Part shown: piece by piece, positions 1 to 64,000 of the stretch | How the letters are laid out: each line of letters opens with the position of its first letter | Numbering within the stretch: the first letter of the stretch is position 1 | Assembly (NCBI GenBank): GCA_963704275.1 | Contig: CAVPHP010000006.1 | Coordinates: 8,352 to 72,351 of the forward strand | Direction of reading: 5' to 3' | Length of the DNA: 64,000 nt | DNA from: an uncultured Ignavibacteriaceae bacterium | GTDB taxonomy: Bacteria; Bacteroidota; Ignavibacteria; Ignavibacteriales; Ignavibacteriaceae | Translations under genes and position numbers: made by a program | The notes under the pieces: model-generated | Seen by the model: the letters and a program-made list of their open reading frames with translations, nothing else | The model's database searches: none | What the model was told of the DNA's origin: nothing

Positions 1-8
1 GACTAAAA

Positions 9-570
9 CTACTTAACGATCTTAGAAACTTCTTTAAACTCCGGTGTTCCGCATACTTCTAGCAGTTCAAATAAAATTGATTCGGTAGTTGTAACTTCTG
101 CCCCAAGTGTTCTCATTCTGTCTAAAGCAATCAGATAATCAATTTCTTTTCTTGATGAAACAGCATCGGCTGCAAGATTAACCTGATAATTATTTGCAAT
201 CAAATCTAAAACTGTTTGTTGAACACAAACGTGAGATTCAATTCCACGTTATCAACGATTTGAGATAATTTATTTTTATGGAGTTCATCAAATAAATTTT
301 CTGCACCGGAACAACTGAAACTCATTTTTTGATAAGCTGTATATCCTTCAAGCTCATCCAAGAATTTTTTGAGATGTTGGTCCCAATCCTTTTGGATATT
401 GCTCTGTAAAATAGATTGGAAGCTGCATAGCTTTAAAACCTTTAATAAGCTTAACAGTATTTTCTAACAACTGTTTCATAATTTCTAATAACAGGAAGTA
501 TACGTTCCTGAACATCGATAATTAAAAGTGCAGTCGTTTCTTTTTTTAAGATTATTGGATTTCGTTTCAT
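9..570 (-). pseudogene. isochorismatase-family (cysteine hydrolase fold) gene broken by about three frameshifts
   Basis: Reading the minus strand from ATG at 570 gives four segments in different frames. These are MKRNPIILKKETTALLIIDVQERILPVIRNYETVV, then ENTVKLIKGFKAMQLPIYFTEQYPKGLGPTSQKIL, then DELEGYTAYQKMSFSCSGAENLFDELHKNKLSQIV, then GIESHVCVQQTVLDLIANNYQVNLAADAVSSR (track ORF 9..203). Frame changes fall near 455-472, 345-365 and 236-257. The IIDVQ and GIESHVCV motifs are typical of isochorismatase-like hydrolases. Confidence 0.7.
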
Positions 571-623
571 AATTACTTTTGAATCTAATTTATAAATAAA
601 CTTTCATAGAAAGTTTTAGAAAT

Positions 624-719
624 GTCATTTCGAGGGAGCCTGCCTGTCGGCAGACAGGTCTTCGACTGAGAAATCTTATAAATAATAGTGGTAAGATTTC
701 TCCCTTTGGTCGAAATGAC
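624..719. repeat. REP-like palindromic intergenic element, copy 1 (GTCATT...AATGAC family)
   Basis: The termini gtcatttcga...tcgaaatgac are inverted repeats. An inner stem gagaaatct/agatttctc and a nested palindrome cctgtc-ggca-gacagg are also present. The architecture matches the copies at 6624..6694 and 33397..33465. Confidence 0.7.
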
Positions 720-733
720 TATCAAATGGCGAA

Positions 734-1571
734 CTAATATATCTCATCCATTCCATACTTACCGCAAGCGTACATCATTAAAATGGAAGTAAGATCAATA
801 AGAACTTTTTTCTGTTCATCTGCGTGAAGAACAAGATCATAAACATCAGCCATAAACTGAAAGTTACTTAAAATCTTTTTTAACTCTCGATGATTTGGCG
901 AACCATGCCAGTTTGCGACTTGAGTAACTAAGCGTTTTTTCAAATCTTCTTAAAAAATCTCTGAACGAAATTAAGTGAGTTGCGTTTGCATGTCTTGGAT
1001 GACAGATTGCAATCATATCATTAAAATAAGTATCCCAATTTTTAGCAAGTTTTTGATTACGGGAATCCATAACAAATCTTGCTTGCTCTAAAGTAAACTT
1101 TGCTTTTGTTGTAACTTTGTACTGGGGAACAATAGCATAGCCATCAAAACTTATTTCATCCTCCTCTTCATCATAATATTTCCAGCGTTTTAACAATTGA
1201 TTTGGAGTGTAAATTGTAATTACTTTATCAAGCGAGCTATCTGTAACAATAAATTTTCTTTGCTGATAGTTTACAACTGTAAGCCAGTGTTCCCAATTAT
1301 TAACACTTAAAACACAAGGATAACCTTTTTTTAATTGTTCAATTAAAACCTTAACGGCATCTTCCGGTTTTTCTCGCCTAAAATATTTCATTTTACAATT
1401 ATAATATTTAGCTGCTTTTGCTAAACCGATTTCATCAGTACCGTACCACCATGTGCTTCCGGCTTTAATTCCAATTTGATTCTCACTTTCAAATCTACCG
1501 AGCATTACAAGAGCATACTTTAATGCAAAGGGTCCGCATTGATATTTATTTGGTTGAGGGTAAAAACTCAT
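734..1571 (-). pseudogene. cytoplasmic papain-like (C39-like) cysteine peptidase domain protein with a frameshift near 941-950
   Basis: Track ORFs 864..1571 and 734..943 overlap in different frames. Joined, they read ..ISFRDFLRRFEK|KRLVTQVANWHGSPNHRELKK... The shift lies in an A6 run (gaaaaaacg on the coding strand). The N-terminal domain has a candidate catalytic Cys in YQCGPFALKYAL and a His in NNWEHWLTVV. No signal peptide is present. Confidence 0.6.
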
Positions 1572-1653
1572 TTTGTATTTTATTGATTTTGTAACTATGT
1601 AAACATTAACAATTGTAGTTTTTTTTACAAGTGATTTTGGGTATTTTTTAAAT

Positions 1654-2713
1654 ATGAAAGAAAAAAAATTAAAAGTTTTAGTTCTCTTTAATGAAGCACA
1701 TCCGGAATATTACCATAAATCTGAGGAACCAATACCCGAGCTTGATTTCCAAACATATTTTGAGGTTGAAGAACTTACTCCGATGGAAGAGTTTGAGATT
1801 ATGGCAAAAAGACTTAAAAAGCTGGGTTTTGATGCATATATACTTAAATCTTAAGGACGATATTCATCTTTTTTTGAATGAAATTGAAAAAAATAAACCC
1901 GATGTTATATTTAACTTTGTAGAGATTTACAAAGATCGACCGCGTTTAGAAATGAATATGGTTGGTTTGTATGAATTGTTAGGAGTTGCTTATACAGGTG
2001 CGCCCGCTTTGACTCTTGCAAACTGCCAGAACAAATTTCTTACAAAAAAATTATTAAACTATCACGGAATTAATACAGCCAGGTTTAATTTATATTCAGA
2101 AATGCCTGATCAACTTGAGCTGCAAAGTAAATTTCCGGTTATTGTAAAACCTGCCTACGAAGATGCAAGTGTTGGAATAGAAAACGAATCCATTGTTAAC
2201 AACGCTGAAGCTTTAAAGAACCGACTGGATTATGTTTTTAAATATTTTAAGCAGCCAGCTTTGGTAGAAGAATTTGTTGAAGGACGAGAGTTTAATGTTT
2301 CGGTTGTGGGTGATTTGAGACCAAAAGTTTTACCAATTAGTGAGATTGATTTTAGTAAAATGCCTGATCATCTGCATAACATTGTAAGCTACCAGGCTAA
2401 GTGGGATCCGCATCACGAATCATATCATAAAACAATTCCTATTTGTCCTGCAAAAATTCCTATGAGATTGGAAAAGAAACTAAAAGAAACTGCACTTAAA
2501 GCTTTTAAAGTAATGGGTACGCGTGATTATGCAAGAGTTGATATGCGTGTTAACAGCGATGAAGAAGTTTTTGTACTGGAAGTAAATCCAAATCCTGATT
2601 TAACAGAAGGCGCAGGATTTATGCGTTCTGCAAGTTATGGAGGTTTGTCTTATGGAATGGCGCTAAAGAAAATTGTTATGCTCGCTTATGAAAGAGGGAA
2701 GCGTAGTATGTAG
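1654..2713 (+). pseudogene. D-alanine--D-alanine ligase-family ATP-grasp enzyme with a frameshift near 1845-1852
   Basis: ORF 1654..1854 (MKEKKLKVLVLFNEAHPEYY..GFDAYILKS*) continues in the frame of ORF 1691..2713 as ..AYILNLKDDIHLFLNEIEKNKPDVIFNFVE... One extra A in cttaaatct explains the shift. The ATP-grasp core motifs are FPVIVKPAYEDASVGI, EEFVEGREFNVSV and ARVDMRV..FVLEVNPNPD. Confidence 0.75.
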
Positions 2714-2839
2714 GCTGTTGTTGCTAGTTTGTAGGAACAAGTTATTGCACATATTTGTTTATGCGTTGATACTTGGTTGATAGATATTTTCCTTTCGTTT
2801 GAAATTTGTTCATCTAATAATTTTCATTAATGGGTTCTT

Positions 2840-3715
2840 GTGAAAAAAATTATCTCAATCTTTTTTGTGTTAAATTCTTTTGCAACGGCACAAATATATA
2901 TGATTGGTGTTGCGCCATTAAAAACAGGTAATTACTGGAAATACATTGACGTTGGTGGAATTTTTAATGATGTTCTGTGTTTTCAGGTAGCTGATAGTAC
3001 AAGAACTCTAATGGGCTATAATTTCAATATTGTTCAATCCTTTGAATCACCAAATTATATAAGATATTCGAGTTATAAAGTTTTAACAACTGATAGTATA
3101 TATATTAGTTATGCTACATATGTACCTGATAGTATTTATACATATTATAAAGCAAATTGTAAGATAGGAGATAGTTGGGTACAGCCTGTAAATGAATTTG
3201 CTATGTATACATATACTGTAATTGATACCTTTCATATTACGGCTTGGGGGAATAGTTATTTCTCTAAGCTAATTAAAATAACTGATTTTAATGTTACAGA
3301 AGTGTATCAGGTCTGGGCGGATCATTTGGGATTAATGGAAGAGCAAGGTGTTGGGCAATATCATATGGTATTAAGAGGCTGTGTTATAGATAGTATTGTT
3401 TACGGCGATACTACTACAATAGTGGATGTAGAAGAAATACCAAATCAAGAATTAACATATGATTTGGAGCAGAATTACCCAAATCCCTTCAATGCCATAA
3501 CTAACATAAAATTTTCAATAAAAAAAGCATCAAATGTTAAACTGAAAATTTATAATACAATTGGTGAAGAATTAAATAATTTGATTAATGAAAATATGAA
3601 TGCTGGTACATACAGTTACCAATTTGATGCTTCAAATTTAACTAGTGGTATTTATTTCTATAAAATAATAACTGATGATTATACGAATACAAAAAAAATG
3701 GTATTGTTGAAATAA
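2840..3715 (+). CDS. secreted protein of unknown function with T9SS C-terminal sorting domain
   Basis: GTG start. The signal peptide is MKKIISIFFVLNSFATAQ. The C-terminus is [19 protein letters not shown]...GIYFYKIITDDYTNTKKMVLLK (Por_Secre_tail-type CTD). Confidence 0.8.
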   Translation: MKKIISIFFVLNSFATAQIYMIGVAPLKTGNYWKYIDVGGIFNDVLCFQVADSTRTLMGYNFNIVQSFESPNYIRYSSYKVLTTDSIYISYATYVPDSIYTYYKANCKIGDSWVQPVNEFAMYTYTVIDTFHITAWGNSYFSKLIKITDFNVTEVYQVWADHLGLMEEQGVGQYHMVLRGCVIDSIVYGDTTTIVDVEEIPNQELTYDLEQNYPNPFNAITNIKFSIKKASNVKLKIYNTIGEELNNLINENMNAGTYSYQFDASNLTSGIYFYKIITDDYTNTKKMVLLK

Positions 3716-3746
3716 AAAAAATCACGACTTACGCCGTGACTTTTTT
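3713..3746. terminator. bidirectional hairpin between convergent genes
   Basis: The sequence aaaaaaaatcacgacttacgccgtgactttttt forms a short stem tcacg/cgtga flanked by an A-run and a T-run. It lies between stop codons at 3715 (+) and 3770 (-). Confidence 0.45.
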
Positions 3747-3769
3747 ATAGTTCAATTTAAAGTAACCCG

Positions 3770-4294
3770 TTAAGCTTTTACTTTTGCAAGTGCAGGAACT
3801 TTGTGTTTTACAAATTCATAAACTCCAAACATTACTCCAACAAAGAATAAATCTCCAATTAAAGAATTTTGGAAAAATGGAATTGCTGCTGTGTAGCTTG
3901 CTAATAATCCGGCAGGAGTTTTAGGATACAAAGTTCCAAGTGCCCAAACACCAAAGTTTGTAATTACAAAGAAACTTATTGAAGCTGTAAGTGAAGTAAA
4001 TAATAATTTTTTTACACTTACTTTTTTTAGCATAAAAATTCCTAAAACAACAATTAAAGCAAAGCTTAAATAGACAATCCAGGCATAAGAATAAATTCCG
4101 ATAATCAAGTCTGTTAAAAATATTGCAGCTAACGGAATTACAAATGCGAAAGTTTTTTTGCTAAAATATGCGCCGCCAAATAAAGCCATTGCAGCTATAG
4201 GTGCAAAGTTTGGTGGATGTGGTAACAATCTTAAAAAAGCTGCTCCAAAAACCATTAGGGTTAAAACCCAAAATTTTGGTGTTAATTTTTCCAT
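3770..4294 (-). CDS. polytopic membrane protein (DUF6580-like), putative inner-membrane corrinoid transporter
   Basis: 174 aa with about 5-6 hydrophobic helices. The N-terminal motif is FLRLLPHPPNFAPIAAMALFGGAYF. It is the second gene of the operon headed by the cobalamin riboswitch and TonB receptor. The functional call rests on context only. Confidence 0.55.
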   Translation of the reverse strand: MEKLTPKFWVLTLMVFGAAFLRLLPHPPNFAPIAAMALFGGAYFSKKTFAFVIPLAAIFLTDLIIGIYSYAWIVYLSFALIVVLGIFMLKKVSVKKLLFTSLTASISFFVITNFGVWALGTLYPKTPAGLLASYTAAIPFFQNSLIGDLFFVGVMFGVYEFVKHKVPALAKVKA

Positions 4295-4390
4295 TTTTAT
4301 TTCCTTTCAGTTAAAATTAAAAAAGAATATTTCTGTTTATAATTAGTTCAAAGATATAGTTTATTAAAGTCAATTGTCAAAGTTTTGTCA

Positions 4391-6346
4391 TTAAAGAGAT
4401 AATTTAATTCCGCCATAAAATGATAATCCCGGAGTAGCATAGCCGAATACCTCTTCATAATCTGTGTCTAAAAGATTTTCGACTCTTACATTCATCCTGA
4501 GAAAATCAAAAACATCATAATGTGCGGCAAAGTTAAGAAGCACATATCCTTTAAGTTCCGTTCTTTCAAATGTTGAAAAATCAATATCATCACGAGTCCC
4601 AACCCAGATAACTTCAGCATTAAAATTGGTCTTTGCAGAAAAAGAATAACTAGTAAAAAAACCTAGTTTACTTTCCGGTCGGCGCAATAACTTTGTATCA
4701 AAGTCTGATGAATTTGGACTAACATCTCTCGCGTCTGTAAAAGTATAATTAACTTTTATTTCTAAATCATCAATCGGCTTAGTCTGAAAATAAAATTCTA
4801 AACCCTTTGTTACAGCCTGTTTAATATTAATTGTTTTGAATGTTTGATAATCAAAACCAAACATATCGCTAAACTTATTGTAGAAAAAAGTAGTTCCAAA
4901 AGTCAAATTTTGTTTAAAGAAAAATTGCTCGATACCAAAATCCCAACCAAAACTTTCTTCGGGATTTAGATTTTCATTTCCATAAGCAGGATCATATAAA
5001 TAATATAATGATGGTGCTTTAAATCCTGTTCCAATTGTTGCTTTGATTTTTGTTCCTGTTTCCCAAAGCATATAAGCAGGTGCAATTCTGTAAGTAAATT
5101 GTGAACCAAATTTACTGTGTTCATCTAATCTTAAACCGGCTGCAATAAAAAAACCTTCCTCAAATTTTATTTGATCCTGTAAAAAGGCACTAATTGTATT
5201 AGCATCTTTATTAGGAATAACACTTGCATAATCAGGCAATAGAATATAGTTGAAGGAATAATATTCAGAAGATGATTCTTCTTTCTCAAATTCAATTCCA
5301 GCGGTTAACAAATTTCCTTTGCTAAGTTGAAAATCATTTTGCCAATCAATTTTATATCTTCTTCCATCATATAAAGCATTTGAATAATAGGCGCTTGCAG
5401 ATGAAGTATCAAATGAATTTTTTCTAACATTTCTTAAAAACGTTAAGCCAAGTTTCTGATTCCAATTACCATTTAATAACTTAATTTTTCCTTCCCCTCG
5501 AATTGAAAACTCTTCTTGTTTAGTTAGATAGGTCGGATCGTCACCAAACATTCCACCAAACTGATCATTGTCTGATTCTGATTTTAAAAATCTTGTATTC
5601 AAATTTATTTCTGCATTATCACTTAAATCATAACCTAAAACAGAAGTAAGATTATTAAAAGTATATCCATCTTTTTCTGTGTTGCCGTACTTTTCTGATG
5701 CCGCAGAAAAACCATCGCTGCCTGTTCTACTGAATGCAAGTGAATAATTTAATTTCTTAATTGATCCGTTTAATCCAATCATTCCTTTATAAGTATTGTA
5801 AGTACCGCCTTCTGTAAGTAAAGAAAATTTTGGCGAACCATTTCCTTTTTTTGTAATGATGTTAATAACTCCGGCAAGTGCATCAGAGCCATAAAGTGTA
5901 GATTGCGGACCTCGTAAAACTTCTATCCGTTCAATGTTATCAACAGGCAATGCGGAAAAATCGTAAACACCCGATGGATCGTTTGTAAGATTAACTTCAA
6001 CGCCATCAATCAAAACTAAAGTGTGTGATGAGTTTGAACCGCGAATATAAATATTTGATAAAGTTCCGTTGCCGCCTTGTCTTGTAAAGCTGATTCCTGT
6101 TTCATTTCTCAAAACATCAAATACGTTGTTGGAGTTACTGTTTGATAATTGTTTAGCATCTATTACAGAAATTGAACTGGCAAGCTGCAAAGTATTAGCA
6201 TTAGTTTTTGTTGCAGAAACTACCACTTCACTAAGTTTGTAATATCCTGCCGTATCAGTTTTTTGGATAATAGATTCCTGAGGAACGGTTTGATGAAAAG
6301 TGAAAAGAAAAATAAAAAGAGTAAAAAGAAATTTTGTTTTGTACAT
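4391..6346 (-). CDS. btuB: TonB-dependent outer-membrane receptor, BtuB-like (cobalamin/corrinoid uptake)
   Basis: 651 aa with a signal peptide and a TonB-box-like LSEVVVSATKT. The plug motifs are IERIEVLRGPQSTLYGSDALAGVINIITK. The C-terminal beta-barrel ends GLSFYGGIKLSL. A cobalamin riboswitch lies directly upstream on the same strand. Confidence 0.85.
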   Translation of the reverse strand: MYKTKFLFTLFIFLFTFHQTVPQESIIQKTDTAGYYKLSEVVVSATKTNANTLQLASSISVIDAKQLSNSNSNNVFDVLRNETGISFTRQGGNGTLSNIYIRGSNSSHTLVLIDGVEVNLTNDPSGVYDFSALPVDNIERIEVLRGPQSTLYGSDALAGVINIITKKGNGSPKFSLLTEGGTYNTYKGMIGLNGSIKKLNYSLAFSRTGSDGFSAASEKYGNTEKDGYTFNNLTSVLGYDLSDNAEINLNTRFLKSESDNDQFGGMFGDDPTYLTKQEEFSIRGEGKIKLLNGNWNQKLGLTFLRNVRKNSFDTSSASAYYSNALYDGRRYKIDWQNDFQLSKGNLLTAGIEFEKEESSSEYYSFNYILLPDYASVIPNKDANTISAFLQDQIKFEEGFFIAAGLRLDEHSKFGSQFTYRIAPAYMLWETGTKIKATIGTGFKAPSLYYLYDPAYGNENLNPEESFGWDFGIEQFFFKQNLTFGTTFFYNKFSDMFGFDYQTFKTINIKQAVTKGLEFYFQTKPIDDLEIKVNYTFTDARDVSPNSSDFDTKLLRRPESKLGFFTSYSFSAKTNFNAEVIWVGTRDDIDFSTFERTELKGYVLLNFAAHYDVFDFLRMNVRVENLLDTDYEEVFGYATPGLSFYGGIKLSL

Positions 6347-6777
6347 TGAAGTTACTCCATATAAAAATGTTAAAAGTAACTTCGCGGATTAAAAAGTTTA
6401 GATAAAACGAATGGGTGTTTTGTGAGACCATCGTTAACCTTACCTTTCTCGCGAAGGTTGATTAATTACTATCTACGGCAGGTCTCCTGGCTTTTAACAA
6501 AATGCTCAATGTTAAGTATTAAATGTTCAATGAAATTCATTGAGCATTTAAGATTGAAAATTTAACATTGCAACAAAGTTGCTATTCACAGTTGCGCGAC
6601 AGCGACGGATTTTAATTCTGTTTGTCATTGCGAACGAAGTGAAGCAATCTATAAATATAACAGATTGCTTCGTTCCTTTAGAACTCGCAATGACTACTTA
6701 GAAAATAGCACCGTACTTCCCTATAGTTTCCCATTATTCCGATTAAATCAGAATTGGGACACCGTAAATTTTGTTCA
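6347..6777 (-). promoter_or_regulatory. cobalamin (B12) riboswitch plus expression platform, with a REP-like insertion in the aptamer
   Basis: The minus-strand RNA has TACGG..AATGGGAAACTATAGGGAAGTACGGTGC[insert]TAAAATCCGTCGCTGTCGCGCAACTGTGAATAGC. It also has a B12 box AAGCCAGGAGACCTGCCGTA (plus 6474..6493), with CCGTA closing P1 against TACGG (plus 6772..6776). In the platform, gaagttact (plus 6375..6383) pairs perfectly with agtaacttc abutting the ATG (plus 6348..6356). Its cgcgaag part can pair alternatively with cttcgcg (plus 6450..6456). Confidence 0.8.
6624..6694. repeat. REP-like palindromic element, copy 2, located inside the riboswitch aptamer
   Basis: The sequence is gtcattgcgaacgaagtgaagcaatct-ataaatataac-agattgcttcgttcctttagaactcgcaatgac. 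The outer stem is gtcattgcga/tcgcaatgac and the inner stem is gaagcaatct/agattgcttc. Confidence 0.75.
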
Positions 6778-7058
6778 AAGAACTGATTCAAAAATATGCC
6801 TCTTTTAACTAACGTCAAAGCATTTCATAATTTTGTTTGTAGTTTGATCCTGTTTTTTAGACAAAAGATCGATAATTTAAACAAGAAATAATTTTTATTA
6901 AGATCAGAGATTGCCAGATCGATAAAAAAAACACTCATTTTATTTCTTAAAATAACATTATGCTTTTTTGATTTTATGAATTGGAGATTTTATTTAAGTG
7001 ATTTATAGATTTTAAAATAATTAATTTATCTTTTTACAAATTAAAGATAGGGAACAAG

Positions 7059-8993
7059 ATGAAAAATATTTTTACTGCGATTGTTTTATCATTTTTTTTA
7101 ATTTCTGGATTTGAAGTTCTTGCTCAGCAAAATAAACCTTTTTTAGATCCGCCAACTACTTATGATTTGAGAAATGTTGGTGGAATAAACTATGTTTCAA
7201 GTGTTAAGTCACAGCAGGGCGGAACATGCTGGACTCACGGAACTATGAGTGCAATGGAAGGAAATCTTTTAATGACCGGTGTGTGGGCTAACAATGGCGA
7301 AACCGGCGAACCAAATCTGGCTGAATATCATCTGGATTGGTGGAATGGGTTTAATCAGTATTACAATGGTGATCTTAATCCTGTAACCGGAAACGGTCTT
7401 GTAATTCATGAAGGCGGAGACTACAGAGTTGCGTCCGCTTATTTATCAAGAGGCGAAGGCGCTGTGCGTGATATTGACGGACAATCTTATTCTACACCAC
7501 CTGCGCAGACAAACACAAATTGGCATTACTATTATCCAAGGGAAATTTATTGGCTAAACGCTAACACAAATCTTAGCAATATAAATACTTTAAAACAGAT
7601 GATAATGGATTATGGTGTAATGGGAACCTGCATGTGTTATTCAAATTCGTTCATTCAGAGTTACATTCATTATCAGCCTCCGACTTCAACACTTGATCCT
7701 AATCATGCAGTTGCTATAATCGGTTGGGATGATAGTAAAGTAACTCAAGCACCACTGCCGGGCGCTTGGCTGGTTAAGAACAGTTGGGGAGCTAGCTGGG
7801 GATTAAGCGGATATTTCTGGATTTCATACTATGATAAACATTGTGGTAAAAATATTGAAATGGGCGCTGTTACCTTTAAAGATATTGAACCTTTAAAATA
7901 TGATCATATATATTATCATGATTATCATGGCTGGCGTGCTACTAAAGAAGATTGCAGCCAAGGATTTAATTCGTTTACTTCAGGATCAAACGAATATTTA
8001 AAATCAGTAAGTTTTTTTACTGCCGCTGATAGTGTTGATTATACGGTAAAAATATACGATAATTTTACAGGCGGCCAGTTACAAAATGAACTTCACTCAC
8101 AATCAGGATATGAACAATACACAGGCTTTCACACAATTGATTTATCAACACTGATATATCTTGCAGCAGGAAATGACTTTTATGTTTACGTAAGTTTTTC
8201 CAGAGGCGGACATCCATTTGATAGAACCTCTGAAGTGCCGGTATTATTAATTGGAGATTCATATTTAACAGTTGTTAATTCAACTTCTCATCAGAATGAA
8301 AGTTTTTATTGGGATGGTGCGCAATGGCAGGATATGTATTATTATGCAGATCCGCCTTGGCCTGCAAATTCAGCAAACTTATGTATAAAAGCATTAACGC
8401 TTGATGAGAGTAGTGTTCCTGTTGAACTGACTTCCTTTACAGCTATAAATGACGGTAAGAATATTAGATTAGATTGGGCAACAGCAACAGAAATAAATAA
8501 TCAGCGATTTGAAATTGAAAGAAAAGTAATCAGCGAAAATTCTAATTATGACTGGACATTAATTGGAGTTAAAAATGGAGCAGGTACAACATCGGAAAAA
8601 CAGCAATATTCATTTTTTGATGATGTTAGTGAATTAAATGCTACTTCACTTGAGTACAGATTGAAACAAATAGATTATAACGGAAATTATACTTACAGCC
8701 AGATTGCTGTTGTAGAAAACTTACGACCAATTAGTTATGTACTTGAACAAAATTATCCTAATCCGTTTAATCCATCAACAATCATTAAATATTCAATTAC
8801 AGATAAACAGTTTGTTACACTTAAAGTGTATGATATTTTAGGAAATGAAATCTCTACACTCGTTAGTGAGATAAAACCTGCAGGCAGCTATGAAATCGGA
8901 TTTAATGCAAGTATGCTTTCAGCAGGTGTTTATTACTATACAATTATTACTGATAAATTTATTCAGACAAAAAAGATGATACTTTTAAAGTGA
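7059..8993 (+). CDS. secreted papain-family (C1-like) cysteine peptidase with T9SS C-terminal sorting domain
   Basis: Signal peptide present. The catalytic Cys context is [18 protein letters not shown], the His is [13 protein letters not shown], and the Asn/Trp is [21 protein letters not shown]. The C-terminal module runs [39 protein letters not shown] then [17 protein letters not shown]...KKMILLK. Confidence 0.85.
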
Positions 8994-9040
8994 TAATTTT
9001 TCATTTATTATAGAAAATAACGGAAATTATTTTTTGAATA

Positions 9041-9080
9041 AATAGCCGGTTTCTCATAAGTGATCGGCTATTTGTTTATT
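9041..9080 (+). terminator. rho-independent terminator candidate
   Basis: The stem is aatagccg/cggctatt around a 15-nt loop, followed by tgtttattttt. It lies 48 nt after the stop at 8993. Confidence 0.5.
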
Positions 9081-9317
9081 TTTCAGAATGTTAATTTCAA
9101 AATATTTTGAGAATTTTTTATTTAGTTCTTTCTACGTTAATAAATTTTTTCTAAGTTGTATGTAAGATTTATTGTTAATTATCAATTTTATTTATTTGCA
9201 GATGTTTTTGACTTCAATTAAAAAATCTTTTTCGTTTATCTATTCTACCACACTAAATTTTTCAAAATATAATTTCACATCAGCTATAAATCATTCTTCA
9301 TTTAAAAGGAGCTTTTA

Positions 9318-9989
9318 ATGGGCTGGTTTTTAAAATTCACAAACTCCTCAATCGGCAAAAAATTTATGATGGCTGTTACGGGGAGTTTTCTGCTAATATT
9401 TTTAATCGTTCATTTGGTTGGAAATATAACTTTGTTTTTTGGTGCAAATGCTTTTAATGCTTATGTATCAACCTTAGATGTTGTTAAACCTCTGATCAGG
9501 GTGATCGAAGTAGTTTTACTCGGAGCTTTTGTTCTGCATATCTTTAATGGATTAAGATTGTGGTTGGAAAATAAAAGGGCACGAGGAGTAACATACAAGG
9601 TAAACGGTTCAAAAGATAACAGTACTATCTTTTCAAGAACTATGGCAGTTACAGGATCAATTATATTAATTTTTCTTGTATCCCATCTTGCAACTTTCTT
9701 CTGGAGATTCAATGTTCATGATCCTATGGGACTTGCAACACACCATCAATATTACGATGTAGTTGTTTACTTTTTTAATATGTGGTGGTACTCAATTCTC
9801 TATGTAGTTGCTATGATATTCTTAGGTTATCATCTTAATCACGGATTTCAAAGTGCATTTCAAACATTTGGTTGGAATCACAATAGATACTTTCCAACGA
9901 TTAAAAAAATTGGAATGATTTACGCAATAATTATGGCTTTAGGATTTGCCTCTATGCCACTTTACTTTTTGCTAACAGGAGGTAACTAA
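9318..9989 (+). CDS. sdhC: succinate dehydrogenase/fumarate reductase cytochrome b subunit (b558 family)
   Basis: 223 aa with about five TM helices carrying conserved His residues ([35 protein letters not shown]). It lies immediately upstream of, and overlaps (ATGA-type junction at 9989), the flavoprotein subunit. Confidence 0.85.
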
Positions 9990-11899
9990 TGACAAAGCTT
10001 GATTCAAAAATTCCGGCAGGAAACATAGCTGAAAAATGGACGAACCATAAATTCAATATGAAGCTGGTTAATCCATCCAACAAAAGAAAATTTGATATAA
10101 TTGTTGTTGGTACAGGCTTAGCAGGCGCATCCGCCGCGGCTTCTTTAGGAGAACTTGGTTATAATGTTAAAGCATTTACATTTCATGATAGTGCAAGAAG
10201 AGCACATAGTATTTCTGCTCAAGGTGGAATAAATGCTTCAAAAAATTATCAGAACGATGGTGATTCAACTTATAGATTATTTTATGATACTGTTAAAGGC
10301 GGCGATTTCCGTGCACGCGAAGCAAATGTTCATCGTCTTGCAGAGGTAAGCGGAAATATTATTGATCAGTGTGTTGCTCAAGGCGTGCCTTTTGCAAGAG
10401 ATTACGGCGGACTTTTAGATAACCGTTCTTTTGGTGGTGCCCAAGTTTCAAGAACCTTTTATGCAAGAGGACAAACGGGGCAGCAATTATTGCTCGGTGC
10501 AGTTAGTGCGTTGAATCGGCAGGTTGATAAAGGCTCTGTTAAGTTATTCTTAAGAAGAGAAATGCTTGATGTTGTAATTGTAGATGGTGCCGCAAAAGGA
10601 ATTGTAGTAAGAAATTTAATAACAGGCGAGATTGAAAAATATTCAGCGCACGCTGTTGTACTTGCAACCGGTGGATACGCAAACGTTTTTTTCTTATCAA
10701 CAAACGCAATGAACTGTAATGCAACTGCAATCTGGCGCGCGCACAAACGCGGAGCATATTTTGCAAATCCTAGTTTTACACAAATTCATCCAACTTGTTT
10801 ACCATTGCACGGTGAATCACAATCAAAATTGACTTTGATGAGTGAATCGTTACGTAATGATGGAAGAGTTTGGGTATCAAAGAAAAAAGGGGATATGAGA
10901 AATCCTGGAGATATTCCTGAGGATGAAAGAGATTATTATCTTGAAAGAAAATATCCTTCCTTTGGAAATTTAGCTCCGAGAGATATTTCATCACGTGCAG
11001 CCAAGGAAGTTTGTGATGAAGGAAGAGGCGTTAAAGGCGGCGAAGCTGTTTATCTTGATTTTAAAGATGCAATAAATCGTCTTGGACAAAAAGTAATTGA
11101 AGAACGATACGGAAACTTGTTTGAAATTTACGAAACCATAACGGGAGAAAATCCATACAAAACTCCAATGATGATTTATCCTGCCCCGCATTACACAATG
11201 GGCGGATTGTGGGTGGATTATAATTTGATGAGTAATGTTCCTGGATTATTTGTACTTGGTGAAGCAAACTTTTCAGATCACGGCGCAAACCGATTGGGTG
11301 CTTCTGCACTTATGCAAGGTTTAGCTGACGGTTACTTTGTTATTCCTTACACTATGGGAAATTATCTTGGTGGCGATAAACCAACACTAGTAAAAACTGA
11401 TCATCCGGAATTTGAAAAAGTTGCCAAAGAAGTAAAAGATCTAACAAATAAACTTCTTTCTATAAAAGGAAAACGAACTGTTGATGATTTACATAAGCAG
11501 CTTGGTAGAATTATGTGGGATAATGTTGGAATGGGCAGAACAGAAGCCGGATTGAAAAAAACAATTGAAGAAATAAGAAAAGTAAAAGAAGAATTCTGGA
11601 AAAATGTAACGATTCCCGGAAGCGGTGATGATGTTAATCAAACATTAGAACGTGCAGGAAGATTAGTTGATTATTTTGAGCTTGGTGAGTTAATGGCACT
11701 CGATGCTCTTGATAGAAAAGAATCTTGCGGTGGACATTTCCGTGAAGAGTATCAGTTTGAAGATGGCGAAGCTAAGCGTGATGATGAAAACTATTCTTAT
11801 GTTGCTGCATGGGAGTTTGCAGGTGAGAATAAATGGAATCTTCACAAAGAAGAATTGAAGTACGAATATGTAAAACAGGCAATCAGGAGTTACAAATAG
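9989..11899 (+). CDS. sdhA: succinate dehydrogenase/fumarate reductase flavoprotein subunit
   Basis: 636 aa. The FAD fold is [18 protein letters not shown], the covalent-FAD His context is [13 protein letters not shown], and the active-site region is [14 protein letters not shown]. The stop TAG is at 11897..11899. Confidence 0.95.
11886..11898. repeat. left copy of 13-bp direct repeat GGAGTTACAAATA flanking the nuclease cassette
   Basis: Exact 13-mer, also present at 13008..13020. The extended match is 18/20 (ggagttacaaataGtTgaag vs ggagttacaaataAtGgaag). It comprises the last codons of sdhA. Confidence 0.9.
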
Positions 11900-12988
11900 T
11901 TGAAGATTGCAGAAGCAGATATTTCTGAAAAAACTTCTTTTACTAAGATTGTTGAGTTAATTAATCAATCTAAACAAAGAGCTTTTACTTCTGTAAATAA
12001 AGAACTGATAAATCTGTATTGGAACATTGGCGAGTATATTTCTAAAAAAACTGAATCGGATGGTTGGGGGAAAAGTACGGTTGAGAAGTTGTCTAAATTT
12101 ATCCAAAAAGAAATGATTGGCTCGCGTGGTTTTTCTAATCAGAATTTATGGAGAATGAAGCAGTTTTATGAGGTTTATTCAGAATTCCCAAAACTCTCAA
12201 CAGTGTTGAGAGAATTGACCTGGTCGAATAATCTTCATATTCTTACAAAAACGAAGACTATTAAGGAAAAAGAGTTCTACATTAATCTTGCAATTAACGA
12301 AAAATATTCTGCACGCGAACTTGAGCGGCAAATAAATTCTGGGGTTTTTGAGCGGTTTTTACTTTCCAATCAAAAACTGTCAACACTGATGACAGAATCA
12401 CAAAACCAAACTGATGATTCAAAACTCTCACCACTGGTGAGAGAATTACAAAATGCTCAATTACAGCAAATAAACGAGATTTTTAAGGATAAGTATATAT
12501 TTGAGTTTTTAGATTTACCCAAAGATTTTAGCGAGAAAGATTTAAGAAAATCACTTGTAAAAAATCTTAGAGAATTTATTCTGGAATTGGGAAAAGGTTT
12601 TACTTTTGTTGGAGAGGAATATCGATTACAAGTTAGTACTAAAGATTTTTTTGTTGATTTACTTTTTTATCATCGCGGGTTACAATGTTTGGTTGCTATA
12701 GATTTAAAGATTGATGATTTTAGTCCGGAGTATCTTGGCAAAATGAATTTTTATCTTGAAGCACTTGATAAAACACAAAGGTTAGATAACGAAAATCCGA
12801 GTGTTGGATTAATCTTATGTAAAACTAAAGATGATGAAATTGTTAGGTATGCGCTTAACAGAAGTTTATCGCCGACTAAAATTGCAGAGTATGAAACTCA
12901 GTTGATTGATAAAAATATCTTAAAGAAAAAATTGCACGAACTTGGTGAGTATTATTTGTCTGCAGAAAAAATTAAATCCGCTAATTAA
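11900..12988 (+). CDS. YhcG/DUF1016-family PD-(D/E)XK nuclease domain protein inserted between sdhA and sdhB
   Basis: 362 aa. The N-terminal region [59 protein letters not shown] is typical of the DUF1016 N-domain. The C-terminal nuclease core is [25 protein letters not shown] (D...D-x-K). The TTG start lies 10 nt after the AGGAG in the left repeat. Confidence 0.8.
12194..12443. repeat. three codon-phased palindromic units inside the nuclease gene
   Basis: 12194..12212 is ctctcaaca-g-tgttgagag (perfect 9+9). 12377..12395 is ctgtcaaca-c-tgatgacag (8/9). 12425..12443 is ctctcacca-c-tggtgagag (perfect 9+9). Each unit is embedded in caaaaCTnTCAnCAnTGnTGAnAGaat. All start in codon phase 0 and encode LSTVLRE / LSTLMTE / LSPLVRE. 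Confidence 0.85.
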
Positions 12989-13007
12989 AAAAGTTTGAAA
13001 ATAATTT

Positions 13008-13020
13008 GGAGTTACAAATA
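13008..13020. repeat. right copy of 13-bp direct repeat GGAGTTACAAATA
   Basis: Identical to 11886..11898. It is directly followed by the sdhB ATG at 13021 and supplies a GGAG ribosome-binding site. Confidence 0.9.
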
Positions 13021-13791
13021 ATGGAAGCAAAAAAGTTAAATCTTACTCTTAACATTTGGAGACAGAAAAATAATAAATCTGTTGGAAGTTTTGCTGAATA
13101 CAAAGTTCAGGTTTCTCCTGATGCATCTTTTCTTGAAATGCTTGATGAGTTAAATAATACCCTGGAATTAAAGGGCGAAGAAGCAATACACTTTGAAAGT
13201 GATTGCCGTGAAGGAATTTGCGGAACTTGCGGATTAGTTATAAATGGACACGCCCATGGACCAATACCAAAAATTGCAACTTGCCAATTACATATGCGTA
13301 ACTTTAAAGATGGTGAAACAATTTGGGTTGAACCTTTTAGAGCAAAAGCTTTTCCTATTATAAAAGATTTAATGGTAGATCGCTCCGGCTTTGATGAAAT
13401 TTTACAAGCCGGCGGTTATGTTTCTATAAACACTGGCGGGGTTCCTGATGGTAATGCTATCCCAATTCAAAAAGAAGTTTCAAGCTTGGCGATGGATGCT
13501 GCGGCTTGTATTGGTTGCGGAGCGTGTGTTGCTGCTTGCAAAAATGCAAGTGCTATGCTATTTGTTTCAGCAAAGGTTTCCCAATATGCTCTGCTTCCAC
13601 AGGGCCAGCCGGAACGATACATGAGAGTTGAAAAAATGGTGAAGGTAATGGATGATCTTGGGTTTGGAAGCTGTACAAATACTTACGCCTGCGAAGCTGA
13701 ATGTCCTAAAGGAATCTCTGTTACAAATATTGCCCGAATGAACAGAGATTTTATTGCGGCTAAGATAAAGTCTAAAGAAGTGGAAGTTTAG
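13021..13791 (+). CDS. sdhB: succinate dehydrogenase/fumarate reductase iron-sulfur subunit
   Basis: The 2Fe-2S motif is [11 protein letters not shown]. The 4Fe-4S/3Fe-4S motifs are [11 protein letters not shown] and [15 protein letters not shown] 13021 is preferred over the track TTG at 13006 because of the GGAG spacing. Confidence 0.9.
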
Positions 13792-13911
13792 TAAATAGTT
13801 AATAATAACTTATTTTATTCAAATCCCGGTTAACTTTGCCAAATAGATGGTTTAGTCTTAATCGGGATTTTTTTATATTTTTACCTGCCACTCAAACTAA
13901 AAGAGAATAAT

Positions 13912-15684
13912 ATGTTTGAAAACGAAATAAAATTTATTAGTGACTTTACACTTAACAAAGTAAAAGATCTTGGATCTTTTATAACTGTTGAAAAATTACT
14001 TGCAACAGATATTCATCCTTCTGTAAAAAAATATGTAGAGGGCGAAATAGATTATCTGATTTCTGAAGATCGCAAGAAGTTGATTGAGAATTCTTTGTTT
14101 GATTATTCAGGTGCTGAAATCTCAAATTATTTTAATCTTATCGGTAACGAAATAAAGAAGACTAAAAAGATTTCTTTTGAAGACATTAAAAACATTGTGC
14201 TTCAAGCCGTTTCCTTTAATGCTAATTACGTTGTTCGCCCAAAATGGTCGTTATCAAAATTAATTTTTGGAAACAACAAATCAGTTTCGGTTAATGAACT
14301 TAAAATGATGCTGCGTTACACTTATTATTATGAATATCTTAACAATGTTTTCATCGCATACTTATCAAAGAAAAAAATTCTGAATATTACAGTTACTGAG
14401 TTTGAACTAATTGTAAATAAGATTGACCGCGAATTATTTATGCTTCATCAAAGCAAGCTTGTTGATAATGCACTTTATGCAATTGCAGATTATTTTAGTA
14501 TTGGCGGACTTAATAAATCAAATGTTAGTGTTGAGGCTGTGGAAAATTTCTTAAAAGAAAAAAATCTTACAGAACTTCTTTTCAAACTAAAACGAGCTTA
14601 TTCAAATTCATCTAAAAAGAAAGCTGATATTGAGGATATCCGAAAAATTCTTTACTCAACTTTAAGTATTGATTCCCCATTCGTTGAAGATGCAAACGGC
14701 GAAGGAACAGCCGTTGGCGATACTTATTTTGAAAATCCACTTAAAGGTGAATTTATAAATGATGAAGAAATTTTAGAAAATGAAAATGAAATCGATGCAA
14801 ATTCTGAAATTGAATTGGATACAAAAGAAGAATTAAATGATATCGCAAATGAAGAAAATGAAATTGAATCTTTAAATATTGTGGAAGAAAAAGTTGAAGA
14901 AACCCCATTAGAAGTTGTTGAAGAAGCATTATCTAAAACTGAACCGGAAAAATTTGAAATAAATGAAGATGACAGAATTGAAACATCTGAGCTGAGAGAA
15001 CTTGAAATAAATAGTGATGATTCTGAAAGAGAACTGAATGTAAATGAAGCTGAATTACCCGAAACAGATAAATCAATTTTGAATGATTCGATTGATGAAG
15101 AAGATGTACTTGCTCATCTTACAGAAGAAATGGAAAGTGATGATGAAATAGTTATACTTGATGATAAAGAGCAGGAAGACTTATTAAATTTTTATGATAA
15201 TGAACTTGAAATATCGATTGATGATGATGTACCAATAAATAAAGATAAAAAAGAAAATGTGGATGATAATATTTCTGTGGATATAACTAATTTGGAATTT
15301 GAACATGAACTACCAATTGCTGACGAATTAGATCAGGAAGTTTCGATTGAAAAGTTGGATTTTGAAAAAGATTTACTCGGTGTTGATGAAACTAAAGATA
15401 GTGATTCAACAGAGGAAGAAAGTACAATCGAACCATTTACCAAAAAACGAAGTGATGACGTTTTTACATATCTTTCTAAAAAAGAAATTGATCGGATCAT
15501 AAAAAATCTTTTTAATTCTGATAGCGAAGATTTTGCAAACACGATAGAAAAAATGACGATGTGCAGTACTTACGAAGAAGCCTCTGCAATTTTAGATAAT
15601 GTTTTTAAGTATGCACGTATTAAACCTCACAGCCGCGATGCAAATACTTTAACTAATGCTGTATCCAAATATTTTAATGTCTAA
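13912..15684 (+). CDS. hypothetical protein with an about 250-aa hyper-acidic low-complexity central region
   Basis: 590 aa ORF with no recognised motifs. Residues about 260-510 are dominated by E/D/N/I/L. The N-terminal (about 250 aa) and C-terminal (about 80 aa) regions look globular. Confidence 0.55.
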   Translation: MFENEIKFISDFTLNKVKDLGSFITVEKLLATDIHPSVKKYVEGEIDYLISEDRKKLIENSLFDYSGAEISNYFNLIGNEIKKTKKISFEDIKNIVLQAVSFNANYVVRPKWSLSKLIFGNNKSVSVNELKMMLRYTYYYEYLNNVFIAYLSKKKILNITVTEFELIVNKIDRELFMLHQSKLVDNALYAIADYFSIGGLNKSNVSVEAVENFLKEKNLTELLFKLKRAYSNSSKKKADIEDIRKILYSTLSIDSPFVEDANGEGTAVGDTYFENPLKGEFINDEEILENENEIDANSEIELDTKEELNDIANEENEIESLNIVEEKVEETPLEVVEEALSKTEPEKFEINEDDRIETSELRELEINSDDSERELNVNEAELPETDKSILNDSIDEEDVLAHLTEEMESDDEIVILDDKEQEDLLNFYDNELEISIDDDVPINKDKKENVDDNISVDITNLEFEHELPIADELDQEVSIEKLDFEKDLLGVDETKDSDSTEEESTIEPFTKKRSDDVFTYLSKKEIDRIIKNLFNSDSEDFANTIEKMTMCSTYEEASAILDNVFKYARIKPHSRDANTLTNAVSKYFNV

Positions 15685-15702
15685 AAGTAAAGTCTAAAAT
15701 TA

Positions 15703-16692
15703 ATGTTCATTGATTTCGTAAAAATTGAAGTTGGATCCGGTAAAGGCGGCGATGGTGCAGTTGCTTTTAGAAGAGAAAAATATGTTCCCAAAGGCGGTCC
15801 ATCAGGTGGAAATGGCGGTGTTGGAGGCAGCGTAATTTTTGAAACCCAAACAAACTTATCAACTCTATTAAATTTTAGATACAAAAAAAAGTTTTTTGCT
15901 GATGATGGTAAACCCGGAGCCACTTCGTTAAAAGACGGAAAGAACGGGGAAGACGTAATTATAAAAGTTCCTGTTGGAACAATTGTAAAAGATGCTGAAA
16001 CCGAAGAAGTCTTATTAGATCTTTCTGAAGAAAATAAAATAGTTGTTTTTGCAAAAGGCGGCACGGGCGGAAAGGGGAACAGTAATTTTGCAACTCCAAC
16101 AAGAAGAACCCCAAGATTTGCAACCAACGGTAAACCAGGCGAGCAACGGAAATTAATTTTAGAACTTAAACTGATTGCAGATGTTGGTTTAGTTGGATTT
16201 CCAAACGCGGGCAAATCAACGTTAATCTCAAAAATTTCTGCAGCAAAACCAAAAATTGCAGATTATCCATTTACAACACTTGAACCAAATTTAGGGATTG
16301 TTAAATACAAAGATTATCAAAGTTTTACTGTTGCGGATATTCCCGGTATTATTGAAGGTGCACATCAAGGTAAAGGATTGGGAATTCAATTTTTACGGCA
16401 TATCGAAAGAACAAGGATTTTATTATTTCTAATTGATATAACTTCAGAAAATTATCAAGCTGATTTTGATACCCTTTACAATGAACTAAAAAAATACAGT
16501 AAAAAACTTGTAGATAAAAAGATTATTGTTTCACTTTCCAAATCAGATTTAATTTCTGAAAAAGAATTGAAAAAACTAGAAAAAACAAAAATCAAGAAAA
16601 TTAAAGATCCAATCATGGTTTTTTCATCCGCAACCGGATTTGGCTTAAAATCTTTGCAGGATAAACTGTGGGAAACCTTAAATAAAGCATAA
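15703..16692 (+). CDS. obg: GTPase Obg/CgtA
   Basis: The Gly-rich Obg fold is MFIDFVKIEVGSGKGGDGAVAFRREKYVPKGGPSGGNGG. The G-domain motifs are GFPNAGKST, DIPGIIEGAH and the downstream SKSD. Confidence 0.95.
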   Translation: MFIDFVKIEVGSGKGGDGAVAFRREKYVPKGGPSGGNGGVGGSVIFETQTNLSTLLNFRYKKKFFADDGKPGATSLKDGKNGEDVIIKVPVGTIVKDAETEEVLLDLSEENKIVVFAKGGTGGKGNSNFATPTRRTPRFATNGKPGEQRKLILELKLIADVGLVGFPNAGKSTLISKISAAKPKIADYPFTTLEPNLGIVKYKDYQSFTVADIPGIIEGAHQGKGLGIQFLRHIERTRILLFLIDITSENYQADFDTLYNELKKYSKKLVDKKIIVSLSKSDLISEKELKKLEKTKIKKIKDPIMVFSSATGFGLKSLQDKLWETLNKA

Positions 16693-16749
16693 TTTGGTAT
16701 TTTTTTTGAATTTCACAGGCAAAGATTTATATTTACAACCTAAATTTTC

Positions 16750-16823
16750 GGCGGGGTAGCTCAGTAGGTTAGAGCAGTGGAATCATAATCCACGTGTCGG
16801 GGGTTCGAATCCCTCCCCCGCTA
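16750..16823 (+). tRNA. tRNA with CAT anticodon (elongator Met or lysidine-modified Ile2)
   Basis: Manual cloverleaf: ggcgggg ta gctc agtaggtta gagc a gtgga atCATaa tccac gtgtc ggggg ttcgaat ccctc ccccgct a. Length 74 nt, with a G1-U72 wobble. It is not initiator-like, as the anticodon stem lacks the GGG/CCC run. Confidence 0.85.
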
Positions 16824-16843
16824 CAATATTAAGGAGAAATAAT

Positions 16844-17182
16844 ATGTACACATTGTTAGTATTGTTAGCAACTATTATCGCCATAATTCTTATTGTGATG
16901 GTTTTATTGCAATCAAGTAAAGGCGGCGGTTTAGCCGGAACTTTTGGCGGCGCAGGAGGTATGGGAACTATGTTTGGATCCCGTAGAACTGCGGACTTTT
17001 TAAGTAAAGGTACCTGGTGGTTAGCAGGTGTTCTTGCTGTGCTTGCTTTGGTAATTAATTTATTCTTTTTACCGGGACAAACAACAGCAGATCAAAGAAG
17101 TGTTATTCAGGAAGGCGGAAGAACAAACGTTCCAACTGCTCCTACACTTCCTCCACAAAATCAACCACCTGCTGGTAAATAG
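16844..17182 (+). CDS. secG: preprotein translocase subunit SecG
   Basis: 112 aa. The N-terminal TM is followed by LLQSSKGGGLAGTFGGAGG and a second TM. This is the characteristic SecG signature. Confidence 0.85.
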   Translation: MYTLLVLLATIIAIILIVMVLLQSSKGGGLAGTFGGAGGMGTMFGSRRTADFLSKGTWWLAGVLAVLALVINLFFLPGQTTADQRSVIQEGGRTNVPTAPTLPPQNQPPAGK

Positions 17183-17216
17183 TTTTATTTACAGCTCCGA
17201 TTAGAAATCAAATATT

Positions 17217-18509
17217 TTAATCGGGGCTGTTTGATTTTAAATCCATAAGTAACTCTACAATCCGATCTTGAACATCTCTATAATATCCCCAACCGCCTTT
17301 ATTAAATTCAAAAATAATAGTTACAATTAAATCATCACCATCCGAAGTAGTTAAGTATCCTGCTAATCCTGAAACTCCATTTAAAGAACCGGTTTTCCCT
17401 CTAAAATTATTTTCAGCTTCAGTACCCATCATTCTTCCTCTAAGTGTTCCATCAACACCGGCAATGCTTAAGGAGTTATAAAAATCATCAAAGTGAACGA
17501 GATCAAAATACATTTTTTCTAATACGCCGTTTATTGCTAATGGAGTTGCTTGATCTGATCGAGAAATACCCGATCCGTCAACAATTTCAGTACCGATCCA
17601 ATAAATATTATTATCCTTTACAAATTTTAAGATGGCTTGTTGAGAGAAAAAAGAATTACCTTGCAGTTTAGTTGATTCTGCACCCAGAGTTTTAAATAAA
17701 CATTCTGCTAAAAAATTATCGCTGTGTTTATTAATCAAAGCAATTAAATCTTTAAGTTGAATTGATTTTTCTGCTAATGGAAAAACCTTAATCGGAGTAA
17801 CTCCTTTTATTGTTTTACCTTTTACTTCTATACCAGATGCCTTCAGCTTTTCGGTGAGTTTATTTGCAGAAAAGAGTGACGGGTCTTTTACATTCTCTGA
17901 GATGTAGCGATATCTTCTTCTTATTTTTTTTCTAATTGTTGTTCTGTTGCGATCTAAAACTAATGCAGAAATTGGTGGAAGCTTTACATTTGCGCCTTCT
18001 CCTTCGATCCAATCTTCACGTACATAGATATCATCAAAATAAGTATCATCTCCGACTATAGAGCCTGTAATACTTTTGATTCCTCTTTTACTAAGTTCGT
18101 TTACAAGATATTCTAAATCTGATTCCGTAAAAGTTGAATTGCCAAATCCTTTTATATAAAGATTACCGTTAATGATTCCATCTTTTAAATTGATATCATC
18201 TGAAAATAATTTTGTAGATAGTTTGTGCTCACCTCCCATTATTCCGAGTGAAGTTGAGGTTGTAAATAGTTTTGTTAAAGAAGCAGGAGTCATTGGTTTT
18301 GATTCATTCAAAGCAAAAATTGTATCCTGCATTAGCGGGTTATAAATCATAACGCCGCTAATAGCATTTGCCGGCAGATTTGAAATAACCTCTCGAATCT
18401 TGTTTGCTATCTCTTCTTTTGAAGATGCAAATAGATTGCTTAAGGTAAATAGAAAAATAAATAAACCGGTTTTTATCATAACTCTCAAAAAAAAATGATA
18501 TTTTGACAT
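17217..18509 (-). CDS. dacB: D-alanyl-D-alanine carboxypeptidase/endopeptidase (PBP4, peptidase S13)
   Basis: The SxxK motif is in TPASLTKLFTT, the SxN motif is in KHSDNFLAE, and the KTG motif is in RGKTGSLNGVS. An N-terminal signal sequence is present. Confidence 0.85.
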   Translation of the reverse strand: MSKYHFFLRVMIKTGLFIFLFTLSNLFASSKEEIANKIREVISNLPANAISGVMIYNPLMQDTIFALNESKPMTPASLTKLFTTSTSLGIMGGEHKLSTKLFSDDINLKDGIINGNLYIKGFGNSTFTESDLEYLVNELSKRGIKSITGSIVGDDTYFDDIYVREDWIEGEGANVKLPPISALVLDRNRTTIRKKIRRRYRYISENVKDPSLFSANKLTEKLKASGIEVKGKTIKGVTPIKVFPLAEKSIQLKDLIALINKHSDNFLAECLFKTLGAESTKLQGNSFFSQQAILKFVKDNNIYWIGTEIVDGSGISRSDQATPLAINGVLEKMYFDLVHFDDFYNSLSIAGVDGTLRGRMMGTEAENNFRGKTGSLNGVSGLAGYLTTSDGDDLIVTIIFEFNKGGWGYYRDVQDRIVELLMDLKSNSPD

Positions 18510-18637
18510 ACTATTTTTATAATTATTGGTGAATCAATTTTGTTTCTATGCAAATATAAACAGAAACCATTCTTCAATTAAACACAAACTTTTTAACTTT
18601 CATTTTAAATAATTATTTTCAATAACAAAGGCTTAGT

Positions 18638-19498
18638 ATGGCTAAAAAACAGAAGACAGAAAAAGCATATCATAATGAAGATTTTCTTGCATCATCAGAT
18701 GCGAGAACAATTAGATTATTGGCGGAATATCTTGAACCAAAAGCGCGATTTAAAAAACATAAAATTATGGATACCATTGTATTCTTTGGGTCAGCTAGAT
18801 TAAAATCCCGCAAAGAAGCCAATGCAGAACTCACTAAATTTAAAAATGCTAATCCTAAAACAATTGCAAACTTTGCACAGGAATTACGTAAAGCACAGCA
18901 TCACGTAGCTATGTCTAAATATTACGAAGACGCTGTTGAACTATCCAGACGATTAACAGAGTGGTCTATGAACCTTGAAACTAAGGCAAATCGATTTATA
19001 ATCTGTACCGGCGGCGGACCTGGAATAATGGAAGCCGCAAATAGAGGCGCAAAAAAAGCAGGTGGATATTCTGTGGGACTAAATATCAGCATTCCATTTG
19101 AGCAGTATGTTAATCCATATGTTACCAAAGAGCTTAGTTTTGAATTCCATTATTTCTTTATGCGCAAATTCTGGTTTTCTTATCTTTCAAAAGCGCTTGT
19201 AGTTTTTCCGGGTGGATTCGGTACTTTCGATGAACTTTTTGAAGTCTTAACGCTTGTTCAAACTGAAAAGATTAGAAAAAAATTAGGAATTGTTATTTAC
19301 GATGAAAAGTACTGGAAAAGTGTTGTGAACTTTGATGCGTTGATTGAGCATGGAGTAATTAACGAAGCGGATTTAAAATTATTTCACTTTTGCAATGATG
19401 TTGATTCAGCTTTTAAAATTATTAAGGAACATTTAGAGAAAAACTTCTTGAAGGAAAAAGAACCTTCTGTAATCGAACCAAGAATTCATATCAAATAA
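18638..19498 (+). CDS. LOG-family (TIGR00730-type) nucleotide phosphoribohydrolase-like protein
   Basis: The Rossmann motif is CTGGGPGIMEAANRGA and the family signature is VFPGGFGTFDELFEVLTL. Confidence 0.8.
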   Translation: MAKKQKTEKAYHNEDFLASSDARTIRLLAEYLEPKARFKKHKIMDTIVFFGSARLKSRKEANAELTKFKNANPKTIANFAQELRKAQHHVAMSKYYEDAVELSRRLTEWSMNLETKANRFIICTGGGPGIMEAANRGAKKAGGYSVGLNISIPFEQYVNPYVTKELSFEFHYFFMRKFWFSYLSKALVVFPGGFGTFDELFEVLTLVQTEKIRKKLGIVIYDEKYWKSVVNFDALIEHGVINEADLKLFHFCNDVDSAFKIIKEHLEKNFLKEKEPSVIEPRIHIK

Positions 19499-19531
19499 AA
19501 AAAATCCCGCTTAAAAGGCGGGATTTTTTAA
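19497..19531. terminator. bidirectional rho-independent terminator
   Basis: The sequence aaaaaaaatcccgc-ttaaaag-gcgggatttttt forms a perfect 8-bp GC-cored stem (19503..19510 / 19518..19525). It is flanked by an A-run and a T-run, between convergent stops at 19498 and 19537. Confidence 0.8.
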
Positions 19532-19536
19532 TTACA

Positions 19537-19731
19537 TTACATCATAATGTTATCAGGGCGATGAGCACGTCTTGCGGCTTTTATCTTTTCCATTCTTTTC
19601 TTAATCGAGGGCTTTACAAAAAAAGTACGTTTCTTGAATTCCTTAAGAATTCCCGAGCGTTCATATTTTTTCTTAAATCTCCTAAGAGCTTTATCGATGG
19701 ATTCGTTATCGCCAATTTGAATACCGACCAA
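19537..19731 (-). CDS. rpsU: 30S ribosomal protein S21
   Basis: 64 aa: ESIDKALRRFKKKYERSGILKEFKKRTFFVKPSIKKRMEKIKAARR. Confidence 0.95.
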   Translation of the reverse strand: MVGIQIGDNESIDKALRRFKKKYERSGILKEFKKRTFFVKPSIKKRMEKIKAARRAHRPDNIMM

Positions 19732-20139
19732 TTATATCACCTCGCTTTGTTCGTCTTGGTCTGTTTGTTTAATGTAAGATTCAACTAATTTTTTATTTCC
19801 AGAATTTTGAAATTCAACTGAAATTGATTTTTGACCGTTTGATAAAATTTCTTTTGAAACTACTTTCCCAAAATCATTCCAATTTTCGTGAAAGATTGTT
19901 TCTCCAATCTCAAAAGATTTAGAAGGGGCATAAGTAGCGCATTTATCGTTTTCAATTCCTTCTAAAGAAACTTTTTGTTTTACAACATCTTCGGAAAGAC
20001 TAATAATCATTGTCTGTTTGCATTTTTTGCATTTCGCCCATCGTTTATTTTCATCACCGGCAACTTCACCGGTCAATTCCATCTTTCTTATACCATTACA
20101 AATGCTGCAATGAGCTTCAACATTTTTTACTTTAGCCAT
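19732..20139 (-). CDS. zinc-ribbon protein of unknown function
   Basis: 135 aa with two CxxC pairs (HCSICNG, KCKKCKQ). The C-terminal part FEIGETIFHENWNDFGKVVSKE..ISVEF looks like a small SH3/Tudor-like barrel. Its stop codon abuts the rpsU start with no spacer. Confidence 0.6.
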   Translation of the reverse strand: MAKVKNVEAHCSICNGIRKMELTGEVAGDENKRWAKCKKCKQTMIISLSEDVVKQKVSLEGIENDKCATYAPSKSFEIGETIFHENWNDFGKVVSKEILSNGQKSISVEFQNSGNKKLVESYIKQTDQDEQSEVI

Positions 20140-20169
20140 AATTTACCTTTTTAACAAGATTGCGAGCCT

Positions 20170-20670
20170 CTAAAATATCAAATCATTGTTGATAATGCAA
20201 GAAACCGCTTTTAGCTTAGATTTTGAGGGCGGAGTGGTAACCAAAACAGGGATTTTTGAATATCTTATAACTTTTTCAGCAACGCTGCCAAGTAAAGTGT
20301 GCAAAATTCCGGTTCTTCCGTGTGTGGCGATAACGATTATATCTATCTTTTTTTCTTTAGAATATTTGATAATCTCTTCAAAATCCACACCTTTTCTAAT
20401 TGCCGGGATAATTTCAGCATCTCGAATTTTCTTTATTTTTTTTATACAATCATCCAATTGTGATTGCGCGTCAGCATCTATTGATTGTATTATTTTTTCG
20501 CGTGATAAATCAAGTGAACGAATTGCTAAAATTGGTGGAGTTTTTTCAAGAACATTTAATACATGCAGATTGGCTTTATATTCATTTGCTAATTCAAGAG
20601 CATATTCTGCAGCGGTTAATGATGTAGTGCTAAAATCTGTTGGTAAAAGGATGTTTTTAATTTTAAACAT
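20170..20670 (-). CDS. universal stress protein (UspA family)
   Basis: ILLPTDFS..A..YALELA at the N-terminus and IVIATHGRTGILHTLLGSVAEKVIRYSKIPVLV at the C-terminus. Confidence 0.85.
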   Translation of the reverse strand: MFKIKNILLPTDFSTTSLTAAEYALELANEYKANLHVLNVLEKTPPILAIRSLDLSREKIIQSIDADAQSQLDDCIKKIKKIRDAEIIPAIRKGVDFEEIIKYSKEKKIDIIVIATHGRTGILHTLLGSVAEKVIRYSKIPVLVTTPPSKSKLKAVSCIINNDLIF

Positions 20671-20685
20671 TTTTTAATTCCTTAT

Positions 20686-21522
20686 TTAAAGACTACAAAA
20701 AAGTTCTTGAACTTGTTTTGGATTTGCGTTGGAAACAACAGCACAAATATTATTTTCAACTTTAGTAAATAATGTAACTGAATTGTCTGTTACAGAAGTA
20801 TAACAATTTCCTTCATCCAGATATTTTATTAAATCATCAGACAGGCTAATTATTTCATGACTATATAAATAGGATTCATCTACCTGAAATAAATATGCGA
20901 GCTTGCCTTCTTTATCCACATAAACATGATGAGCAAATTTTTCACCTTTATCTTCGGAAACAACTGCGCCAAGTAAATTCCAATCTAAAACATTTGGAAC
21001 TGACGTTGCGTATTTAACTCCGTTTGTAACAAAAAAGTTTTTAATCTCATCTGCACTTTTACTTGCAAGCTGTGGGGCTAATTTACCTTGAATAATACTA
21101 TTAAAATTAGTTTGTGCTTGAACAAACATATTATCACTGCCAAGCTGCTCTATTGCAAAATCTTTATTCTCTATATCTACGGGTCTATTTATAAATATCA
21201 AAACTATTGCTAATACTACCACAAAAGCAGTGGCAAATGAGAATGATGGTTTTTCAAATAATCCTGAGAAAAAAGATTTGTTTGCAGATTCGACCTTTGT
21301 TGTAGAGCCAATTGATTTTAAAATTTTTGCTTTAACCTTATCCGGAGTTTTTTGAAATACAACTTTTTCTTTAATTAGATTTTTAACTACGGATTGCATT
21401 TTAAAATCAATTGCAAATTCTTTATCAGATGCTATTTTAGAAAAAAGTTCTTGCTTTACATCTGCATCAGTTATTTCGCCATCAACTAAGGCGGTTATCA
21501 TATCTATTGTCATTTCCATCAT
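20686..21522 (-). CDS. putative anti-sigma factor (single-pass membrane protein)
   Basis: It overlaps the upstream ECF sigma gene by 4 nt. The N-terminal helix is DMITALVDGEITD, and a single TM (FSFATAFVVVLAIVLIFI) sits mid-protein. The call rests on context and architecture. Confidence 0.55.
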   Translation of the reverse strand: MMEMTIDMITALVDGEITDADVKQELFSKIASDKEFAIDFKMQSVVKNLIKEKVVFQKTPDKVKAKILKSIGSTTKVESANKSFFSGLFEKPSFSFATAFVVVLAIVLIFINRPVDIENKDFAIEQLGSDNMFVQAQTNFNSIIQGKLAPQLASKSADEIKNFFVTNGVKYATSVPNVLDWNLLGAVVSEDKGEKFAHHVYVDKEGKLAYLFQVDESYLYSHEIISLSDDLIKYLDEGNCYTSVTDNSVTLFTKVENNICAVVSNANPKQVQELFCSL

Positions 21523-22124
21523 TTCTTATCCTTCACTTTCGCTACGTAGCCCTTATCACTGGCATAATCGTGAAGCTTTGTAAAAAGCATTTTTCTTGCG
21601 CGATGTAAACGTGAACGAACTGTTCCAACCGGAACATCAACAAAATCTGCAATCTCATCATAAGTATAACCCTCAATATCACACAGAATTATTACTGTGC
21701 GAAAATCTTCCGGCAAGGATGAAATTGCGCTGGAAAGTTCGTCATCAAGAAGATTATCATAAATATCTTTTTCAAGGTGTGCGCTATCGGTAGATGATGG
21801 TTTAATATTTTCATAAAAATTTTCAATCTCTTCGTAATCAACTTTGTCTGGTTCTTTTGCATTTTTTCTGTACGTATTGATGAACGTATTTTTCATGATC
21901 CTAAACAACCAGGCCTTGCAATTAGTTCCTTGTTCGAACTTATCCCAAAAGCGAAAAGCTTTTAAATATGTTTCCTGAATCAAATCGCTTGCATCGTCAC
22001 TATCGCCTGTCATTTTAACAGCGTAGTTGTACAAAGCATCCATGTGGGGCACAGCTTGGCGCTCAAACTCCTGGTTTAACTTTTGTTCATCTGAATTAAG
22101 TATTGCGAGTAGAAAAGCGAACAT
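21519..22124 (-). CDS. ECF-type RNA polymerase sigma-70 family factor
   Basis: Region 2 is DASDLIQETYLKAFRFWDKF..WLFRIMKNTFIN. Region 4 is YTYDEIADFVDVPVGTVRSRLHRARKML. Confidence 0.9.
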   Translation of the reverse strand: MFAFLLAILNSDEQKLNQEFERQAVPHMDALYNYAVKMTGDSDDASDLIQETYLKAFRFWDKFEQGTNCKAWLFRIMKNTFINTYRKNAKEPDKVDYEEIENFYENIKPSSTDSAHLEKDIYDNLLDDELSSAISSLPEDFRTVIILCDIEGYTYDEIADFVDVPVGTVRSRLHRARKMLFTKLHDYASDKGYVAKVKDKK

Positions 22125-22195
22125 AAATTCCTTTTTAAGAAATTAAGCTTTATTTTTTTTGTAATTATAGTTATTAAAGAACAATAATCAAATTA

Positions 22196-23650
22196 TTATC
22201 TGATTACCATTCCGTTGCCTTCAAACTTACGATTCTTTTCAATTTTTTGTAAAAAGCCGTTTATAATGATGTAAGAAATTTTATCATCTTTTTTTAAGAT
22301 AAAATTTGCTGGCTCACCAATGTTTATTGTTGTATCAATCTTACTTTTTAAGGCAAGATTTATTGGGTACTTAGAATATCTTTCTTCAGGCAATTTTTTT
22401 ACAAGCACAGTTGAAAATCCTTTTGAGTATAGATTTATAAAATCATAATCCTTTAATTCTTTTATAGATAAAACTTTTTTGTCGTAAACAGCAGCTTGTT
22501 CAATCGTGTAACCTCTAAAATCATAATCGTTGTAACCGTAGTAAGTAGATAAATCTCCAAGATCTTCTACACGCGATTTATAGTAAATAACTTTTTCATT
22601 TGGAACTTCAAACTCATCTAAATTAATTCCTACATCTATTTTGATTTTTTGCTTGCCGCTTTTAAGTGTCAGGTTTCTTAAAATCAAATCGAAAATATAC
22701 TTGTCATTAAACGGAATTGATTCATAAACATCAGCGCTTGTATTTGTGTATCTTTCTTCCGCAATAGATTTGAAAGCAGAAAGCAGCGCTATAAAATTTA
22801 ATTTGCGGATAAACTGTTTTTCCGGATCATCTTTCCAGCCGCCAGATTCAATAAGAATTGTACTAGTTCCCCATTTTTGAAAATTATCACCAAAAGCTCG
22901 CGGTTCATATTCATCAGAATATTTTGCGATGTGTCCGGGAATAAATCGTGAAAGTGAATTGAACATATTTCCAATCAACTGAACTGCTTTATTGCGAACA
23001 TTGTTAAAATCTTTATTTTCATTGTAAGCAGGCGCTAGAAAACTTATAGTAGCTGTTCTAAAACTATTTCCAACAGAGTATAGGTGACTTTGATCGTGAA
23101 GATTAAAACCAAAATCTGCTTTTAAACTATCAAATACACTTTTTAAGATTATTGCTTCGGGGCATTGCAAGCGCGAAGCATCACGATTCAAATCGATATC
23201 ATAAAAATTTCTTCGCTTAAATCTTTCGGCACCATCTGGATTTACCATTGGTAAAAAGTAAAGTGTAACTCGTTCAAAAAGTACATCACAAAAATCTTTA
23301 TTTTCCGGTGCATTAATGAAATTAAAAATATCAAACAAGGCTGCAGTTGCTGTGGGTTCATCGCCGTGCATTTGAGACCACATATATACTTTAATTTTCC
23401 CTTTGCCGATTGTAATTAAGTTTAACTCTCTACCTTCAACAGATTTACCGACAACTTTAACTTTAAATCCATCTTTATTTTTTAACTTATTTATTAACGG
23501 CATTATATCGGAATGTTTAAATCGTCTGTGAGTTAAACTGGATTCCTTGTATCGATCATAAGATTGATACAGGTGCTGTTCAAAATCATAATTCTGTGCC
23601 ATAATTATTTCTGAGATTATTATTGTTAAGATGACGAGAAGTGTTTTCAT
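22196..23650 (-). CDS. M14-family zinc carboxypeptidase
   Basis: Signal peptide present. The zinc ligand motif is SQMHGDEPTATAA (HxxE), with NPDG and LHDQS-type downstream motifs. 484 aa. Confidence 0.75.
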   Translation of the reverse strand: MKTLLVILTIIISEIIMAQNYDFEQHLYQSYDRYKESSLTHRRFKHSDIMPLINKLKNKDGFKVKVVGKSVEGRELNLITIGKGKIKVYMWSQMHGDEPTATAALFDIFNFINAPENKDFCDVLFERVTLYFLPMVNPDGAERFKRRNFYDIDLNRDASRLQCPEAIILKSVFDSLKADFGFNLHDQSHLYSVGNSFRTATISFLAPAYNENKDFNNVRNKAVQLIGNMFNSLSRFIPGHIAKYSDEYEPRAFGDNFQKWGTSTILIESGGWKDDPEKQFIRKLNFIALLSAFKSIAEERYTNTSADVYESIPFNDKYIFDLILRNLTLKSGKQKIKIDVGINLDEFEVPNEKVIYYKSRVEDLGDLSTYYGYNDYDFRGYTIEQAAVYDKKVLSIKELKDYDFINLYSKGFSTVLVKKLPEERYSKYPINLALKSKIDTTINIGEPANFILKKDDKISYIIINGFLQKIEKNRKFEGNGMVIR

Positions 23651-23706
23651 TTTTTGATATTTTTGTTCAGTTAACTAAAAGATTATTTAACTAAAGGAAA
23701 ATTACC

Positions 23707-24246
23707 ATGTCTGACAACAAATTGAAAATTGATTCTGCGATTCCTGAATTTTCAATATTAGGAATTGATGATAAAACTTACAGCTTAAAAACTTTTTCCG
23801 ATAAAAATATATTGATTATTATATTCAGTTGTAATCATTGTCCGTATGTGCAAGCTTATGAAGAACGAATTATTAATTTGCAAAAAGATTTTGAAAAAGA
23901 TGGAGTTCAAATCATTGCAATAAATTCTAATGATGATGTAAAATATCCTGATGACTCATTTGATGAAATGAAAAAAAGAGCTGAACTAAAAAAGTTTAAC
24001 TTTCCATATTTGCGTGATGAAACTCAAGATGTTGCAAAAGCATTTGGCGCAACACACACACCGCAAATATTTCTGTTTGATAAACAAAGAAAACTAAAAT
24101 ACGAAGGCAAAATTGATGACAACTGGCAGGAACCTGAAAAAGTTAAATCTGCTTATTTAAAAGATGCAATTGTAGAAGTGCTAAATGAAAAAGAAGTTTC
24201 CGTTCCAGAAACATTTTCTATAGGCTGTACTATTAAGTGGAAATAA
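23707..24246 (+). CDS. thioredoxin-fold (redoxin/AhpC-TSA-like) protein
   Basis: The redox motif is IIIFSCNHCPYV, and the conserved HTPQIFLFD region is present. Confidence 0.8.
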   Translation: MSDNKLKIDSAIPEFSILGIDDKTYSLKTFSDKNILIIIFSCNHCPYVQAYEERIINLQKDFEKDGVQIIAINSNDDVKYPDDSFDEMKKRAELKKFNFPYLRDETQDVAKAFGATHTPQIFLFDKQRKLKYEGKIDDNWQEPEKVKSAYLKDAIVEVLNEKEVSVPETFSIGCTIKWK

Positions 24247-24285
24247 TAATACTATAGGATTAATTATTTAAGTACAATTAATGTT

Positions 24286-25957
24286 TTAACGCAGTATTAT
24301 CATCTTACGTGATACACTGCTGTTATTTGAGTTTATGCGATAAATATAAATTCCGCTTGCAAGACCTAATGAGTTGAATCTTATTCTATAAGTTCCTTCA
24401 TCTTTTACTTCATCTAAAAGTGTGCGGACCTCTCTTCCAAGTATATCAAAAATCTTTAAGGAAATATGTTCTTGTTGCGGAATTCCAAATTTTATGGTTG
24501 TCTCCGGATTGAAAGGATTAGGAAAATTTTGAAATAATAAAAGTTGGTCTGGTATAATTTCACTTTCAACTATATCGGGTAAATTAGTTGTATCAACATA
24601 ATCAATCTTATATGGGGTTGTACCATAAGCAAGAGTATCATAAGGCAGCGATCTTAACAGCATTGCTTTTTCCCGCATAATCTTAATACTCTCAAAACGA
24701 TTATTGCCTAACGCAGGAGTTAGTGCAATCATAATCCATTGCGTATCATTTGGCTGCAAGATTAAATGGTCCCGTAAACATTACAAATCCTGCACCACCA
24801 CCAGTAGAATTTTTAGGATATATCCACCCTTGATTTGTAATTGGATCACCACTGAGTTGAAATTTTGTAATCTCTCCATTTGAAGGATCGATGTTTGGCA
24901 GACCGTCACTTTGCAATCCGTTTGCCATGTTCCAAGCATCGTTAATGGAACCCGCCATAGTAAAAGGTTGAGAAATTGTCTGATCATCATTAATACCATG
25001 AAACGATGTAAGAAGTAGATTTTTGTGATCAGATAAATATCTTCCATTGAATACTGAATTCTGTCCTTCTGAAGGAACAGAGGGCCCATAGATTAATGTA
25101 AATCCCACAGCAGCGGGTGCTCTTTGAGGGATGTTAGTGTAAAAAGTGTCGCTGAGAGCCCAGCAGTAGCCAACCTGAGCAACGGTATCAACTGCAGGAG
25201 GATTCAAATGTGCTATATAAAAATCAATATCATTCCAAAAACCAAAGAATGCAGAATCAATATTTGAGTTACCTTTATTGATAATTAAATATTCAAAGAA
25301 AATCGTATTTGAAAAAATATCTTCATTATCTTTTTTATTACCTGCTCGCGCAAATGCTAATTGTTGAATTTCTATTGGAAGTAAATTCAGGTAATTATTT
25401 GGTTGAAACCATTGCCAATAATTTAGAGTTGTTGAGTCCGCTGCGTTAAAGGCTGTCCATAAAGTTTGATCGCCTTTTATTAATGGGTTTCCATTATTAT
25501 CAACCGGAGCTCCTAAGTCTGTTGGCCAGTTATTATAATCCGGATTATTTTGATCATCACCTTTATTAATTTTATAAATTGTATATCTTGATGAATCTAA
25601 AGGATTATAAAGCATTGCAGCCTGCCCATTAATAATTGGACCCGGAGAAAAATGTGTGTTCCACTCGGTAACACTTGAATGTTTTTCACCATTTATTTTT
25701 CCAAGAATCCATAACCCTTGATCATATACAATCCCTGTATTATTTAACCCTCTTCCAGTAAGATAATCTCTGTAACTCAATTGATTCCAAAACGTACCTT
25801 CTAAATATTCTAATCCTAGAGTTCCTAGGTTACTAAGTGATGATTTAATTTGGTTAATATCAAGTTGTTTTATGTCTCGCTGACGATATTGCCATTGGCT
25901 GAAGGATGAAGAAGTCAGGAAAAGTGATGCAAATAAAATATATATTATATTTTTCAT
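24286..25957 (-). pseudogene. T9SS-sorted secreted protein split by a frameshift near 24750
   Basis: ORF 24746..25957 ends ..FTGPFNLAAK*. ORF 24286..24759 continues in another frame as (L)QPNDTQWIMIALTPALG... Removing one T from aatcttgcag joins them as GPFNLQPNDTQ. The C-terminus is LFQNFPNPFNPETTIKF..RKMIILR (T9SS CTD). Confidence 0.7.
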
Positions 25958-26026
25958 TTTGTTCCCCTAAATATCAATTAGATATGTAGATGGTTGTTTA
26001 AGTTTCCCTTAGTAATGTTTTTTAAT

Positions 26027-26722
26027 CTAATACATCAAACCTAAATTAAGCGTAATAAAAAACCCTTGTATTTCAGTTTTCTCACGTCCGTAAAGACTTT
26101 CAACTCCGCCATTGAGAAGTTTGGAATAATAATATCTAAAAGTTATTCCAACTAAACTAGATTTATCCAAACCAAAGTTTGCACCCAAACCAACATATCC
26201 GCCAACAGCGTATTTAGCTTGCGCTTTGCCAAACGAGTTAAAAAATTCTAATTCATAAGGAGTTGTTACAAGAATCGTTGGTCCTACGCCCGCGCAAAGA
26301 AATGGTCTCAAATTATCTGAAACTGTATTTTCAAAAAGTCTGTACTGCATTCCAAAGTTAATTGGTAATTGAAAGATTCTATTTTTTTTTGAAGCAGTTA
26401 CAAATGTTCCGGAGTAATAATCATAGTATTCAAACTCACGATCATCCTTAGTTTCAGAAAATGAAAGATCAGCAAAGGCTGTCCATTTTGTGGTTATTTC
26501 TCTTCTATAAAAAGTACCAAGCCCAAAGCCTGCATCGCCAAACATAATGTCCATTCCCCATGCATTAGTTGGAAAAACTTCCAAAGGTTTTGGAGGTGCA
26601 AGTTCACCAATGCTTTGTGCATAATTGGTTGTAACGGGAATTGCAGCAGCCAATAAGCAAACGATGGTTAAATATTTTAGTTTAAATTTGATTGTCTTTT
26701 GGTATTTCATTTCGTTCAACAT
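26027..26722 (-). CDS. outer-membrane beta-barrel protein
   Basis: Signal peptide present, with alternating aromatic/Gly-rich beta-strand pattern. The C-terminus is ..GFFITLNLGLMY, with a terminal aromatic residue. Confidence 0.6.
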   Translation of the reverse strand: MLNEMKYQKTIKFKLKYLTIVCLLAAAIPVTTNYAQSIGELAPPKPLEVFPTNAWGMDIMFGDAGFGLGTFYRREITTKWTAFADLSFSETKDDREFEYYDYYSGTFVTASKKNRIFQLPINFGMQYRLFENTVSDNLRPFLCAGVGPTILVTTPYELEFFNSFGKAQAKYAVGGYVGLGANFGLDKSSLVGITFRYYYSKLLNGGVESLYGREKTEIQGFFITLNLGLMY

Positions 26723-26828
26723 TTTAATCTTATTATTTTTCTATTATTAAAATAATTATTGAAACAACAATATCAATGTATTTTTTAATCATTAATTTAG
26801 AAACACAGTAAAATTAGGTATAAAGCGC

Positions 26829-27339
26829 ATGCCAAAAAATCTTGAAATAAAAGTAAAACTATCATCGCATAAAGAAGTCGAAATCAATTCTTAAAATGAA
26901 TAAAATCGGATTTGAAGAATTATTAATCCAAAAAGATATTTATTACAAGGTTGATAGAGGAATTTTAAAACTTAGAATCGAAAACGGAACTCAGATATTA
27001 ATTTTTTATGATAGGAATGAAAAATCAAAAAAGCGCTGGTCTGATTATCATCTTTTGCAGATAGATAAAACCGACGGCAATAAATATTTAAATAGATTTT
27101 TGGATATACTAGTTATCGTAAACAAGAAAAGAGAATTGTACCTTTACAATAACACAAGAATCCATTTAGACCATGTAAGCGGCTTGGGTTACTTTTTAGA
27201 ATTAGAAACACGTGTTTTAAATGGATTGAAAGACGCTGAAAAAAGATTTGCGGAAATGATTAGCTTGTTGAAGCTTGATAATAAAAAGGAAATCAGAGCT
27301 TCGTACAAAGATTTGTTAATAAGTAAAAATAAAAAATGA
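26829..27339 (+). pseudogene. CYTH-domain protein (class IV adenylate cyclase/CyaB-like) with a frameshift near 26857-26891
   Basis: The short ORF from ATG 26829 (MPKNLEIKVKLSSHKEVEINS*) carries the N-terminal EIK motif of CYTH enzymes. The body continues in another frame as track ORF 26896..27339 (..ILKLRIENGTQILIFYDR..TRIHLDHVSGLGYFLELE). Confidence 0.65.
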
Positions 27340-30300
27340 TTTTATCGAAAAACAAAATTGAAAAATTAGATCCTGATATACTGATAAATGAGTTTATTGA
27401 GCAGGAAAAACTTGGTGAACTATTAATTATTGTCCCGACAAATCGAAAAATAAGATATTTAAAAAGAGAATTAGTAACACGCTCACCGGGCAAATCAATT
27501 TCTAAAATTAATCTTCACACTTTTGAAACTTTTGTAAATCAAATTTTTCAATTAAATGAATTTGCTGGATTTAAATCTCTTAGCGAAGCCGCTTCCGCAG
27601 TATTGCTTAGCAAGGCATTTAAGAAAACTGATTTAAAATATTTTTCAAATTATAAAGATGAAATTCCGCGCGGAACTTTAGACAGAATAAAAAATGTAAT
27701 AACACAGTACAAGTTAAATGGAATTTTACCAGCTCAAATCTTATATGAATCGGAAAAGCTTGATGGTTCTGAAAAATTAAAAGCGATAGACATCGCAAAT
27801 GTTTATAAAAATTATTTATCGTTTTGTAAAGATTTAAAAGTTTATGAAACAGGCGATGTGTATTCTGAAGTGCTTGCGTTGGAGAAAAAAGATTTTGAAA
27901 CAAGGTTTTATAAATCGTTTACTGAAATAAAAAAAATATTAATAAATGGATTTGATGAATTCACTCAACCCGAAATTGATATTATTAATTTCACTGCTAA
28001 CATTGCAGGCATAGAACTTTATGTGATTTTTGATTACTACCGATTTAATCCGGCTTTGTTTTCTCATCTTGATAGCTGTTATGAAAAGTTTAAGACAAAA
28101 GGATTTGCTGAAGTTGAAGACACATCAATAATTCAGTTTATTGATTATCAAAAAAGAGTACGCGAAAAATTATTTTTGTTGAATGAAAATGACTCGCCAA
28201 CCCAAAGTGAAATTGAAACGATTAAAATTAATGCTCAATCACCTGAAGAAGAAATAAGATTAATTGCTAAAGAAATAAAAACACTTATTACAACAAATAA
28301 TGTTGATGTTGATTCGATTACAGTTGCATTTAATTTGATTTCTGATCACTCGGCGATTATACGTGATGTTTTTAATGAATACGGAATTCCATTTAATTTA
28401 ACTGATAGATATGCACTTAATGAATCGCAGCCTGTAATAGCACTAATAAATTTTTTAGAAATACTTGAAAACAATTTTTATTATAAAAATATTTTTCGTG
28501 CACTAACAGGCAGATGGATAAAAATCAATTCAGTTGATCTCTCAAATCTGCTTCGGGTTTCATCAAATCTTAAAATAGTTTCCGGTTACGGAAACTGGAT
28601 AGATTCTATAAGCAGAACTATTGAAGAAATAAAGTTTAATAATGATGATGAAGACAACCGCTTTTTACCAATTGAGTTTTATGAAAAAGCAAAAGATGAT
28701 ATTGAATCAATATTTGAGACATTAAAATCGTTTAAAGAAAAAAAAACTATTTATGATTTTAAAACTGAACTGCGAAAAATTATTTACACTTTAGATTTAC
28801 CGAAACGAATTATAAATGATTACGAACAGTATATTGAAAAAAACGTAAAAGCAGTTACAGTTTTTCTTGAAACACTCGATGAACTTTTTGATTTGCTTAT
28901 TGATGAAAATGGTGTTGATAAAAAATTTCCGTTAAGTTTTTTCTTATCGCAAATAAAAACTGCACTTCAATTTACTCGCTACAATATTAAAGAAAGGCAC
29001 GCAAGCGGAGTACTCGTAACATCGGTTAATGAAATACGCGGGTTAAACTTTGATTATGTTTTTATAGGAGGCTTGGTTGATGGTGAATTTCCAACCCGAT
29101 ACCAGCCGGAAATATTTATTTCGGGTTCTTATAGAAAAAATGAATACAATCACATTTTAGAAGATCGTTACCATTTTTATCAAACATTGTGCTGCGTAAA
29201 AAAGACGCTTTATCTTTCTTATTCATTTGCTGATGAGAAAAAAGAATTTACTCCTTCCACTTTTGTTAAAGATTTACAGCGACTTTTTATTATTAGGGAA
29301 AAATCAAATAAAGATTATGCAAATCTTGTTTACAGCAAAGCTGAGTTGATGAAATACGCTGCGTCTTTGGATGTTGAGATTGATAAAGATGAATTTGCAA
29401 AATTTGGAATTGATATTGATAAATTTAAAAAGGATTTAAATGTAGATAAATTAAGATCAGAAAATCCATTTGGTGAATCTGAATACACAGGAGATATTTC
29501 AATCAATATTTCTGATGAAGCAAAAACTAAACTTGCTGAACAAAAAGAAAAACAATACTCAGCATCACAGCTTGAGGAATATGCTAAATGTCCGTTCCAA
29601 TATTTTTTAAAACGGATTTTGCAGCTTGAAACAATTGAAGAACCGAATGAGGAGTTGGAGTCGTTTGAGCTTGGAAGTATTATTCACTCAATTCTTTATG
29701 AGTTTTATAAAACAATAAATGAAAAACAATTTATAATATCAGGCTGCAGTGATGAGCTTTTTAAAGAAATTGAAAAGATAATTTTCACTATTGCTGAAAA
29801 GAAACTTGATAAGCTAAGACTTAATTCATCACTAATATTTTTTGAACGAGAAAAAATTCTTGGTATTGGCGGCAGCATAAAAAAATCAATCTTATATAAA
29901 TTTTTGGAAGAAGAACGAAATAATACGGAAGGATTTAAACCGGAATATTTTGAAATGAGTTTTGGAAAATTTAAAAATCAAAAAGATGATGAAGTTAATG
30001 AAATGCTTATCGGTGATATTAAAGTTCGCGGAAAAATAGATAGAGTTGATGTTAAATCTGATGAAAACATTTACAAGGTTATTGATTACAAGCTGAGTGG
30101 GAAACGACCTGCAAAAAAAGAACTTGAAACTGGATTATCACTTCAACTGCCGCTTTATCTTTATGCATCAAAAAAAATGATTGAAGCCGAATTGGGAAAA
30201 GAGTTTAATCCTGCTGCAGCAATTATCTATTCATTAAAACTTAGTAATAAAGATTTTGGCGAACGAAAAATTCACGTAAGCAGTTCAAGAAATCCAACAG

Positions 30301-30479
30301 AAGATGAGCTAATAAAATCTAACGAAGAGCTGATAAAAATTTGCAATGAATTTATTCCAGCTTATGTGGATAAAATAGTGCACGGAAAATTTAATCTTTC
30401 CATTCTTGAAGACAGAGAAAACAAAGTTTGCCGTTTTTGCGATTTCAAATCAATATGCAGAATTCAGGAAGTTAATTAA
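27336..30479 (+). CDS. addB: AddB-type helicase-nuclease subunit (inactive helicase-like domain, RecB-family nuclease, Fe-S staple)
   Basis: 1047 aa. The nuclease motif is GKIDRVD...YKVIDYKLSGK. The cysteines are CPFQYF...CRFCDFKSIC (C-xn-CxxCx5C, as in the AddB iron-sulfur cluster). No GxGKT Walker A is present at the N-terminus (LLIIVPTNRKIRYL). The start overlaps the CYTH gene stop (ATGA). Confidence 0.75.
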   Translation: MILSKNKIEKLDPDILINEFIEQEKLGELLIIVPTNRKIRYLKRELVTRSPGKSISKINLHTFETFVNQIFQLNEFAGFKSLSEAASAVLLSKAFKKTDLKYFSNYKDEIPRGTLDRIKNVITQYKLNGILPAQILYESEKLDGSEKLKAIDIANVYKNYLSFCKDLKVYETGDVYSEVLALEKKDFETRFYKSFTEIKKILINGFDEFTQPEIDIINFTANIAGIELYVIFDYYRFNPALFSHLDSCYEKFKTKGFAEVEDTSIIQFIDYQKRVREKLFLLNENDSPTQSEIETIKINAQSPEEEIRLIAKEIKTLITTNNVDVDSITVAFNLISDHSAIIRDVFNEYGIPFNLTDRYALNESQPVIALINFLEILENNFYYKNIFRALTGRWIKINSVDLSNLLRVSSNLKIVSGYGNWIDSISRTIEEIKFNNDDEDNRFLPIEFYEKAKDDIESIFETLKSFKEKKTIYDFKTELRKIIYTLDLPKRIINDYEQYIEKNVKAVTVFLETLDELFDLLIDENGVDKKFPLSFFLSQIKTALQFTRYNIKERHASGVLVTSVNEIRGLNFDYVFIGGLVDGEFPTRYQPEIFISGSYRKNEYNHILEDRYHFYQTLCCVKKTLYLSYSFADEKKEFTPSTFVKDLQRLFIIREKSNKDYANLVYSKAELMKYAASLDVEIDKDEFAKFGIDIDKFKKDLNVDKLRSENPFGESEYTGDISINISDEAKTKLAEQKEKQYSASQLEEYAKCPFQYFLKRILQLETIEEPNEELESFELGSIIHSILYEFYKTINEKQFIISGCSDELFKEIEKIIFTIAEKKLDKLRLNSSLIFFEREKILGIGGSIKKSILYKFLEEERNNTEGFKPEYFEMSFGKFKNQKDDEVNEMLIGDIKVRGKIDRVDVKSDENIYKVIDYKLSGKRPAKKELETGLSLQLPLYLYASKKMIEAELGKEFNPAAAIIYSLKLSNKDFGERKIHVSSSRNPTEDELIKSNEELIKICNEFIPAYVDKIVHGKFNLSILEDRENKVCRFCDFKSICRIQEVN

Positions 30480-30554
30480 CATAAATTTTTATCCTTGCAT
30501 TCTTTAAACTTATATTTATTTTAAGCAGCAACACATTAAACATTAAGGAAATAG

Positions 30555-32783
30555 ATGAAAAAAATGATTTTTCTACTTTTAGTTTTTATTACAGGATTTG
30601 GTTTTGCACAAAGCGGTGCAGAACAATGTATTATCGGAAAGACAGCACAATTTAATCGCCTGCAAAAATTTGCTGATTTTGATTATCCCGGCGATCAGAA
30701 ATATGATGTTAAATATTATAAACTTGATATAACCGTAAATCATACATCCCAAACAATTTCGGGTATCGTAACTTGTAAAGCGCAAATTGTAGAAGCTGGT
30801 GTAACAGAAATTTATTACGATCTTACTAATCCGCTTATTGTTGATTCTGTTTTTGTAAATGGTATTCTGGCTTCGTTTACGAGAGGTTCAAATACTTTAA
30901 ATATATCTTTGGGCAGTACGCTTAATCAGGGAGATGTATTTACGACGATAGTATATTATCACGGATCACCAGGCTCAAGTGGATTTGGTAGTTTCGAATT
31001 TAGTTCTCAAGGTGGTAATCCAGCAATATGGACATTGAGTGAACCTTATGGTGCCAAGGATTGGTGGCCTGCTAAAGATACACCTGCAGATAAGGCTGAT
31101 TCCGCTGATTTTTGGATTACAGTAAGTTCAAATTTAACCGCTGTATCAAATGGTAAATTGATGGAAATTGTTGATAACGGAAATGGAACTCACACTTTTA
31201 AGTGGAAAAGCAGTTACCCGATTGCACAATATCTGCTTTCGATGGCAATAACAAATTATGCTGAGTATACAAATTATTATAATTACAGTCCGACAGATTC
31301 AATGCCTATAAATCATTTCCTTTATCCGTCAAGTTTAAGCTCCAATATTTCTCAGCTTGATAAAACTCCAAATATGATTGAAATTTATTCTCAGCAATTT
31401 GGTCAGTATCCATTTATAAATGAAAAATATGGACACGCACAATTTGGCTGGGGCGGCGGAATGGAACATCAAACTGTTTCTTCAATGGGTGGATTTAGCG
31501 ATGGTTTGATTGCACACGAACTTGCACATATGTGGTACGGCGATAATATCACTTGTAAAGATTGGCATCACATCTGGCTAAATGAGGGCTTTGCAACTTA
31601 TGGTGAAGGTGTAATTTATGAAAACTGGTACGGTAAAACCGGTTATGATAATTACATTGCAAGTGAAATGAGCAGCGCAAGAAATGCAGTCGGTACTATC
31701 TGGGTGCAGGATATTAGCAGCGTTAACCAAATTTTTAATGGCAACAGAACCTATTCAAAAGGCTGTGTTGTATTGCATATGCTTAGAGGTGTTGTTGGTG
31801 ATTCAACTTTCTTTAATATTTTAAGATCTTATACTGCTGATCCGTCTGTTCGATATGGTGTTGCAACAACAGAAGATTTTCAAGCTATTGCAGAAAGTGT
31901 TTCCGGTATGGATTTGAATTACTTTTTTCAGCAATGGATTTATGGAGAAAAATACCCCAAATATCATTCCTGGTTTTCAAAAAATTTAATCAGCGGTAAT
32001 ACATGGAATTTATCTTTACTGATTAATCAGGATACAAATACTAATCCGGCTTATTTTACTATGCCGATTCAAATAAAAGTAACAAGAGCAATTGGTGATA
32101 CAACAGTTACTGTTTTTAATAACTCACCAAGTCAGCAATTTAATATTTCGATTAATGGTGAACCTCTTTCAATTGTATTTGATCCGAACAATTGGATATT
32201 AAAAACTCATTCAACCATCGTTCCTGTTGAACTAACATCATTCACTGCTGTGCTGGTAAATCAGAAAGTTATTTTGAACTGGACGACTGCAACAGAACTA
32301 AACAATCACGGTTTTGAGATACAGAGAAAATTTGAAAATACTGATTGGGCAACAATTGCATTTAAGTCAGGTAACGGTACAACAACTGAAGTAACAAACT
32401 ATACTTTTGAAGATAATATTTCTGATTTAAAAAAGACAAACATTTATTACAGACTAAAGCAAATTGATTACAATGGTGAGTTTGATTTTTCTGATGAAGT
32501 AGAAGTAGTTAATTTTCCGGATGTTTATTCCCTTGAGCAAAACTATCCAAATCCATTTAATCCAAGTACAATAATTAAGTTTAATTTGGCTAATGCAGGA
32601 TTTACCTCATTAAAAATTTATAATGTCCTTGGAAAAGAAGTAGCAAATATTTTAAATGGTGAATTAGAAGCAGGCTCGCATCAAGTTAGTTTTGATGCTT
32701 CCAATTTGCCAAGCGGAGTTTATATGTACACAGTAAGTTCTGGAAGCTATAAAGAAACGATGAAAATGTTACTTTTAAAATAA
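30555..32783 (+). CDS. M1-family zinc aminopeptidase with T9SS C-terminal sorting domain
   Basis: The motifs are GGMEHQ, HELAHMWYGD (HExxH) and WLNEGFATY. The C-terminal module runs [39 protein letters not shown] then [24 protein letters not shown]. Confidence 0.9.
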   Translation: MKKMIFLLLVFITGFGFAQSGAEQCIIGKTAQFNRLQKFADFDYPGDQKYDVKYYKLDITVNHTSQTISGIVTCKAQIVEAGVTEIYYDLTNPLIVDSVFVNGILASFTRGSNTLNISLGSTLNQGDVFTTIVYYHGSPGSSGFGSFEFSSQGGNPAIWTLSEPYGAKDWWPAKDTPADKADSADFWITVSSNLTAVSNGKLMEIVDNGNGTHTFKWKSSYPIAQYLLSMAITNYAEYTNYYNYSPTDSMPINHFLYPSSLSSNISQLDKTPNMIEIYSQQFGQYPFINEKYGHAQFGWGGGMEHQTVSSMGGFSDGLIAHELAHMWYGDNITCKDWHHIWLNEGFATYGEGVIYENWYGKTGYDNYIASEMSSARNAVGTIWVQDISSVNQIFNGNRTYSKGCVVLHMLRGVVGDSTFFNILRSYTADPSVRYGVATTEDFQAIAESVSGMDLNYFFQQWIYGEKYPKYHSWFSKNLISGNTWNLSLLINQDTNTNPAYFTMPIQIKVTRAIGDTTVTVFNNSPSQQFNISINGEPLSIVFDPNNWILKTHSTIVPVELTSFTAVLVNQKVILNWTTATELNNHGFEIQRKFENTDWATIAFKSGNGTTTEVTNYTFEDNISDLKKTNIYYRLKQIDYNGEFDFSDEVEVVNFPDVYSLEQNYPNPFNPSTIIKFNLANAGFTSLKIYNVLGKEVANILNGELEAGSHQVSFDASNLPSGVYMYTVSSGSYKETMKMLLLK

Positions 32784-32828
32784 TTTTGGATTCTTGACAT
32801 ACAGGTAATCAATTCTTATTTTTGACGT

Positions 32829-32868
32829 GCCACTGTTTCGATTTATCGGAACGGTGGCAATTTTTTTT
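32829..32868 (+). terminator. rho-independent terminator
   Basis: The 12-bp stem gccactgtttcg/cggaacggtggc (two G-U pairs) has a 6-nt loop and is followed by aatttttttt. Confidence 0.75.
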
Positions 32869-32894
32869 AAATCATTAACAAACAGAGATTTATT

Positions 32895-33371
32895 ATGTCC
32901 GCTGGAAATTTTGTTTATTTGACAAGGGAAAGATTAATAGAACTTGAAAAAGAACTTCAGGAAATGAAAACTAACGGCAGAAAAAAAATGGCTGCTAAAA
33001 TTGCTGAAGCTCGGGCGCATGGCGATCTTTCTGAAAATGCTGAATATGATGCTGCTAAAGAAGAACAGGGCTTGTTTGAATTGAAGATTAGTAAAATGGA
33101 AGATGTACTATCACGTGCAAGAGTTATTGATACTTCCAAAATGCCGACTGATGAAGCACATTTGCTTTCTACTGTTAAGATTAAAAATTTAAAGACTAAA
33201 AAAATTGTTGAGTATCTTTTAGTTTCACCGGAAGAAGCTGATTTTCAAGAAGGTAAAATTTCCGTTACTTCTCCGGTTGGACAAGGATTAATGGGTGCTA
33301 AATTAGGACAGAAAGTTCAGGTTAAAGCTCCTGCCGGATTATTGGAGTTTGAAATTATTGAAATTAAATAA
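32895..33371 (+). CDS. greA: transcription elongation factor GreA
   Basis: LTRERLIELEKELQEM..AKIAEARAHGDLSENAEYDAAKEEQ; 158 aa. Confidence 0.95.
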   Translation: MSAGNFVYLTRERLIELEKELQEMKTNGRKKMAAKIAEARAHGDLSENAEYDAAKEEQGLFELKISKMEDVLSRARVIDTSKMPTDEAHLLSTVKIKNLKTKKIVEYLLVSPEEADFQEGKISVTSPVGQGLMGAKLGQKVQVKAPAGLLEFEIIEIK

Positions 33372-33396
33372 TGTAATTATATTGAATTCAAAAATT

Positions 33397-33465
33397 GTCA
33401 TTCCCATGAAGGTGGGGATCTACTTTGTTATAGATTTTATGGATTCCCGTTTTCACGGGAATGAC
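33397..33465. repeat. REP-like palindromic element, copy 3
   Basis: gtcattcccatgaaggtggggatc...ggattcccgttttcacgggaatgac. It is an imperfect inverted repeat with the same GTCATT/AATGAC termini, in the greA-ribD spacer. Confidence 0.7.
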
Positions 33466-33519
33466 ATCCAATTCTTTCGACAAGATCATCGTATCCATTA
33501 TTAATAAAGTTTAATCATA

Positions 33520-34608
33520 TTGGCAGATGAATCATACATACAGCTTGCAATTGAAATAGCTAAAAAAGGTGCGGGTAGTGTTAGTCCAAATCCGCTTGTT
33601 GGATGTGTGATAATTAAAGACAATAAAATTATTGGTGCAGGTTATCATCAAAAGTTTGGTGAAGAACACGCCGAGATAAATGCAATAAACTCCTCAGCTG
33701 AACCAGTTGAAGGCGGAACTTTATATGTAAATCTTGAACCTTGCAGTCATTACGGCAAAACACCGCCCTGTGTTGATCGAATAATAAAAGAAAAAATTAA
33801 ACAAGTTGTAATCGGAACACTTGATGTAAACCCGCTTGTTAGCGGAAACGGAGTTAAAGCATTAAAGAAAGCCGGAGTTGATGTTAAAGTTGGTGTGCTT
33901 GAAAATGAATGTATTGAGCTAAATAAATTCTTCTTCAAATATATTACAAGTAAACTTCCTTACGTTACTTTAAAAGCCGCACAAACATTGGATGGAATGA
34001 TTGCTGATAAGAATAAAAATTCTGAATGGATTTCATCAAAAGAATCTAGAAAGTACGTTCATTGGCTGCGTGCAAGATATGATGCGGTTCTTATCGGTTC
34101 GGATACTGCGAAAATTGATAATCCAAAATTAACTGTTCGAATGGTTGAAGGAAGAAATCCCTATCGTGTTGTGCTTGATTCAAAGCTGAACTTAAAAACT
34201 GATTTATATTTATTTAAAAATAATTCTGATAAAAAAACAATAATAATTACAGCCGGGGCAAATAGATCCAAATTAAATAAAGTTAAAATATTTAAAAAAC
34301 TCGGTGTAAATGTTTTATTTGTTAAGTCAGATAGACAGGGAAGAATACAATTAAAAAATGTTTTAAAGGAACTATCAAAATTGCAAATAGCATCTTTGTT
34401 AGTTGAAGGCGGAAGCAAAATCTATTCGTCATTCATCAAACAAAATTTATTTGATGATATCCTTCTATTTGTTAGCCCAAAAATCCTTGGCAGTGGACTG
34501 AACACATTCTCGGAATTTAAATCCAAAAAACTTGGCGATGCTGCAAAATTAAATGTCAAACAAACTCAAAAAATTGGTGATGATATTCTTATCGAACTTG
34601 TTAAATAA
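33520..34608 (+). CDS. ribD: bifunctional riboflavin biosynthesis deaminase/reductase RibD
   Basis: The CMP/dCMP deaminase zinc motifs are HAEINAI and EPCSHYGKTPPC. The C-terminal reductase domain is KAAQTLDG..LLVEGG. A TTG start is inferred. Confidence 0.9.
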   Translation: MADESYIQLAIEIAKKGAGSVSPNPLVGCVIIKDNKIIGAGYHQKFGEEHAEINAINSSAEPVEGGTLYVNLEPCSHYGKTPPCVDRIIKEKIKQVVIGTLDVNPLVSGNGVKALKKAGVDVKVGVLENECIELNKFFFKYITSKLPYVTLKAAQTLDGMIADKNKNSEWISSKESRKYVHWLRARYDAVLIGSDTAKIDNPKLTVRMVEGRNPYRVVLDSKLNLKTDLYLFKNNSDKKTIIITAGANRSKLNKVKIFKKLGVNVLFVKSDRQGRIQLKNVLKELSKLQIASLLVEGGSKIYSSFIKQNLFDDILLFVSPKILGSGLNTFSEFKSKKLGDAAKLNVKQTQKIGDDILIELVK

Positions 34609-34684
34609 AATTTTACAAGATAGAATATTTTTGAAATCCTGATAATAACTTTACTGTACAAATCTAAAAAATTTAAAGGCTTAT

Positions 34685-35305
34685 ATGTTTACTGGTTTAG
34701 TTGAAGAAAAAGGAAAACTTAAAGATAAAATCGCAACCGGCGATGGATTTCAGTTTGTGATTGAAGCAAAATTAATTATGGATGATTTAAAAATTGGAAG
34801 CAGCATTGCTGTTAATGGTTGCTGTTTAACCGTTGTAAAAATTGATGGAAACACTTTTGCTGTTGATACAATTGAAGAAACACTGAATAAAACGAATCTT
34901 GGTGTTTTAAAAGAAGGAATGAATGTAAACTTGGAAAGACCATTAGCCGCCGATGCCAGATTAGGGGGACATTTTGTACTCGGGCATATTGATACAATCG
35001 GAAAAGTGGAAGACGTTAAAGAACTTTCTAACAGCCATTGGCTTACAATTTCGTTTCCAGAAAAGTTTAAGCAGTATTTAATTTACGTTGGTTCAGTGGC
35101 TATTGATGGTGTTAGTATGACAGTCGCAGAATTGAAAAATAATTCATTTTCTGTCGGGATAATACCGCATACGTGGAAGGAAACGATTTTTGCAGATAAA
35201 AAAATAGGCGATACTGTTAATCTTGAGTTTGATGTTCTTGGTAAATACGTTGAACGAATTATGGAAACTAAAAGCGAAGGTGAGTCATCCATCTTTTTAA
35301 ATTGA
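34685..35305 (+). CDS. ribE: riboflavin synthase alpha chain
   Basis: MFTGLVEEKG..., with duplicated lumazine-binding repeats (GSSIAVNGCCLTV and GSVAIDGVSMTV). Confidence 0.9.
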   Translation: MFTGLVEEKGKLKDKIATGDGFQFVIEAKLIMDDLKIGSSIAVNGCCLTVVKIDGNTFAVDTIEETLNKTNLGVLKEGMNVNLERPLAADARLGGHFVLGHIDTIGKVEDVKELSNSHWLTISFPEKFKQYLIYVGSVAIDGVSMTVAELKNNSFSVGIIPHTWKETIFADKKIGDTVNLEFDVLGKYVERIMETKSEGESSIFLN

Positions 35306-36669
35306 TGAAAGCAACCGAACAAAAAGTTTTAAGATTTATCAAAGAGAATGAACTTCTTTTACCGGGAGAAAAAGTTCTTGTTGCTTTAAGCGGCGGACCT
35401 GATTCTGTTTTTTTGCTTCACTTCTTAAATAAGTTTAAGAAAAAATTTAAAATTGAAATTGGCGCTGCACATATTAATCATCTGTTGCGCGGAAAAGATT
35501 CTGAAAGAGATGAACAATTTTGTAAAGCTATTTGTGATGAATTATCAATTCCAATTTATGTACATCGTCAAAACATTAAAGTTTACTCAAAGAAAAATAA
35601 AATTTCATTAGAATCGGCGGGTAGAAGAATCCGTTATAATTTTTTTGAAAAAATTTCTAAAGTAAATGGATATGATAAAATTGTAACCGCACACAACTCT
35701 GATGATAACACTGAAACGGTTTTGCTTAATCTTATTAAAGGAACTGGATTGAAAGGTATCTCTGGTATTCCGGTAAAAAGAAATAATATTGTTCGTCCGA
35801 TTCTTTCAATATCTAAAATGGAAATTTTGGATTATCTTGAACAAAATAAATTTGAATATAGAATTGATGAATCAAACCTTTCCAACGATTTTGAACGTAA
35901 CTTTTTAAGAAATGAAATTGTTCCTCTTATCAGAAAGAATTTAAATCCATCTTTATCTAATTCTGTCTTAAATACTTCACTTAATTTGCAGAGATTAAAT
36001 TTGTGGATTTCTGAAATTGTAAATGATTTCAAATCGAATGTAAGTGTTAAACATAAAAAGAGTGTTTCAATTCCAGCAGAGCTAATCAAAAAAAGTAGTG
36101 AGTTTATAACCTCTTTTTCTATTAAAGAGATTATAGATGAAAATTTTTCAACAAAACTTGAATCAGGTGATGTAAAAAAAATATTATCGCTTATAAAAAA
36201 GCAATCGGGTAAATCAGAAGAATTATCTGAAAATCTTATCGCACAAAAAGAGCGAAATGAAATAATTGTAAAGAAAAAAAATGTTTCAAAAAAATCTGAT
36301 ACTAAAAAACTAATTATTGGAAGCAGCTTAAAATTAGATGGAAAAACTTTTTCGATTGTTGAAGTTGATATCGATAAAATTAAAATCAACCATAACAAAA
36401 ATGAAGAGTATATTTCAGCAGAAAAGTTAGATAAGAATTTTATTATAAGAAGATGGAAAACAGGCGATAAATTTTTTCCAATAGGAATGCAAGGAACTAA
36501 AAAGATTTCTGATTATCTAAACGACATAAAAATAAATTCTTTTGAAAAAGCTGAACAGTTGGTTTTAGAAAATCGTGGCAGAATTGTTTGGGTTATTGGT
36601 AAACGGCTTGATGATAGATTTAAATTAACTCCTAAAACAAAGAAAGTTTTAAAACTATGCCTGAAGTAA
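35302..36669 (+). CDS. tilS: tRNA(Ile)-lysidine synthetase
   Basis: The PP-loop is VALSGGPDSVFL. HINHLLRG and the TAHNSDDNTET motif are present. It sits in the conserved tilS-hpt-ftsH order. Confidence 0.85.
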   Translation: MMKATEQKVLRFIKENELLLPGEKVLVALSGGPDSVFLLHFLNKFKKKFKIEIGAAHINHLLRGKDSERDEQFCKAICDELSIPIYVHRQNIKVYSKKNKISLESAGRRIRYNFFEKISKVNGYDKIVTAHNSDDNTETVLLNLIKGTGLKGISGIPVKRNNIVRPILSISKMEILDYLEQNKFEYRIDESNLSNDFERNFLRNEIVPLIRKNLNPSLSNSVLNTSLNLQRLNLWISEIVNDFKSNVSVKHKKSVSIPAELIKKSSEFITSFSIKEIIDENFSTKLESGDVKKILSLIKKQSGKSEELSENLIAQKERNEIIVKKKNVSKKSDTKKLIIGSSLKLDGKTFSIVEVDIDKIKINHNKNEEYISAEKLDKNFIIRRWKTGDKFFPIGMQGTKKISDYLNDIKINSFEKAEQLVLENRGRIVWVIGKRLDDRFKLTPKTKKVLKLCLK

Positions 36670-37220
36670 ATGATGGTGAAATCGAAAAGCTTGTAATAGA
36701 CGATGATGTTTTTGTGCCATTGCTCACAGAGGAGGTAATTCAAAATCGAATTAAAGAATTGGCAGTACAAATATCACAGGATTACAAAGAAAAAATCCCA
36801 ATTTTTATAGGCGTGCTTAACGGAGCTTTTATTTTTTTATCAGACTTAATTAAAAATATTTCAATCAATTGTGAAATCGATTTTTTTAAGTTATCAAGTT
36901 ATGGTGATTCGAAAATTTCATCAGGCAATGTAAAGCTGCTCAAAGAATTAAATTGCGATGTGAACGGACGCGACATTATTATTGTTGAAGATATTGTGGA
37001 TTCGGGTTTATCGATTAAGTACATAGAAGAAATTTTTGCAAAGCACAAGCCCAAAAGTGTTAAGGTATGCTCGTTATTAATGAAGCCTGAAAGCCTCAAA
37101 TATAATGTCAAAATTGATTATATTGGATTTAACATTCCAAGTAAATTTGTTATAGGATATGGGTTGGATTATTCCCAAAAGTTTAGAAATCTTAGAACAA
37201 TTTTTTACTTAAGCGAATAA
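36657..37220 (+). CDS. hpt: hypoxanthine phosphoribosyltransferase
   Basis: The PRPP-binding motif is DIIIVEDIVDSGLS. The C-terminal FVIGYGLDY is present. Confidence 0.9.
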   Translation: MPEVNDGEIEKLVIDDDVFVPLLTEEVIQNRIKELAVQISQDYKEKIPIFIGVLNGAFIFLSDLIKNISINCEIDFFKLSSYGDSKISSGNVKLLKELNCDVNGRDIIIVEDIVDSGLSIKYIEEIFAKHKPKSVKVCSLLMKPESLKYNVKIDYIGFNIPSKFVIGYGLDYSQKFRNLRTIFYLSE

Positions 37221-37261
37221 TGTATTAATTAAATAAAGAGTAAAACTTTTAAAGAAATAAT

Positions 37262-39304
37262 ATGAGTGACAACGAAAATAAATCAAACAAAAATTTAAAA
37301 AACAATAAGCCAAATAGACCGGATGATAATTTTGATTGGTCTAAAGTTATAAGATTGGTTTTTGGATGGGGCGCAGTAATTGTTGCCGCAGTTATTGTTA
37401 TGCAGGTTTTTAGAACAAATACAGAAACTTTTACAGAAATTCCTTACGGCGAGTATGAAGTTTTACTTCAAAATCCTGAAAACATTTCCTCAGCAAGCAT
37501 CATTAAATCAGATATAAATGATTATACTTTTAAAGCAGAGCTTCAAAAAGAAACTGATGTTAAGATTAAAGGCAAATCAGTTTCCGTCAAGGCTATTTCC
37601 GTTTATATTCCCGAACCAATGATTCATGATCAGGAATCTGTGTGGAAAGAAAAAGGAATTCAGTATTCGTTTGATAAAGAATCCAACGAGTGGATGAATA
37701 TTTTAATTGGATTTTTACCCTGGGTTCTTATCATAGCAGTTTGGGTTGTTATTATGAGAAGAATGCAAGGACAGGGCGGTGGTTCAAAAGGTATTTTCTC
37801 ATTTGGAAAAAGTAAAGCAAAACTAATAACTCCATCAAGCAAGCGCGTAACTTTTAAAGATGTTGCAGGTACTGATGAAGCTAAAATGGAATTGCAGGAA
37901 ATAATTGAATTTCTTAAAGAACCATCAAAGTTTCAAAAACTTGGCGGTAAAATTCCAAGAGGTGTTTTACTTTTAGGACCTCCCGGAACCGGTAAAACTT
38001 TATTAGCACGCGCAGTAGCCGGTGAATCCGGCGTTCCGTTCTTTTCTATTTCCGGGGCGGATTTTGTTGAGATGTTTGTCGGTGTTGGTGCAAGCCGTGT
38101 TCGTGATTTATTTGAACAAGGGAAGAAAAATGCGCCATGTATAATTTTTATTGATGAGATTGATGCTGTTGGAAGACATCGCGGTGCTGGATTAGGCGGC
38201 GGACATGATGAGCGTGAACAAACTCTTAATGCACTGCTTGTTGAGATGGATGGATTTGAACAGAACAGCGGAGTAATAATTATTGCAGCAACAAACAGAC
38301 CCGATGTTCTCGATCCCGCATTATTAAGACCTGGAAGATTTGATAGACAGGTGGTTGTTGATCGCCCTGATGTAAAAGGAAGAGAAGGAATCTTAAAAGT
38401 TCATACTAGAAATATTCCTCTTGATGTAAATGTAGATGTTGAAGTTTTAGCAAAAGGAACACCTGGATTAGCAGGTGCAGAATTAGCAAATCTTGTTAAT
38501 GAAGCAGCGTTGTTAGCTGCAAGAAAAGATAAGAAAAAAGTGGAGATGATTGATTTTGAAGAAGCCAAAGATAAAGTGATGATGGGAATGGAAAGAAAAA
38601 GTTTAATCATTTCTGAAAAGGAAAAGAAAACAACTTCTTATCATGAAATAGGACACGTTCTTGTAGCAAGAATGATTCCTGAAGCTGACCCTGTTCACAA
38701 AGTAACAATCATTCCGCGCGGCAGAGCGCTTGGTGTTACCAGTTATCTTCCTATCGATGAGAAACATACTTATTCAAAAGAATATCTTGAGGCAATGATT
38801 ACTTATGCATTGGGCGGAAGAGCTGCAGAAAAATTAGTTTTCAATCATTATACTACAGGCGCTGGCAACGATATTGAAAAAGCTACAAACATTGCACGCA
38901 AAATGGTCTGCGAATGGGGAATGAGTGATAAGCTAGGTCCGCTTGCTTATGGTGCAAAGGAAGAAGAAATATTTTTAGGAAGAGAAATTCAAAAGCATAG
39001 AGATTATAGTGAAAAAACTGCAATTGAAATTGATGATGAAATTCGTGAAATAATTAATTCCGCTTTTGATAGAGCTGTTAAAATATTAAACGATAATATG
39101 GGATTACTTCACAAACTTTCAGAAGAATTACTCGAAAGAGAAATTCTTGACGCTGAAGAAATTGACACCATAATTCGTGGCGAAAGCTTGCCGCCGATGC
39201 AGAAGGAAGAAAAAGCTCCGGAAGACGCTGTTCCTGATCACGTAAAAAAATTAATGGAACAAAGACAGCAACAGGATTCAGAACCTAAAAATGAATCACA
39301 TTGA
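37262..39304 (+). CDS. ftsH: ATP-dependent zinc metalloprotease FtsH
   Basis: The Walker A is GPPGTGKT, the Walker B is IIFIDEIDA, the SRH is [19 protein letters not shown], and the zinc site is HEIGHVL. Confidence 0.97.
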
Positions 39305-39960
39305 TAACGGAACAATTCACTATAGAGATGAACTAGTTAGAAAACTGATTCATCTCTTTTCTTTATCCATACCGATAATTTATTATTTAATTCCTTCATC
39401 TACATCAATTACGATACTTATTTGTTTAACTGTTTTTGCACTCATTGTTGATGGCGGAAGATTCGTTTCAAAGTCATTTGCAAAAGTCTTTTACAGAACA
39501 TTTGGATTTTTATTACGCAAGCATGAACTTGATAATGAAAAGAAAAATTTAACAGGCGCTACTTATGTGCTTATCTCTGCACTAATTTGTGCTTTAATTT
39601 TTCCAAAAGTGATATTTGTAACTGCGTTTACAATATTGATTATCAGTGATACAATGGCGGCGCTTATTGGAAGAAAATTTGGTAAAAGAAAATTTCTAAG
39701 AAAAAGTTTTGAAGGAACTTTATCGTTTTTCATTAGTGCAAGCATCGTAGTTGTTTTTACACCCAAGGTTGGTAATTTTTCGATGGAATATGTGATTGGT
39801 TTTATTGCGGCATTTGTGGGAGCAATAGTTGAAAATATTTCCTACGGCTTATGCAGATGATAATTTAACAATTCCGATTTCTGTTGGATTAACAATGTGG
39901 GTGTTATACTTAATAATATTTCCAAATTTAGATTTGGTTTTACAAAATGTTCCGAGGTAA
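39291..39960 (+). pseudogene. polyprenol/diacylglycerol (CTP-dependent) kinase-family membrane protein with a frameshift near 39840-39850
   Basis: Track ORF 39291..39860 ends ..VENISYGLCR*. The +1 frame continues (A)YADDNLTIPISVGLTMWVLYLIIFPNLDLVLQNVPR* to 39960, which is the expected DDNLTIP C-terminal helix. The family assignment is tentative and rests on LIHL..SDTMAALIGRKFG. Confidence 0.5.
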
Positions 39961-39962
39961 AT

Positions 39963-41069
39963 ATGAAAAAGATTTTAATTGCAATAACAATTTTTAGTTC
40001 GCTTTATTTTTTTAATGGATGTGATTCCAGAGTTAAACCTGCAACCGGTTTTGAAGATGAAATTTATATAGTTGCGGATTCATTAGAGTTTGAAGAATTA
40101 AAATTAGCATTGCAGTCTGCGTTTGAAGTTGAAATAAACACTCCGATGCCTGAAAAACTTTTTATACTAAAAAGAATTTCATCCAATTTAATTGATAAAG
40201 TTAAAAACAAAAAAAATATTGTAATTGTTGCTCCTTTAAATTCAAACTCATACACTTCGCAGTTTATTAAATCAATAGTTGATAAAGAGCTGCAAAAAAA
40301 ATTAGCAAGCGATGATAATTTTATTATCAGCAAATATAATTTATGGGCTAAAAATCAGCTTGTTACTGTTTTATCTGCTGCAAATATGCAGGAGCTTGAA
40401 TTTAAAATTTTAAAGAACAAAGACAACCTTTTATACGCATATCAAAAAATATCTGACAAGAGATTAAAAGAAAGTTTATACTCGCCGCGTTATGAAAGGA
40501 AGGCAATTGAAGGAAAACTATTACGTGATTATGGCTGGTTAATATACGTTCAGGCTGATTATAAGCTTGCGAAAAATGATTCTGTAAATAATTTTGTTTG
40601 GCTGCGCAGATCACCAGGCAGTGAAATGGAACGATGGATTTTTGTTCATTGGATAGACAATGCAACTCCGGAATATTTAAATGCTGATTCAATTAAAGCA
40701 ATAAGAAATCGGATGACAAAACAATATTATCAAGTGCGTGATGAGGATTCGGCGTATGTTGTTTTGGCTGACAGTTTTTACACAACAAGCGAAGTAAACT
40801 TTAATAATAGATACGCGCTTTACACACAAGGTTTATGGGATTTAAATATCAAAGGTATGGGCGGTCCGTTTGTTAATTATACGTTTTATGATGAGAAGAG
40901 CAAAAGATTATACATGCTTGATGGATCAATTTTTGCACCAAAATATTATAAACGAAATCTTATTCAACAAATAGATATAATACTTCAATCGTTTTTAACG
41001 AGAGATGAAATTTCAAAAGATCGCGCTGAAGATCTTATTGACGAAATAGATGACTCAATTAAGTTTTAA
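39963..41069 (+). CDS. lipoprotein of unknown function
   Basis: ATG at 39963 gives MKKILIAITIFSSLYFFNGCDS, a lipobox with Cys. The longer GTG-initiated track ORF from 39897 overlaps the shifted end of the upstream gene, so it was not used. Confidence 0.6.
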   Translation: MKKILIAITIFSSLYFFNGCDSRVKPATGFEDEIYIVADSLEFEELKLALQSAFEVEINTPMPEKLFILKRISSNLIDKVKNKKNIVIVAPLNSNSYTSQFIKSIVDKELQKKLASDDNFIISKYNLWAKNQLVTVLSAANMQELEFKILKNKDNLLYAYQKISDKRLKESLYSPRYERKAIEGKLLRDYGWLIYVQADYKLAKNDSVNNFVWLRRSPGSEMERWIFVHWIDNATPEYLNADSIKAIRNRMTKQYYQVRDEDSAYVVLADSFYTTSEVNFNNRYALYTQGLWDLNIKGMGGPFVNYTFYDEKSKRLYMLDGSIFAPKYYKRNLIQQIDIILQSFLTRDEISKDRAEDLIDEIDDSIKF

Positions 41070-43005
41070 ATTTGATAACGCCGGCGGCAGAACAACCTCT
41101 GGAAAATCTGCCGCTAATTTCATCATATAAATTTTTGCTCTATCCGACTTATTAAATTGCACTTCATATAATGCGCGGCTTATCAACATTGACCCAATAA
41201 ATCCTTTTAGCGAAGAAATGTATTTATCATCTCTGCTGTCAAATCTAATTTTAAAATCTGGTAAAGGCGCATCAACATATTCACCTGTTTTAACCACTTT
41301 AAATAAAAACAAATATGGAACAAGTGTATAACCTTCTGGAATCTGAAACTCACCACGTTTCATTTCACCATTAACAAGTTCTGGTGCAATAAAATAATCG
41401 TGCTTATTAATATTGGTTGAAATTAGTCCAGTCATAATTTTCCTATACAAAAGCTCCAATAGCTGGTTGTTGGTTTTATCTTTCTGTTCACGTTCAAATG
41501 GTTTTAACGCTTCAATAAACTGTTCAACTTCAGGATTTATACCTTTTAATAAGTTTGGGTGATTTGTTTCTAACTGATTATAGTACCAAGATCTTCTTAA
41601 TAATTCTTTATCAATTACAGATAACATCTTTTCTAAAATTTTCTACCAACTGAAAATAGTATGCTGCTGAAATAAAATAATCCCACTGATAGCTAAACAC
41701 AATTGAATTTTTAGGAAGTGAGTTTATTAATGTTTTAGTGTAATCTTCATAAATAAAATTATTTCTTTGATTCACTTGATCATAGTTTGAATAGAATTGC
41801 AATCCCAAAAATAAAATAAGAATTGAAATCGGAATTATAATTTTCATTTTATTTTTTGCTGCAAAGTTTATTATCTGCACAATTCCAAAAACTGCAAAAA
41901 ATGCAAGTGAGATGTACGCAAGTAAAAAGTATGAGTCTATATCGTTAATATCGTAGTTAATCGAATATAAAACCGTTGATAAAAATACTATGATATTAAA
42001 AATGAAAAATTTTATCGCTTTGATGAATGAGACTATCAAACCAACAACTACTATAATTAATGTTAATGAAAATTCTTTAGGAAGATTTCCAATAAAATAA
42101 TTAAACTGTTTTGCGGCAGCTTCGGTAGATGAGAAAAGCCAAACTTGATATTGCTGACCGGAAATGTGTCTGATTATGTGTTCCCAATCAGTTGGATTAC
42201 CCCAATTCATTGACGGATTTTGAGATGCGCGTATTGGCAGGTAGGAATAAATCAAAATCAAAATTGGGAAAAATATTAGAAGCATAAAAATAATTTGTTT
42301 TATACTTTTTGTATTGAATCCATTTTTTGCAAAGTACAAATAAGCAACACCAGGAATAATTAACAGTGTTGTCATGTGATTTGAAAATCCAAGTGCTAAC
42401 GTTACTGCAAACACAATCCAGTATTTTGAAATCGATTTTGCTAAATCAGAGAAAAGGAATGCTTTTATTAAAACAAAAATTACAATCGTTATTAATAAAA
42501 GATGTAAACTATAAACTTCAACCGAAGTACTTTGAAACCAAAAGGTTTTACTTAATGCAAGAAACAATCCGCTAAAAACAGCTGCAATAATTTTTATATT
42601 TTCAGATAATACAAATGTTGATTCAACAGATACAACTTTAGATTTATCAGATTGTTTTTTCTTCTTCGATTTTTCTTTTTTTACTTTTCTAAATTGAAAC
42701 GAATTAAGATTATCCAAAATGAATTTTGCTGTAAAACTAAAAATAACTGCTGCTGCAGCACAGTAAAGTGCAGCTAACAAGTTCATCTGAAATATTTTTG
42801 AAAAGGGAAGCGGCAGTAAAGAAAATAAATAACCAAGCATTGTATAAATTGGATAGCCGGTTGGATGTGCAATACCAAGTGTGCATTGAACAGCAGCTAA
42901 TTCGCCTGTATCAATTTCAATTACCGATGGGGCAATTGTCAATATATAAAACACAAAAGCGATTAATCCTGTTAATAAGTAATAATATTTTTGCAAGTTT
43001 TTCAT
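41055..43005 (-). pseudogene. DUF2723/TMEM260-like GT-C-fold membrane protein split by a frameshift near 41611-41627
   Basis: ORF 41611..43005 (multi-TM; APSVIEIDTGELAAVQCTLGIAHPTGYPIYTMLGY) ends ..ENFRKDVICN*. ORF 41055..41627 continues in another frame as ..SVIDKELLRRSWYYNQ... Confidence 0.65.
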
Positions 43006-43020
43006 TTTATGTTTTAAATA

Positions 43021-45813
43021 TTAATTAAAAATGTTTTTGTAAATAATTCTTGTTTGTTCCTGTAACTCGTAAAGATTTTTTAAGAATAAATCGGTTTCGG
43101 AAAATCCACACATTATAGAAAGCTTATTAATTTTTAATCTTTCAGTCGGAATTTTTGAAAGTTTATTATTAAAAACCAATTGATTAAAAAGTTCAATCCT
43201 TTTAAGGGTTAAGAAATTACTTTCTAACAGCTCAATATTTATATCTTCGTTTGAAGTTTGATTTAAAAGATAAAATGAATTTTCAGCGCTCAATTTCTTC
43301 CGCTCGATCAATAAATTTGATTTTTTTAAAAATAAAAACGAGATAATAAAATCAATATCGGTCAATCCACCGCTGCTTTTTTTAATGTTAAAAGACGAAT
43401 CGCTGATTGGATAAAGCTTTTTTCTCATCTCAATCATTTCTTTTTTGATTAGCGATTCATCTTTTTCCTTTACGGTTTTGATATAATGATTATAGAAATT
43501 ATTAAACAATTTAATTTCACCAAAAATAAATCTGCATTTGGTAAAAGCTTGTAGTTCCCAAACCCTTGCGCGGTTGGAAAAATATCTTTTATAGTCTTCA
43601 ATATCCCAAACAAGTTGACTGCTTTTACCTTCCGGTCGCAGTTGGCAATCAATTTCAAGACCTGGCAAATCAATCCTAAAATTTCGCAATAAATTCTGAA
43701 AATCTTTTTGAATTGCAGGATATTCATTAATATTTTCTACAACAAAAATTAAATCAATATCCGATGCAAAAGATAATTCACTGGTTCCAAAACTTCCCAT
43801 TGCTGCAATAAAGAAATCATTTTTCCAATTCTTATCATCAATAAAATTTTGAGTGGTTGAAATAATTTTATGATTTAGATATTCAGTATATAATTTTGAA
43901 AACTTATTTGGGGCAATAATATCAGCGCATAATTGCACAGATGTTCTGAAATAAAAATCTTTTAAAGTAAGAAAACCCCAAATATTTTTATCAATCCGCG
44001 TTAAAGAATCACGCGATAAAAAAATATCGCGCAAGAATTTATCTTCCGCAAAAAGATCAATCGATTTTTGAGAACGTTCACATAAAATAAGAAACAACTT
44101 GAAAAATTTATTATCTAAAAATTCCTTATACCAGATTTTAGGAAAATGTGCATTACGAATAATTCTTACAAAGTTCTCTAAAATTAAATCAGGATCTATA
44201 GAATCAATTAAAAAATTATAAAGTTCGTTTTCAATTTTCTCAAATGTGGTTGTTGTTCGATTATCAAATTGTTTTTTATCAAAAAGACTTTTCCCTGACT
44301 GAAGAAAATCAAAATTACTTTTTGCCCTTTTGGAATCATTAAAACTAATTCTATCAAAATCAATTTTAGTTTCTTCAGATGCAATAATCCCAACAATTGA
44401 ATTATAAATACTCTGCACATTTTCTTTGCAGTTTTTAAGATACTCTTTGAATGATTTCAAATCCTTAAACTTTAAAAAGTGTGAAAGCTTTTCAGCTAAT
44501 TCGCCATCAGCAGGAATAGTGTGCGTTTGCAAATCATTCATTAGCTGAAGATAATGTTCTGCCTTGCGATAAAGCGTGTATGCACTTTTAAAATTATTTG
44601 CTTCTTCTTTTGATAAAATATTTTTATTAGAAAGTTTATCCATTGCTATTAAAGAATTTCCTGTTCGGATGTCTAAATATTTTCCACCGTTAAGCAGTTG
44701 AAGAGCCTGCAAAGAAAATTCTATATCACGAATGCCGCCTGAAACAAGTTTAATATTGTCATCGGATTTATTTTTTTGCTCGATGTTTGATTTTAATTTT
44801 TTAATTTGCTCTATTGGCGAAATTGTAAAAGAGGCGGGATAAATAAATCGTGAAACTGAATTTGTAAATTTATTGTACAAAGTTTTACTGCCGCACAGAT
44901 AATTTGCTTTGATGAGCATTTGTCTTTCCCAATCTTCACCGCGTGTTTCGTAATAATGTAAATATTCAGAATAACTTCCGCACAAAGGCGCATTTCTTCC
45001 ATCGGGGCGGAGTCTAAAATCAACTCGGTATAAAAATCCAGCGCCGGTTTTTTTGCTTGCCGTTTCTATAAAAAGTAAAATCGTTTCCGAAAGAATTTGG
45101 TTGTAGTAAACCCTTTTATTTAAGAGCGAATTCTTATCATAAAAAGCAATTAGATCAATATCAGAACTATAATTCAATTCACCGCCGCCAAGTTTACCGA
45201 GTGAAATTAAAACATACCTGCGTGCAGTTTTTTCAATGTAATACTTCGATAAAATTTCATTATAACACAAATCAAAAAGCGCTGAGGATATTGAATTTGA
45301 AAGTTCAGTGAGAAATCGAGTAATATTAATTAACTCATCTTTTAGGTAAATGTCTTTTAAACCAATTCTCAAAATTTCTTTTCGTTTAAAATTTCTTATC
45401 GCATTTACTTTTGATTCAAAAGATTTATAAGATGAAATTGTTTTTTCTAAACTGATTCCAAAATATTTTTCATCAAGACTTTGTTCCAAAACAGATGGAT
45501 TTATAATCCAATGAAAATACTCCGGATTTCTTACGAGTATATCAGTTAAGTAATTACTATTGTTAGATAGCCTAATTAGAATTTCAATTTGATGGGGATA
45601 CTTTAAACATTCATTAATAAAAAAAGCAATATCAAATTGATTTTGAACAATGCGAAGTAGATTTGATTCGGATGTTTTAGTGAAGTAATGAAGTTTGGTT
45701 TCGTTTTCAATTTTAGATAAAAATTCCTCAAGCAAGTTTTGAGATACTTTTCCCGCAGCTTTTTCAATAAGCTTTGTAATAAAATCTTGCGAAAGAAATT
45801 TTTGTTTGAACAT
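43021..45813 (-). CDS. glnE: bifunctional glutamine synthetase adenylyltransferase/adenylyl-removing enzyme
   Basis: 930 aa with two nucleotidyltransferase cores: GKLGGGELNYSSDIDLIAFY and AAMGSFGTSELSFASDIDLIFVV. Each is followed by YRVDFRLRP / CQLRPEG-type motifs. Confidence 0.8.
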   Translation of the reverse strand: MFKQKFLSQDFITKLIEKAAGKVSQNLLEEFLSKIENETKLHYFTKTSESNLLRIVQNQFDIAFFINECLKYPHQIEILIRLSNNSNYLTDILVRNPEYFHWIINPSVLEQSLDEKYFGISLEKTISSYKSFESKVNAIRNFKRKEILRIGLKDIYLKDELINITRFLTELSNSISSALFDLCYNEILSKYYIEKTARRYVLISLGKLGGGELNYSSDIDLIAFYDKNSLLNKRVYYNQILSETILLFIETASKKTGAGFLYRVDFRLRPDGRNAPLCGSYSEYLHYYETRGEDWERQMLIKANYLCGSKTLYNKFTNSVSRFIYPASFTISPIEQIKKLKSNIEQKNKSDDNIKLVSGGIRDIEFSLQALQLLNGGKYLDIRTGNSLIAMDKLSNKNILSKEEANNFKSAYTLYRKAEHYLQLMNDLQTHTIPADGELAEKLSHFLKFKDLKSFKEYLKNCKENVQSIYNSIVGIIASEETKIDFDRISFNDSKRAKSNFDFLQSGKSLFDKKQFDNRTTTTFEKIENELYNFLIDSIDPDLILENFVRIIRNAHFPKIWYKEFLDNKFFKLFLILCERSQKSIDLFAEDKFLRDIFLSRDSLTRIDKNIWGFLTLKDFYFRTSVQLCADIIAPNKFSKLYTEYLNHKIISTTQNFIDDKNWKNDFFIAAMGSFGTSELSFASDIDLIFVVENINEYPAIQKDFQNLLRNFRIDLPGLEIDCQLRPEGKSSQLVWDIEDYKRYFSNRARVWELQAFTKCRFIFGEIKLFNNFYNHYIKTVKEKDESLIKKEMIEMRKKLYPISDSSFNIKKSSGGLTDIDFIISFLFLKKSNLLIERKKLSAENSFYLLNQTSNEDINIELLESNFLTLKRIELFNQLVFNNKLSKIPTERLKINKLSIMCGFSETDLFLKNLYELQEQTRIIYKNIFN

Positions 45814-45897
45814 TAATAATTTTGTTTTTTTTCAACAGGAATCTAATATTAAACCGCGTATAATTAAAAGTTTATCACATCAGAATCGGAGAATATC

Positions 45898-46689
45898 ATG
45901 AAGCAGATAATGCTGATATTAAGCGTAATTGTTTTTATAAGCTCAACAAGTTTTTCACAAAAAGTTGAAGAGAGAAATGATTTTAAAAAATATTTTAATG
46001 AATACGAACACGATGGCTGTTTTGTTCTGTATGATTTGAAGAAGGATACTTATTTAAAGTATAACTCAAAACGGTGCGAAGAAAAATTTATTCCTGCTTC
46101 AACATTTAAAATATTTAATTCACTTGTTGGATTAGAAACCAGAGCCGTAAAAGATCAGTTTGAAATTTTTAAATGGGACAGCGTAAAAAGATTCTATGAG
46201 ATGTGGAATCAGGATCTTGATATGGTGAAGGCATTTAAATATTCGGGAGTATGGTTTTATCAAGAACTTGCAAGAAAAATTGGCGAAGAAAAAATGCAGC
46301 ATTACATCTCTTTAAATCATTATGGAAATGAAAATATTAGTGGTGGTATAGATAAATTTTGGCTTGATGGCGGATTAAGAATTTCTGCGGATGAACAAAT
46401 TGAAATGTTAAAAAACCTTTACGATAACAAACTAAATTTTTCTCAGCGAAGTATGGACATAGTTAAAAACATTATGATTTATGATCAAACTGATGTGTAC
46501 ACAATACGAGCTAAAACAGGCTGGGCAGTAAGAGTTGAAGATCAAGTAGGCTGGTTTGTTGGATATGTTGAGAAGGGAAGTGCTGTTTATTTTTTTGCGT
46601 TAAATATTGAATCTGAAAAACCGGAAGAAGGATTTACATCAAGAAAAGATATTACGCTTAATATTTTAAAGCATCTTAAAATTATTTAA
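45898..46689 (+). CDS. class D (OXA-like) beta-lactamase
   Basis: Signal peptide present. The motifs are STFK (PASTFKIFNS), SxV (KYSGVWFYQELAR), YGNENISGGIDKFWLDGGLRIS, KTG (AKTGWAV) and WFVGY. Confidence 0.85.
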   Translation: MKQIMLILSVIVFISSTSFSQKVEERNDFKKYFNEYEHDGCFVLYDLKKDTYLKYNSKRCEEKFIPASTFKIFNSLVGLETRAVKDQFEIFKWDSVKRFYEMWNQDLDMVKAFKYSGVWFYQELARKIGEEKMQHYISLNHYGNENISGGIDKFWLDGGLRISADEQIEMLKNLYDNKLNFSQRSMDIVKNIMIYDQTDVYTIRAKTGWAVRVEDQVGWFVGYVEKGSAVYFFALNIESEKPEEGFTSRKDITLNILKHLKII

Positions 46690-46902
46690 CTCTATCAATC
46701 AAAAAGAAATTTTATTTAATATGGATTTAAATGTGAAAAAATAAAAATCTGTAAACAGAATACCACCAACTTTAAATAATGTAATTCTTACTCAGATAGA
46801 AAATTATTTTGCCGGAGTTTTTTCTGGGGATTTAAGTATAATGTTACAGATTAATCAATTTTGCTCATGTTGACTGCTGCTCAAGTAATTTTACTCAAAA
46901 AA

Positions 46903-46927
46903 AAGGCTGCCTTTTTAGACAGCCTTT
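46903..46927 (-). terminator. rho-independent terminator of the 46947..47648 gene
   Basis: On the minus strand the sequence is aaggctg-tctaaaaagg-cagcctt followed by tttttttt. Confidence 0.6.
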
Positions 46928-46946
46928 TCTAATAAATTATTTTTAT

Positions 46947-47648
46947 TTAGTTGGTTTTATCAGTGTATTCCATAACAGTTTGATAACCGAATAATCTAAT
47001 TCCTACGACACCATATTTACCGTATTCTGGAATTACAAAACTTGTACTCCAAGGTTTTTGTAAGAACACAAAATAGCTTTTATCTTTTGTGATAATTTCT
47101 GCAAAAATTGATTTTAAACTTGAAGGCCAGATTCCACCACATTCAACTTTGATTGTACCCTCTGAGGATTTCCAATCTTTAACAGCAACTTCATTCATAC
47201 TTGTGTTATTGTTAAATGGAGAAACAGTTTCTGTGGAAAAATTTCCAAGTGGAAGACCATAAACACTTATATTATGAACCTGATTTAAATTAACACCATT
47301 TAATTTAAATGACTGATCATCAAATTCATCTATAAAAAACATTCGAGGGGAAACTTCACTAAAATATGATACTAGAACATATACATGACGATATTTTTGA
47401 CCAGTTTCTGTCATATAGAATTCAATTGCATTTTCTCCTTCAAGACTAAGATATTTTAATCCTTCTACAGAAGTGAAATTGAAAAGATATGAATATGGAT
47501 AAATTGGCGAAGGATGATTAATTGAACCAATTTCGACACCCGATTTTTCCATAACAGGATTTGTTAGAAATGAATTATCAGATACGTCTGAACAAGAAAC
47601 GAGAACGAGAGAAAAGAACGCGACAAAAAGAACTACTAAGTTTTTCAT
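46947..47648 (-). CDS. lipoprotein of unknown function
   Basis: MKNLVVLFVAFFSLVLVSCSD lipobox. No recognised motifs. 233 aa. Confidence 0.55.
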   Translation of the reverse strand: MKNLVVLFVAFFSLVLVSCSDVSDNSFLTNPVMEKSGVEIGSINHPSPIYPYSYLFNFTSVEGLKYLSLEGENAIEFYMTETGQKYRHVYVLVSYFSEVSPRMFFIDEFDDQSFKLNGVNLNQVHNISVYGLPLGNFSTETVSPFNNNTSMNEVAVKDWKSSEGTIKVECGGIWPSSLKSIFAEIITKDKSYFVFLQKPWSTSFVIPEYGKYGVVGIRLFGYQTVMEYTDKTN

Positions 47649-47883
47649 GAGAGCCCCTATTTATATTGTTGTTGATTATTTATTTGGTTTTTTACCAGTT
47701 GGTCTTAACACGACAAATAGCGTACCGATTCTGGCATCAGCCAAAAAGTTGGATTAAATTACTATAGATAAGTTTAGAAATCGCATGAAGTACAATTTTT
47801 ACATGAAAATTTTGTCATCGGTAAAACTTACCTAAAGTATATACGCCAATCTAAAAGGATAGAATTGTAGATTAACAATAAAT

Positions 47884-47914
47884 TTGCATTTTTGTTTGAA
47901 TAAAAATATATTTG
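47884..47914 (+). promoter_or_regulatory. candidate promoter of the tRNA/rpmG cluster
   Basis: TTGCAT (47884..47889), a 17-nt spacer, then TATATTTG (47907..47914). This matches both a sigma-70 -10 and the Bacteroidota TAnnTTTG motif. It lies 29 nt upstream of tRNA-Tyr. Confidence 0.4.
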
Positions 47915-47942
47915 TCGCTCGCTTTTATTTTAGCATTACTAT

Positions 47943-48026
47943 GGGCGGACGCCGGAGTTGGAGAGCCGGGGCGGACTGTAAATCCGTTGGCATGCGCCTT
48001 TGGGGGTTCGAATCCCTCGCCGCCCA
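47943..48026 (+). tRNA. tRNA-Tyr (GTA), long variable arm
   Basis: gggcgga cg ccgg agttggagag ccgg g gcgga ctGTAaa tccgt tggcatgcgccttt ggggg ttcgaat ccctc gccgccc a. Length 84 nt, with one A7-G66 mismatch in my fold. Confidence 0.85.
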
Positions 48027-48093
48027 CATAAAATAGTATTTATTAAGAGTTTCTAATTAGAAACTTTTTTGTTCTTTGTGAGTTTTGAAAATT

Positions 48094-48170
<77 letters not shown>

Positions 48171-48214
48171 AATGCACTGAATAGTTATTGGTTTTTATGT
48201 GTTATCACAGCTCC

Positions 48215-48287
48215 GCTGACGTAGCTCAGTTGGTAGAGCACATCCTTGGTAAGGATGAGGTCACCGGTTCAATCCCGGTCGTCAGCT
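48215..48287 (+). tRNA. tRNA-Thr (GGT)
   Basis: gctgacg ta gctc agttggta gagc a catcc ttGGTaa ggatg aggtc accgg ttcaatc ccggt cgtcagc t. Length 73 nt. Confidence 0.9.
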
Positions 48288-48324
48288 CAACAGAAAAGGT
48301 TTGAATAGTTTTAAGGAATAGGAA

Positions 48325-48489
48325 ATGGCAAAAAGCAATATAAGACAAATAATCGTTTTGGAAAGCACTGCTGGCACTGGTTATAGATATTCTACAACAA
48401 AGAATAAAAGAACACATCCAGCACGAGTTGAGTACAAAAAGTACGATCCTGTCGCTAGAAAACACGTTATTTTTAAAGAAACCAAATAA
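48325..48489 (+). CDS. rpmG: 50S ribosomal protein L33 (54 aa, below the ORF-track cutoff)
   Basis: Translation is [54 protein letters not shown]. An aggaa RBS-like sequence lies upstream. Confidence 0.9.
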
Positions 48490-48494
48490 TTGAT

Positions 48495-48567
48495 ACGTCA
48501 GTGGCTCAATTGGTAGAGCAGCGGTCTCCAAAACCGCAGGTTGGGGGTTCGAGTCCCTCCTGACGTG
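48495..48567 (+). tRNA. tRNA-Trp (CCA)
   Basis: acgtcag tg gctc aattggta gagc a gcggt ctCCAaa accgc aggtt ggggg ttcgagt ccctc ctgacgt g. Length 73 nt. Confidence 0.9.
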
Positions 48568-48587
48568 CTGAATTTTGAAAGGTTATT

Positions 48588-48770
48588 ATGAAAGATAAAA
48601 TAATTGCATTCTTTCAGGATGTTGTTAAAGAGATGAGAAAAGTTACTTGGCCTACAAAAGCAGAACTTCTTGAGTCTACTAAGGTTGTAATTATTGTGTG
48701 TATTGTTCTTTCGCTTTTTACATACATAATTGATATGATTATAAATCAAGCTTTTAAAGGGATTTTTTAG
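48588..48770 (+). CDS. secE: preprotein translocase subunit SecE
   Basis: 60 aa: FFQDVVKEMRKVTWPTKAELLESTKVVIIVCIVLSLF. Position is immediately upstream of nusG. Confidence 0.85.
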   Translation: MKDKIIAFFQDVVKEMRKVTWPTKAELLESTKVVIIVCIVLSLFTYIIDMIINQAFKGIF

Positions 48771-48782
48771 GTGCAGAAGTAA

Positions 48783-49319
48783 ATGGAAACCAGATGGTAT
48801 GTTGTCAGAACTTTTTCAGGTCATGAAACAAAGGTTAAAACCTTTTTAGAAGCTGGGCTAAACGAACACGAACATCTAAAAGCAAAAGTTTTAGAGATTC
48901 TTGTTCCAATGGAAAAGGTTTTTGAAGTTAAAGATGGTAAGAAAAAGAGCAAAACAAAGAACTTTTTTCCCGGATATATTTTAGTTAATGTAGAATTAGA
49001 TAATCAAGTTAAAGATTTTATTCTAAGCACTCCTTCCGTAATGGGATTTTTAGGAACTGGCGGCAATCCAAACCCACTTCAACCAGAAGAAGTTAGACGA
49101 ATTGTTGGAAGACTTTCTCAAGACAGTTCAACAGAAAGAATGGAAACGATATTTAGAAGCGGCGATCTTGTTAAAATAATAGATGGTCCATTCAATAACT
49201 TCTCAGGTTTGATTGAAGAGGTTAATGAAGAAAAAATGAAAATTAAAGTGATGGTATCGATTTTTGGCAGAAAAACACCTGTTGAAATCGATTTCGTTCA
49301 AGCTGAAATAGAAAAATAA
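48783..49319 (+). CDS. nusG: transcription termination/antitermination factor NusG
   Basis: WYVVRTFSGHETKVK (NGN domain), FPGYILV, and the C-terminal KOW GDLVKIIDGPFNNFSGLIEEV. Confidence 0.95.
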   Translation: METRWYVVRTFSGHETKVKTFLEAGLNEHEHLKAKVLEILVPMEKVFEVKDGKKKSKTKNFFPGYILVNVELDNQVKDFILSTPSVMGFLGTGGNPNPLQPEEVRRIVGRLSQDSSTERMETIFRSGDLVKIIDGPFNNFSGLIEEVNEEKMKIKVMVSIFGRKTPVEIDFVQAEIEK

Positions 49320-49344
49320 TTATTTGATATTATAGGTTGTAAAA

Positions 49345-49770
49345 ATGGCTAAAAAAATTGATTCATATATAAAATTACAAATTCCTGCCGGCAAAGCTAA
49401 TCCATCTCCTCCGGTTGGTCCTGCTCTCGGTCAAAAAGGTGTTAATATCATGGAGTTCTGTAAGCAATTTAATGCAAGAACTCAAGATAAAGATGGATTG
49501 ATAATTCCTGTTGTTATTACTGTTTTTAGTGATAAATCTTTTACGTTTATAACTAAAACTCCACCCGCATCTGTGCTATTAAAAAGAGCCGCCAAACTTG
49601 AAAAAGGTTCTGCCGAATCCCACAGAACAAAAGTTGGAAAAGTTTCTAAAAATCAGGTTAAAGAAATTGCTGAAGTTAAAATGCCGGATCTTAATGCATT
49701 TGATATTGATCATGCAATGAGCATGGTTGCTGGAACTGCAAGAAGTATGGGAATTACAGTAGAAGAATAA
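49345..49770 (+). CDS. rplK: 50S ribosomal protein L11
   Basis: [36 protein letters not shown]. Confidence 0.97.
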
Positions 49771-49814
49771 ATAAAATATTTATTTGATGTTTTTAAATTT
49801 ATTGGTGATTAAAG

Positions 49815-50513
49815 ATGCAAACCACAAAAAGAAATAAAGAAATTATTAAATCCGTAAATGTAGATAAAGAGTACACTTTGCCGGAAGCAATATCAATCTT
49901 AAAAGATCAATCAAAAGTAAAATTTGTAGAATCTTTAGATTGTGCAATTAGATTAGGTGTTGATCCAAGACACGCGGATCAAATGGTAAGAGGTACAGTT
50001 TCTTTACCACACGGAACAGGAAAAACAGTAAAAGTTCTTGTAATTGCTAAAGGTGCAAAAATACAAGAAGCTTTAGATGCTGGTGCTGATCATGCTGGAT
50101 TTGAAGATCAACTTGAAAAAATAAAAGGCGGCTGGGCAGATGTTGATGTAATCGTTGCAACCCCAGATTCAATGGCAGAACTTGGAAAGCTTGGAAAAAT
50201 TTTAGGACCAAAAGGACTTATGCCTAATCCAAAAAGCGGTACAGTAACTATGGATGTTGCTAAAGCTGTTAAAGAAGTAAAGGGCGGAAAAATTGAATTT
50301 AGAGTTGAAAAAACAGGTATAGTTCATACTTCTTTAGGAAAACTTAATTTTGAAACAGATAAACTTGTTGATAATACAAAAGCTTTTCTTAACACAATCA
50401 TTAAGATGAGACCTTCATCTGCTAAGGGCATTTATGTTAAGAGTTTGTTTTTATCAAGTACAATGGGTCCTGGCCTTAAAATCTCTAAAGAAGAATTAAG
50501 TCTTAACGTATAA
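49815..50513 (+). CDS. rplA: 50S ribosomal protein L1
   Basis: FVESLDCAIRLGVDPRHADQMVRGTVSLPHGTGK. Confidence 0.97.
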   Translation: MQTTKRNKEIIKSVNVDKEYTLPEAISILKDQSKVKFVESLDCAIRLGVDPRHADQMVRGTVSLPHGTGKTVKVLVIAKGAKIQEALDAGADHAGFEDQLEKIKGGWADVDVIVATPDSMAELGKLGKILGPKGLMPNPKSGTVTMDVAKAVKEVKGGKIEFRVEKTGIVHTSLGKLNFETDKLVDNTKAFLNTIIKMRPSSAKGIYVKSLFLSSTMGPGLKISKEELSLNV

Positions 50514-50586
50514 AAGAATTTACGCGCTCGTAATAAATAATAGCTTCTAACCGACCCGAAATAATAAAATGTGATACGGGAGAAAA

Positions 50587-51108
50587 ATGAATAAGAACGA
50601 AAAATTAGAGTCAATTGCCGAAGCTAAGGAATTGATAGAGAATGCAACAGCAGTCTATCTAACCGATTACTCCAGAATTAATGTTGAAGACATTAGTGGA
50701 ATAAGAAATCAGTTTAGAAAAGATGGAGTTACGTACAGAGTATTTAAAAATACTTTATTCAAACGTGCTCTTGTAGAATCTGGAAAATTCGAAAAGCTGG
50801 CAGATCATCTAGAAGGTATGACAGGATTTGCATTTGCTTCAACAAATCCGGTTGCACCCGCAAAGATAATTAAGAAGTATAATGATACTTCACAAAAATT
50901 TCAGCTAAAAGCTTGTTACATCGAAACACAATATTTTGATGGAAGCGAACTTGCACAATTAGCTGAACTACCAACAAAAGATGAATTGATTGCCGGAATT
51001 ATGGGCAGCCTAAATTCACCAGCCGCTGGTATTGTTGGATCTATAACTGCCGTAATTAGAAACTTAGTATCAGTTATTGATGAAGTTTCTAAGAAAAAAG
51101 CTGCATAA
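50587..51108 (+). CDS. rplJ: 50S ribosomal protein L10
   Basis: 173 aa: TDYSRINVEDISGIRNQFRKDGVTYRVFKNTL. Position is between rplA and rplL. Confidence 0.93.
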   Translation: MNKNEKLESIAEAKELIENATAVYLTDYSRINVEDISGIRNQFRKDGVTYRVFKNTLFKRALVESGKFEKLADHLEGMTGFAFASTNPVAPAKIIKKYNDTSQKFQLKACYIETQYFDGSELAQLAELPTKDELIAGIMGSLNSPAAGIVGSITAVIRNLVSVIDEVSKKKAA

Positions 51109-51136
51109 TTAAATAAGAAATTTAAATTCAGGAGAA

Positions 51137-51517
51137 ATGAAAATGTCAGAAAAAGTTGCACAAGCACTCGAATTAATAAAAGGAATGTCTCTTCTCGAAG
51201 CTTCAGAATTAAAGAAAGCTATGGAAGAGGAATTTGGTGTTTCCGCTGCTGCACCAGTTATGATGGCTGGACCAGCCGCTGCATCTGCTGCACCAGTTGA
51301 AGAACAAACAGAGTTTGATGTTATTCTTCAATCTGCAGGCGAAAAGAAAATTAATGTTATTAAAGTTGTAAGAGCTCATACAGGTTTAGGCTTAAAAGAA
51401 GCTAAAGATCTTGTTGATGGCGCTCCAAAAACAGTTAAAGAACAAGCATCAAAAGATGAAGCCGAAAAAATTAAGAAGGAACTTGAAGAAGCTGGCGGAA
51501 CTGCAACATTAAAATAG
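51137..51517 (+). CDS. rplL: 50S ribosomal protein L7/L12
   Basis: Ala-rich hinge, then [29 protein letters not shown]. The start may instead be the ATG at 51143. Confidence 0.95.
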
Positions 51518-51552
51518 TATTAAAAGTACTTTTGATTTGATCCCTTTTAAGT

Positions 51553-51585
51553 GGTAAGATGGATAAAACCGTCTTATCGCTTTTG
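51553..51585 (+). terminator. rplL-rpoB intergenic hairpin (attenuator/partial terminator candidate)
   Basis: ggtaagatgg-ataaaa-ccgtcttatc forms a 10-bp stem with two G-U pairs, followed by gcttttg. Confidence 0.55.
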
Positions 51586-51653
51586 TATTATATAGAAACG
51601 TTGTTTAGGATGCTCATTTAAAAGCATTTGATTAAATTTTAGGAGGTTTTCAA

Positions 51654-54600
51654 TTGGATAATAAGCGTATTTCCTTTGGCCGTATTCCATCTGTCATAGA
51701 TATACCCAATCTTTTAGGAATTCAAACTGAAACATTTGAAGGTTTTGTTCAGCTTGATACTCATCCACTTAAAAGAGAAATAAAAGGGTTGCAGCAGGTT
51801 TTTTTAACCAATTTCCCAATCTTTGATAATAAAGAAAATTATAGATTAGATTTTTTAGAGTATTATGTAGAAAAACCAAGATTTTCTGTTGAAGAATGTC
51901 TTGAGAGAGGTCTTACTTTTGCCGCACCACTTAAAGCAAAGTTAAGATTATCTACCAAAGATGCTGAAACAGATGAATTTATCAACACAGTTGAACAAGA
52001 AGTTTACCTTGGAAATCTGCCGTTTATGACAGAAAAGGGAACTTTCGTAATCAACGGTGCTGAACGGGTTGTTGTATCGCAATTGCATAGATCGCCGGGT
52101 GTGGCATTTGCACAAACTGTCCATCCAAACGGAACTCCGATTTACTCAGCCAGAATTATTCCTTTAAGAGGTTCCTGGGTTGAGTTTGCAACAGATATTA
52201 ACTATGTAATGTATGTTTATATTGATAGAAGAAAGAAGTTCCCTGCTACTACTTTATTGCGTGCACTCGGATTCCAATCTGATGAAGAGATATTAAACTT
52301 ATTTAATCTTGTTGAAAACGTTAACGTTAAAAAAACAAACTTAGAAAATTATCTCGGCAGAATGATAGCCAGTGATATTTTTGATATGTCAACAGGCGAA
52401 ATTTTCTTAACACGTGATTCAATATTATCCGAAGAAGACCTTGAAAGGATAAATGATGCAGAAGTTGATGTATTAAAGTTCATCAAATCAGAATCATCAA
52501 ATGAACAAAATTTAATTGTAAACACCTTAAGAAAAGATACTTCACACACGCGTGAAGAAGCATTGTATGCAATTTACAGACAGTTAAGATCGGGTGAAGC
52601 ACCGGATTTAACAACAGCTGAAACACTTATCGAAAAACTTTTCTTTAATGATAAACGATATGATTTAGGCGATGTTGGTCGTCATAGAATGAATCATAAA
52701 TTAGAATTAAATATTCCTGAAACAACAACTGTTTTAACAGTTGAAGATATTATTTCAATTATGAAATATATCATCGATCTTAAAGAAGGCGCAGTTTCAG
52801 TTGATGATATTGATCATCTTGGAAATAGAAGAATTAGAACTGTCGGTGAGCAGTTAGGACAGCAGTTTAATGTGGGTATGGCGCGTATGGCAAGAACCAT
52901 CAAAGAACGAATGAATATGCGCGATACCGAAAACTTTACTCCACAAGATTTAGTAAATGCAAGAACAATCAGCAGTGTAATAAACGCATTCTTTGGTACA
53001 AATCAGCTATCACAATTTATGGATCAAACAAATCCATTAGCTGAAATGACACACAAAAGAAGAATGTCTGCATTAGGACCAGGCGGTCTTACAAGAGAGA
53101 GAGCCGGATTTGAAGTTCGTGACGTTCACTACACTCATTACGGTCGTTTATGCCCGATTGAAACTCCTGAAGGTCCAAACATCGGTCTTATTTCTTCACT
53201 TACAATTTATGCAAGAGTAAACAGATATGGGTTTTTAGAGACTCCGTATAGAAAAGTTATTAAGGGAAAAGTAACTGAAGAAGTTGAATACTTAACAGCA
53301 GAGATTGAAGATTCATATACAATTGCTCAGGCAAACGCACCAATAACAGATTCTGGAAAATTCATTCACGAAAGAGTTAAATCCAGGTTAAAAGGTGAGT
53401 TTCCAATCGTATATCCAGATGATTTACAATACATGGATGTTGCACCTGCACAAATTGTAAGCGCAGCGGCAGCATTGATTCCATTCTTAGAACATGATGA
53501 TGCAAACAGAGCCTTGATGGGATCGAACATGCAGCGTCAATCGGTACCGTTATTAAAACCAGAAGCACCAATTGTTGGAACTGGTATGGAAGAAAAATTA
53601 GCACGCGATTCTAAAGCAATTTTATTAGCTGAAGATAATGGCGTAGTTGAGTATGTTGATGCAAATAAAGTTATAGTTAAGTATGATATTAATCCCAACA
53701 GCTTTGAAGCATTAACAAGCTTTAATGAAATTAGAGAAGTAACATATAATCTTACAAAATTCCATGGCACAAATCAGGAAACTTGTATAAACCAAGTTCC
53801 AATTGTAAAAGAAGGACAGAAACTTAAAAAGGGTGATGTGCTTGCTGATGGGGCAGCTACTGATGGCGGTGAATTAGCATTAGGCAGAAACGTTTTAGTT
53901 GCATTTATGCCTTGGAGAGGTTACAACTTTGAGGATGCTATTATCATTAGCGAAAGAGTTGTAAGTGAAGATGTATATACATCAATACATATTGAAGAAT
54001 TTGAATTACAGGTTAGAGAAACTAAACGTGGTGAAGAAGAATTAACGCGTGAAATTCCTAACGTAAGTGAAGAAGCTGTAAAAAACCTTGATGAAGATGG
54101 TATTATTAGAGAAGGTGCAGAAGTTAAAGAAGGTGATATCTTAATTGGAAAGATTACTCCAAAAGGAGAGACCGATCCAACACCCGAAGAAAAACTTTTA
54201 CGTGCAATCTTTGGAGATAAGGCTGGAGATGTAAAAGATGCATCTTTGAAAGCACCTCCAGGGCTTAAAGGTACAGTTATTAAAACTCGTCTTTTCAGTC
54301 GAAAAAAACGGGATAACGATTCAAAGAAACTTGAAAAAATTGCCTTTGATAAACTTGAAGTAGAGTTTAAAAATAAACTTCATGATCATTACAATAAATT
54401 AGTTGAAAAACTTACAAGAATTACAAGAGATCAATCCACTACAGGAATAAGAGATCTTGATGGCAGTGTTGTTTTAAGAAGCGGTACATCTATGAAAGAA
54501 GAAACATTTTCTTCAATGGAAGATGTAACTAAACTTGATTACACACTTGATTGGTTTGAAACAAAGAAGTCAAACAACCTTATAAATTCACTCTATAAAA

Positions 54601-55412
54601 ATTATTTCGAAATCAAAAATGATATTGAAGAAGATTTTAAAAGAGAAAGAATTAAAATACAGAGCGGTGATGAACTGCCGCCGGGAATTGTGCAGCTTGC
54701 AAAAGTTTATGTTGCTAAAAAACGTAAGCTTTCCGTAGGTGATAAAATGGCAGGACGACACGGAAATAAAGGTGTTGTTGCTAAAATAGTTCAACAAGCA
54801 GATATGCCATACTTACCTGATGGAACACCTGTGGATATTATCCTTAATCCGCTTGGCGTGCCTTCTCGTATGAACCTTGGACAGTTGTATGAAACAGCTT
54901 TAGGCTGGGTTGGAAAAAAACTCGGAGTAAAATTTGCAACACCAATTTTTGATGGTGCAAAGGTAGAAGATGTAGATGAATGGTTGACAAAAGCCGGGTT
55001 AGAAACCGGAAGTAAAACAGATATGTACGATGGAAGAACCGGCGAAAAAATGCATCAGAAGGTTACTTGCGGTTACATTTATATGTTAAAGCTTAGCCAC
55101 TTGGTTGATGATAAAATACATGCAAGGTCAATAGGACCATACTCGCTTATTACTCAGCAGCCTCTTGGTGGTAAAGCGCAATTTGGCGGTCAGAGATTTG
55201 GAGAGATGGAAGTTTGGGCGCTTGAAGGTTACGGCGCTTCACACATCTTACAAGAAATCTTAACTGTAAAGAGTGATGATGTGGCAGGCAGAGCAAAAGT
55301 ATATGAAGCAATTGTTAAGGGTGAAAACTTACAGGAACCAAATATTCCTGAATCGTTTAACGTTCTTATTAAAGAACTCCAGGGCTTAGGTCTGGATATA
55401 AAAATTAATTAA
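51654..55412 (+). CDS. rpoB: DNA-directed RNA polymerase beta subunit
   Basis: 1252 aa; TTG start after AGGAGG. The motifs are GTFVINGAERVVVSQLHRSPG, RMSALGPGGLTRERAGFEVRDVH, GDKMAGRHGNKGV and FGGQRFGEMEVWALE. Confidence 0.98.
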   Translation: MDNKRISFGRIPSVIDIPNLLGIQTETFEGFVQLDTHPLKREIKGLQQVFLTNFPIFDNKENYRLDFLEYYVEKPRFSVEECLERGLTFAAPLKAKLRLSTKDAETDEFINTVEQEVYLGNLPFMTEKGTFVINGAERVVVSQLHRSPGVAFAQTVHPNGTPIYSARIIPLRGSWVEFATDINYVMYVYIDRRKKFPATTLLRALGFQSDEEILNLFNLVENVNVKKTNLENYLGRMIASDIFDMSTGEIFLTRDSILSEEDLERINDAEVDVLKFIKSESSNEQNLIVNTLRKDTSHTREEALYAIYRQLRSGEAPDLTTAETLIEKLFFNDKRYDLGDVGRHRMNHKLELNIPETTTVLTVEDIISIMKYIIDLKEGAVSVDDIDHLGNRRIRTVGEQLGQQFNVGMARMARTIKERMNMRDTENFTPQDLVNARTISSVINAFFGTNQLSQFMDQTNPLAEMTHKRRMSALGPGGLTRERAGFEVRDVHYTHYGRLCPIETPEGPNIGLISSLTIYARVNRYGFLETPYRKVIKGKVTEEVEYLTAEIEDSYTIAQANAPITDSGKFIHERVKSRLKGEFPIVYPDDLQYMDVAPAQIVSAAAALIPFLEHDDANRALMGSNMQRQSVPLLKPEAPIVGTGMEEKLARDSKAILLAEDNGVVEYVDANKVIVKYDINPNSFEALTSFNEIREVTYNLTKFHGTNQETCINQVPIVKEGQKLKKGDVLADGAATDGGELALGRNVLVAFMPWRGYNFEDAIIISERVVSEDVYTSIHIEEFELQVRETKRGEEELTREIPNVSEEAVKNLDEDGIIREGAEVKEGDILIGKITPKGETDPTPEEKLLRAIFGDKAGDVKDASLKAPPGLKGTVIKTRLFSRKKRDNDSKKLEKIAFDKLEVEFKNKLHDHYNKLVEKLTRITRDQSTTGIRDLDGSVVLRSGTSMKEETFSSMEDVTKLDYTLDWFETKKSNNLINSLYKNYFEIKNDIEEDFKRERIKIQSGDELPPGIVQLAKVYVAKKRKLSVGDKMAGRHGNKGVVAKIVQQADMPYLPDGTPVDIILNPLGVPSRMNLGQLYETALGWVGKKLGVKFATPIFDGAKVEDVDEWLTKAGLETGSKTDMYDGRTGEKMHQKVTCGYIYMLKLSHLVDDKIHARSIGPYSLITQQPLGGKAQFGGQRFGEMEVWALEGYGASHILQEILTVKSDDVAGRAKVYEAIVKGENLQEPNIPESFNVLIKELQGLGLDIKIN

Positions 55413-55451
55413 CGTTAAACATTATTTCACTTAGAAATTAGGAGATAAAAA

Positions 55452-58400
55452 ATGGCTTTTAGAGTTCAAGAAAATGCAATGAGAGATATTAACAGTATCA
55501 CCATCGGCTTAGCAAGTCCTGATGATATTTTGTCAAGATCCTATGGTGAAGTAACTAAACCAGAAACTATAAACTACAGATCATTCCGTCCGGAAAAAGA
55601 TGGATTGTTCTGTGAAAAAATATTTGGTCCTACACGCGATTGGGAATGCTTTTGCGGTAAGTATAAAAGAATTAGATACAAAGGTATTATCTGCGATCGT
55701 TGCGGTGTAGAAGTTACACAGAAGAGTGTTAGACGTGAAAGAATGGGACATATTGGTCTTGCAGTTCCTGTTGTGCACATCTGGTTCTTCAGAACACAAC
55801 CATCAAAAATTGGAAACATAGTTGGTGTTAGTTTAAAAGAACTTGAAAAAATAATTTATTATGAGTCTTATGTGGTGCTAAATCCAGGTATTACAGGATT
55901 AAGCAGATTGGATCTTATTTCTGAAGATCAATACTTTGAAGTAATGAATTCATTACCTGATGGAAATGAAAAATTAGATAACGATGATCCTAAAAAGTTT
56001 GTTGCTAAAATCGGTGGTGATGCAGTTAAAGAAATTCTTAAGAAAACTAATGTTGAAGAACTTTCCAAAACACTTAGAGAAGCTGTAAAAGTTGAAACAT
56101 CACAACAGAAAAAAGCAGACTTTCTAAAAAGATTACGTGTACTTGAAGCCTTTAAAGAAGAAGAAGGTAAAGTTCCAAACAAACCAGAGTGGATGGTTTT
56201 AAATTATATTCCTGTAATTCCACCAGAGCTTCGTCCGCTTGTTCCATTAGAAGGCGGAAGATTTGCGACAAGTGATTTAAATGACTTATATCGTCGTGTA
56301 ATTATTCGTAACAATCGTTTAAAAAGATTAATAGATATTAAAGCTCCTGAAGTAATTCTTCGTAACGAAAAAAGAATGCTTCAAGAAGCTGTTGATGCTT
56401 TGTTTGATAACTCAAGAAGAGGCAGTGCTGTAAGAAGCGATAACAATCGCCCTTTAAAATCTTTAAGTGATATGCTTAAAGGTAAGCAAGGAAGATTCCG
56501 CCAAAATCTTTTAGGAAAAAGAGTTGATTATTCCGGTCGTTCCGTAATTGTTGTTGGACCTGAATTAAAACTTCATCAGTGCGGACTTCCAAAAGATATG
56601 GCTGTTGAACTTTTCAAACCTTTCATTATCAGAAAGTTAATTGAAAGAGGGCACAACAAAACCGTAAAGAGTGCAAGAAAAGTTGTGGATAGAAAAGACC
56701 CGATTATTTGGGATATACTTGCAAAGATTATTGAAGCTCATCCGATATTATTAAACCGTGCTCCAACTCTTCACAGACTTGGAATTCAAGCATTCCAGCC
56801 AAGACTTATTGATGAACGTGCTATCCAGCTTCATCCTATGGTGTGTACGGCATTTAATGCGGATTTTGATGGTGACCAGATGGCTGTTCACGTTCCGCTT
56901 TCTTATGAGGCTCAACTCGAAGCTTCGTTATTGATGCTAAGTAGTCATAATATTTTATCACCACAAAACGGAAGTCCTATTGTTGTTCCTACTCAAGATA
57001 TTGTGTTAGGTTGTTATTATCTAACAAAGTATCGCGAAGGTGATAAAGGCGAGGGAATGCTCTTCTCTTCACCTTCCGAAGTGATAATTGCTTACGATAA
57101 CCGAGTTGTTGGATTGCATGCTAAGATTAAAGTTAGAGTCGGTAATGAAATGATTGAAACTACAACCGGTAGAGTTATTTTCAATCAAATAGTACCAAAA
57201 GAAATGGGATATATTAATCAGTTGTTGATTAAAAAAGCTTTTGGTGGAATTATCGGTAAGATGTTTATGAAACTTGGTAATAAGATTACAGCTAAGTTTC
57301 TTGATGATTTAAAAGATTTAGGATTTAGATATTCGACTGCTGGCGGATTATCAGTAAGCTTTGCCGATATGATTATACCTGATGAAAAAGAGGCTTTAAT
57401 TACTAAAGCAAACAAAAAAGTTGAAGGCATTCTTAACGAACACGAAATGGGTGTTATTACAGATGCTGAACGATACAATAAAATTATAGACGTATGGACA
57501 CACACTACAAACGACGTAGCCCGTGCGTTGATGGAAAAAATCAAAATCCACAACAAAGGATTCAACTCACTTCACATGATGGTTGATTCTGGTGCAAGAG
57601 GTTCGCAAGAGCAGGTAAGACAGTTAGCGGGCATGAGAGGTTTGATGATGAAACCTCAAAAAACTCTTTCGGGTCAAGCTGGTGAAATTATCGAAAACCC
57701 TATCGTTGCTAACTTTAAAGAAGGTCTTTCCGTGTTGGAATATTTTATATCAACACACGGTGCAAGAAAAGGTTTGGCGGATACTGCCTTAAAAACTGCT
57801 GATGCTGGTTATCTTACAAGAAGATTAGTTGATGTTGCTCAGGATGTTATCATCTCTGAAATAGATTGCGGAACTATTCTTGGTATCGAAATTAAAGCGC
57901 TAAAAGATGTTGAAGAAGAAAGAGAACCATTAGCAGAACGTATCACTGGAAGATTTGCGCAGGAAGATGTTTACGATCCACGCACTGATGAAGTGATAAT
58001 TGAAGCTGGTAATATGATTACCGAAGACATCGCAGAAAAAATTGCTGATGCAAGTATTGATTCTGTTTATATCAGAACTGTACTTACATGCGAATCTAAA
58101 CGCGGTGTTTGTTTAAAATGTTATGGTAGAAATCTTACAACAGGCAAACCTGTTGAAATTGGTGAAGCAGTTGGTATTATTGCTGCGCAGTCGATTGGTG
58201 AGCCAGGAACGCAGCTTACACTTCGTACATTCCATCTTGGTGGTACATCTTCAAGAATTGCATCACAATCTCAAGTTGAATCCAACATTGATGGTTTAGT
58301 AAAATATGAAAAGGTAAGTGCAGTAGAAAAAACAGAAAAGGATCCTTTTGGTGGCGATGATGTTAAAGTTAATGTTGTCACTGGTCGAAGAGGTGCGCTT

Positions 58401-59711
58401 GAGATATATGATGATAACAACAGACAACTTAAGAAGTTTGATGTTCCTTACGGAGCCGAGCTTTTAGTAAAAGATGGTCAGAAAATCAAGAAGAGACAGC
58501 CGCTTTATAATCACGATCCTTATAACTCTGTAATTCTTTCGGACATTTATGGAAGTGTAAAATTTATCGATCTTATAGATGGTATCACGTTACAACAGGT
58601 AACTGATGATCAAACAGGACACGTGCAGAAAGTTGTTATTGAATCTAAAGATAAAAATCTAACTCCAAATATCTTAATAGAAAACGCTGATGGAGGAAAG
58701 AAATCTTTTAACTTGCCGGTAAGAGCTTATCTTTCTGTTGAAGAAGGTGAAAACATCCTAGCAGGTACTATCTTAGCAAAAATCTCAAAACAAACTACAA
58801 AAAGTAGAGATATCACTGGTGGTCTTCCAAGAGTAACTGAGTTATTTGAAGCTCGAAGTCCGCATGAATCCGCTGTTGTTTCTGAGATTGAAGGCTTTGT
58901 AAAATTTGGTGCACGTAAAAAGGGTTCGAGAGAAATACTTGTTAGTGCTCCTGATAATTCAGATGAAAAGAAATACAATGTAGCAATGCAGAAACATATT
59001 CTTGTTCAAGAAGGTGATGAGATTCCTGCAGGTGAAAAAATAACAGACGGACCAATCAATCCGCATGATATTTTAGCCATCAAGGGAACAAGTGCTGTTC
59101 AGGAATACCTTGTAAATGAAATTCAGGATGTTTACAGACTTCAAGGTGTTAAGATAAATGATAAACATATTGAAGTTATTGTTCGCCAGATGTTACAGAA
59201 AATTAAAATAGTTTTTCCTGGTGATACAAGATTCCTTGAAGAAGATATAGTTGATCGAATTGAATTTATCGAGGAAAACGGTAAGGTTATAAATTATGCT
59301 TACATCGAAGATAAAGGTGATTCCAAATTAAAGAATGGTCAATTAATTCTTAAATCCAAACTACGAGAGTTTAATTCTGATCTTAAAAAGAAAGAAAAGA
59401 AAGAAATTATTGCCAGGGATGTTGAACCAGCAACCTTTGAGCACATTCTTTTAGGAATAACACAAGCCGCATTATCTACACAGAGCTTTATATCCGCAGC
59501 ATCCTTCCAAGAAACCACAAAGGTACTTGCAAATGCAGCAACCGAAGCTAAAGTAGATCGTCTGTTAGGATTAAAAGAGAATGTGGTAATGGGTCACTTA
59601 ATTCCGGCTGGAACTGGAATTAAAAAGTACAGAAGCTTGATGTTAGAGAGTGAAGAAGTAGAAGTTTCAGAGGAAAAGGAAGAAGCAAAAGAAATATTAT
59701 CCAACGAATAG
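55452..59711 (+). CDS. rpoC: DNA-directed RNA polymerase beta-prime subunit
   Basis: 1419 aa. The zinc motif is [23 protein letters not shown]. The catalytic motif is [12 protein letters not shown]. The trigger-loop and bridge regions are present. Confidence 0.98.
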
Positions 59712-59792
59712 TGGATAGAAACAGTAATAGTTACTGCTTTTTACACTATTTGAAAATAAAAACAGTTAAAAATAAAAATAATTTCAGTTTTC

Positions 59793-59823
59793 TTGACAAA
59801 ATTTAAACTGAAAACTATATTTG
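59793..59823 (+). promoter_or_regulatory. candidate promoter of the rpsL-rpsG-fusA-tuf operon
   Basis: TTGACA (59793..59798), a 17-nt spacer, then TATATTTG (59816..59823). It lies about 42 nt upstream of the rpsL start. Confidence 0.45.
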
Positions 59824-59864
59824 AAGTCTGAATTTTTTTGAAGAAGTAATTTTTAGGAGATTTT

Positions 59865-60251
59865 GTGCCCACGATAAATCAGCTTGTTAGAAAAGGTAGA
59901 GTTAGAATTATATCAAAAAATAAAGCTCCGGCTTTAGATGCTTGCCCTCAAAAAAGAGGTGTATGCACAAGGGTTTATACAACTACACCCAAAAAGCCGA
60001 ATTCTGCACTTAGAAAAGTAGCTAGAGTTAGACTAACAAAGTCCAATATTGAGGTTAGTGCTTATATTCCTGGTGAAGGACATAATTTGCAGGAACACTC
60101 AATTGTAATGATTCGTGGCGGTAGAATTAAAGATCTACCAGGTGTAAGATACCACATCATTCGTGGTACACTAGATACCAGCGGAGTTGCTGACAGAAAA
60201 AAAGGTCGTTCAAAATATGGTACAAAAAAACCTAAAGTGAATAAAAAATGA
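59865..60251 (+). CDS. rpsL: 30S ribosomal protein S12
   Basis: GTG start after AGGAG: [26 protein letters not shown]. Confidence 0.97.
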
Positions 60252-60715
60252 GAAAAAGAAGAGCCGAAAAAAAATACTTAAAACCTGATCCAAAGTTCAA
60301 TGATATTCTTGTAGCAAAATTTGTTAATTGTGTTATGTATGATGGAAAAAAGGCTGTTGCAAGAAATGTTATTTATGATGCCTTTGTTTTGATTGAAGAA
60401 AAAACAAGCAAACCAGGTTTAGAAATTTTCAAAAAAGCAATCTCAAATACTCAGCCGTTAATTGAAGTCAGAAGTAGAAGAGTCGGCGGTGCTACTTATC
60501 AGGTACCTACTGAGGTTAGACCTGAAAGAAGAATAGCATTAGCTATGAGATGGATTAAAAATTACTCCAGATCCAGAGGTGAAAAATCTATGTCTGGTAA
60601 ATTAGCAGGTGAGTTAATAGCTGCTTCAAATGGTGAAGGCTCTGCTGTAAAGAAAAAAGAAGATGTTCACAAAATGGCTGAAGCAAATAAAGCTTTTGCT
60701 CACTTTAAATGGTAA
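60248..60715 (+). CDS. rpsG: 30S ribosomal protein S7
   Basis: [39 protein letters not shown]. Confidence 0.97.
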
Positions 60716-60736
60716 TGAAGAATTGATTAGGAATTA

Positions 60737-62827
60737 ATGGCAAGTAGAGTTAAAATAGATAAAGTTCGTAACATTGGTATTATGGCACACATCGATGCTG
60801 GTAAAACTACAACCACTGAAAGGATATTGTTTTACACAGGTAAATTACATCGAATAGGCGAAGTACACGATGGTGCAGCAACGATGGATTGGATGGAGCA
60901 GGAAAAAGAAAGAGGCATCACTATAACAAGTGCTGCTACTACCTGTTTTTGGAATGATCATCAAATAAATATTATTGATACTCCCGGACACGTTGATTTT
61001 ACAGTTGAAGTTGAAAGATCACTTAGAGTTTTGGATGGTGCTGTTGCGCTATTCTGTGCTGTTGGCGGTGTTGAACCTCAATCAGAGACAGTTTGGCGTC
61101 AAGCTGATAAATACGGCGTACCGCGAATGGCATTCATCAATAAGATGGATAGAACCGGTGCTGATTTTTATCATGCTGTTGAAATGATGAGAGAGAGATT
61201 GGGTGCAAACGCAATTCCAATAAATCTTCCTATCGGAGAAGGAGATATTTTTGTTGGAGTAATTGATTTAATTCAATTTAAAGCAAGAATGTATCACGAG
61301 GAATCTTTTGGTTCTACTTTTGATGAACTTCCTATTCCACAGGATTTGTTAGAAATAGCTACAAAATATAGAACTCAAATGTTAGAGGCTGTTTCCGATG
61401 TTGATGATTCACTTTTAGAAAAATATCTTGAAGGAAAAGAAATAAGTGCTGAAGAAATTAAAGCAGTATTAAGACGAGCAACAATTGAATTAAAAATTGT
61501 TCCGGTTTTATGTGGATCTTCTTTCAAAAACAAAGGTGTTCAAAAATTATTAGATTCTATTGTAGATTTTTTACCTTCACCACTTGATGCTGCTGAAATA
61601 GAAGCGCATCATATTGGACTTAATGATTCCGTTGTTAGAAAAATTAGTGAAGATGAACATTTTACTGCTTTAGCTTTTAAAATTATGAACGATCCATTTG
61701 TTGGAAAATTAACATTCTTTAGAGTGTATGCAGGTTCATTAAAATCAGGTTCTTATATTTATAACTCTGTTAGCGGAAAGAAAGAAAGAATAAGCAGACT
61801 GCTCCAGATGCATGCAAATCACAGAGAAGAAATTTCAGAAGTTAAAGCTGGTGATATTGCTGCTGCAGTTGGATTAAAATTTACCAGAACCGGCGATACT
61901 TTATGCGATGAAAAAGATCCCGTTGTAATGGAAAGAATAATTTTTCCAGAACCTGTTATACAGATTGCTATTGAGCCAAAAACTAAAGCTGATCAGGACA
62001 AACTTTCAGATTCACTATCAAAATTATCTGATGAGGATCCAACATTTAAAGTAAAAGTTGATGAAGAAACTGGTCAAACTTTGATCAGTGGAATGGGTGA
62101 GTTACATTTAGAAATTCTTGTTGATAGAATGAGACGCGAGTTTAAAGTAGAAGCAAATATTGGTAAACCACAAGTTGCTTACCGTGAAACAATTACTCAA
62201 AGTGTTCAAGCTGAAGGTAAATTTGTTAAACAATCTGGAGGTCGTGGAAAGTTTGGTCATGTATGGATAGAGCTTTCCCCAAATGAAGTTGGTAAAGGTT
62301 TTGAATTTATAAATGGAATTGTTGGCGGTGTTGTTCCAAAAGAATATATCCCTGCTGTTTCACATGGTATTCAAGATGCGATGAGGAATGGTGTTATAGC
62401 TGGTTTTCCGATGGTGGATATCAAAGCAAAATTGTATGATGGTTCTTATCACGATGTTGATTCTGATGAAATTTCATTTAAGGTTGCCGGATCAATGGCA
62501 TTCCAAGCAGGTGCTAAAAAAGCTAACCCTGTTTTACTTGAACCAATAATGTCTGTTGAAGTTGTTACACCCGAAGAATATTTAGGTGATGTGATGGGAG
62601 ACTTAAATTCAAGAAGAGGAAAGATAGAAGGATTTTCTGCTAGAAAAGATGCACAGGTAATTAAAGCTCACGTTCCATTATCTGAAATGTTTGGATATGC
62701 AACTGTGTTAAGATCAATGAGCCAGGGTAGAGCAATTTACTCAATGCAATTTGATCATTATTCATCTGTACCAAAATCTATTGCGGAAGAAATTTCTGAA
62801 AAAACATTAGGAAAAAAATCAGCCTAA
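60737..62827 (+). CDS. fusA: elongation factor G
   Basis: [33 protein letters not shown] and NKMDR; 696 aa. Confidence 0.98.
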
Positions 62828-62879
62828 CTGATAACTAGATTAAAAAAAAACTTAATAAAAATTATTAAAGGAGAATTCG

Positions 62880-64000
62880 ATGGCTAAAGAAAAATTTGAT
62901 AGGAGTAAACCTCACGTTAACGTTGGAACAATCGGTCACGTAGATCATGGTAAAACCACATTAACCGCTGCCATCACAATGGCTCTCGCTAGAAAAGGCT
63001 TATCACAAATAAGAACTTTTGATAGTATTGATAACGCACCTGAAGAGAGAGAAAGAGGTATTACAATCGCAACAGCGCACGTTGAGTATTCAACTGCAAA
63101 TCGTCACTACGCGCACGTGGATTGTCCTGGTCACGCCGATTATGTTAAAAACATGATTACTGGTGCTGCTCAGATGGATGGCGCTATATTAGTTGTTGCA
63201 GCTACAGATGGACCTATGCCACAAACAAGAGAGCACATTCTCCTTGCTCGACAGGTTGGTGTTCCTAAAATGGTTGTATTCTTAAATAAAGTTGATATGG
63301 TTGATGATCCTGAATTAATTGAATTAGTTGAAGAAGAATTAAGAGATCTATTAACTGAATATGAATTTCCAGGTACTGAAATTCCAATTATTAAAGGTTC
63401 TGCACTTCATGCATTAGAAGCAGGTGCTTCAAATGCTGAAATTACGGATGAAAGATATAATTGTATTTGGGAACTTATGGATGCTGTTGATAGCTATATT
63501 CCAGTTCCTGAAAGACATGCAGATAAACCTTTCTTAATGCCGGTTGAGGACGTGTTCTCAATTACTGGGCGTGGCACAGTGGCTACAGGTAGAGTTGAAA
63601 GAGGTCAGGTAAAGATTCAGGAAGAAGTTGAACTTATTGGATTAGGATTACACAAGAAAACAGTCGTTACCGGTATCGAAATGTTTAGAAAAGAATTAGA
63701 TCAAGCTATGGCGGGTGATAATGCCGGTATCTTGTTAAGAGGTGTTGATAAAAATGAAATCGAAAGAGGAATGGTACTTGCTAAAACAGGTTCTATAACA
63801 CCTCATACAAATTTTGAAGGATCTGTATATGTTCTTTCAAAAGATGAAGGTGGAAGACATACACCATTCTTTAATGGTTACAGACCACAATTTTATTTCA
63901 GAACAACTGACGTAACCGGTGTTGCTACATTACCCGAAGGTACTGAAATGGTTATGCCTGGTGATAATGTTAACTTATCAATTGAGTTAATTGCGCCAAT
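62880..64000 (+). CDS. tuf: elongation factor Tu (3-prime partial, runs off the window)
   Basis: ATG at 62880 after AGGAG: [44 protein letters not shown]. No stop codon before position 64000. Confidence 0.97.

Follow-up and report, generated by a model that had tools for sequence, protein, structure and literature searches.

The window analysed here, a 64,000-nt stretch from an uncultured Ignavibacteriaceae bacterium, carries on its minus strand an intact open reading frame for a btuB-like TonB-dependent receptor (Table 1). Homologs of the product contain Plug and TonB_dep_Rec domains, and many of them bear the JGI name 'vitamin B12 transporter'. The leader of this gene matches the cobalamin riboswitch family RF00174 in a covariance-model scan, with a score of 44.6 bits (gathering score 31.5; E = 6e-8) and an alignment that spans the whole model (positions 1-189 of 189). 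The initial annotation of this DNA had proposed a cobalamin riboswitch with a B12 box, and this is borne out by the full-length match and by the box itself, whose 15-nt core (GCCAGGAGACCTGCC) is invariant across all aligned orthologs. The E. coli btuB sequence quoted there for comparison is exact as well; it matches 5237 of 5426 complete E. coli genomes and is annotated 'riboswitch' in three listed records.

Class-I cobalamin (AdoCbl) riboswitches, represented in RF00174 by the E. coli btuB leader and by the solved structures 4GMA and 4GXY, resemble the window leader in the GGGAA junction, P4 with a UGNAANN T-loop sequence, L5, the long P6 extension, the B12 box, L5-L13 complementarity, a start-site sequestering hairpin and a btuB-type gene downstream. 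The window leader departs from them in two places. Its P6 extension (arms of 34 nt, 79% complementary) is AT-rich and mosaic among close relatives, with at least four unrelated versions among the orthologs. Furthermore, L4 is a closed 7-nt loop in the E. coli btuB leader (UGCGAAU) and in the Rfam consensus, whereas in the window it is split by a 95-nt helix.

The start region of the gene comprises CGCGAAGUUACU (6375-6386), the Shine-Dalgarno sequence GGAG (6355-6358), AGUAACUUC (6348-6356) and the AUG (6344-6346), all on the minus strand. AGUAACUUC overlaps the last two bases of GGAG and ends 1 nt before the AUG; its helix with GAAGUUACU (6375-6383) is formed in both the minimum free energy (MFE) and the centroid folds. 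This pairing and an alternative one between CGCGAAG (6380-6386) and CUUCGCG (6450-6456), both pointed out earlier, exist and are conserved in nearly all leaders examined. L5 (UCGCG) is complementary, as read from the sequence, to CGCGA (6449-6453) in L13; both loops are conserved among the orthologs, with too little variation for a covariation test. From these complementarities we infer a kissing loop and the direction of regulation. With B12 bound, L5 would kiss L13 and lock the hairpin CCUU-CGCGAGA-AAGG, CGCGAAGUUACU would then be free to pair with AGUAACUUC, and translation would be blocked; with no B12, CUUCGCG would pair with CGCGAAG and the start site would be freed.

Table 1. Features of the btuB leader, its gene and the palindromic elements (window coordinates)
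Feature	Position	Strand	Basis
btuB-like TonB-dependent receptor, 651 aa, predicted regulated gene	4391..6346	-	ORF and homologs
Sequestering hairpin and translation start	6344..6386	-	MFE and centroid folds; near-universal in orthologs
P13/L13 hairpin CCUU-CGCGAGA-AAGG	6443..6457	-	sequence; conserved in orthologs
Cobalamin riboswitch aptamer (RF00174), all inserts included	6460..6781	-	covariance model
B12 box AGCCAGGAGACCUGCC, closes the aptamer	6477..6492	-	sequence and model alignment
P6 extension, AT-rich imperfect palindrome, usual variable region of the family	6493..6590	-	covariance model
L5 loop UCGCG, proposed kissing-loop partner of L13	6595..6599	-	model alignment
P4 stem (6711-6714 / 6605-6608), closes the split L4 T-loop	6605..6714	-	covariance-model alignment
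95-nt insert (closing helix, spacer and palindromic element) between T-loop positions 3 and 4	6613..6707	-	covariance model
Closing helix of the insert, UUCU (6700-6703) paired with AGAA (6616-6619)	6616..6703	-	constrained fold
71-nt GTCAT...ATGAC palindromic element, 'type 1', core of the insert	6624..6694	-	sequence, fold
Type 1b element GTCATTTCGA...GAGAAATCT...AGATTTCTC...TCGAAATGAC, intergenic spacer	624..719	+	sequence; syntenic copies
Type 3 element GTCATTCCC..GGGGATC ... GATTCCC..GGGAATGAC	33397..33465	.	HMM match

Position and fold of the L4 insert

The covariance model places the 95-nt insert between model positions 58 and 59, within the loop ccGGUGc/aAauCCgg (the slash marks the site). 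The L4 T-loop is thereby split into U6710, G6709 and C6708 on one side of the insert and A6612, A6611, A6610 and U6609 on the other. The initial annotation had located an interruption in the GGUG..AA..CC hairpin loop; the model upholds this location in the conserved loop, as opposed to the P6 extension, and corrects the extent, which had been given as 6611-6707. With the insert removed, the loop would read GGUGC-AAAU or GGUGAAAUU. To our knowledge, published consensus diagrams of cobalamin riboswitches show no insert at the L4 position.

The 71-nt core of the insert is self-complementary, as had been described: its 10-nt outer arms, GTCATTGCGA and TCGCAATGAC, pair perfectly as terminal inverted repeats, which are likewise present in the other copies of such elements. 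In addition to this 10-bp outer stem, the element comprises a small 5' hairpin (GUUCuaaagGAAC) and a central hairpin (GAAGCAAUCU / AGAUUGCUUC). The palindrome folds as a branched hairpin; the MFE of a 121-nt stretch is -41.8 kcal/mol versus -21.7 +/- 3.2 kcal/mol for shuffled sequences (z = -6.2), and none of 200 shuffles is equally stable. When the whole aptamer is folded, the element forms an independent domain in the MFE as well as in the centroid structure. The palindrome does not adjoin the T-loop but caps a closing helix, which begins directly after T-loop nucleotide 3.

P4 is not recovered by thermodynamic folding of the full aptamer, which is usual for motifs stabilised by tertiary contacts and offers no positive support for the stem either. 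A self-cleaving ribozyme of the hammerhead type, suggested by the branched shape of the element, was rejected; there is no CUGANGA or GAAA core on either strand.

Orthologous leaders and the closing helix

L4 is a lineage-wide variable site in this clade and not the site of a singular landing in the window genome. A comparison of orthologous leaders, as advised with the initial annotation, covered 42 btuB leaders from Ignavibacteriaceae and related Ignavibacteriales assemblies, of which 40 bear an insert at the identical L4 position; all nine ortholog alignments inspected place it between model positions 58 and 59. The insert is a 13-17-nt hairpin in 12 leaders and 75-114 nt long in 28 (17 of type 1, nine of type 2 and two others); the long inserts centre on GTCAT...ATGAC palindromes, of which there are at least three unrelated kinds. 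Two leaders (L016 and L036) have no insert and the same expression platform, which is near-identical across insert states. The same insert is retained in independent assemblies encoding BtuB proteins 99% and 90% identical to that of the window, and an L4 helix is also present in the deep branches L015 and L042 (BtuB 51% identical).

The insert-bearing leaders, whose BtuB proteins are 64-99% identical to the window's, keep the T-loop nucleotides, the core, the B12 box and the L13 and sequestering hairpins essentially unchanged. Among 22 distinct insert-bearing sequences, the T-loop shows no variation at U, G and the second A, and at least 90% of the sequences have the first A. An Rfam scan found the riboswitch at 16 of 16 loci, with scores of 44-72 bits; leaders with a short insert or none reach 63-72 bits, against the 44.6 bits of the window, which is among the lowest of the orthologs. 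The effect of removing the insert, the other comparison advised, was read from natural variants. The closest stand-in is L017, whose P6 extension is the same as the window's and whose L4 holds a 15-nt hairpin in place of the 95-nt insert; it still matches RF00174 and scores better (62.9 bits).

Each orthologous insert opens with a helix directly at the T-loop boundary. The first two pairs of this helix form in all 22 distinct sequences, with swaps between GC and UA and between AU and GC, UA or CG. In the closing-helix alignment, 86.9% of cells are paired; displacing the partner by 1-3 columns lowers this to 35-52%. The observed covariation score is not attained in any of 500 shuffles, these counts being drawn from related sequences that represent perhaps five independent helix types. 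The closing helix of the window is the weakest of the set, with 4 bp and a small internal loop at its flank. Leaders whose tip elements differ have the outermost closing pairs GAU/AUC and UGU/ACA in common, so that the helix base appears to predate the tip or to be independent of it.

Leaders and coding sequences differ in their histories. The window and L022 are 93-98% identical in the leader but only 68% identical at 4-fold sites; the window and L001 are 89% identical at 4-fold sites, versus 61% in the L4 insert and 51% in the P6 extension. The contrast with 4-fold sites covers the whole leader, including 200 nt upstream. Thus, leader segments appear to recombine among lineages. Because of this recombination, high insert identity between two lineages cannot be taken as a sign of purifying selection, and there were fewer independent insertions than the distribution of insert types over the BtuB tree suggests. 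Inter-lineage insert identity was therefore rejected as a sign of constraint, leader similarity far above or below that of 4-fold sites being a mark of recombination.

GTCAT...ATGAC elements and their mobility

The repeat family of the L4 element had been reported twice more in the window. This holds in a broad sense, for the palindromes of types 1b and 3; they belong to different sub-families and are not close copies, and the 64-kb window contains three GTCAT...ATGAC palindromes of three sub-families, with about five distinct sites across the loci examined. Word and pattern searches of the window for close copies found only the type 1b element, and this was rejected as a close type-1 copy, since an L4-type HMM from which it had been left out fails to detect it. 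The type 3 element is detected (E = 5e-12) by an HMM made from the L004 and L041 copies only. Because a loose scan for the termini alone gives three matches in the window versus 1.3 expected by chance, family membership rests on architecture and on homologous copies elsewhere, not on this count.

Homologous type-1-like elements were found in other genomes by nhmmer. Their interpretation as copies dispersed over many other loci was rejected, since all lie at one syntenic site orthologous to 624-719; the corresponding spacer bears a GTCAT...ATGAC element in L003, L008, L009, L013 and L014, and the elements of the same family persist there with compensatory arm changes. The type-1 element in the window riboswitch has only its core in common with the copies at this other site.

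A type-3 element of ~118 nt, related to the window's, is demonstrably mobile. One copy lies in the riboswitch P2 loop of L004 and another in a spacer of L041 that is unrelated to it; the two align end to end, with unrelated flanks. The orthologous spacers of the window and of five further loci lack the L041 copy. The type-2 element is inverted within L4 of L048, where it is 51/53 identical to the reverse complement.

These elements resemble REP/BIME, ERIC and Correia elements and MITEs in being imperfect palindromes of 50-120 nt, multi-copy and mostly intergenic, with sub-families whose arms change together and with presence/absence polymorphism between related genomes. However, the earlier label 'REP-like' fits the shape only: REP elements have a GTAG-type head, whereas the elements here end in GTCAT...ATGAC and contain internal sub-hairpins. 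Unlike MITEs, the window elements show no target-site duplication, no direct repeat of 3 nt or more being seen by inspection at the flanks of 6624-6694, 624-719 and 33397-33465. No Rfam family matches the window's two other palindromic elements, for which permissive scans gave nothing or chance hairpin matches far below threshold. A literature search found the terminal sequences only as unrelated primers, with no paper in a riboswitch or repeat context, and found no paper on palindromic or MITE elements inside riboswitch aptamers.

Rickettsia palindromic elements are reportedly inserted into functional genes, including RNA genes. Like the L4 insert, they are a case of a selfish repeat inside a conserved functional product, tolerated as a hairpin that projects from the surface. 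The present case concerns another phylum, an unrelated element and a riboswitch aptamer as host and, unlike the Rickettsia case, one site is held by several element families across a clade.

It is conceivable, though rather unlikely, that apical loops are recurrent landing pads for the GTCAT...ATGAC superfamily, with integration directed by single-stranded DNA hairpins and L4 as a natural graft site. In that case, L4 would have received elements of at least three families, in both orientations, and the P2 loop a single element, with the loop of the sequestering hairpin as a possible further target; the DNA hairpins of RNA helices would guide integration, as with hairpin-recognising Y1 transposases, and selection alone would be insufficient. 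If so, helices of any length could be grafted between T-loop nucleotides 3 and 4 with ligand sensing kept. Structure-directed integration at hairpin tips was tried as a candidate and rejected, as flanks pair significantly only for the two type-3 copies; there the pairing consists of outer arms that belong to the element, and the flanks of the window's dispersed copies do not pair. Because flank pairing is limited to these two copies, a selection filter is the simpler explanation.

An origin without any transposition into L4 is improbable. A peripheral helix would have grown in place and its versions would have spread by homologous recombination, the likeness to palindromes being secondary, for example through gene conversion. 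The incongruent histories of leader and coding sequence, the outermost pairs common to different tips and the lack of a target-site duplication beside the window copies are consistent with such growth. However, the related ~118-nt element is mobile, with presence/absence polymorphism at its L041 spacer copy, the type-2 element occupies L4 in both orientations, and recombination explains the spread of inserts but not the first arrival of unrelated palindromes in one loop.

Probable function of the insert-bearing riboswitch

Most likely, the leader functions as a class-I cobalamin OFF riboswitch, probably for adenosylcobalamin, that governs translation of the btuB-type outer-membrane B12 receptor and carries palindromic repeats at exposed loop tips. 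The initial annotation had offered two readings, a tolerated helical extension or an inactivated riboswitch; conservation of the core, the T-loop nucleotides and the platform in insert-bearing relatives favours the former over the latter.

The L4 T-loop helps to hold the ligand-binding four-way junction together, and the third nucleotide of a T-loop lies at the apex of the turn. In the window leader, the L4 T-loop, split after nucleotide 3, would be extended by a helix that projects away from the core and whose far end is held by a 71-nt member of the dispersed GTCAT...ATGAC repeat family. L4 of the cobalamin riboswitch is a T-loop, a motif in which nucleotide 3 is unstacked and solvent-facing; T-loops occur outside simple hairpin loops in RNase P, rRNA, T-box stem I and cobalamin riboswitch L2B and J1/3, and the five-nucleotide T-loop is possible in internal loops and bulges (PMC6158498, PMC7367189). 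In the window leader, the five nucleotides would come from both strands of an internal loop (3 + 2). A helix placed at the unstacked nucleotide 3 could spare the 1-5 pair and the intercalation gap, and an insert that folds on itself would not compete with the core. We infer that the T-loop fold is retained and that the ligand is bound despite the insert.

There is a slender chance that the L4 extension is kept by selection for a function of its own, as a protein or sRNA site, a folding or pause module or an L4-P6 stabiliser. A helix of some kind in 40 of 42 leaders, deep branches included, its covariation and its constant start directly at the T-loop would agree with this, as would the persistence of same-family elements with compensatory arm changes at the syntenic intergenic site. 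However, the distal content is unconstrained, with at least five unrelated sequences of 13-114 nt in both orientations, L016 and L036 keep the same platform without an insert, and constraint on the closing pairs only is what simple steric tolerance needs. It is highly unlikely that the riboswitch is crippled, with an insert that breaks the L4 T-loop, binding lost or weakened and btuB constitutive or otherwise regulated: the low score of the window and its short closing helix with unpaired nucleotides at the flanks point in that direction, yet instead of the expected decay the 28 long-insert leaders show almost no change in the core, B12 box, L5, L13 and sequestering hairpin, the T-loop nucleotides beside the insert are conserved, and the score deficit reflects the covariance-model charge for a long insert, not core damage.

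If L4 inserts are tolerated in a working riboswitch, the unrelated helices of 13-114 nt closed beside the T-loop of this conserved tertiary-contact loop amount to a natural insertion-tolerance experiment, which predicts that a T-loop can assemble from two internal-loop strands, split between nucleotides 3 and 4. In engineered B12 switches and cryo-EM constructs, scaffolds, tags or a second aptamer might be grafted safely at this site in L4. L4 inserts cost ~10-25 bits of covariance-model score, so that riboswitches with a weaker core would fall below threshold and be missed in annotation. Small palindromic repeats appear to enter functional non-coding RNAs and to survive only at helix tips, and the riboswitch leaders of these bacteria appear to be mosaics, with recombination faster than in the genes under their control.

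The cobalamin riboswitch upstream of btuB

The Rfam covariance model RF00174 (cobalamin riboswitch aptamer; gathering score 31.5) matches window positions 6781-6460 on the minus strand over its whole length (44.6 bits, E = 6e-8), the sole riboswitch in the window. In the covariance-model alignment the aptamer core (GGGAA junction, P4, L5 and B12 box) is uninterrupted, and the riboswitch itself is an ordinary RF00174 member. L4, the loop of P4, is closed over seven nucleotides (UGCGAAU) in the E. coli btuB riboswitch, whereas here a 95-nt insert at model positions 58/59 splits the hairpin loop into ccGGUGc and aAauCCgg. The initial annotation was right in its coordinates and in describing an aptamer with an insert inside the conserved loop and a palindrome at the insert's centre; the E. 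coli string that it quoted for comparison is exact, matches 5237 complete E. coli genomes and is labelled 'riboswitch' in three listed records. The 121-nt stretch containing the palindrome has a folding energy of -41.8 kcal/mol, versus -21.7 +/- 3.2 for shuffles, and when the entire 322-nt aptamer is folded, the palindromic element forms its own domain, without pairing to core segments.

The nearest homologs of the downstream ORF carry the names Ignavibacteriaceae, Ignavibacterium or Ignavibacteriales, and many are 'vitamin B12 transporter' according to JGI. A DUF6580 (PF20221) membrane protein gene (3770-4294, minus strand; equivalents in L019-L048) follows btuB in nearly all loci with genes called. 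The riboswitch probably co-regulates this gene, whose product is therefore a candidate for an inner-membrane part of the B12 uptake system.

Features of the btuB leader and of the palindromic elements (window coordinates unless a locus of a relative, L003-L041, is named)
Feature	Position	Strand	Sequence or description
btuB ORF	4391-6346	minus	651 aa; TonB-dependent receptor, Plug and barrel domains
Platform segment	6344-6358	minus	GGAGUAACUUCAAUG
Platform segment	6375-6386	minus	CGCGAAGUUACU
Second platform hairpin		minus	ACGAUGG...CCAUUCGU
First platform hairpin (P13/L13)	6443-6457	minus	CCUU-CGCGAGA-AAGG
B12 box (covariance-model alignment)	6477-6492	minus	AGCCAGGAGACCUGCC
L5	6595-6599	minus	UCGCG
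P4 stem (covariance-model alignment)		minus	ACGG/CCGU
Split L4 loop	U6710 G6709 C6708, insert 6613-6707, A6612 A6611 A6610 U6609	minus	
Closing helix	6700-6703 with 6616-6619	minus	UUCU with AGAA
Palindrome at insert centre	6624-6694		perfect 10-nt arms GTCATTGCGA/TCGCAATGAC
Copy outside riboswitch	624-719		type 1 variant, both arms altered together (GTCATTTCGA/TCGAAATGAC, GAGAAATCT/AGATTTCTC)
Elements in syntenic spacer	L003:9588-9660, L008:8602-8680, L009:9622-9719, L013:9742-9805, L014:9157-9197		
Type 3 element	33397-33465; L041:2017-2085; L004:3560-3628		GTCATTCCC...GGGAATGAC
L004 P2-loop insert	L004:3531-3660, core L004:3560-3628		JBGAWM010000002, BtuB 75% identical; unit ~118 nt

The L4 helix among relatives

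Orthologous btuB loci (L001-L048) were obtained from species-representative genomes, metagenomes and contigs encoding particular homologs. RF00174 was found upstream of btuB in all 16 loci scanned with Rfam (44-72 bits, 163-316 nt), and any extra P4 sequence lies at model positions 58/59 (9/9 alignments printed). L4 was extracted from 42 leaders. Seventeen, including the window and the assemblies with 99% and 90% BtuB identity to it, carry a type 1 palindromic element (GTCATT[A/G]CGA ... GAAG[C/T]AATCT ... AGATTGCTTC ... TCGCAATGAC), nine an unrelated type 2 element (GTCATCCTGAAC...GGAATGAC), and twelve a short hairpin of 13-17 nt (for example, UGA-UUCC-guua-GGAA-AAUU); two retain the canonical UGAAAUU loop (L016, L036), and the remaining two hold a GTCAYCCTGAGCTTGTCGAAGG-type element (L005) and a degenerate one (L012). 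In L4 of the complete Ignavibacteriales genome L048 the type 2 element is reversed, its reverse complement agreeing with the L003 copy at 51/53 positions. The longer the insert, the lower the Rfam score: 71.7 bits with none, 63-70 for short hairpins and 44-61 for long inserts. The nearest natural equivalent of the comparison of scores with and without the insert, proposed in the initial annotation, is L017, which has the window's P6 extension and a 15-nt hairpin in L4, and scores 62.9 bits against 44.6.

In constrained folds of all insert-bearing leaders the inserted helix opens right after loop nucleotide 3 and closes right before nucleotide 4. The closing helix was examined in an alignment of 22 distinct sequences, cut down to P4, the loop nucleotides and five nucleotides at either end of the insert. 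Its two outermost pairs form in 22/22 sequences, the first as GC (11) or UA (11) and the second as AU (12), GC (4), UA (4), CG (1) or UG (1). Overall, 86.9% of closing-helix cells are paired, a share that drops to 35-52% if the 3' partner is offset by 1-3 columns, and none of 500 shuffles reached the observed covariation score. As the 22 sequences are related, the independent helix types behind this result number perhaps five, not 22. The U, G and second A of the loop are invariant in these sequences, at least 90% of which also have the first A. Most closing helices are longer and more regular than the window's own. In cobalamin riboswitches L4 is a T-loop (PMC6158498, PMC7367189); the insert lies between its nucleotides 3 and 4, an apex with outward-facing backbone, and the motif would still form from the internal loop of 3 + 4 nt that results.

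Palindromic elements and their mobility

Type 1 elements consist of an outer stem, a central hairpin (GAAGCAAUCU/AGAUUGCUUC) and one or two small hairpins that vary in sequence and keep their pairing (UCCCGAuuuaUCGGGA, GUCCCgaaGGGAC, GUUCuaaagGAAC, CCCCGAugaaUCGGGG). Outside the riboswitch, one copy occupies the spacer between window ORFs 864-1571 and 354-515 (both minus strand). GTCAT...ATGAC elements lie near the same place in five relatives, and tblastn of the flanking ORFs placed these in the orthologous spacer; they thus represent one additional site, not many. Every genome examined has such an element there, of differing sub-types whose arms change together (GCGA/TCGC to TCGA/TCGA), which indicates either a hairpin under selection or replacement by other copies.

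The window's type 3 element comprises two sub-hairpins and is homologous to the L004 and L041 copies; an HMM of these two copies detects it at E = 5e-12. The L004 copy lies within the riboswitch, in the P2 apical loop (GUUCCAG-[about 130 nt]-CAAUGGAA), so that the Rfam match begins only at 3625, well past the true aptamer 5' end near 3503; the same riboswitch bears a type 1 element in L4. The L004 P2-loop and L041 spacer copies can be aligned for ~118 nt (GTCTCAAAAG to CTTTTGA-ACA), and their flanks on either side are unrelated. In the window and five further loci the spacer orthologous to that of L041 has no such copy. These observations are direct evidence of movement, for at least this member of the palindromic superfamily, and of its insertion at a loop tip of this aptamer too.

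No Rfam family matching the palindromic elements was found, nor any report in the literature on them or on repeats inside riboswitch aptamers, and no target-site duplication is visible at the elements. Thus, the term 'REP-like' in the initial annotation holds as a description of shape, not as a family assignment. A general placement of the elements at tips of pre-existing hairpins was rejected: flank pairing was significant only for the two type 3 copies, whose outer arms are part of the element. Selection is the simpler explanation of the loop-tip location, in that within an aptamer loop-tip insertions alone would survive.

Elsewhere in the window, a different small palindrome (CAAAACTCTCAACAGTGTTGAGAGAATT) occurs three times within 260 nt (12189-12447), its copies being 79-89% identical. 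There are also a cluster of three tRNA genes (48094-48567) and an isolated one (16750-16823); repeat D3 suggests that another tRNA-like 3' end may lie near 48002-48028, where Rfam gave none at the gathering threshold.

Mosaic leaders and a conserved expression platform

On a neighbour-joining BtuB tree the L4 states are interleaved, and one tight clade mixes short-hairpin, type 1, type 2 and 'other' leaders. This interleaving is no simple record of many independent insertions, because leader and gene histories differ. Window and L022 are 68% identical at 4-fold sites, 96% in the L4 insert, 98% in the P6 extension and 93% in the upstream 200 nt; the values against L001 are 89%, 61%, 51% and 49%, with the expression platform still ~95% identical (compared region 6344-7000). 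Leader segments have evidently been exchanged by recombination between lineages. At a minimum, type 1, type 2 (two orientations), the L005 element and the L004 P2-loop element must have arisen separately. The outermost closing pairs, GAU/AUC or UGU/ACA, recur in leaders whose tip elements differ, and at the other site type 1 copies have flanks that bear no relation to the L4 flanks, which suggests that closing helix and tip element are independent of each other. The P6 extension (6493-6590 and equivalents in L001-L048) is also mosaic: close orthologs have at least four AT-rich palindromic versions of it, unrelated to one another (AGCAACTTTGTTGCAATGTTAAATTTTCAATC..., CAATTTACAATGTAAAATGTATAATGTACAAT..., CAATTAACAATTAAAAGTTAACAATGAACAAT..., TTTGCAGACTGCTAATTTTTGCAGACTG...), which combine freely with differing L4 insert types.

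Downstream of the aptamer the sequence is nearly identical in all leaders, regardless of L4 state. CGCGA in the first-hairpin loop is complementary to UCGCG of L5, apparently the family's usual L5-L13 kissing pair; this complementarity is conserved, but variation is too low for a covariation test. As the initial annotation had modelled, GAAGUUACU pairs with AGUAACUUC in both MFE and centroid folds, and CUUCGCG can alternatively pair with CGCGAAG; the two pairings are mutually exclusive because both use GAAG, and would agree with a translational OFF switch. In L005 the start-site sequestering hairpin has a ~30-nt extra palindrome (TTAAGCTGAAGACAAATAAGTCTTAAGCTA) in its loop, between the CGCGAAGTTACTTT and GGAGTAACTTC platform segments, a further case of an insert acquired at a hairpin tip of this leader. 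L016 has an extra 18 nt (TAACCAATTGGTATAAAG) in the CCUU...AGG hairpin loop of P13/L13 and an SD/start segment unlike every other leader's.

Of the two alternatives in the initial annotation, comparative evidence supports the insert as a tolerated helical extension. That it inactivated the riboswitch is not supported, as a decaying pseudo-riboswitch would not be expected to keep a near-identical platform across lineages with 64-99% BtuB identity to the window.

What is new is a clade-wide, highly variable helix in L4 between T-loop nucleotides 3 and 4, the colonisation of the tips of this helix and of P2, and probably of other hairpins, by a palindromic-repeat superfamily, and a leader that is a recombining mosaic. 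The finding overturns nothing; it should be of use to RNA structural biologists, engineers and researchers of small mobile repeats.

Follow-up and report, generated by a model that had tools for sequence, protein, structure and literature searches.

A DUF1016/YhcG nuclease gene at the sdhA/sdhB junction of Ignavibacteriaceae: a possible site-specific selfish element

Results

A single-gene insert separates sdhA from sdhB

The sdhA and sdhB genes of an uncultured Ignavibacteriaceae bacterium are separated by an insert with one gene, a predicted nuclease of the DUF1016/YhcG family. The insertion polymorphism at this junction is real. The insert may be a site-specific single-gene selfish element that spreads horizontally into the sdhA/sdhB junction of Ignavibacteriaceae, a reading to which we give a nearly even chance. 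The gene has the appearance of a site-specific selfish or mobile element because close relatives retain an intact empty junction.

The window is the whole 64-kb stretch of DNA analyzed, and the genes, the insert and the repeat copies described here are on its + strand. The host operon opens with sdhC (9318..9989; cytochrome b subunit, Pfam Sdh_cyt), whose position is constant across all related loci, followed by the flavoprotein gene sdhA (9989..11899; FAD_binding_2 and Succ_DH_flav_C). SdhA is 72–98% identical in amino acid sequence across 90+ related loci. The 3' end of sdhA reads ...AGGAGTTACAAATAG and ends at 11899, and its final codons, AGG AGT TAC AAA TAG (R S Y K stop), include the Shine-Dalgarno sequence AGGAG. 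The left copy of a direct repeat, GGAGTTACAAATA (11886..11898), lies within this coding end and is the one copy found in empty sites. The 1,122-bp insert (11899..13020) was delimited by comparing occupied with empty loci and is missing in empty-site relatives; its boundaries can slide inside the repeat. The yhcG gene (11900..12988; 362 aa, PF17761 and PF06250) has a TTG start that abuts the sdhA stop, and the left repeat copy would serve as its ribosome-binding site. Next come a 19-nt 3' untranslated stretch, AAAAGTTTGAAAATAATTT (12989..13007), which is kept in most cassettes and is similar to the spacer between sdhA and sdhB in three loci of Melioribacter type, and the non-coding right repeat copy (13008..13020), which gives sdhB its Shine-Dalgarno sequence (GGAG) and a 9-nt spacer. 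The iron-sulfur subunit gene sdhB (13021..13791; Fer2_3 and Fer4 families) starts with ATG.

The exact 13-mer occurs only at these two positions when both strands of the 64 kb are searched, and seven further matches in the window each carry 1–2 mismatches. GGAGTTACAAATA is not a common ribosome-binding context in this genome, a possibility that the initial annotation had raised. Similarity around the repeat extends to 21 of 25 positions (11881–11905 against 13003–13027), and relatives with TAA in place of TAG as the sdhA stop have an exact repeat of 15 nt, GGAGTTACAAATAAT. Removing the insert in silico yields AGGAGTTACAAATAATG, a TAATG-coupled junction of the kind present in the nearest relatives. 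The initial annotation, made from the letters of the window, had described a one-gene insertion at a coupled junction, the 13-bp repeat, the restored TAATG and the TTG start behind the left ribosome-binding site, and the sequence reads as claimed on each point. The sdhA-yhcG-sdhB order recurs in independent NCBI, ENA, JGI and Logan assemblies, and the insert is therefore not an assembly artifact. Exact-sequence look-ups for the window YhcG and SdhB returned no recorded match.

The cassette has a parasitic expression architecture, and no + strand promoter or terminator signal in it exceeded those of shuffled sequences. The GC3 of yhcG is 0.26, compared to 0.19–0.29 in neighboring genes. Its composition is host-like and gives no sign of a recent foreign origin, so the contrast with sdhA and sdhB that the initial annotation had proposed looking for did not appear.

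The YhcG protein is a predicted PD-(D/E)XK nuclease under purifying selection

Pfam identifies DUF1016_N (E 3.5e-42) and YhcG_C (E 1.8e-57) in the window ORF; the domain scores of 144 and 194 bits exceed the gathering cut-offs of 32.8 and 32.5 and the matches are near full length, which bears out the earlier family assignment. The predicted architecture is a helical N-terminal domain followed by a C-terminal PD-(D/E)XK nuclease domain. Residues D249, D253, L269 and K270 are invariant among 52 homologues, and D249, D253 and K270 are the predicted catalytic-region residues. The conserved nuclease motif of the family is given as E-D-E(I/L/V)K (PMC1189080). The window protein has the acidic residues and the (D/E)-x-K element, with D at residue 268 (IDLK) where the consensus has E (ELK). 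The nuclease assignment of YhcG is a prediction (PMC1189080), and the literature searched contains neither cleavage data nor a characterized DUF1016 protein.

The PADLOC PDC-S02 model matches the protein over its full length (E 3.9e-124), and at least 8,000 homologues were found at E ≤ 1e-30 in the collection searched. There is no NCBIfam model for the protein, and its PHROG match is a family of unknown function. A sequence search of PDB chains gave no match at E ≤ 1. An AlphaFold2 model had a mean pLDDT of 62 and was good for the N-terminal domain only (30–60 in the nuclease domain); Foldseek comparison of this model with the PDB gave no match at E ≤ 0.001. Intact yhcG copies have dN/dS values of 0.08–0.17, a mark of purifying selection. 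Such lasting constraint would be no less expected of a gene that benefits its host.

Close relatives have pristine empty sites

The closest species-level relatives (L013, L014, L015 and L028) are empty, with SdhA 96–97% and SdhB 95–96% identical. In their junction, ...aggagttacaaataATGGAAGC, the TAA stop and the ATG overlap, and these are the junctions with a single repeat copy that the initial annotation had suggested seeking. Of 97 related loci, 63 have the same −1 overlap (TAATG-coupled). Three of the 80 GTDB species representatives in which SdhB was found are occupied, and the nearest relatives are empty for every occupied lineage that can be placed in the sdhA, sdhB and Obg trees. A presence/absence polymorphism with intact empty alleles in close relatives is what a homing gene would produce.

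The YhcG subclade with 60–91% amino acid identity to the window protein is specific for this site. It lies between sdhA and sdhB in all 10 sampled lineages (91, 84, 80, 80, 78, 76, 75, 69, 66–67 and 60% identity), and these lineages span at least six deep Ignavibacteriaceae host lineages. P0052, at 59% identity, and about 77 homologues with 52–59% occupy unrelated genomic places. One resident copy has decayed: the L024 cassette is a pseudogene split into three ORFs. L025 and L185 have a decayed right repeat and L097 has none, and the repeat is kept at 13/13 in lineages whose adjoining untranslated stretch has diverged.

The L024 repeat is 28 bp long. It was considered as proof of an independent insertion and dropped, because a secondary TAAAA microhomology join, probably templated by an empty-type or left-copy sequence, would suffice to produce it without a second de novo insertion. 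Agreement between the repeat copies (C/C or T/T) as a sign of repeated duplication was also dropped, as L185 is discordant (C/T).

Relatives of the insert elsewhere and the transposon alternative

Relatives of the window YhcG are solitary genes beside 99 different neighbor families. At two such loci the gene is flanked by a duplication that includes the start of the downstream gene: about 53 nt at L177, derived from a POT transporter gene (longest exact run 29 nt), and about 22 nt at L173 (longest exact run 16 nt), where the null maximum for an exact run was 12 in 600 trials. The solitary habit of these relatives and the two flanking duplications favor the selfish element. Co-orientation of ~55% homologues with both neighbors (28 of 44) was not clearly above the usual operon baseline.

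The flanking direct repeat and the comparable duplications at L177 and L173 could be read as genuine target-site duplications left by a transposon-like or integrase-mediated insertion. We consider this very improbable. The insert has no transposase or integrase, because Pfam shows just two DUF1016 domains in a single ORF, and a search at the insert found no terminal inverted repeats, in line with the initial annotation. The duplications vary in length (13–15, 28, about 22 and about 53 nt), the whole clade uses one site, and the window has no second copy of the cassette. The insert therefore lacks the transposase or integrase, the inverted repeats and the fixed-length duplication of an IS or DNA transposon.

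Cassette divergence is decoupled from host divergence

Host pairs with 91–94% identical Obg have YhcG proteins that are only 84–86% identical, and host pairs with Obg at 65–69% still have YhcG at 75–80%. The far/near host-pair divergence ratio is about 1.35 for YhcG compared to 4.1 for Obg and 4.4 for SdhA. Saturation fails to explain the flat YhcG divergence because L025 goes to 64–69%. In its 3' half, the L024 cassette falls into a group with L094/L178 (97.5% bootstrap), whereas the L024 host groups elsewhere. The divergence ratio and the L024 conflict, which come from few taxa, neighbor-joining trees and recombining flanks, have the pattern of horizontal transmission expected of a homing gene. 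The decoupling of cassette from host argues for horizontal spread of the cassette into the same site.

The serious alternative is a passive accessory gene. A single old illegitimate insertion would have duplicated the sdhB ribosome-binding region, and vertical descent, repeat-mediated loss and flank recombination would have done the rest; the gene, possibly the anti-phage nuclease PDC-S02, would play no part in its own spread. We judge this origin somewhat less probable than the selfish element, and it fits much of the data. Major cassette clades mirror the sdhA and sdhB clades at a coarse level. The mostly homologous 3' untranslated stretches are expected from one founding event, the discordant L185 copies point to independent drift of the repeats, and GC3 is host-like. 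The direct repeats provide a ready route to precise loss, and for this reason pristine empty sites do not prove that a site was never occupied. The strong PDC-S02 match (E 4e-124) and the low dN/dS over deep divergence suggest a benefit to the host. Against a passive gene, the 24-taxon tree would require at least nine independent precise losses. The YhcG ratio of 1.35 across ~4-fold host distances would need transfer at an Obg identity of 65–69% or very odd rates, and unassisted homologous recombination is inefficient at about 80% nucleotide identity. The annotated neighbors of the insert are sdhC, sdhA, sdhB, an unannotated 590-aa ORF and obg, none of them defense-related, and neither the window nor any sdh-clade locus has the gene in or adjacent to a known defense system, which is the PDC-S02 criterion. 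PDC-S02 is itself a candidate picked solely for its embedding in other operons (10.1101/2024.01.29.577857).

The flanks also bear on this choice. Cassette-adjoining flanks are no more alike between occupied loci than between occupied and empty loci, so no co-conversion tract was detected in the flanks compared, as a passive gene would predict. A sign of local recombination, in favor of the selfish element, comes from comparison of the window locus with L001, which shows downstream sequence that is 90–99% identical and dS values of 0.65 for sdhA, 0.85 for sdhB and 0.29 for yhcG, with one recombination breakpoint at most about 25 nt from the left junction. In every other pair dS is saturated (about 0.5–3, some incalculable) and is therefore of no use for dating transfers. 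Mosaic patterns in metagenome contigs could in part be assembly chimeras.

DUF1016 genes contain intragenic palindromes

DUF1016 genes hold two to three intragenic 19-nt palindromes. Palindrome 1 of the window gene, CTCTCAACAGTGTTGAGAG (12194..12212), encodes L-S-T-V-L-R-E; 95% of cells are paired across 71 distinct sequences, a single covarying position shows every one of the four Watson-Crick pairs, and synonymous sites are frozen. The frozen synonymous sites and the covariation identify a nucleic-acid element embedded in the coding sequence. Palindrome 2, CTGTCAACACTGATGACAG (12377..12395), has 8/9 pairs. Palindrome 3, CTCTCACCACTGGTGAGAG (12425..12443), has an RNA fold of −12.3 kcal/mol (z = −4.2) and lies inside a 48-nt stretch that is lacking in 346-aa alleles such as L094. 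An Rfam scan of positions 11500–13400 found no family at E ≤ 1. A scan of viral contigs for the palindrome pattern found 4 matches inside DUF1016 genes and 17 outside, the latter near chance for 16 specified bases by a rough estimate with an assumed collection size. If DUF1016/YhcG genes are selfish elements in general, the palindromes might act as cruciform or hairpin substrates of a nuclease resembling Holliday-junction resolvases, mark recombination breakpoints, or form antisense or autoregulatory structures. They are a clean case of nucleic-acid structure constraining protein sequence family-wide.

Purifying selection on yhcG, structured elements conserved in its transcript, and the fact that the gene is co-transcribed and translationally coupled with sdhA would also suit a domesticated operon member. 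Some lineages would keep it for a role acquired in the host that concerns the sdh operon or the gene's own mRNA, such as processing or regulation through the intragenic hairpins. This is a slim prospect: the gene is absent from most species of the family, the closest ones included, it is a pseudogene in L024, and the same palindromes occur in DUF1016 genes of unrelated contexts. The palindromes are not sdh-specific because they are present in DUF1016 genes elsewhere.

Discussion

A possible cycle of gain, decay and loss

If the cassette is a selfish element, its cycle would begin when a cassette-free cell receives DNA of a cassette-bearing relative. The nuclease would make or exploit a break in or close to the highly conserved junction AGGAGTTACAAATAATGGAAG, and repair would insert a copy of the cassette through the homology of the conserved flanks in sdhA and sdhB. 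With neither promoter nor terminator of its own, the cassette would be part of the operon transcript, and its translation would depend on the Shine-Dalgarno sequence embedded in sdhA. The duplicated Shine-Dalgarno sequence and spacer would keep sdhB translated, and insertion would be cheap for the host for that reason. Recombination between the repeat copies would delete the cassette precisely and restore the empty site, and insertion, decay and repeat-mediated deletion would together form a gain, decay and loss cycle. We infer that the encoded nuclease may cut the empty site and so drive the spread. As a best guess, the duplication arose through one-sided homologous and microhomology-mediated repair rather than through a staggered cut.

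In canonical homing the target is not duplicated. The cassette has a 13–15-bp duplication (28 bp in L024) and no clear flank co-conversion, and on these two points the free-standing homing-gene behavior proposed in the initial annotation falls short; the polymorphism and the host-decoupled history agree with it. At the right junction, 13 nt of the upstream part of the empty site (28 nt in L024) and its entire downstream part persist, and the two junctions jointly keep the whole empty-site sequence, so that only a site spanning the position ~13 nt 5' of the ATG is disrupted. Immunity of the occupied allele is not obvious because the right junction retains most of the empty-site sequence. Self-immunity needs a recognition site longer than the retained stretch, or cutting at a distance.

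The locus offers a candidate target of 20–30 bp, alleles that occur naturally with and without the cassette, and one cassette in decay. Self-driven insertion would be the first evidence of homing-type selfish genes in the large DUF1016/YhcG family, and the literature searched contains no paper that assigns a homing role to DUF1016, as the initial annotation had supposed. The cassette would then be a rare free-standing homing gene of a bacterial chromosome at an essential metabolic operon junction and not a phage gene, intron or intein. A broader proposal is that DUF1016/YhcG genes are widespread, unrecognized, autonomous single-gene selfish elements that embed in operons and save the downstream start by a variable-length duplication, with the intragenic hairpins or palindromes as their own cis-acting sites. 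We regard this extension as unlikely, though well short of far-fetched; the examples of embedding cited or observed are type I RM operons, a conjugation operon, sdhCAB and a transporter gene pair.

Comparison with known systems

E. coli K-12 YhcG (b3220), the founding member of the family, shares the two-domain architecture of the window protein, and its gene has three intragenic palindromes in the N-terminal half, as the window gene has three. It is distant, its palindrome sequence differs (CAGAC..GTCTG) and it lies outside any operon junction. The E. coli locus is variable, with yhcG absent, truncated or IS-disrupted in many genomes; it is not a clean cassette and is therefore uninformative on mechanism.

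PD-(D/E)XK is counted among the homing endonuclease families. I-Ssp6803I, from a cyanobacterial tRNA-fMet group I intron, is a PD-(D/E)XK homing endonuclease and demonstrates that the predicted fold of the window protein is able to act in homing. I-Ssp6803I is small, intron-encoded and without DUF1016_N, whereas the window YhcG is free-standing and has this domain. Sequence similarity between the two was not detected (no PDB chain at E ≤ 1).

PDC-S02 genes in type I RM, BREX and DISARM operons belong to the same family as the window gene and, like it, are lone genes amid the core genes of another operon (PMC9881135; 10.1101/2024.01.29.577857). Published examples of DUF1016 genes include ones set among the core genes of type I RM operons (PMC9881135) and one in a Rickettsia conjugative element, with traU and traW on either side (PMC4316617). 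The PDC systems, with DUF1016 as PDC-S02, are listed as candidates only (10.1101/2024.01.29.577857). PDC-S02 genes are embedded in defense operons and read as candidate defense genes, whereas the window gene is in a succinate dehydrogenase operon; DUF1016 was nominated for defense solely through embedding in defense operons, and the sdh case is embedding elsewhere too. If the selfish reading is correct, embedding is a habit of the gene and not a sign of defense, and the logic behind PDC-S02 needs to be re-read. At the sdh locus, unlike at the PDC-S02 loci, empty sites can be identified and a duplication flanks the gene.

The seg and mob genes of phage T4 are free-standing homing endonuclease genes that carry out intronless homing. 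Their enzymes are GIY-YIG or HNH proteins, whereas the cassette encodes a DUF1016 protein, resides in a bacterial chromosome and is flanked by a 13–15-bp duplication. Cleavage and co-conversion were demonstrated experimentally for seg and mob, whereas for the cassette cleavage is a prediction and no clear co-conversion tract was detected in the flanks compared. Like seg and mob, the cassette is a lone nuclease gene between conserved genes, without an intron or intein, present in only some related genomes and expressed without harm to its neighbors. The spread of seg and mob relies on recombination through homologous flanks, the route proposed here for the cassette.

Structure of the insert at the sdhA-sdhB junction

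sdhA (9989–11899, + strand) ends with the codons AGG AGT TAC AAA TAG, and its stop codon abuts the TTG start of a 362-codon yhcG ORF (11900–12988, + strand). A 19-nt AT-rich stretch (12989–13007) separates the end of yhcG from the right copy of a direct repeat, GGAGTTACAAATA (13008–13020), which lies directly 5' of the sdhB ATG at 13021; the left copy (11886–11898) is in the 3' end of sdhA. This is exactly the layout described in the initial annotation. The ORF matches Pfam DUF1016_N and YhcG_C at full length, and its neighbors are SdhC, SdhA and SdhB by Pfam. The description of a lone DUF1016/YhcG gene also stands: the 1,122-bp insert (11899–13020) contains no further Pfam-matching ORF, and a search for terminal inverted repeats found none. 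The exact 13-mer occurs in the 64 kb only at the two flanks of the insert, which disposes of the possibility that it is a common ribosome-binding-site context; with mismatches allowed, the repeat matches at 21 of 25 positions. An insert with a flanking repeat that exceeds chance is thus confirmed, and the interpretation first placed on it is partly supported by the results below.

The YhcG protein is kept functional, because pairwise dN/dS values of intact cassettes are 0.08–0.17. No promoter-like or + strand terminator-like signals above shuffled expectation were found within the cassette. Evidently yhcG is co-transcribed with sdhCAB; it is translated from a Shine-Dalgarno (SD) sequence inside sdhA, and the right repeat copy provides sdhB with the same SD and spacing. 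A comparison of composition with the neighboring genes, one of the checks proposed initially, gave host-like values (GC 0.31, GC3 0.26).

Empty junctions in related genomes

One genome per GTDB species with SdhB was scanned, giving 80 loci, and sdhB directly follows sdhA in 77 of them. The closest loci (L013, L014, L015 and L028; SdhA 96–97% and SdhB 95–96% identical to the window) have a junction reading ...aggagttacaaataATGGAAGC, the exact product of deleting 11899–13020 from the window. The predicted empty sites therefore exist, and the converse expectation, that all relatives would be occupied, fails. A one-base TAATG overlap, with an SD formed by SdhA Arg-Ser codons, is present in 63 of the 97 loci having both genes, these relatives included, so the overlapped junction is the common and probably ancestral state, and the window carries an insertion at it.

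Three Melioribacter-type loci, with L036 and L038 (Melioribacteraceae) among them, have a 24–33-nt sdhA-sdhB spacer and not the TAATG overlap. The spacer in two of the three (AAAGTTTTGAAATAA... and AAAGTTTGGAATTAA...) matches the cassette 3' untranslated stretch AAAGTTTGAAAATAA (12989–13007) with 2 mismatches, beginning directly after a TAA. Such matches arise by chance about 3.5 times per 128 kb, and the alignment p is 0.003–0.03, uncorrected; the spacer could be what a cassette left behind when it was lost.

A YhcG subclade confined to one site

YhcG proteins 91, 84, 80, 80, 78, 76, 75, 69, 66–67 and 60% identical to that of the window are all encoded between sdhA and sdhB (loci L001, L002, L094, L178, L003–L012, L093, L020, L185, L025/L179–181 and L097), in independent NCBI, ENA, JGI and Logan assemblies. 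The next homologue, P0052 (59% identical), has an SDR gene on one side and an ornithine carbamoyltransferase gene on the other, and about 77 metagenomic homologues at 52–59% have neighbors from 99 different Pfam families, none recurrent. Because the change of location coincides with this identity boundary, YhcG proteins of about 60% identity and above form a subclade dedicated to the sdhA/sdhB junction alone.

Occupied and empty lineages are interleaved in sdhA, sdhB and Obg (host marker) trees, and the nearest relatives of those occupied lineages that could be placed are empty. Interleaving alone cannot tell many gains from many precise losses, since a crossover between the two repeat copies would regenerate the empty site perfectly. 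Such losses belong to the main rival reading, which we regard as a substantial possibility though not the leading one: an accessory nuclease gene, perhaps with a defensive role, was inserted passively long ago and has since been lost and exchanged by ordinary recombination.

Divergence between cassettes bears on the same question. Close hosts (WIN-L094 and L003-L093, WIN being the window) share 91–94% Obg, 96–97% SdhA and 84–86% YhcG identity, and distant hosts (G1 versus L003, L093 and L020, and L003-L020) share 65–69, 83–90 and 75–80%, respectively. From close to distant pairs divergence thus increases about 4-fold for Obg and SdhA and only 1.35-fold for YhcG, which is not saturated because L025 reaches 64–69%. 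By these ratios the cassette and its hosts have different histories: the cassette passed between distant hosts after they had diverged, or else several cassette lineages of old origin are in circulation among close hosts, and both options require horizontal movement into the same site. A further conflict is consistent with horizontal movement of the cassette: in its 3' half, the L024 cassette clusters with L094/L178 at 97.5% bootstrap support, whereas the L024 host groups with L027 or L029. Coarse cassette clades mirror sdh clades, as expected under both vertical descent and homology-dependent transfer. There is no co-conversion signature, in that the immediate flanks are not in excess similar among occupied loci.

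Between the window and L001, orf590 and obg are 90–99% identical and sdhA and sdhB (window 10968–13800) only 82–93%; dS is 0.65 for sdhA, 0.29 for yhcG and 0.85 for sdhB. A breakpoint is found no more than about 25 nt from the left junction. Divergence of the sdh region greatly exceeds the genome background, and the region appears to be a local recombination mosaic, produced either by local import of foreign sdh alleles or by chimeric metagenome assembly, which could account for part of it. The 590-aa ORF downstream of sdhB (13912–15684) is very acidic, has no Pfam match and is the fastest-diverging gene nearby (50–85% nucleotide identity where sdhA keeps 85–93%).

Variable duplications flanking some DUF1016 genes

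The exact repeat is 13–15 nt in most occupied lineages. L002 and L024 have a TAT variant in both copies. Decay has affected the right copy of L025 (GGAGTTAATAT) and that of L185 (GGAGTTATAAAACA, discordant with the left copy), and L097 has no right copy. The L024 yhcG (2837–3975, a metagenome-assembled genome) is split into ORFs of 123, 103 and 148 aa and is therefore a pseudogene. Its repeat is 28 nt, TAAAACCGGCAATAAGGAGTTATAAATA, and takes the place of the usual 3' untranslated stretch. This repeat was rejected as proof of a new insertion and is treated as a secondary microhomology event because it starts at a TAAAA common to the yhcG and sdhA ends.

Canonical homing leaves no target duplication, and transposases duplicate a fixed length; the length at sdh varies (13–15 and 28 nt). 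The proposed search for further cassette copies found no second yhcG within the 64-kb window. Two unrelated DUF1016 loci also have flanking duplications. In L177 about 53 nt (3373–3425 and 4491–4543; 29 exact) are duplicated from the ATG of a downstream POT-transporter gene, and in L173 about 22 nt (646–667 and 1745–1766; 16 exact) from the ATG of a downstream membrane-protein gene, both well above the longest exact run of 12 nt in 600 random pairings. The upstream copy in each is a truncated remnant, and the L177 copies have clustered mismatches (8 within 15 nt), as if derived from different alleles. In all three contexts the duplicated segment covers the translation-start region of the downstream gene, the intact copy lying downstream, which fits selection for insertions that leave that gene expressed. 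The duplications would also be better accounted for by repair that used homology at one end and microhomology at the other than by a staggered cut.

Conserved palindromes within yhcG

The window yhcG contains three copies of a 19-nt palindrome (12194–12212, CTCTCAACAGTGTTGAGAG; 12377–12395; 12425–12443) encoding K-L-S-x-x-x-R-E. DUF1016/YhcG genes, those of L001–L185 included, have 2–3 such palindromes each, with the pattern CTCTCA-NCA-N-TGN-TGAGAG; Rfam has no family matching them. Synonymous sites are frozen at the palindromes only: across 79 homologues (52–91% amino acid identity), the codons of residues 97–105 (Pro97 CCA 94%, Leu99 CTC 96%, Ser100 TCA 88%, Arg104 AGA 99%) and of Lys159 (AAA 96%) and Ser161 (TCA 83%) are frozen, while in other parts of the gene the synonymous entropy at conserved Leu, Arg, Ser and Pro codons is about 1.0–2.5 bits. 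The 9-pair helix is 95% paired in an alignment of 71 distinct sequences, and its covariation score was reached by 0 of 500 shuffles. One position of the helix is filled by each of the four Watson-Crick pairs in turn (AU 30, CG 22, GC 4, UA 1), so the amino acid pairs T/L, P/V, A/L and S/M covary in a way that keeps base pairing.

An excess of G·T over A·C mismatches (17 versus 6) is weakly consistent with sense-strand folding, and each hairpin is followed by UUUU on the antisense strand. Comparison of the two closest cassette pairs shows about 12% more divergence between the palindromes than in the remainder of yhcG (WIN-L001, 82 versus 94% identity; L094-L178, 77 versus 88%), which hints at recombination breakpoints at the palindromes. 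The palindromes might be substrates of a resolvase-like nuclease or structures that it recognizes, autoregulatory elements or antisense terminators. In the region 12406–12460 of the window, the 362-aa alleles (window and L001) have 48 nt, in two aligned blocks of 24 nt, that the 346-aa alleles (L094) lack; this segment includes the third palindrome and resembles a duplicated palindrome unit.

Escherichia coli K-12 yhcG (L184, 10134–10231) also has three palindromes, located at codons 103, 116 and 129, but their sequence differs. Its locus (K-12 3367827–3368954) is highly variable: at least 80% of the yhcF-yhcG-nanQ stretch is present in only 3,010 of 5,426 complete genomes, and some retain nanQ alone. 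The alleles are 91–100% identical, and several are broken by IS1, IS2 or IS3 or cut to a DUF1016_N fragment.

Comparison with known systems

A prediction published in 2005 places YhcG/DUF1016 among the PD-(D/E)XK nucleases, as a relative of Holliday-junction resolvases (PMC1189080). DUF1016 genes occur between type I RM operon core genes and beside a phase-variable type II RM gene (PMC9881135), and in a Rickettsia conjugative element one separates traU from traW (PMC4316617). In PADLOC the family goes by the name PDC-S02, one of 145 candidate systems chosen for their embedding in operons of BREX, DISARM or type I RM (10.1101/2024.01.29.577857). In our literature searches, no paper suggested that DUF1016 proteins act in homing.

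The reading we lean toward, at just short of even confidence, is that the insert is a selfish, site-specific nuclease cassette whose horizontal spread is directed to the sdhA/sdhB junction and probably aided by the nuclease that it encodes. In a broader and less probable reading, DUF1016 genes in general would be operon-embedding selfish elements with cis-acting hairpins, and the sdh locus would then be of wider significance.

The window yhcG is a sequence-level member of PDC-S02, but its context is non-defense, and the cassette is clearly neither an IS nor a transposon. The defining feature of a homing endonuclease gene is cleavage of the empty allele, here a putative activity of YhcG. In several respects the sdh locus does behave like the free-standing gene of this type initially proposed: the cassette is specific to one site, has empty alleles, spreads horizontally, decays and is expressed parasitically; the duplication is at odds with canonical homing and sets the sdh locus apart from it.

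Follow-up and report, generated by a model that had tools for sequence, protein, structure and literature searches.

Palindromic units in the coding sequence of a DUF1016/YhcG-family nuclease as candidate sites of its own protein

In the window (the whole 64-kb stretch of DNA analysed), a nuclease gene lying between sdhA and sdhB carries three copies of a short palindrome within 250 nt of its coding sequence. This raises the question of what maintains palindromes in DNA that is translated, and whether they act as nucleic acid. The initial annotation had suggested that their pairing is under selection as nucleic acid, beyond the repeated peptide, and had named hairpins for mobility, operators of a dimeric protein and autoregulatory RNA structures as candidate roles.

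The gene and its three palindromic units

The gene is a member of the DUF1016/YhcG family of PD-(D/E)XK nucleases, with both domains scoring above the Pfam gathering score: DUF1016_N covers amino acids 16–152 (E 3.5e-42, 144.2 bits, cut-off 32.8) and YhcG_C amino acids 193–345 (E 1.8e-57, 194 bits, cut-off 32.5). Also PADLOC PDC-S02 matched the nuclease (E 3.9e-124). The full-length Foldseek search was informative for the PD-(D/E)XK core only, and the C-terminal domain is similar to nucleases that recognise structures or mismatches, e.g. EndoMS/NucS. The family is widespread and very large, with at least 8000 scored matches in the protein search, and its members are found in R-M loci, ICEs, phage-like contigs and candidate defence islands; E. 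coli K-12 has a member too. Type I R-M loci often house DUF1016 genes (PMC9881135). The literature on DUF1016, PDC-S02 and YhcG/yhcG was found to cover only predictions of the fold, the context of the loci and a divergent ncRNA, and no earlier description of the intragenic palindromes of the family was found in it.

The TTG start codon lies directly 3' of the sdhA/frdA stop codon. A repeat search of the window detected a junction repeat with two copies of 84% identity (Table 1), which share the exact 13-mer GGAGTTACAAATA (11886–11898 and 13008–13020). The same junction-repeat arrangement was present in three homologue loci (L001–L003), and the insertion between sdhA and sdhB has long been stable.

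Table 1. Coordinates of the features discussed, in positions of the window.
Feature	Position	Strand	Remarks
Junction repeat, left copy (25 nt)	11881..11905	+	sdhA/frdA end and nuclease gene start
DUF1016/YhcG-family PD-(D/E)XK nuclease gene	11900..12988	+	ORF, 362 aa, TTG start
Codons N80 and Q81	12137..12142	+	residue 81 tracks pair 3:17
Unit 1 (site 1), AAAA-CTCTCAACAGTGTTGAGAG-AATT	12190..12216, core 12194-12212	.	perfect 9+1+9
W108-K117, putative HTH recognition helix, W-S/T-N/H-N motif	12221..12250	+	helix 108-117 in models
S109 codon	12224-12226	+	tracks base pair 7:13
Codon A138	12311..12313	+	residue 138 tracks pair 7:13; window unit 1 has A:T
Unit 2 (first linker copy), AAAA-CTGTCAACACTGATGACAG-AATC	12373..12399, core 12377-12395	.	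8/9 pairs
Unit 3 (second linker copy), AAAA-CTCTCACCACTGGTGAGAG-AATT	12421..12447, core 12425-12443	.	perfect
Junction repeat, right copy	13003..13027	+	sdhB/frdB ribosome-binding region and ATG (13021)

The pattern CTCTCANCANTGNTGAGAG, with at most three mismatches allowed, matched three times in the window, every time inside the nuclease gene, in comparison to a mean of 0.09 matches in shuffled sequences (0 of 100 shuffles reached three). The three copies are thus real, and they lie where they had been reported. The repeat search grouped them as direct repeats of a single 28-nt family, spaced by 183 and 48 nt (each divisible by three), and each unit starts at a codon boundary of the ORF, as the annotation had said of their common codon phase. 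The unit had been described as roughly 28 nt long; the palindromic core is indeed 19 nt, while the conserved unit with its flanks covers about 27 nt (A AAA, the 19-nt core, AA W T). Also the paired substitutions agreed with the earlier description, both A-to-C with T-to-G between the first and third copies and C-to-G with G-to-C in the second, in which pair 7-13 forms an A.A mismatch.

Unit 1 encodes K98–L106, which in the models corresponds to the short helix 97–105 just before the conserved W108. Unit 2 is situated exactly 61 codons past unit 1, in the low-confidence inter-domain linker of the model, and unit 3, the copy-number-variable one, follows 16 codons later and encodes KLSPLVRE. All three units folded as single strands (DNA parameters), with energies of -7.6, -4.5 and -7.5 kcal/mol and z-scores of -3.4, -2.1 and -4.1 for units 1, 2 and 3, respectively.

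Selection on nucleotides in homologous genes

The main set included 154 homologues of 41–90% identity from bacteria and archaea of many phyla, some counts being made on 152 genes. At the homologous position, site 1 had at least eight of the nine pairs in 122 of the 154 homologues, in-frame and nine codons ahead of an invariant Trp; 85 homologues had the unit at +61 codons. Synonymous-codon entropy dropped from ca. 2.4–2.5 bits to 0.4–1.1 bits at the unit columns only. The observed sites had on average 7.9 of nine pairs and 79% of them reached eight, whereas the same peptides with resampled codons had 3.4 pairs and reached eight in 0.5% of cases.

The 8-bp helix was paired in 91.3% of the cells, and seven of its eight pairs varied on both sides. 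Doubly changed cells numbered 133, compared with 52 +/- 4.5 in shuffled data (0/500 shuffles), and the covariation score was 0.297, as against 0.03–0.11 in slid registers. Approximately 67 independent Watson-Crick pair switches were mapped on the tree, and half-sites within one gene agreed in 92 of 152 genes (52 +/- 7 by chance). Palindromy and covariation thus persist in the homologues, and it is strongly supported that the palindromes are kept by selection on nucleotides rather than on protein, as had been suggested from the window alone. Pairing between unit 1 and a linker unit was rejected as the main constraint, local pairing being found in 124/152 genes and cross-unit pairing in 92/152.

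Homologues of 346, 361–362 and 376–377 aa had one, two and three linker copies, respectively. The copy number differed even between close relatives, with a period of 15–16 codons, which indicates that units 2 and 3 multiplied recently. One homologue (P0047) had lost exactly 61 codons, from site 1 to the linker unit. In the 1.08 Mb of homologue loci, the unit was found 171 times inside and three times outside DUF1016 genes. The rare non-coding copies adjoin the gene: L097 has two within ca. 90 nt before the ATG, flanking a TATAAAA-like sequence, and L053 and L135 have copies flanking the gene as well.

Also the distant subfamilies carry the palindrome, with quite different sequences. In E. coli yhcG it is in the same codon phase, with both arms changed at four of the six outer pairs, and it forms three tandem palindromes of 27–31 nt, of which natural alleles have one to three; in more than 1000 genomes yhcG is truncated 3–4 nt past unit 3. 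The E. coli unit cluster had an RNA folding z-score of -7.65 and DNA hairpins of up to -14 kcal/mol. DUF1016 paralogues likewise have the palindrome, and among viral-contig homologues (30–55% identity) it was present in 31 of 41, always nine codons before the conserved Trp.

The N-terminal domain and its correspondence with the palindrome

The model of the N-domain had a pLDDT of 91.7. In the Foldseek search of the PDB, the top 17 matches were all ParB/Noc proteins, at fold level and with weak E-values (0.17–2.2). The best match was 6y93_A, the Noc DNA-binding domain on a palindromic site (TM 0.74, target-normalised; rmsd 3.1 A; probability 1.00). Sequence and profile searches of the N-domain against solved structures or ParB found no similarity; its profile matches up to E 10 were DUF1016_N alone, with no ParB/Srx CTPase domain, and hhalign against an approximate Spo0J sequence gave a probability of 0.2. 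The ParB/Noc fold match would place the HTH on helices 97–105 and 108–117, with W108, invariant among the homologues, opening the second.

Three residues follow base pairs of the palindrome. Ser at position 109 occurred with A:T at pair 7:13 in 53 of 54 genes, and Thr with C:G in 37 of 50. Residue 138 corresponded to the same pair: C:G was accompanied by Lys in 46/50 genes, A:T by Phe, Val or Ala in 49/54 and G:C by Ser in 8/10 (p-value 3e-22). The rule held in 21 of the 25 closest gene pairs of differing type, and the linker units obeyed it too (p-value 1.4e-6). Residue 81 was Arg when pair 3:17 was G:C, the window gene having Gln with C:G.

The independent set of viral-contig homologues showed both the Arg81–G3:C17 rule (12/13 vs 0/9, p-value 2e-5) and the Lys/Arg138–C7:G13 rule (9/10 vs 0/13, p-value 1e-5). 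Neither residue 81 nor residue 138 is encoded by the palindrome, which in the viral-contig set encodes different residues. A further rule, Arg or Lys at residue 80 with G1:C19, was present in the main set but failed to replicate in the viral-contig set (3/16), and was dropped. As the base changes also alter residues 99, 101, 103, 104 and 105, intraprotein compensation could explain part of the correspondence. Ancient exchange of allelic modules was rejected as its sole cause, synonymous divergence not being clearly raised in the 25 close pairs; the window and L001 showed a local burst of synonymous divergence in the block, indicating that recombination contributes.

Candidate roles of the units

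Among the candidate roles, an operator for a dimeric protein fits best, considering the ParB/Noc-like fold, the residues tracking base pairs and the lack of wobble. We give about even weight to the reading, based on sequence and models, that the units are cognate palindromic duplex sites for the HTH domain of the gene's own protein, their role probably being autoregulation. Physical binding by the protein, and the duplex rather than an extruded hairpin as the bound form, are what we infer from the same evidence.

In the proposed mechanism, DUF1016_N would be a ParB/Noc-like HTH module that reads a 19–27 bp dyad-symmetric site as a dimer, and almost every family member would have at least one such site embedded in its coding sequence. 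Site 1 would lie within the DNA encoding the helix of aa 97–105, immediately before the putative recognition helix, with one to four further copies in the flexible linker in the subfamily of the window. Because the frame of the site pairs codon positions 1-1 and 2-3, the operator would dictate codon choice and part of the peptide, so that LSTLLRE, VSPLVTQ, VQQLVAQ and other peptides may be partly operator-dictated, and the base-contacting residues of the protein would change together with the site. The sites would most likely serve to let a potentially toxic nuclease repress its own expression (negative autoregulation), or to load or tether it. The control element would travel inside the ORF, which would suit a promoterless cassette landing in host operons such as sdhA–sdhB.

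A wider, more tentative reading, to which we give somewhat less than even weight, is that the system is self-referential throughout the family: the DNA encoding the first HTH helix would be the operator read by that same domain, and reader and operator would co-diversify within one 27-bp segment. The motifs VQQLVAQ, LSTLLRE and VSPLVTQ would then be translated binding sites instead of products of selection on the protein, and subfamilies would have specific site–protein pairs with a simple code (Arg81–G3, Lys/Arg138–G13).

The ParB–parS and Noc–NBS systems are the nearest parallel, with a helical HTH of the same fold class (at the level of the weak fold match) and a short palindrome conserved in nucleotides across phyla. 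ParB/Noc sites are palindromic and centromere-like, and one is located in the B. subtilis spo0J/parB coding sequence; a site may thus sit in the coding sequence of its own binder, and a few co-changing residues set specificity. Unlike ParB, DUF1016 proteins are without the N-terminal CTPase domain and without sequence similarity to it, and their partner domain is a PD-(D/E)XK nuclease. The ParB site is 16 bp, whereas that of DUF1016 is odd-length (19–27 bp, one central bp) and intragenic in almost every member, at a fixed codon position within the segment coding for the DNA-binding domain; binding by DUF1016 is predicted from sequence and fold. C proteins with their C-boxes in R-M systems, and other autoregulatory HTH repressor–operator pairs, also resemble the operator reading, in that an HTH dimer acts through a palindromic operator to control a potentially toxic nuclease on mobile DNA. 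C-boxes, however, are in promoter regions, with regulator and nuclease as separate proteins, while the putative DUF1016 operator is translated and constrains the protein, and upstream copies are rare (L097, L053).

Some observations count against an operator. A dimer on duplex DNA need not keep uncontacted positions symmetric, the unit spacings of 183, 45–48 and 39 bp show no helical phasing, and a roadblock inside the gene ought to reduce the expression of sdhB behind it, yet the arrangement has long been stable.

An RNA stem-loop in the mRNA, with an 8-bp stem, a 3-nt loop and A-rich single-stranded flanks, could instead govern how the nuclease mRNA is translated, stabilised or processed, possibly with the nuclease protein itself bound to it. 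The units fold as this predicts, strongly in the E. coli cluster, and covariation is strong; pair 9–11 is the weakest, with A.C in about a third of the linker units, as a loop would predict. In the main subfamily the sense strand carries A in both flanks, which are unable to pair with one another, and all copies, including the rare non-coding ones, are in or near a probable transcript. The non-Watson-Crick cells, however, comprised 30 G:T, 26 A:C and 77 other combinations, showing no wobble excess and hence not the G:U-tolerant, one-strand covariation of a structured RNA. A change of CTC to CTT, which would give U:G, was present in 2/152 genes although CTT is the commoner codon, and U:G-forming synonymous changes were avoided as strongly as true mismatches. 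In site 1, position 9 is kept complementary to position 11, so that the symmetry reaches the centre, where a hairpin cannot use it. Rfam covariance models matched the window gene and E. coli yhcG at chance level only, far below gathering scores. The correspondence of Arg and Lys with guanine suits the major groove of B-DNA better than an A-form stem, and the occurrence in both bacteria and archaea argues against a host-specific RNA factor. RNA autoregulation thus keeps a place among the possible roles as an unlikely one.

Quite unlikely, in our estimate, are single-stranded DNA hairpins or cruciforms acting as a substrate of the PD-(D/E)XK domain or as a recombination structure, and driving the cassette to rearrange, change in copy number or move. 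Intrastrand pairing would simply account for the covariation, with no wobble preference expected, the hairpins are stable from the window (-7.5 kcal/mol) to E. coli, and the C-terminal domain has the nuclease resemblance described above. Since the half-site duplex is in sequence the stem of an extruded hairpin, the residue–base rules are compatible with both forms, and linear duplex and cruciform are inseparable by these data. Rearrangements cluster at the units (the 61-codon deletion, the one to three E. coli units, the yhcG truncations), though this is expected at short repeats anyway, and stems of 8–9 bp with a centre of 1–3 nt extrude poorly. Also the ParB/Noc-like fold suggests binding to duplex DNA.

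The mobility hairpins of the initial annotation found no support. REPs/BIMEs, IS200/IS605 ends and attC sites are likewise short imperfect palindromes with compensatory changes, but they are extragenic or terminal, multicopy in the genome and linked to RAYT/TnpA or an integrase. The DUF1016 unit is confined to DUF1016 genes and absent from the cassette ends; neighbour genes in the homologue loci were heterogeneous, with no RAYT/TnpA or integrase partner and no consistently linked transposase or HUH gene. An invertible, shufflon-type segment between the units was rejected as well, the inverted frame being open in only 4 of 76 genes.

A very unlikely explanation is that the palindromes are functionless and perpetuated by template-switch conversion of the arms (quasi-palindrome correction), together with selection on the protein at the non-synonymous partner. 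In every pair a base under constraint (codon position 1 or 2) is matched with one at position 1 or 3, a phase that is more permissive of coding palindromes than any other, and conversion predicts both the symmetry reaching the centre and the lack of wobble bias. It has been proposed for the coding palindromes of Nematomorpha mitochondria (PMC6649704). These, like the in-frame Rickettsia palindromic elements, are translated inverted repeats with degeneracy keeping the arms complementary. Such repeats are either mobile or long, at up to 284 bp, and dynamically gained and lost across many unrelated genes. The DUF1016 units, in contrast, are short and confined to one gene family, and keep their place nine codons before the Trp at identities as low as 30%, in bacteria, archaea and viral contigs alike. 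Their palindromes are matched by residues elsewhere in the protein (81 and 138) and, in the main subfamily, lie between sense-strand A flanks that are not mutually complementary and still conserved (p-values 1e-26 to 3e-78). The flanks are constrained to A/T, with AAA preferred over AAG by 191:3 and NAA over NAG by 218:5, and the base in front of these is A in 234 of 258. Fixed position, constrained flanks and residue correspondence thus set the units apart from self-perpetuating palindromes of the Nematomorpha type. Fully symmetric flanks (AATT..AATT, AAAA..TTTT) occur in other subfamilies, and like the A/T constraint they are what duplex dyad symmetry would predict.

That a peptide-coding segment was recently duplicated within the gene, the null explanation of the annotation, has a negligible probability and is refuted as the cause of palindromy, since site 1 and the +61-codon unit are conserved as DNA among homologues of 41–90% identity in many phyla and their palindromy far exceeds what the peptide requires, and it holds only for the variable number of linker copies. 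Of other candidates, a -1 frameshift site (C-CCA-AAA before unit 1) was rejected as the heptamer is unconserved (C at -6 in 32/152) and has no spacer, and a hammerhead-like CUGAUGA, found in the unit 2 copy only, as a coincidence. A tRNA anticodon-loop mimic, LexA-, CRP- or Fur-type boxes and a CRISPR-like mini-array did not fit in sequence or spacing.

If the units are sites of the gene's own protein, they would offer the first concrete and testable molecular handle on the DUF1016/YhcG family, as a predicted recognition sequence and specificity residues for each member. They would also represent a DNA site that, over very long evolutionary times, dictates which codons are used and which amino acids are encoded, and this would matter for the reading of conserved protein motifs and for scans of synonymous constraint. 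The tandem palindromes of E. coli yhcG, with their alleles of differing copy number, make the idea testable in a model organism. The finding would further suggest how a promoterless mobile nuclease cassette may carry its control element within the ORF.

Palindromic units and their operon

The initial annotation had placed three palindromes in the nuclease gene, and their coordinates proved to be exact (table below). A degenerate pattern of the unit matched the 64 kb three times, at units 1–3 only, with 0.09 matches expected, and the repeat search of the window joined them into one 28-nt repeat family whose copies are spaced in frame, 183 and 48 nt apart. The ORF containing all three encodes a DUF1016_N + YhcG_C (PD-(D/E)XK) protein, assigned by PADLOC to the candidate defence family PDC-S02. 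Unit 1 encodes K98–L106 of the N-domain, and units 2 and 3 are located in the inter-domain linker.

The nuclease gene is inserted in a succinate dehydrogenase/fumarate reductase operon (9318..13791), exactly at the boundary of the flavoprotein and iron-sulfur subunit genes, and a 25-nt repeat on both sides of it duplicates the stop/RBS/start junction. In the homologous loci L001 (90%), L002 (75%) and L003 (66%), ORFs of matching length occur in the same order together with the junction repeat, the flanking ORFs having been matched by length. Because the arrangement and the repeat recur in these loci, the insertion seems to be long-standing and stable in this Ignavibacteria-like lineage. The neighbourhoods of the homologues are otherwise heterogeneous. 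Directly after the sdh genes the window also contains an ORF of 590 aa with a long, extremely acidic low-complexity central region (E, D, N, I).

Features of the nuclease gene, its operon and homologous loci
Source	Feature	Position	Strand	Description
Window	sdhC	9318–9989		
Window	sdhA/frdA	9989–11899		
Window	nuclease	11900–12988	+	
Window	sdhB/frdB	13021–13791		
Window	direct junction repeat	11881–11905, 13003–13027		25 nt, exact over GGAGTTACAAATA
Window	acidic ORF	13912–15684	+	
Window	unit 1	12194–12212		CTCTCAACAGTGTTGAGAG, perfect 9+1+9 palindrome
Window	unit 2	12377–12395		CTGTCAACACTGATGACAG, 8/9 pairs
Window	unit 3	12425–12443		CTCTCACCACTGGTGAGAG, perfect palindrome
Window	difference clusters	12200–12320, 12380–12440		codons 101–140, 161–180
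L001	difference clusters	4301–4421, 4481–4541		counterparts of the above
L161 (E. coli K-12)	yhcG units	6133–6230		three units
L053 (archaeal, Methanolapillus)	non-coding copy	3786–3804		~215 nt upstream of gene
L053	non-coding copy	4979–4997		4 nt beyond stop
L135	non-coding copy	1437–1455		36 nt beyond stop
L097	non-coding copy	3914–3932		in ~90 nt ahead of ATG

Conservation and covariation across the family

A position-fixed, codon-phased palindrome is under nucleotide-level selection throughout the DUF1016/YhcG family. The homologue set included 160 loci from genomes and metagenomes (protein identity 41–90%), found with search patterns taken from parts of the protein other than the unit-encoded stretch; the hosts are Ignavibacteriota, Bacteroidota, Firmicutes, Campylobacterota, Cyanobacteria, Verrucomicrobia, Proteobacteria and several archaea. 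The 19 nt beginning nine codons ahead of the invariant Trp formed at least eight of nine pairs in 122 of the 154 distinct genes and were perfect in 70, and 85 genes had a second unit exactly 61 codons further downstream. A drop in synonymous-codon entropy was restricted to the unit columns (0.4–1.1 bits against 1.9–2.5 bits for pooled usage), where the main codons were CCA (93%), CTC (88%), TCA (79%), CTG (86%) and AGA (92%); codon use was free in all other conserved columns of the gene. Also the amino acids of the unit peptide covary, a perfect palindrome being encodable by 71% of the real but 22% of the column-shuffled peptides. When codons were resampled from family usage with each gene's peptide kept, a mean of 3.4/9 pairs was obtained, with 0.5% at 8/9, against 7.9/9 pairs and 79% at 8/9 in the real genes. 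Homologues with the repeated peptides but no tendency to DNA palindromy, the outcome named in the initial annotation as speaking against it, are therefore clearly not what was found; its suggestion that pairing is selected at the nucleic-acid level is upheld, and the palindrome is not a by-product of recent duplication.

In an alignment of 100 distinct site-1 units (site 1 being the position of unit 1), 91.3% of the cells of the 8-bp helix were paired, and both-sided change was present in seven of the eight pairs. There were 133 doubly changed cells against 52 ± 4.5 after shuffling, a value reached in none of 500 shuffles, and the covariation score was 0.297 against 0.03–0.11 in slid registers. 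On a tree built from the protein without its unit-encoded part, replacement of one Watson-Crick pair by another was inferred to have happened independently about 67 times, 32 of them at pair 7-13. Furthermore, synonymous third positions track their non-synonymous partners: position 3, for example, is C with AGA and G with ACA at codon 104.

The unit is nearly confined to DUF1016 ORFs, with 171 copies inside and three outside in 1.08 Mb of loci, the latter abutting ORF ends. Its sequence differs from one subfamily to the next. The E. coli K-12 yhcG has three units 39 nt apart in the same codon phase as the window gene; the unit 1 of EC93 and O157, CGC CAG ACA GTG TCT GGC G, is a perfect palindrome that shares the apical ACA-G-TGT with the window unit 1 but has other bases on both arms at four of the six outer pairs. 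Flanks included, the E. coli units form 27–31-nt palindromes with DNA folding energies of -11 to -14 kcal/mol. Five paralogues of other subfamilies have TTCCAGTCAGTGACTGGAA, GGTCAGACAGTGTCTGACG, CTCGTACCATTGGTACGAG, GTGAAGCAACTTGCTTCAC and AGTCACGCACTGTGTGACC in the same place. Among 41 viral-contig homologues (30–55% identity), 31 reach 7/9 pairs or more exactly nine codons ahead of the Trp, in many different sequences, for example GTGCAACAACTTGTTGCAC, encoding VQQLVAQ. Five loci (L027, L033, L086, L116 and L146) contain, at most about 1.5 kb from the first gene, a second DUF1016 paralogue of a different subfamily with its own distinct palindrome, which suggests the coexistence of specificity variants.

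Duplex site or hairpin

Sequence comparison speaks for a dyad-symmetric duplex site rather than an RNA hairpin in several respects. The non-Watson-Crick cells comprised 30 G:T, 26 A:C and 77 others, without an excess of wobble, and the synonymous CTC-to-CTT change, which would yield U:G, was confined to 2 of 152 genes, even though CTT is used more often than CTC. Position 9 of site 1, a synonymous one, is kept A, facing T11, and the symmetry therefore reaches the single central base, where it is of no use to a hairpin. The flanks show a strong nucleotide-level constraint other than complementarity: beside the units Lys is AAA (191:3 against 1626:796 elsewhere, p 1e-27), Glu/Gln is NAA (218:5 against 2830:1229, p 1e-26), and the base preceding the unit is A in 234/258 cases against 1026/3133 elsewhere (p 3e-78). 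This fits a need for A/T base pairs adjoining the core. Other subfamilies have wholly symmetric flanks, e.g. AATT..AATT, ATTT..AAAT and AAAA..TTTT. An mRNA hairpin, against which the lack of wobble, the avoidance of CTT and the paired centre speak, is unlikely.

A hairpin of single-stranded DNA or a cruciform may be tied to rearrangements at the units, of which there are several signs. In E. coli yhcG the number of tandem 39-nt units varies from one to three (loci L161–L164); a 78-nt deletion has left O157:H7 SS52 (L163) with one, against three in K-12. The yhcG homology ends directly after unit 3 in about 1100 of 3973 genomes; in two such loci inspected, the gene is cut 3–4 nt past unit 3 and the remainder replaced by unrelated DNA of ~470 nt, which contains an ORF of 101 aa with a transposase annotation. 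The E. coli units coincide with rearrangement breakpoints. In the homologous protein P0047 (301 aa, from an ENA metagenome contig) the stretch from site 1 to the first linker unit is missing, a loss of exactly 61 codons such as recombination or slippage involving the two direct unit copies would be expected to cause. As the element itself, such a DNA hairpin is about as unlikely as the mRNA hairpin. Functionless palindromes kept by template-switching arm conversion, as proposed for palindromes in coding sequences of Nematomorpha (PMC6649704), are very improbable, as arm conversion is unable to generate the flank constraint.

Correspondence with the N-domain and putative role

The palindrome changes together with certain residues of the putatively ParB/Noc-like N-domain; judged from the sequences, residues that it does not encode follow its base pairs. 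When pair 7:13 is A:T, residue 138 is Phe/Val/Ala (49/54) and residue 109 Ser (53/54); with C:G they are Lys (46/50) and Thr (37/50), and with G:C Ser (8/10) and Thr (8/10) (p = 3e-22 for residue 138, 4e-14 for residue 109). Of the 25 closest pairs of genes with differing base-pair type, 21 have Lys138 solely in the C:G member. The linker units also obey the residue-138 rule (p 1.4e-6), and the three genes breaking it at site 1 each have a fitting linker unit. Arg81 accompanies G:C at pair 3:17, mixed stem types setting this rule apart from position 1. Both rules hold in the viral set, where the palindrome-encoded residues differ (Gln101, Ala104): Arg81 12/13 against 0/9 (p ~2e-5) and Lys/Arg138 9/10 against 0/13 (p ~1e-5). 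They persist among its members of identity below 40%. A residue-80 rule failed to replicate in this independent set. In E. coli YhcG residue 138 is Val, and each of the three units has A7:T13. In classical direct readout, Arg and Lys contact guanine and hydrophobic residues thymine. The half-sites of one gene match each other above chance. Since the base changes also alter residues 99–105, part of the correspondence is possibly compensation inside the protein.

Where the window gene differs from its orthologue L001 (90% identity), the changes concentrate in codons 101–140, with 27 nt and 13 aa changed over 120 nt, and in codons 161–180, against 0–7 nt differences per 60 in the remainder. This burst begins at the centre of the site-1 palindrome; exchange of a module is one possible cause, diversifying selection acting on the putative DNA-reading segment another.

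In the full-length model site 1 forms a short helix (aa 97–105) within a confidently folded helical N-domain, and the C-terminal domain shows similarity to PD-(D/E)XK nucleases, EndoMS/NucS among them. The linker copies lie in a low-confidence segment (pLDDT 32–50), and their codon-level conservation is therefore hard to ascribe to protein structure. When the N-domain was modelled alone (pLDDT 91.7, pTM 0.77), its top 17 PDB matches were all ParB/Noc, at E-values of only 0.17–2.2, the best being the DNA-binding domain of Noc in complex with its palindrome (6y93_A; target-normalised TM 0.74, rmsd 3.1 Å, probability 1.00). No sequence-level link of the N-domain to ParB/Noc was found. ParB and Noc are dimeric HTH proteins reading 16-bp palindromes, and the coding sequence of B. 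subtilis spo0J contains a parS site.

There is about an even chance that the units are cognate duplex sites of the very protein in whose gene they lie. The rare non-coding copies beside the gene in L053, L135 and L097, the last with a second unit-like palindrome and a TATAAAA-like sequence flanked by the two, are a supporting hint for such own sites and autoregulation. In published accounts DUF1016 figures solely as a predicted nuclease found on mobile elements and within R-M loci, and no description of internal palindromes in its genes was found in Rfam or the searchable literature. The putative arrangement would belong to a known kind, the binding site that lies inside the gene for the protein recognising it, but would be unusual in being family-wide and fixed in position, and in lying in the coding segment of the DNA-binding domain itself. 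The most likely role of the units would be autoregulation or loading of the nuclease; a control element carried within the ORF would suit a cassette residing in foreign operons.
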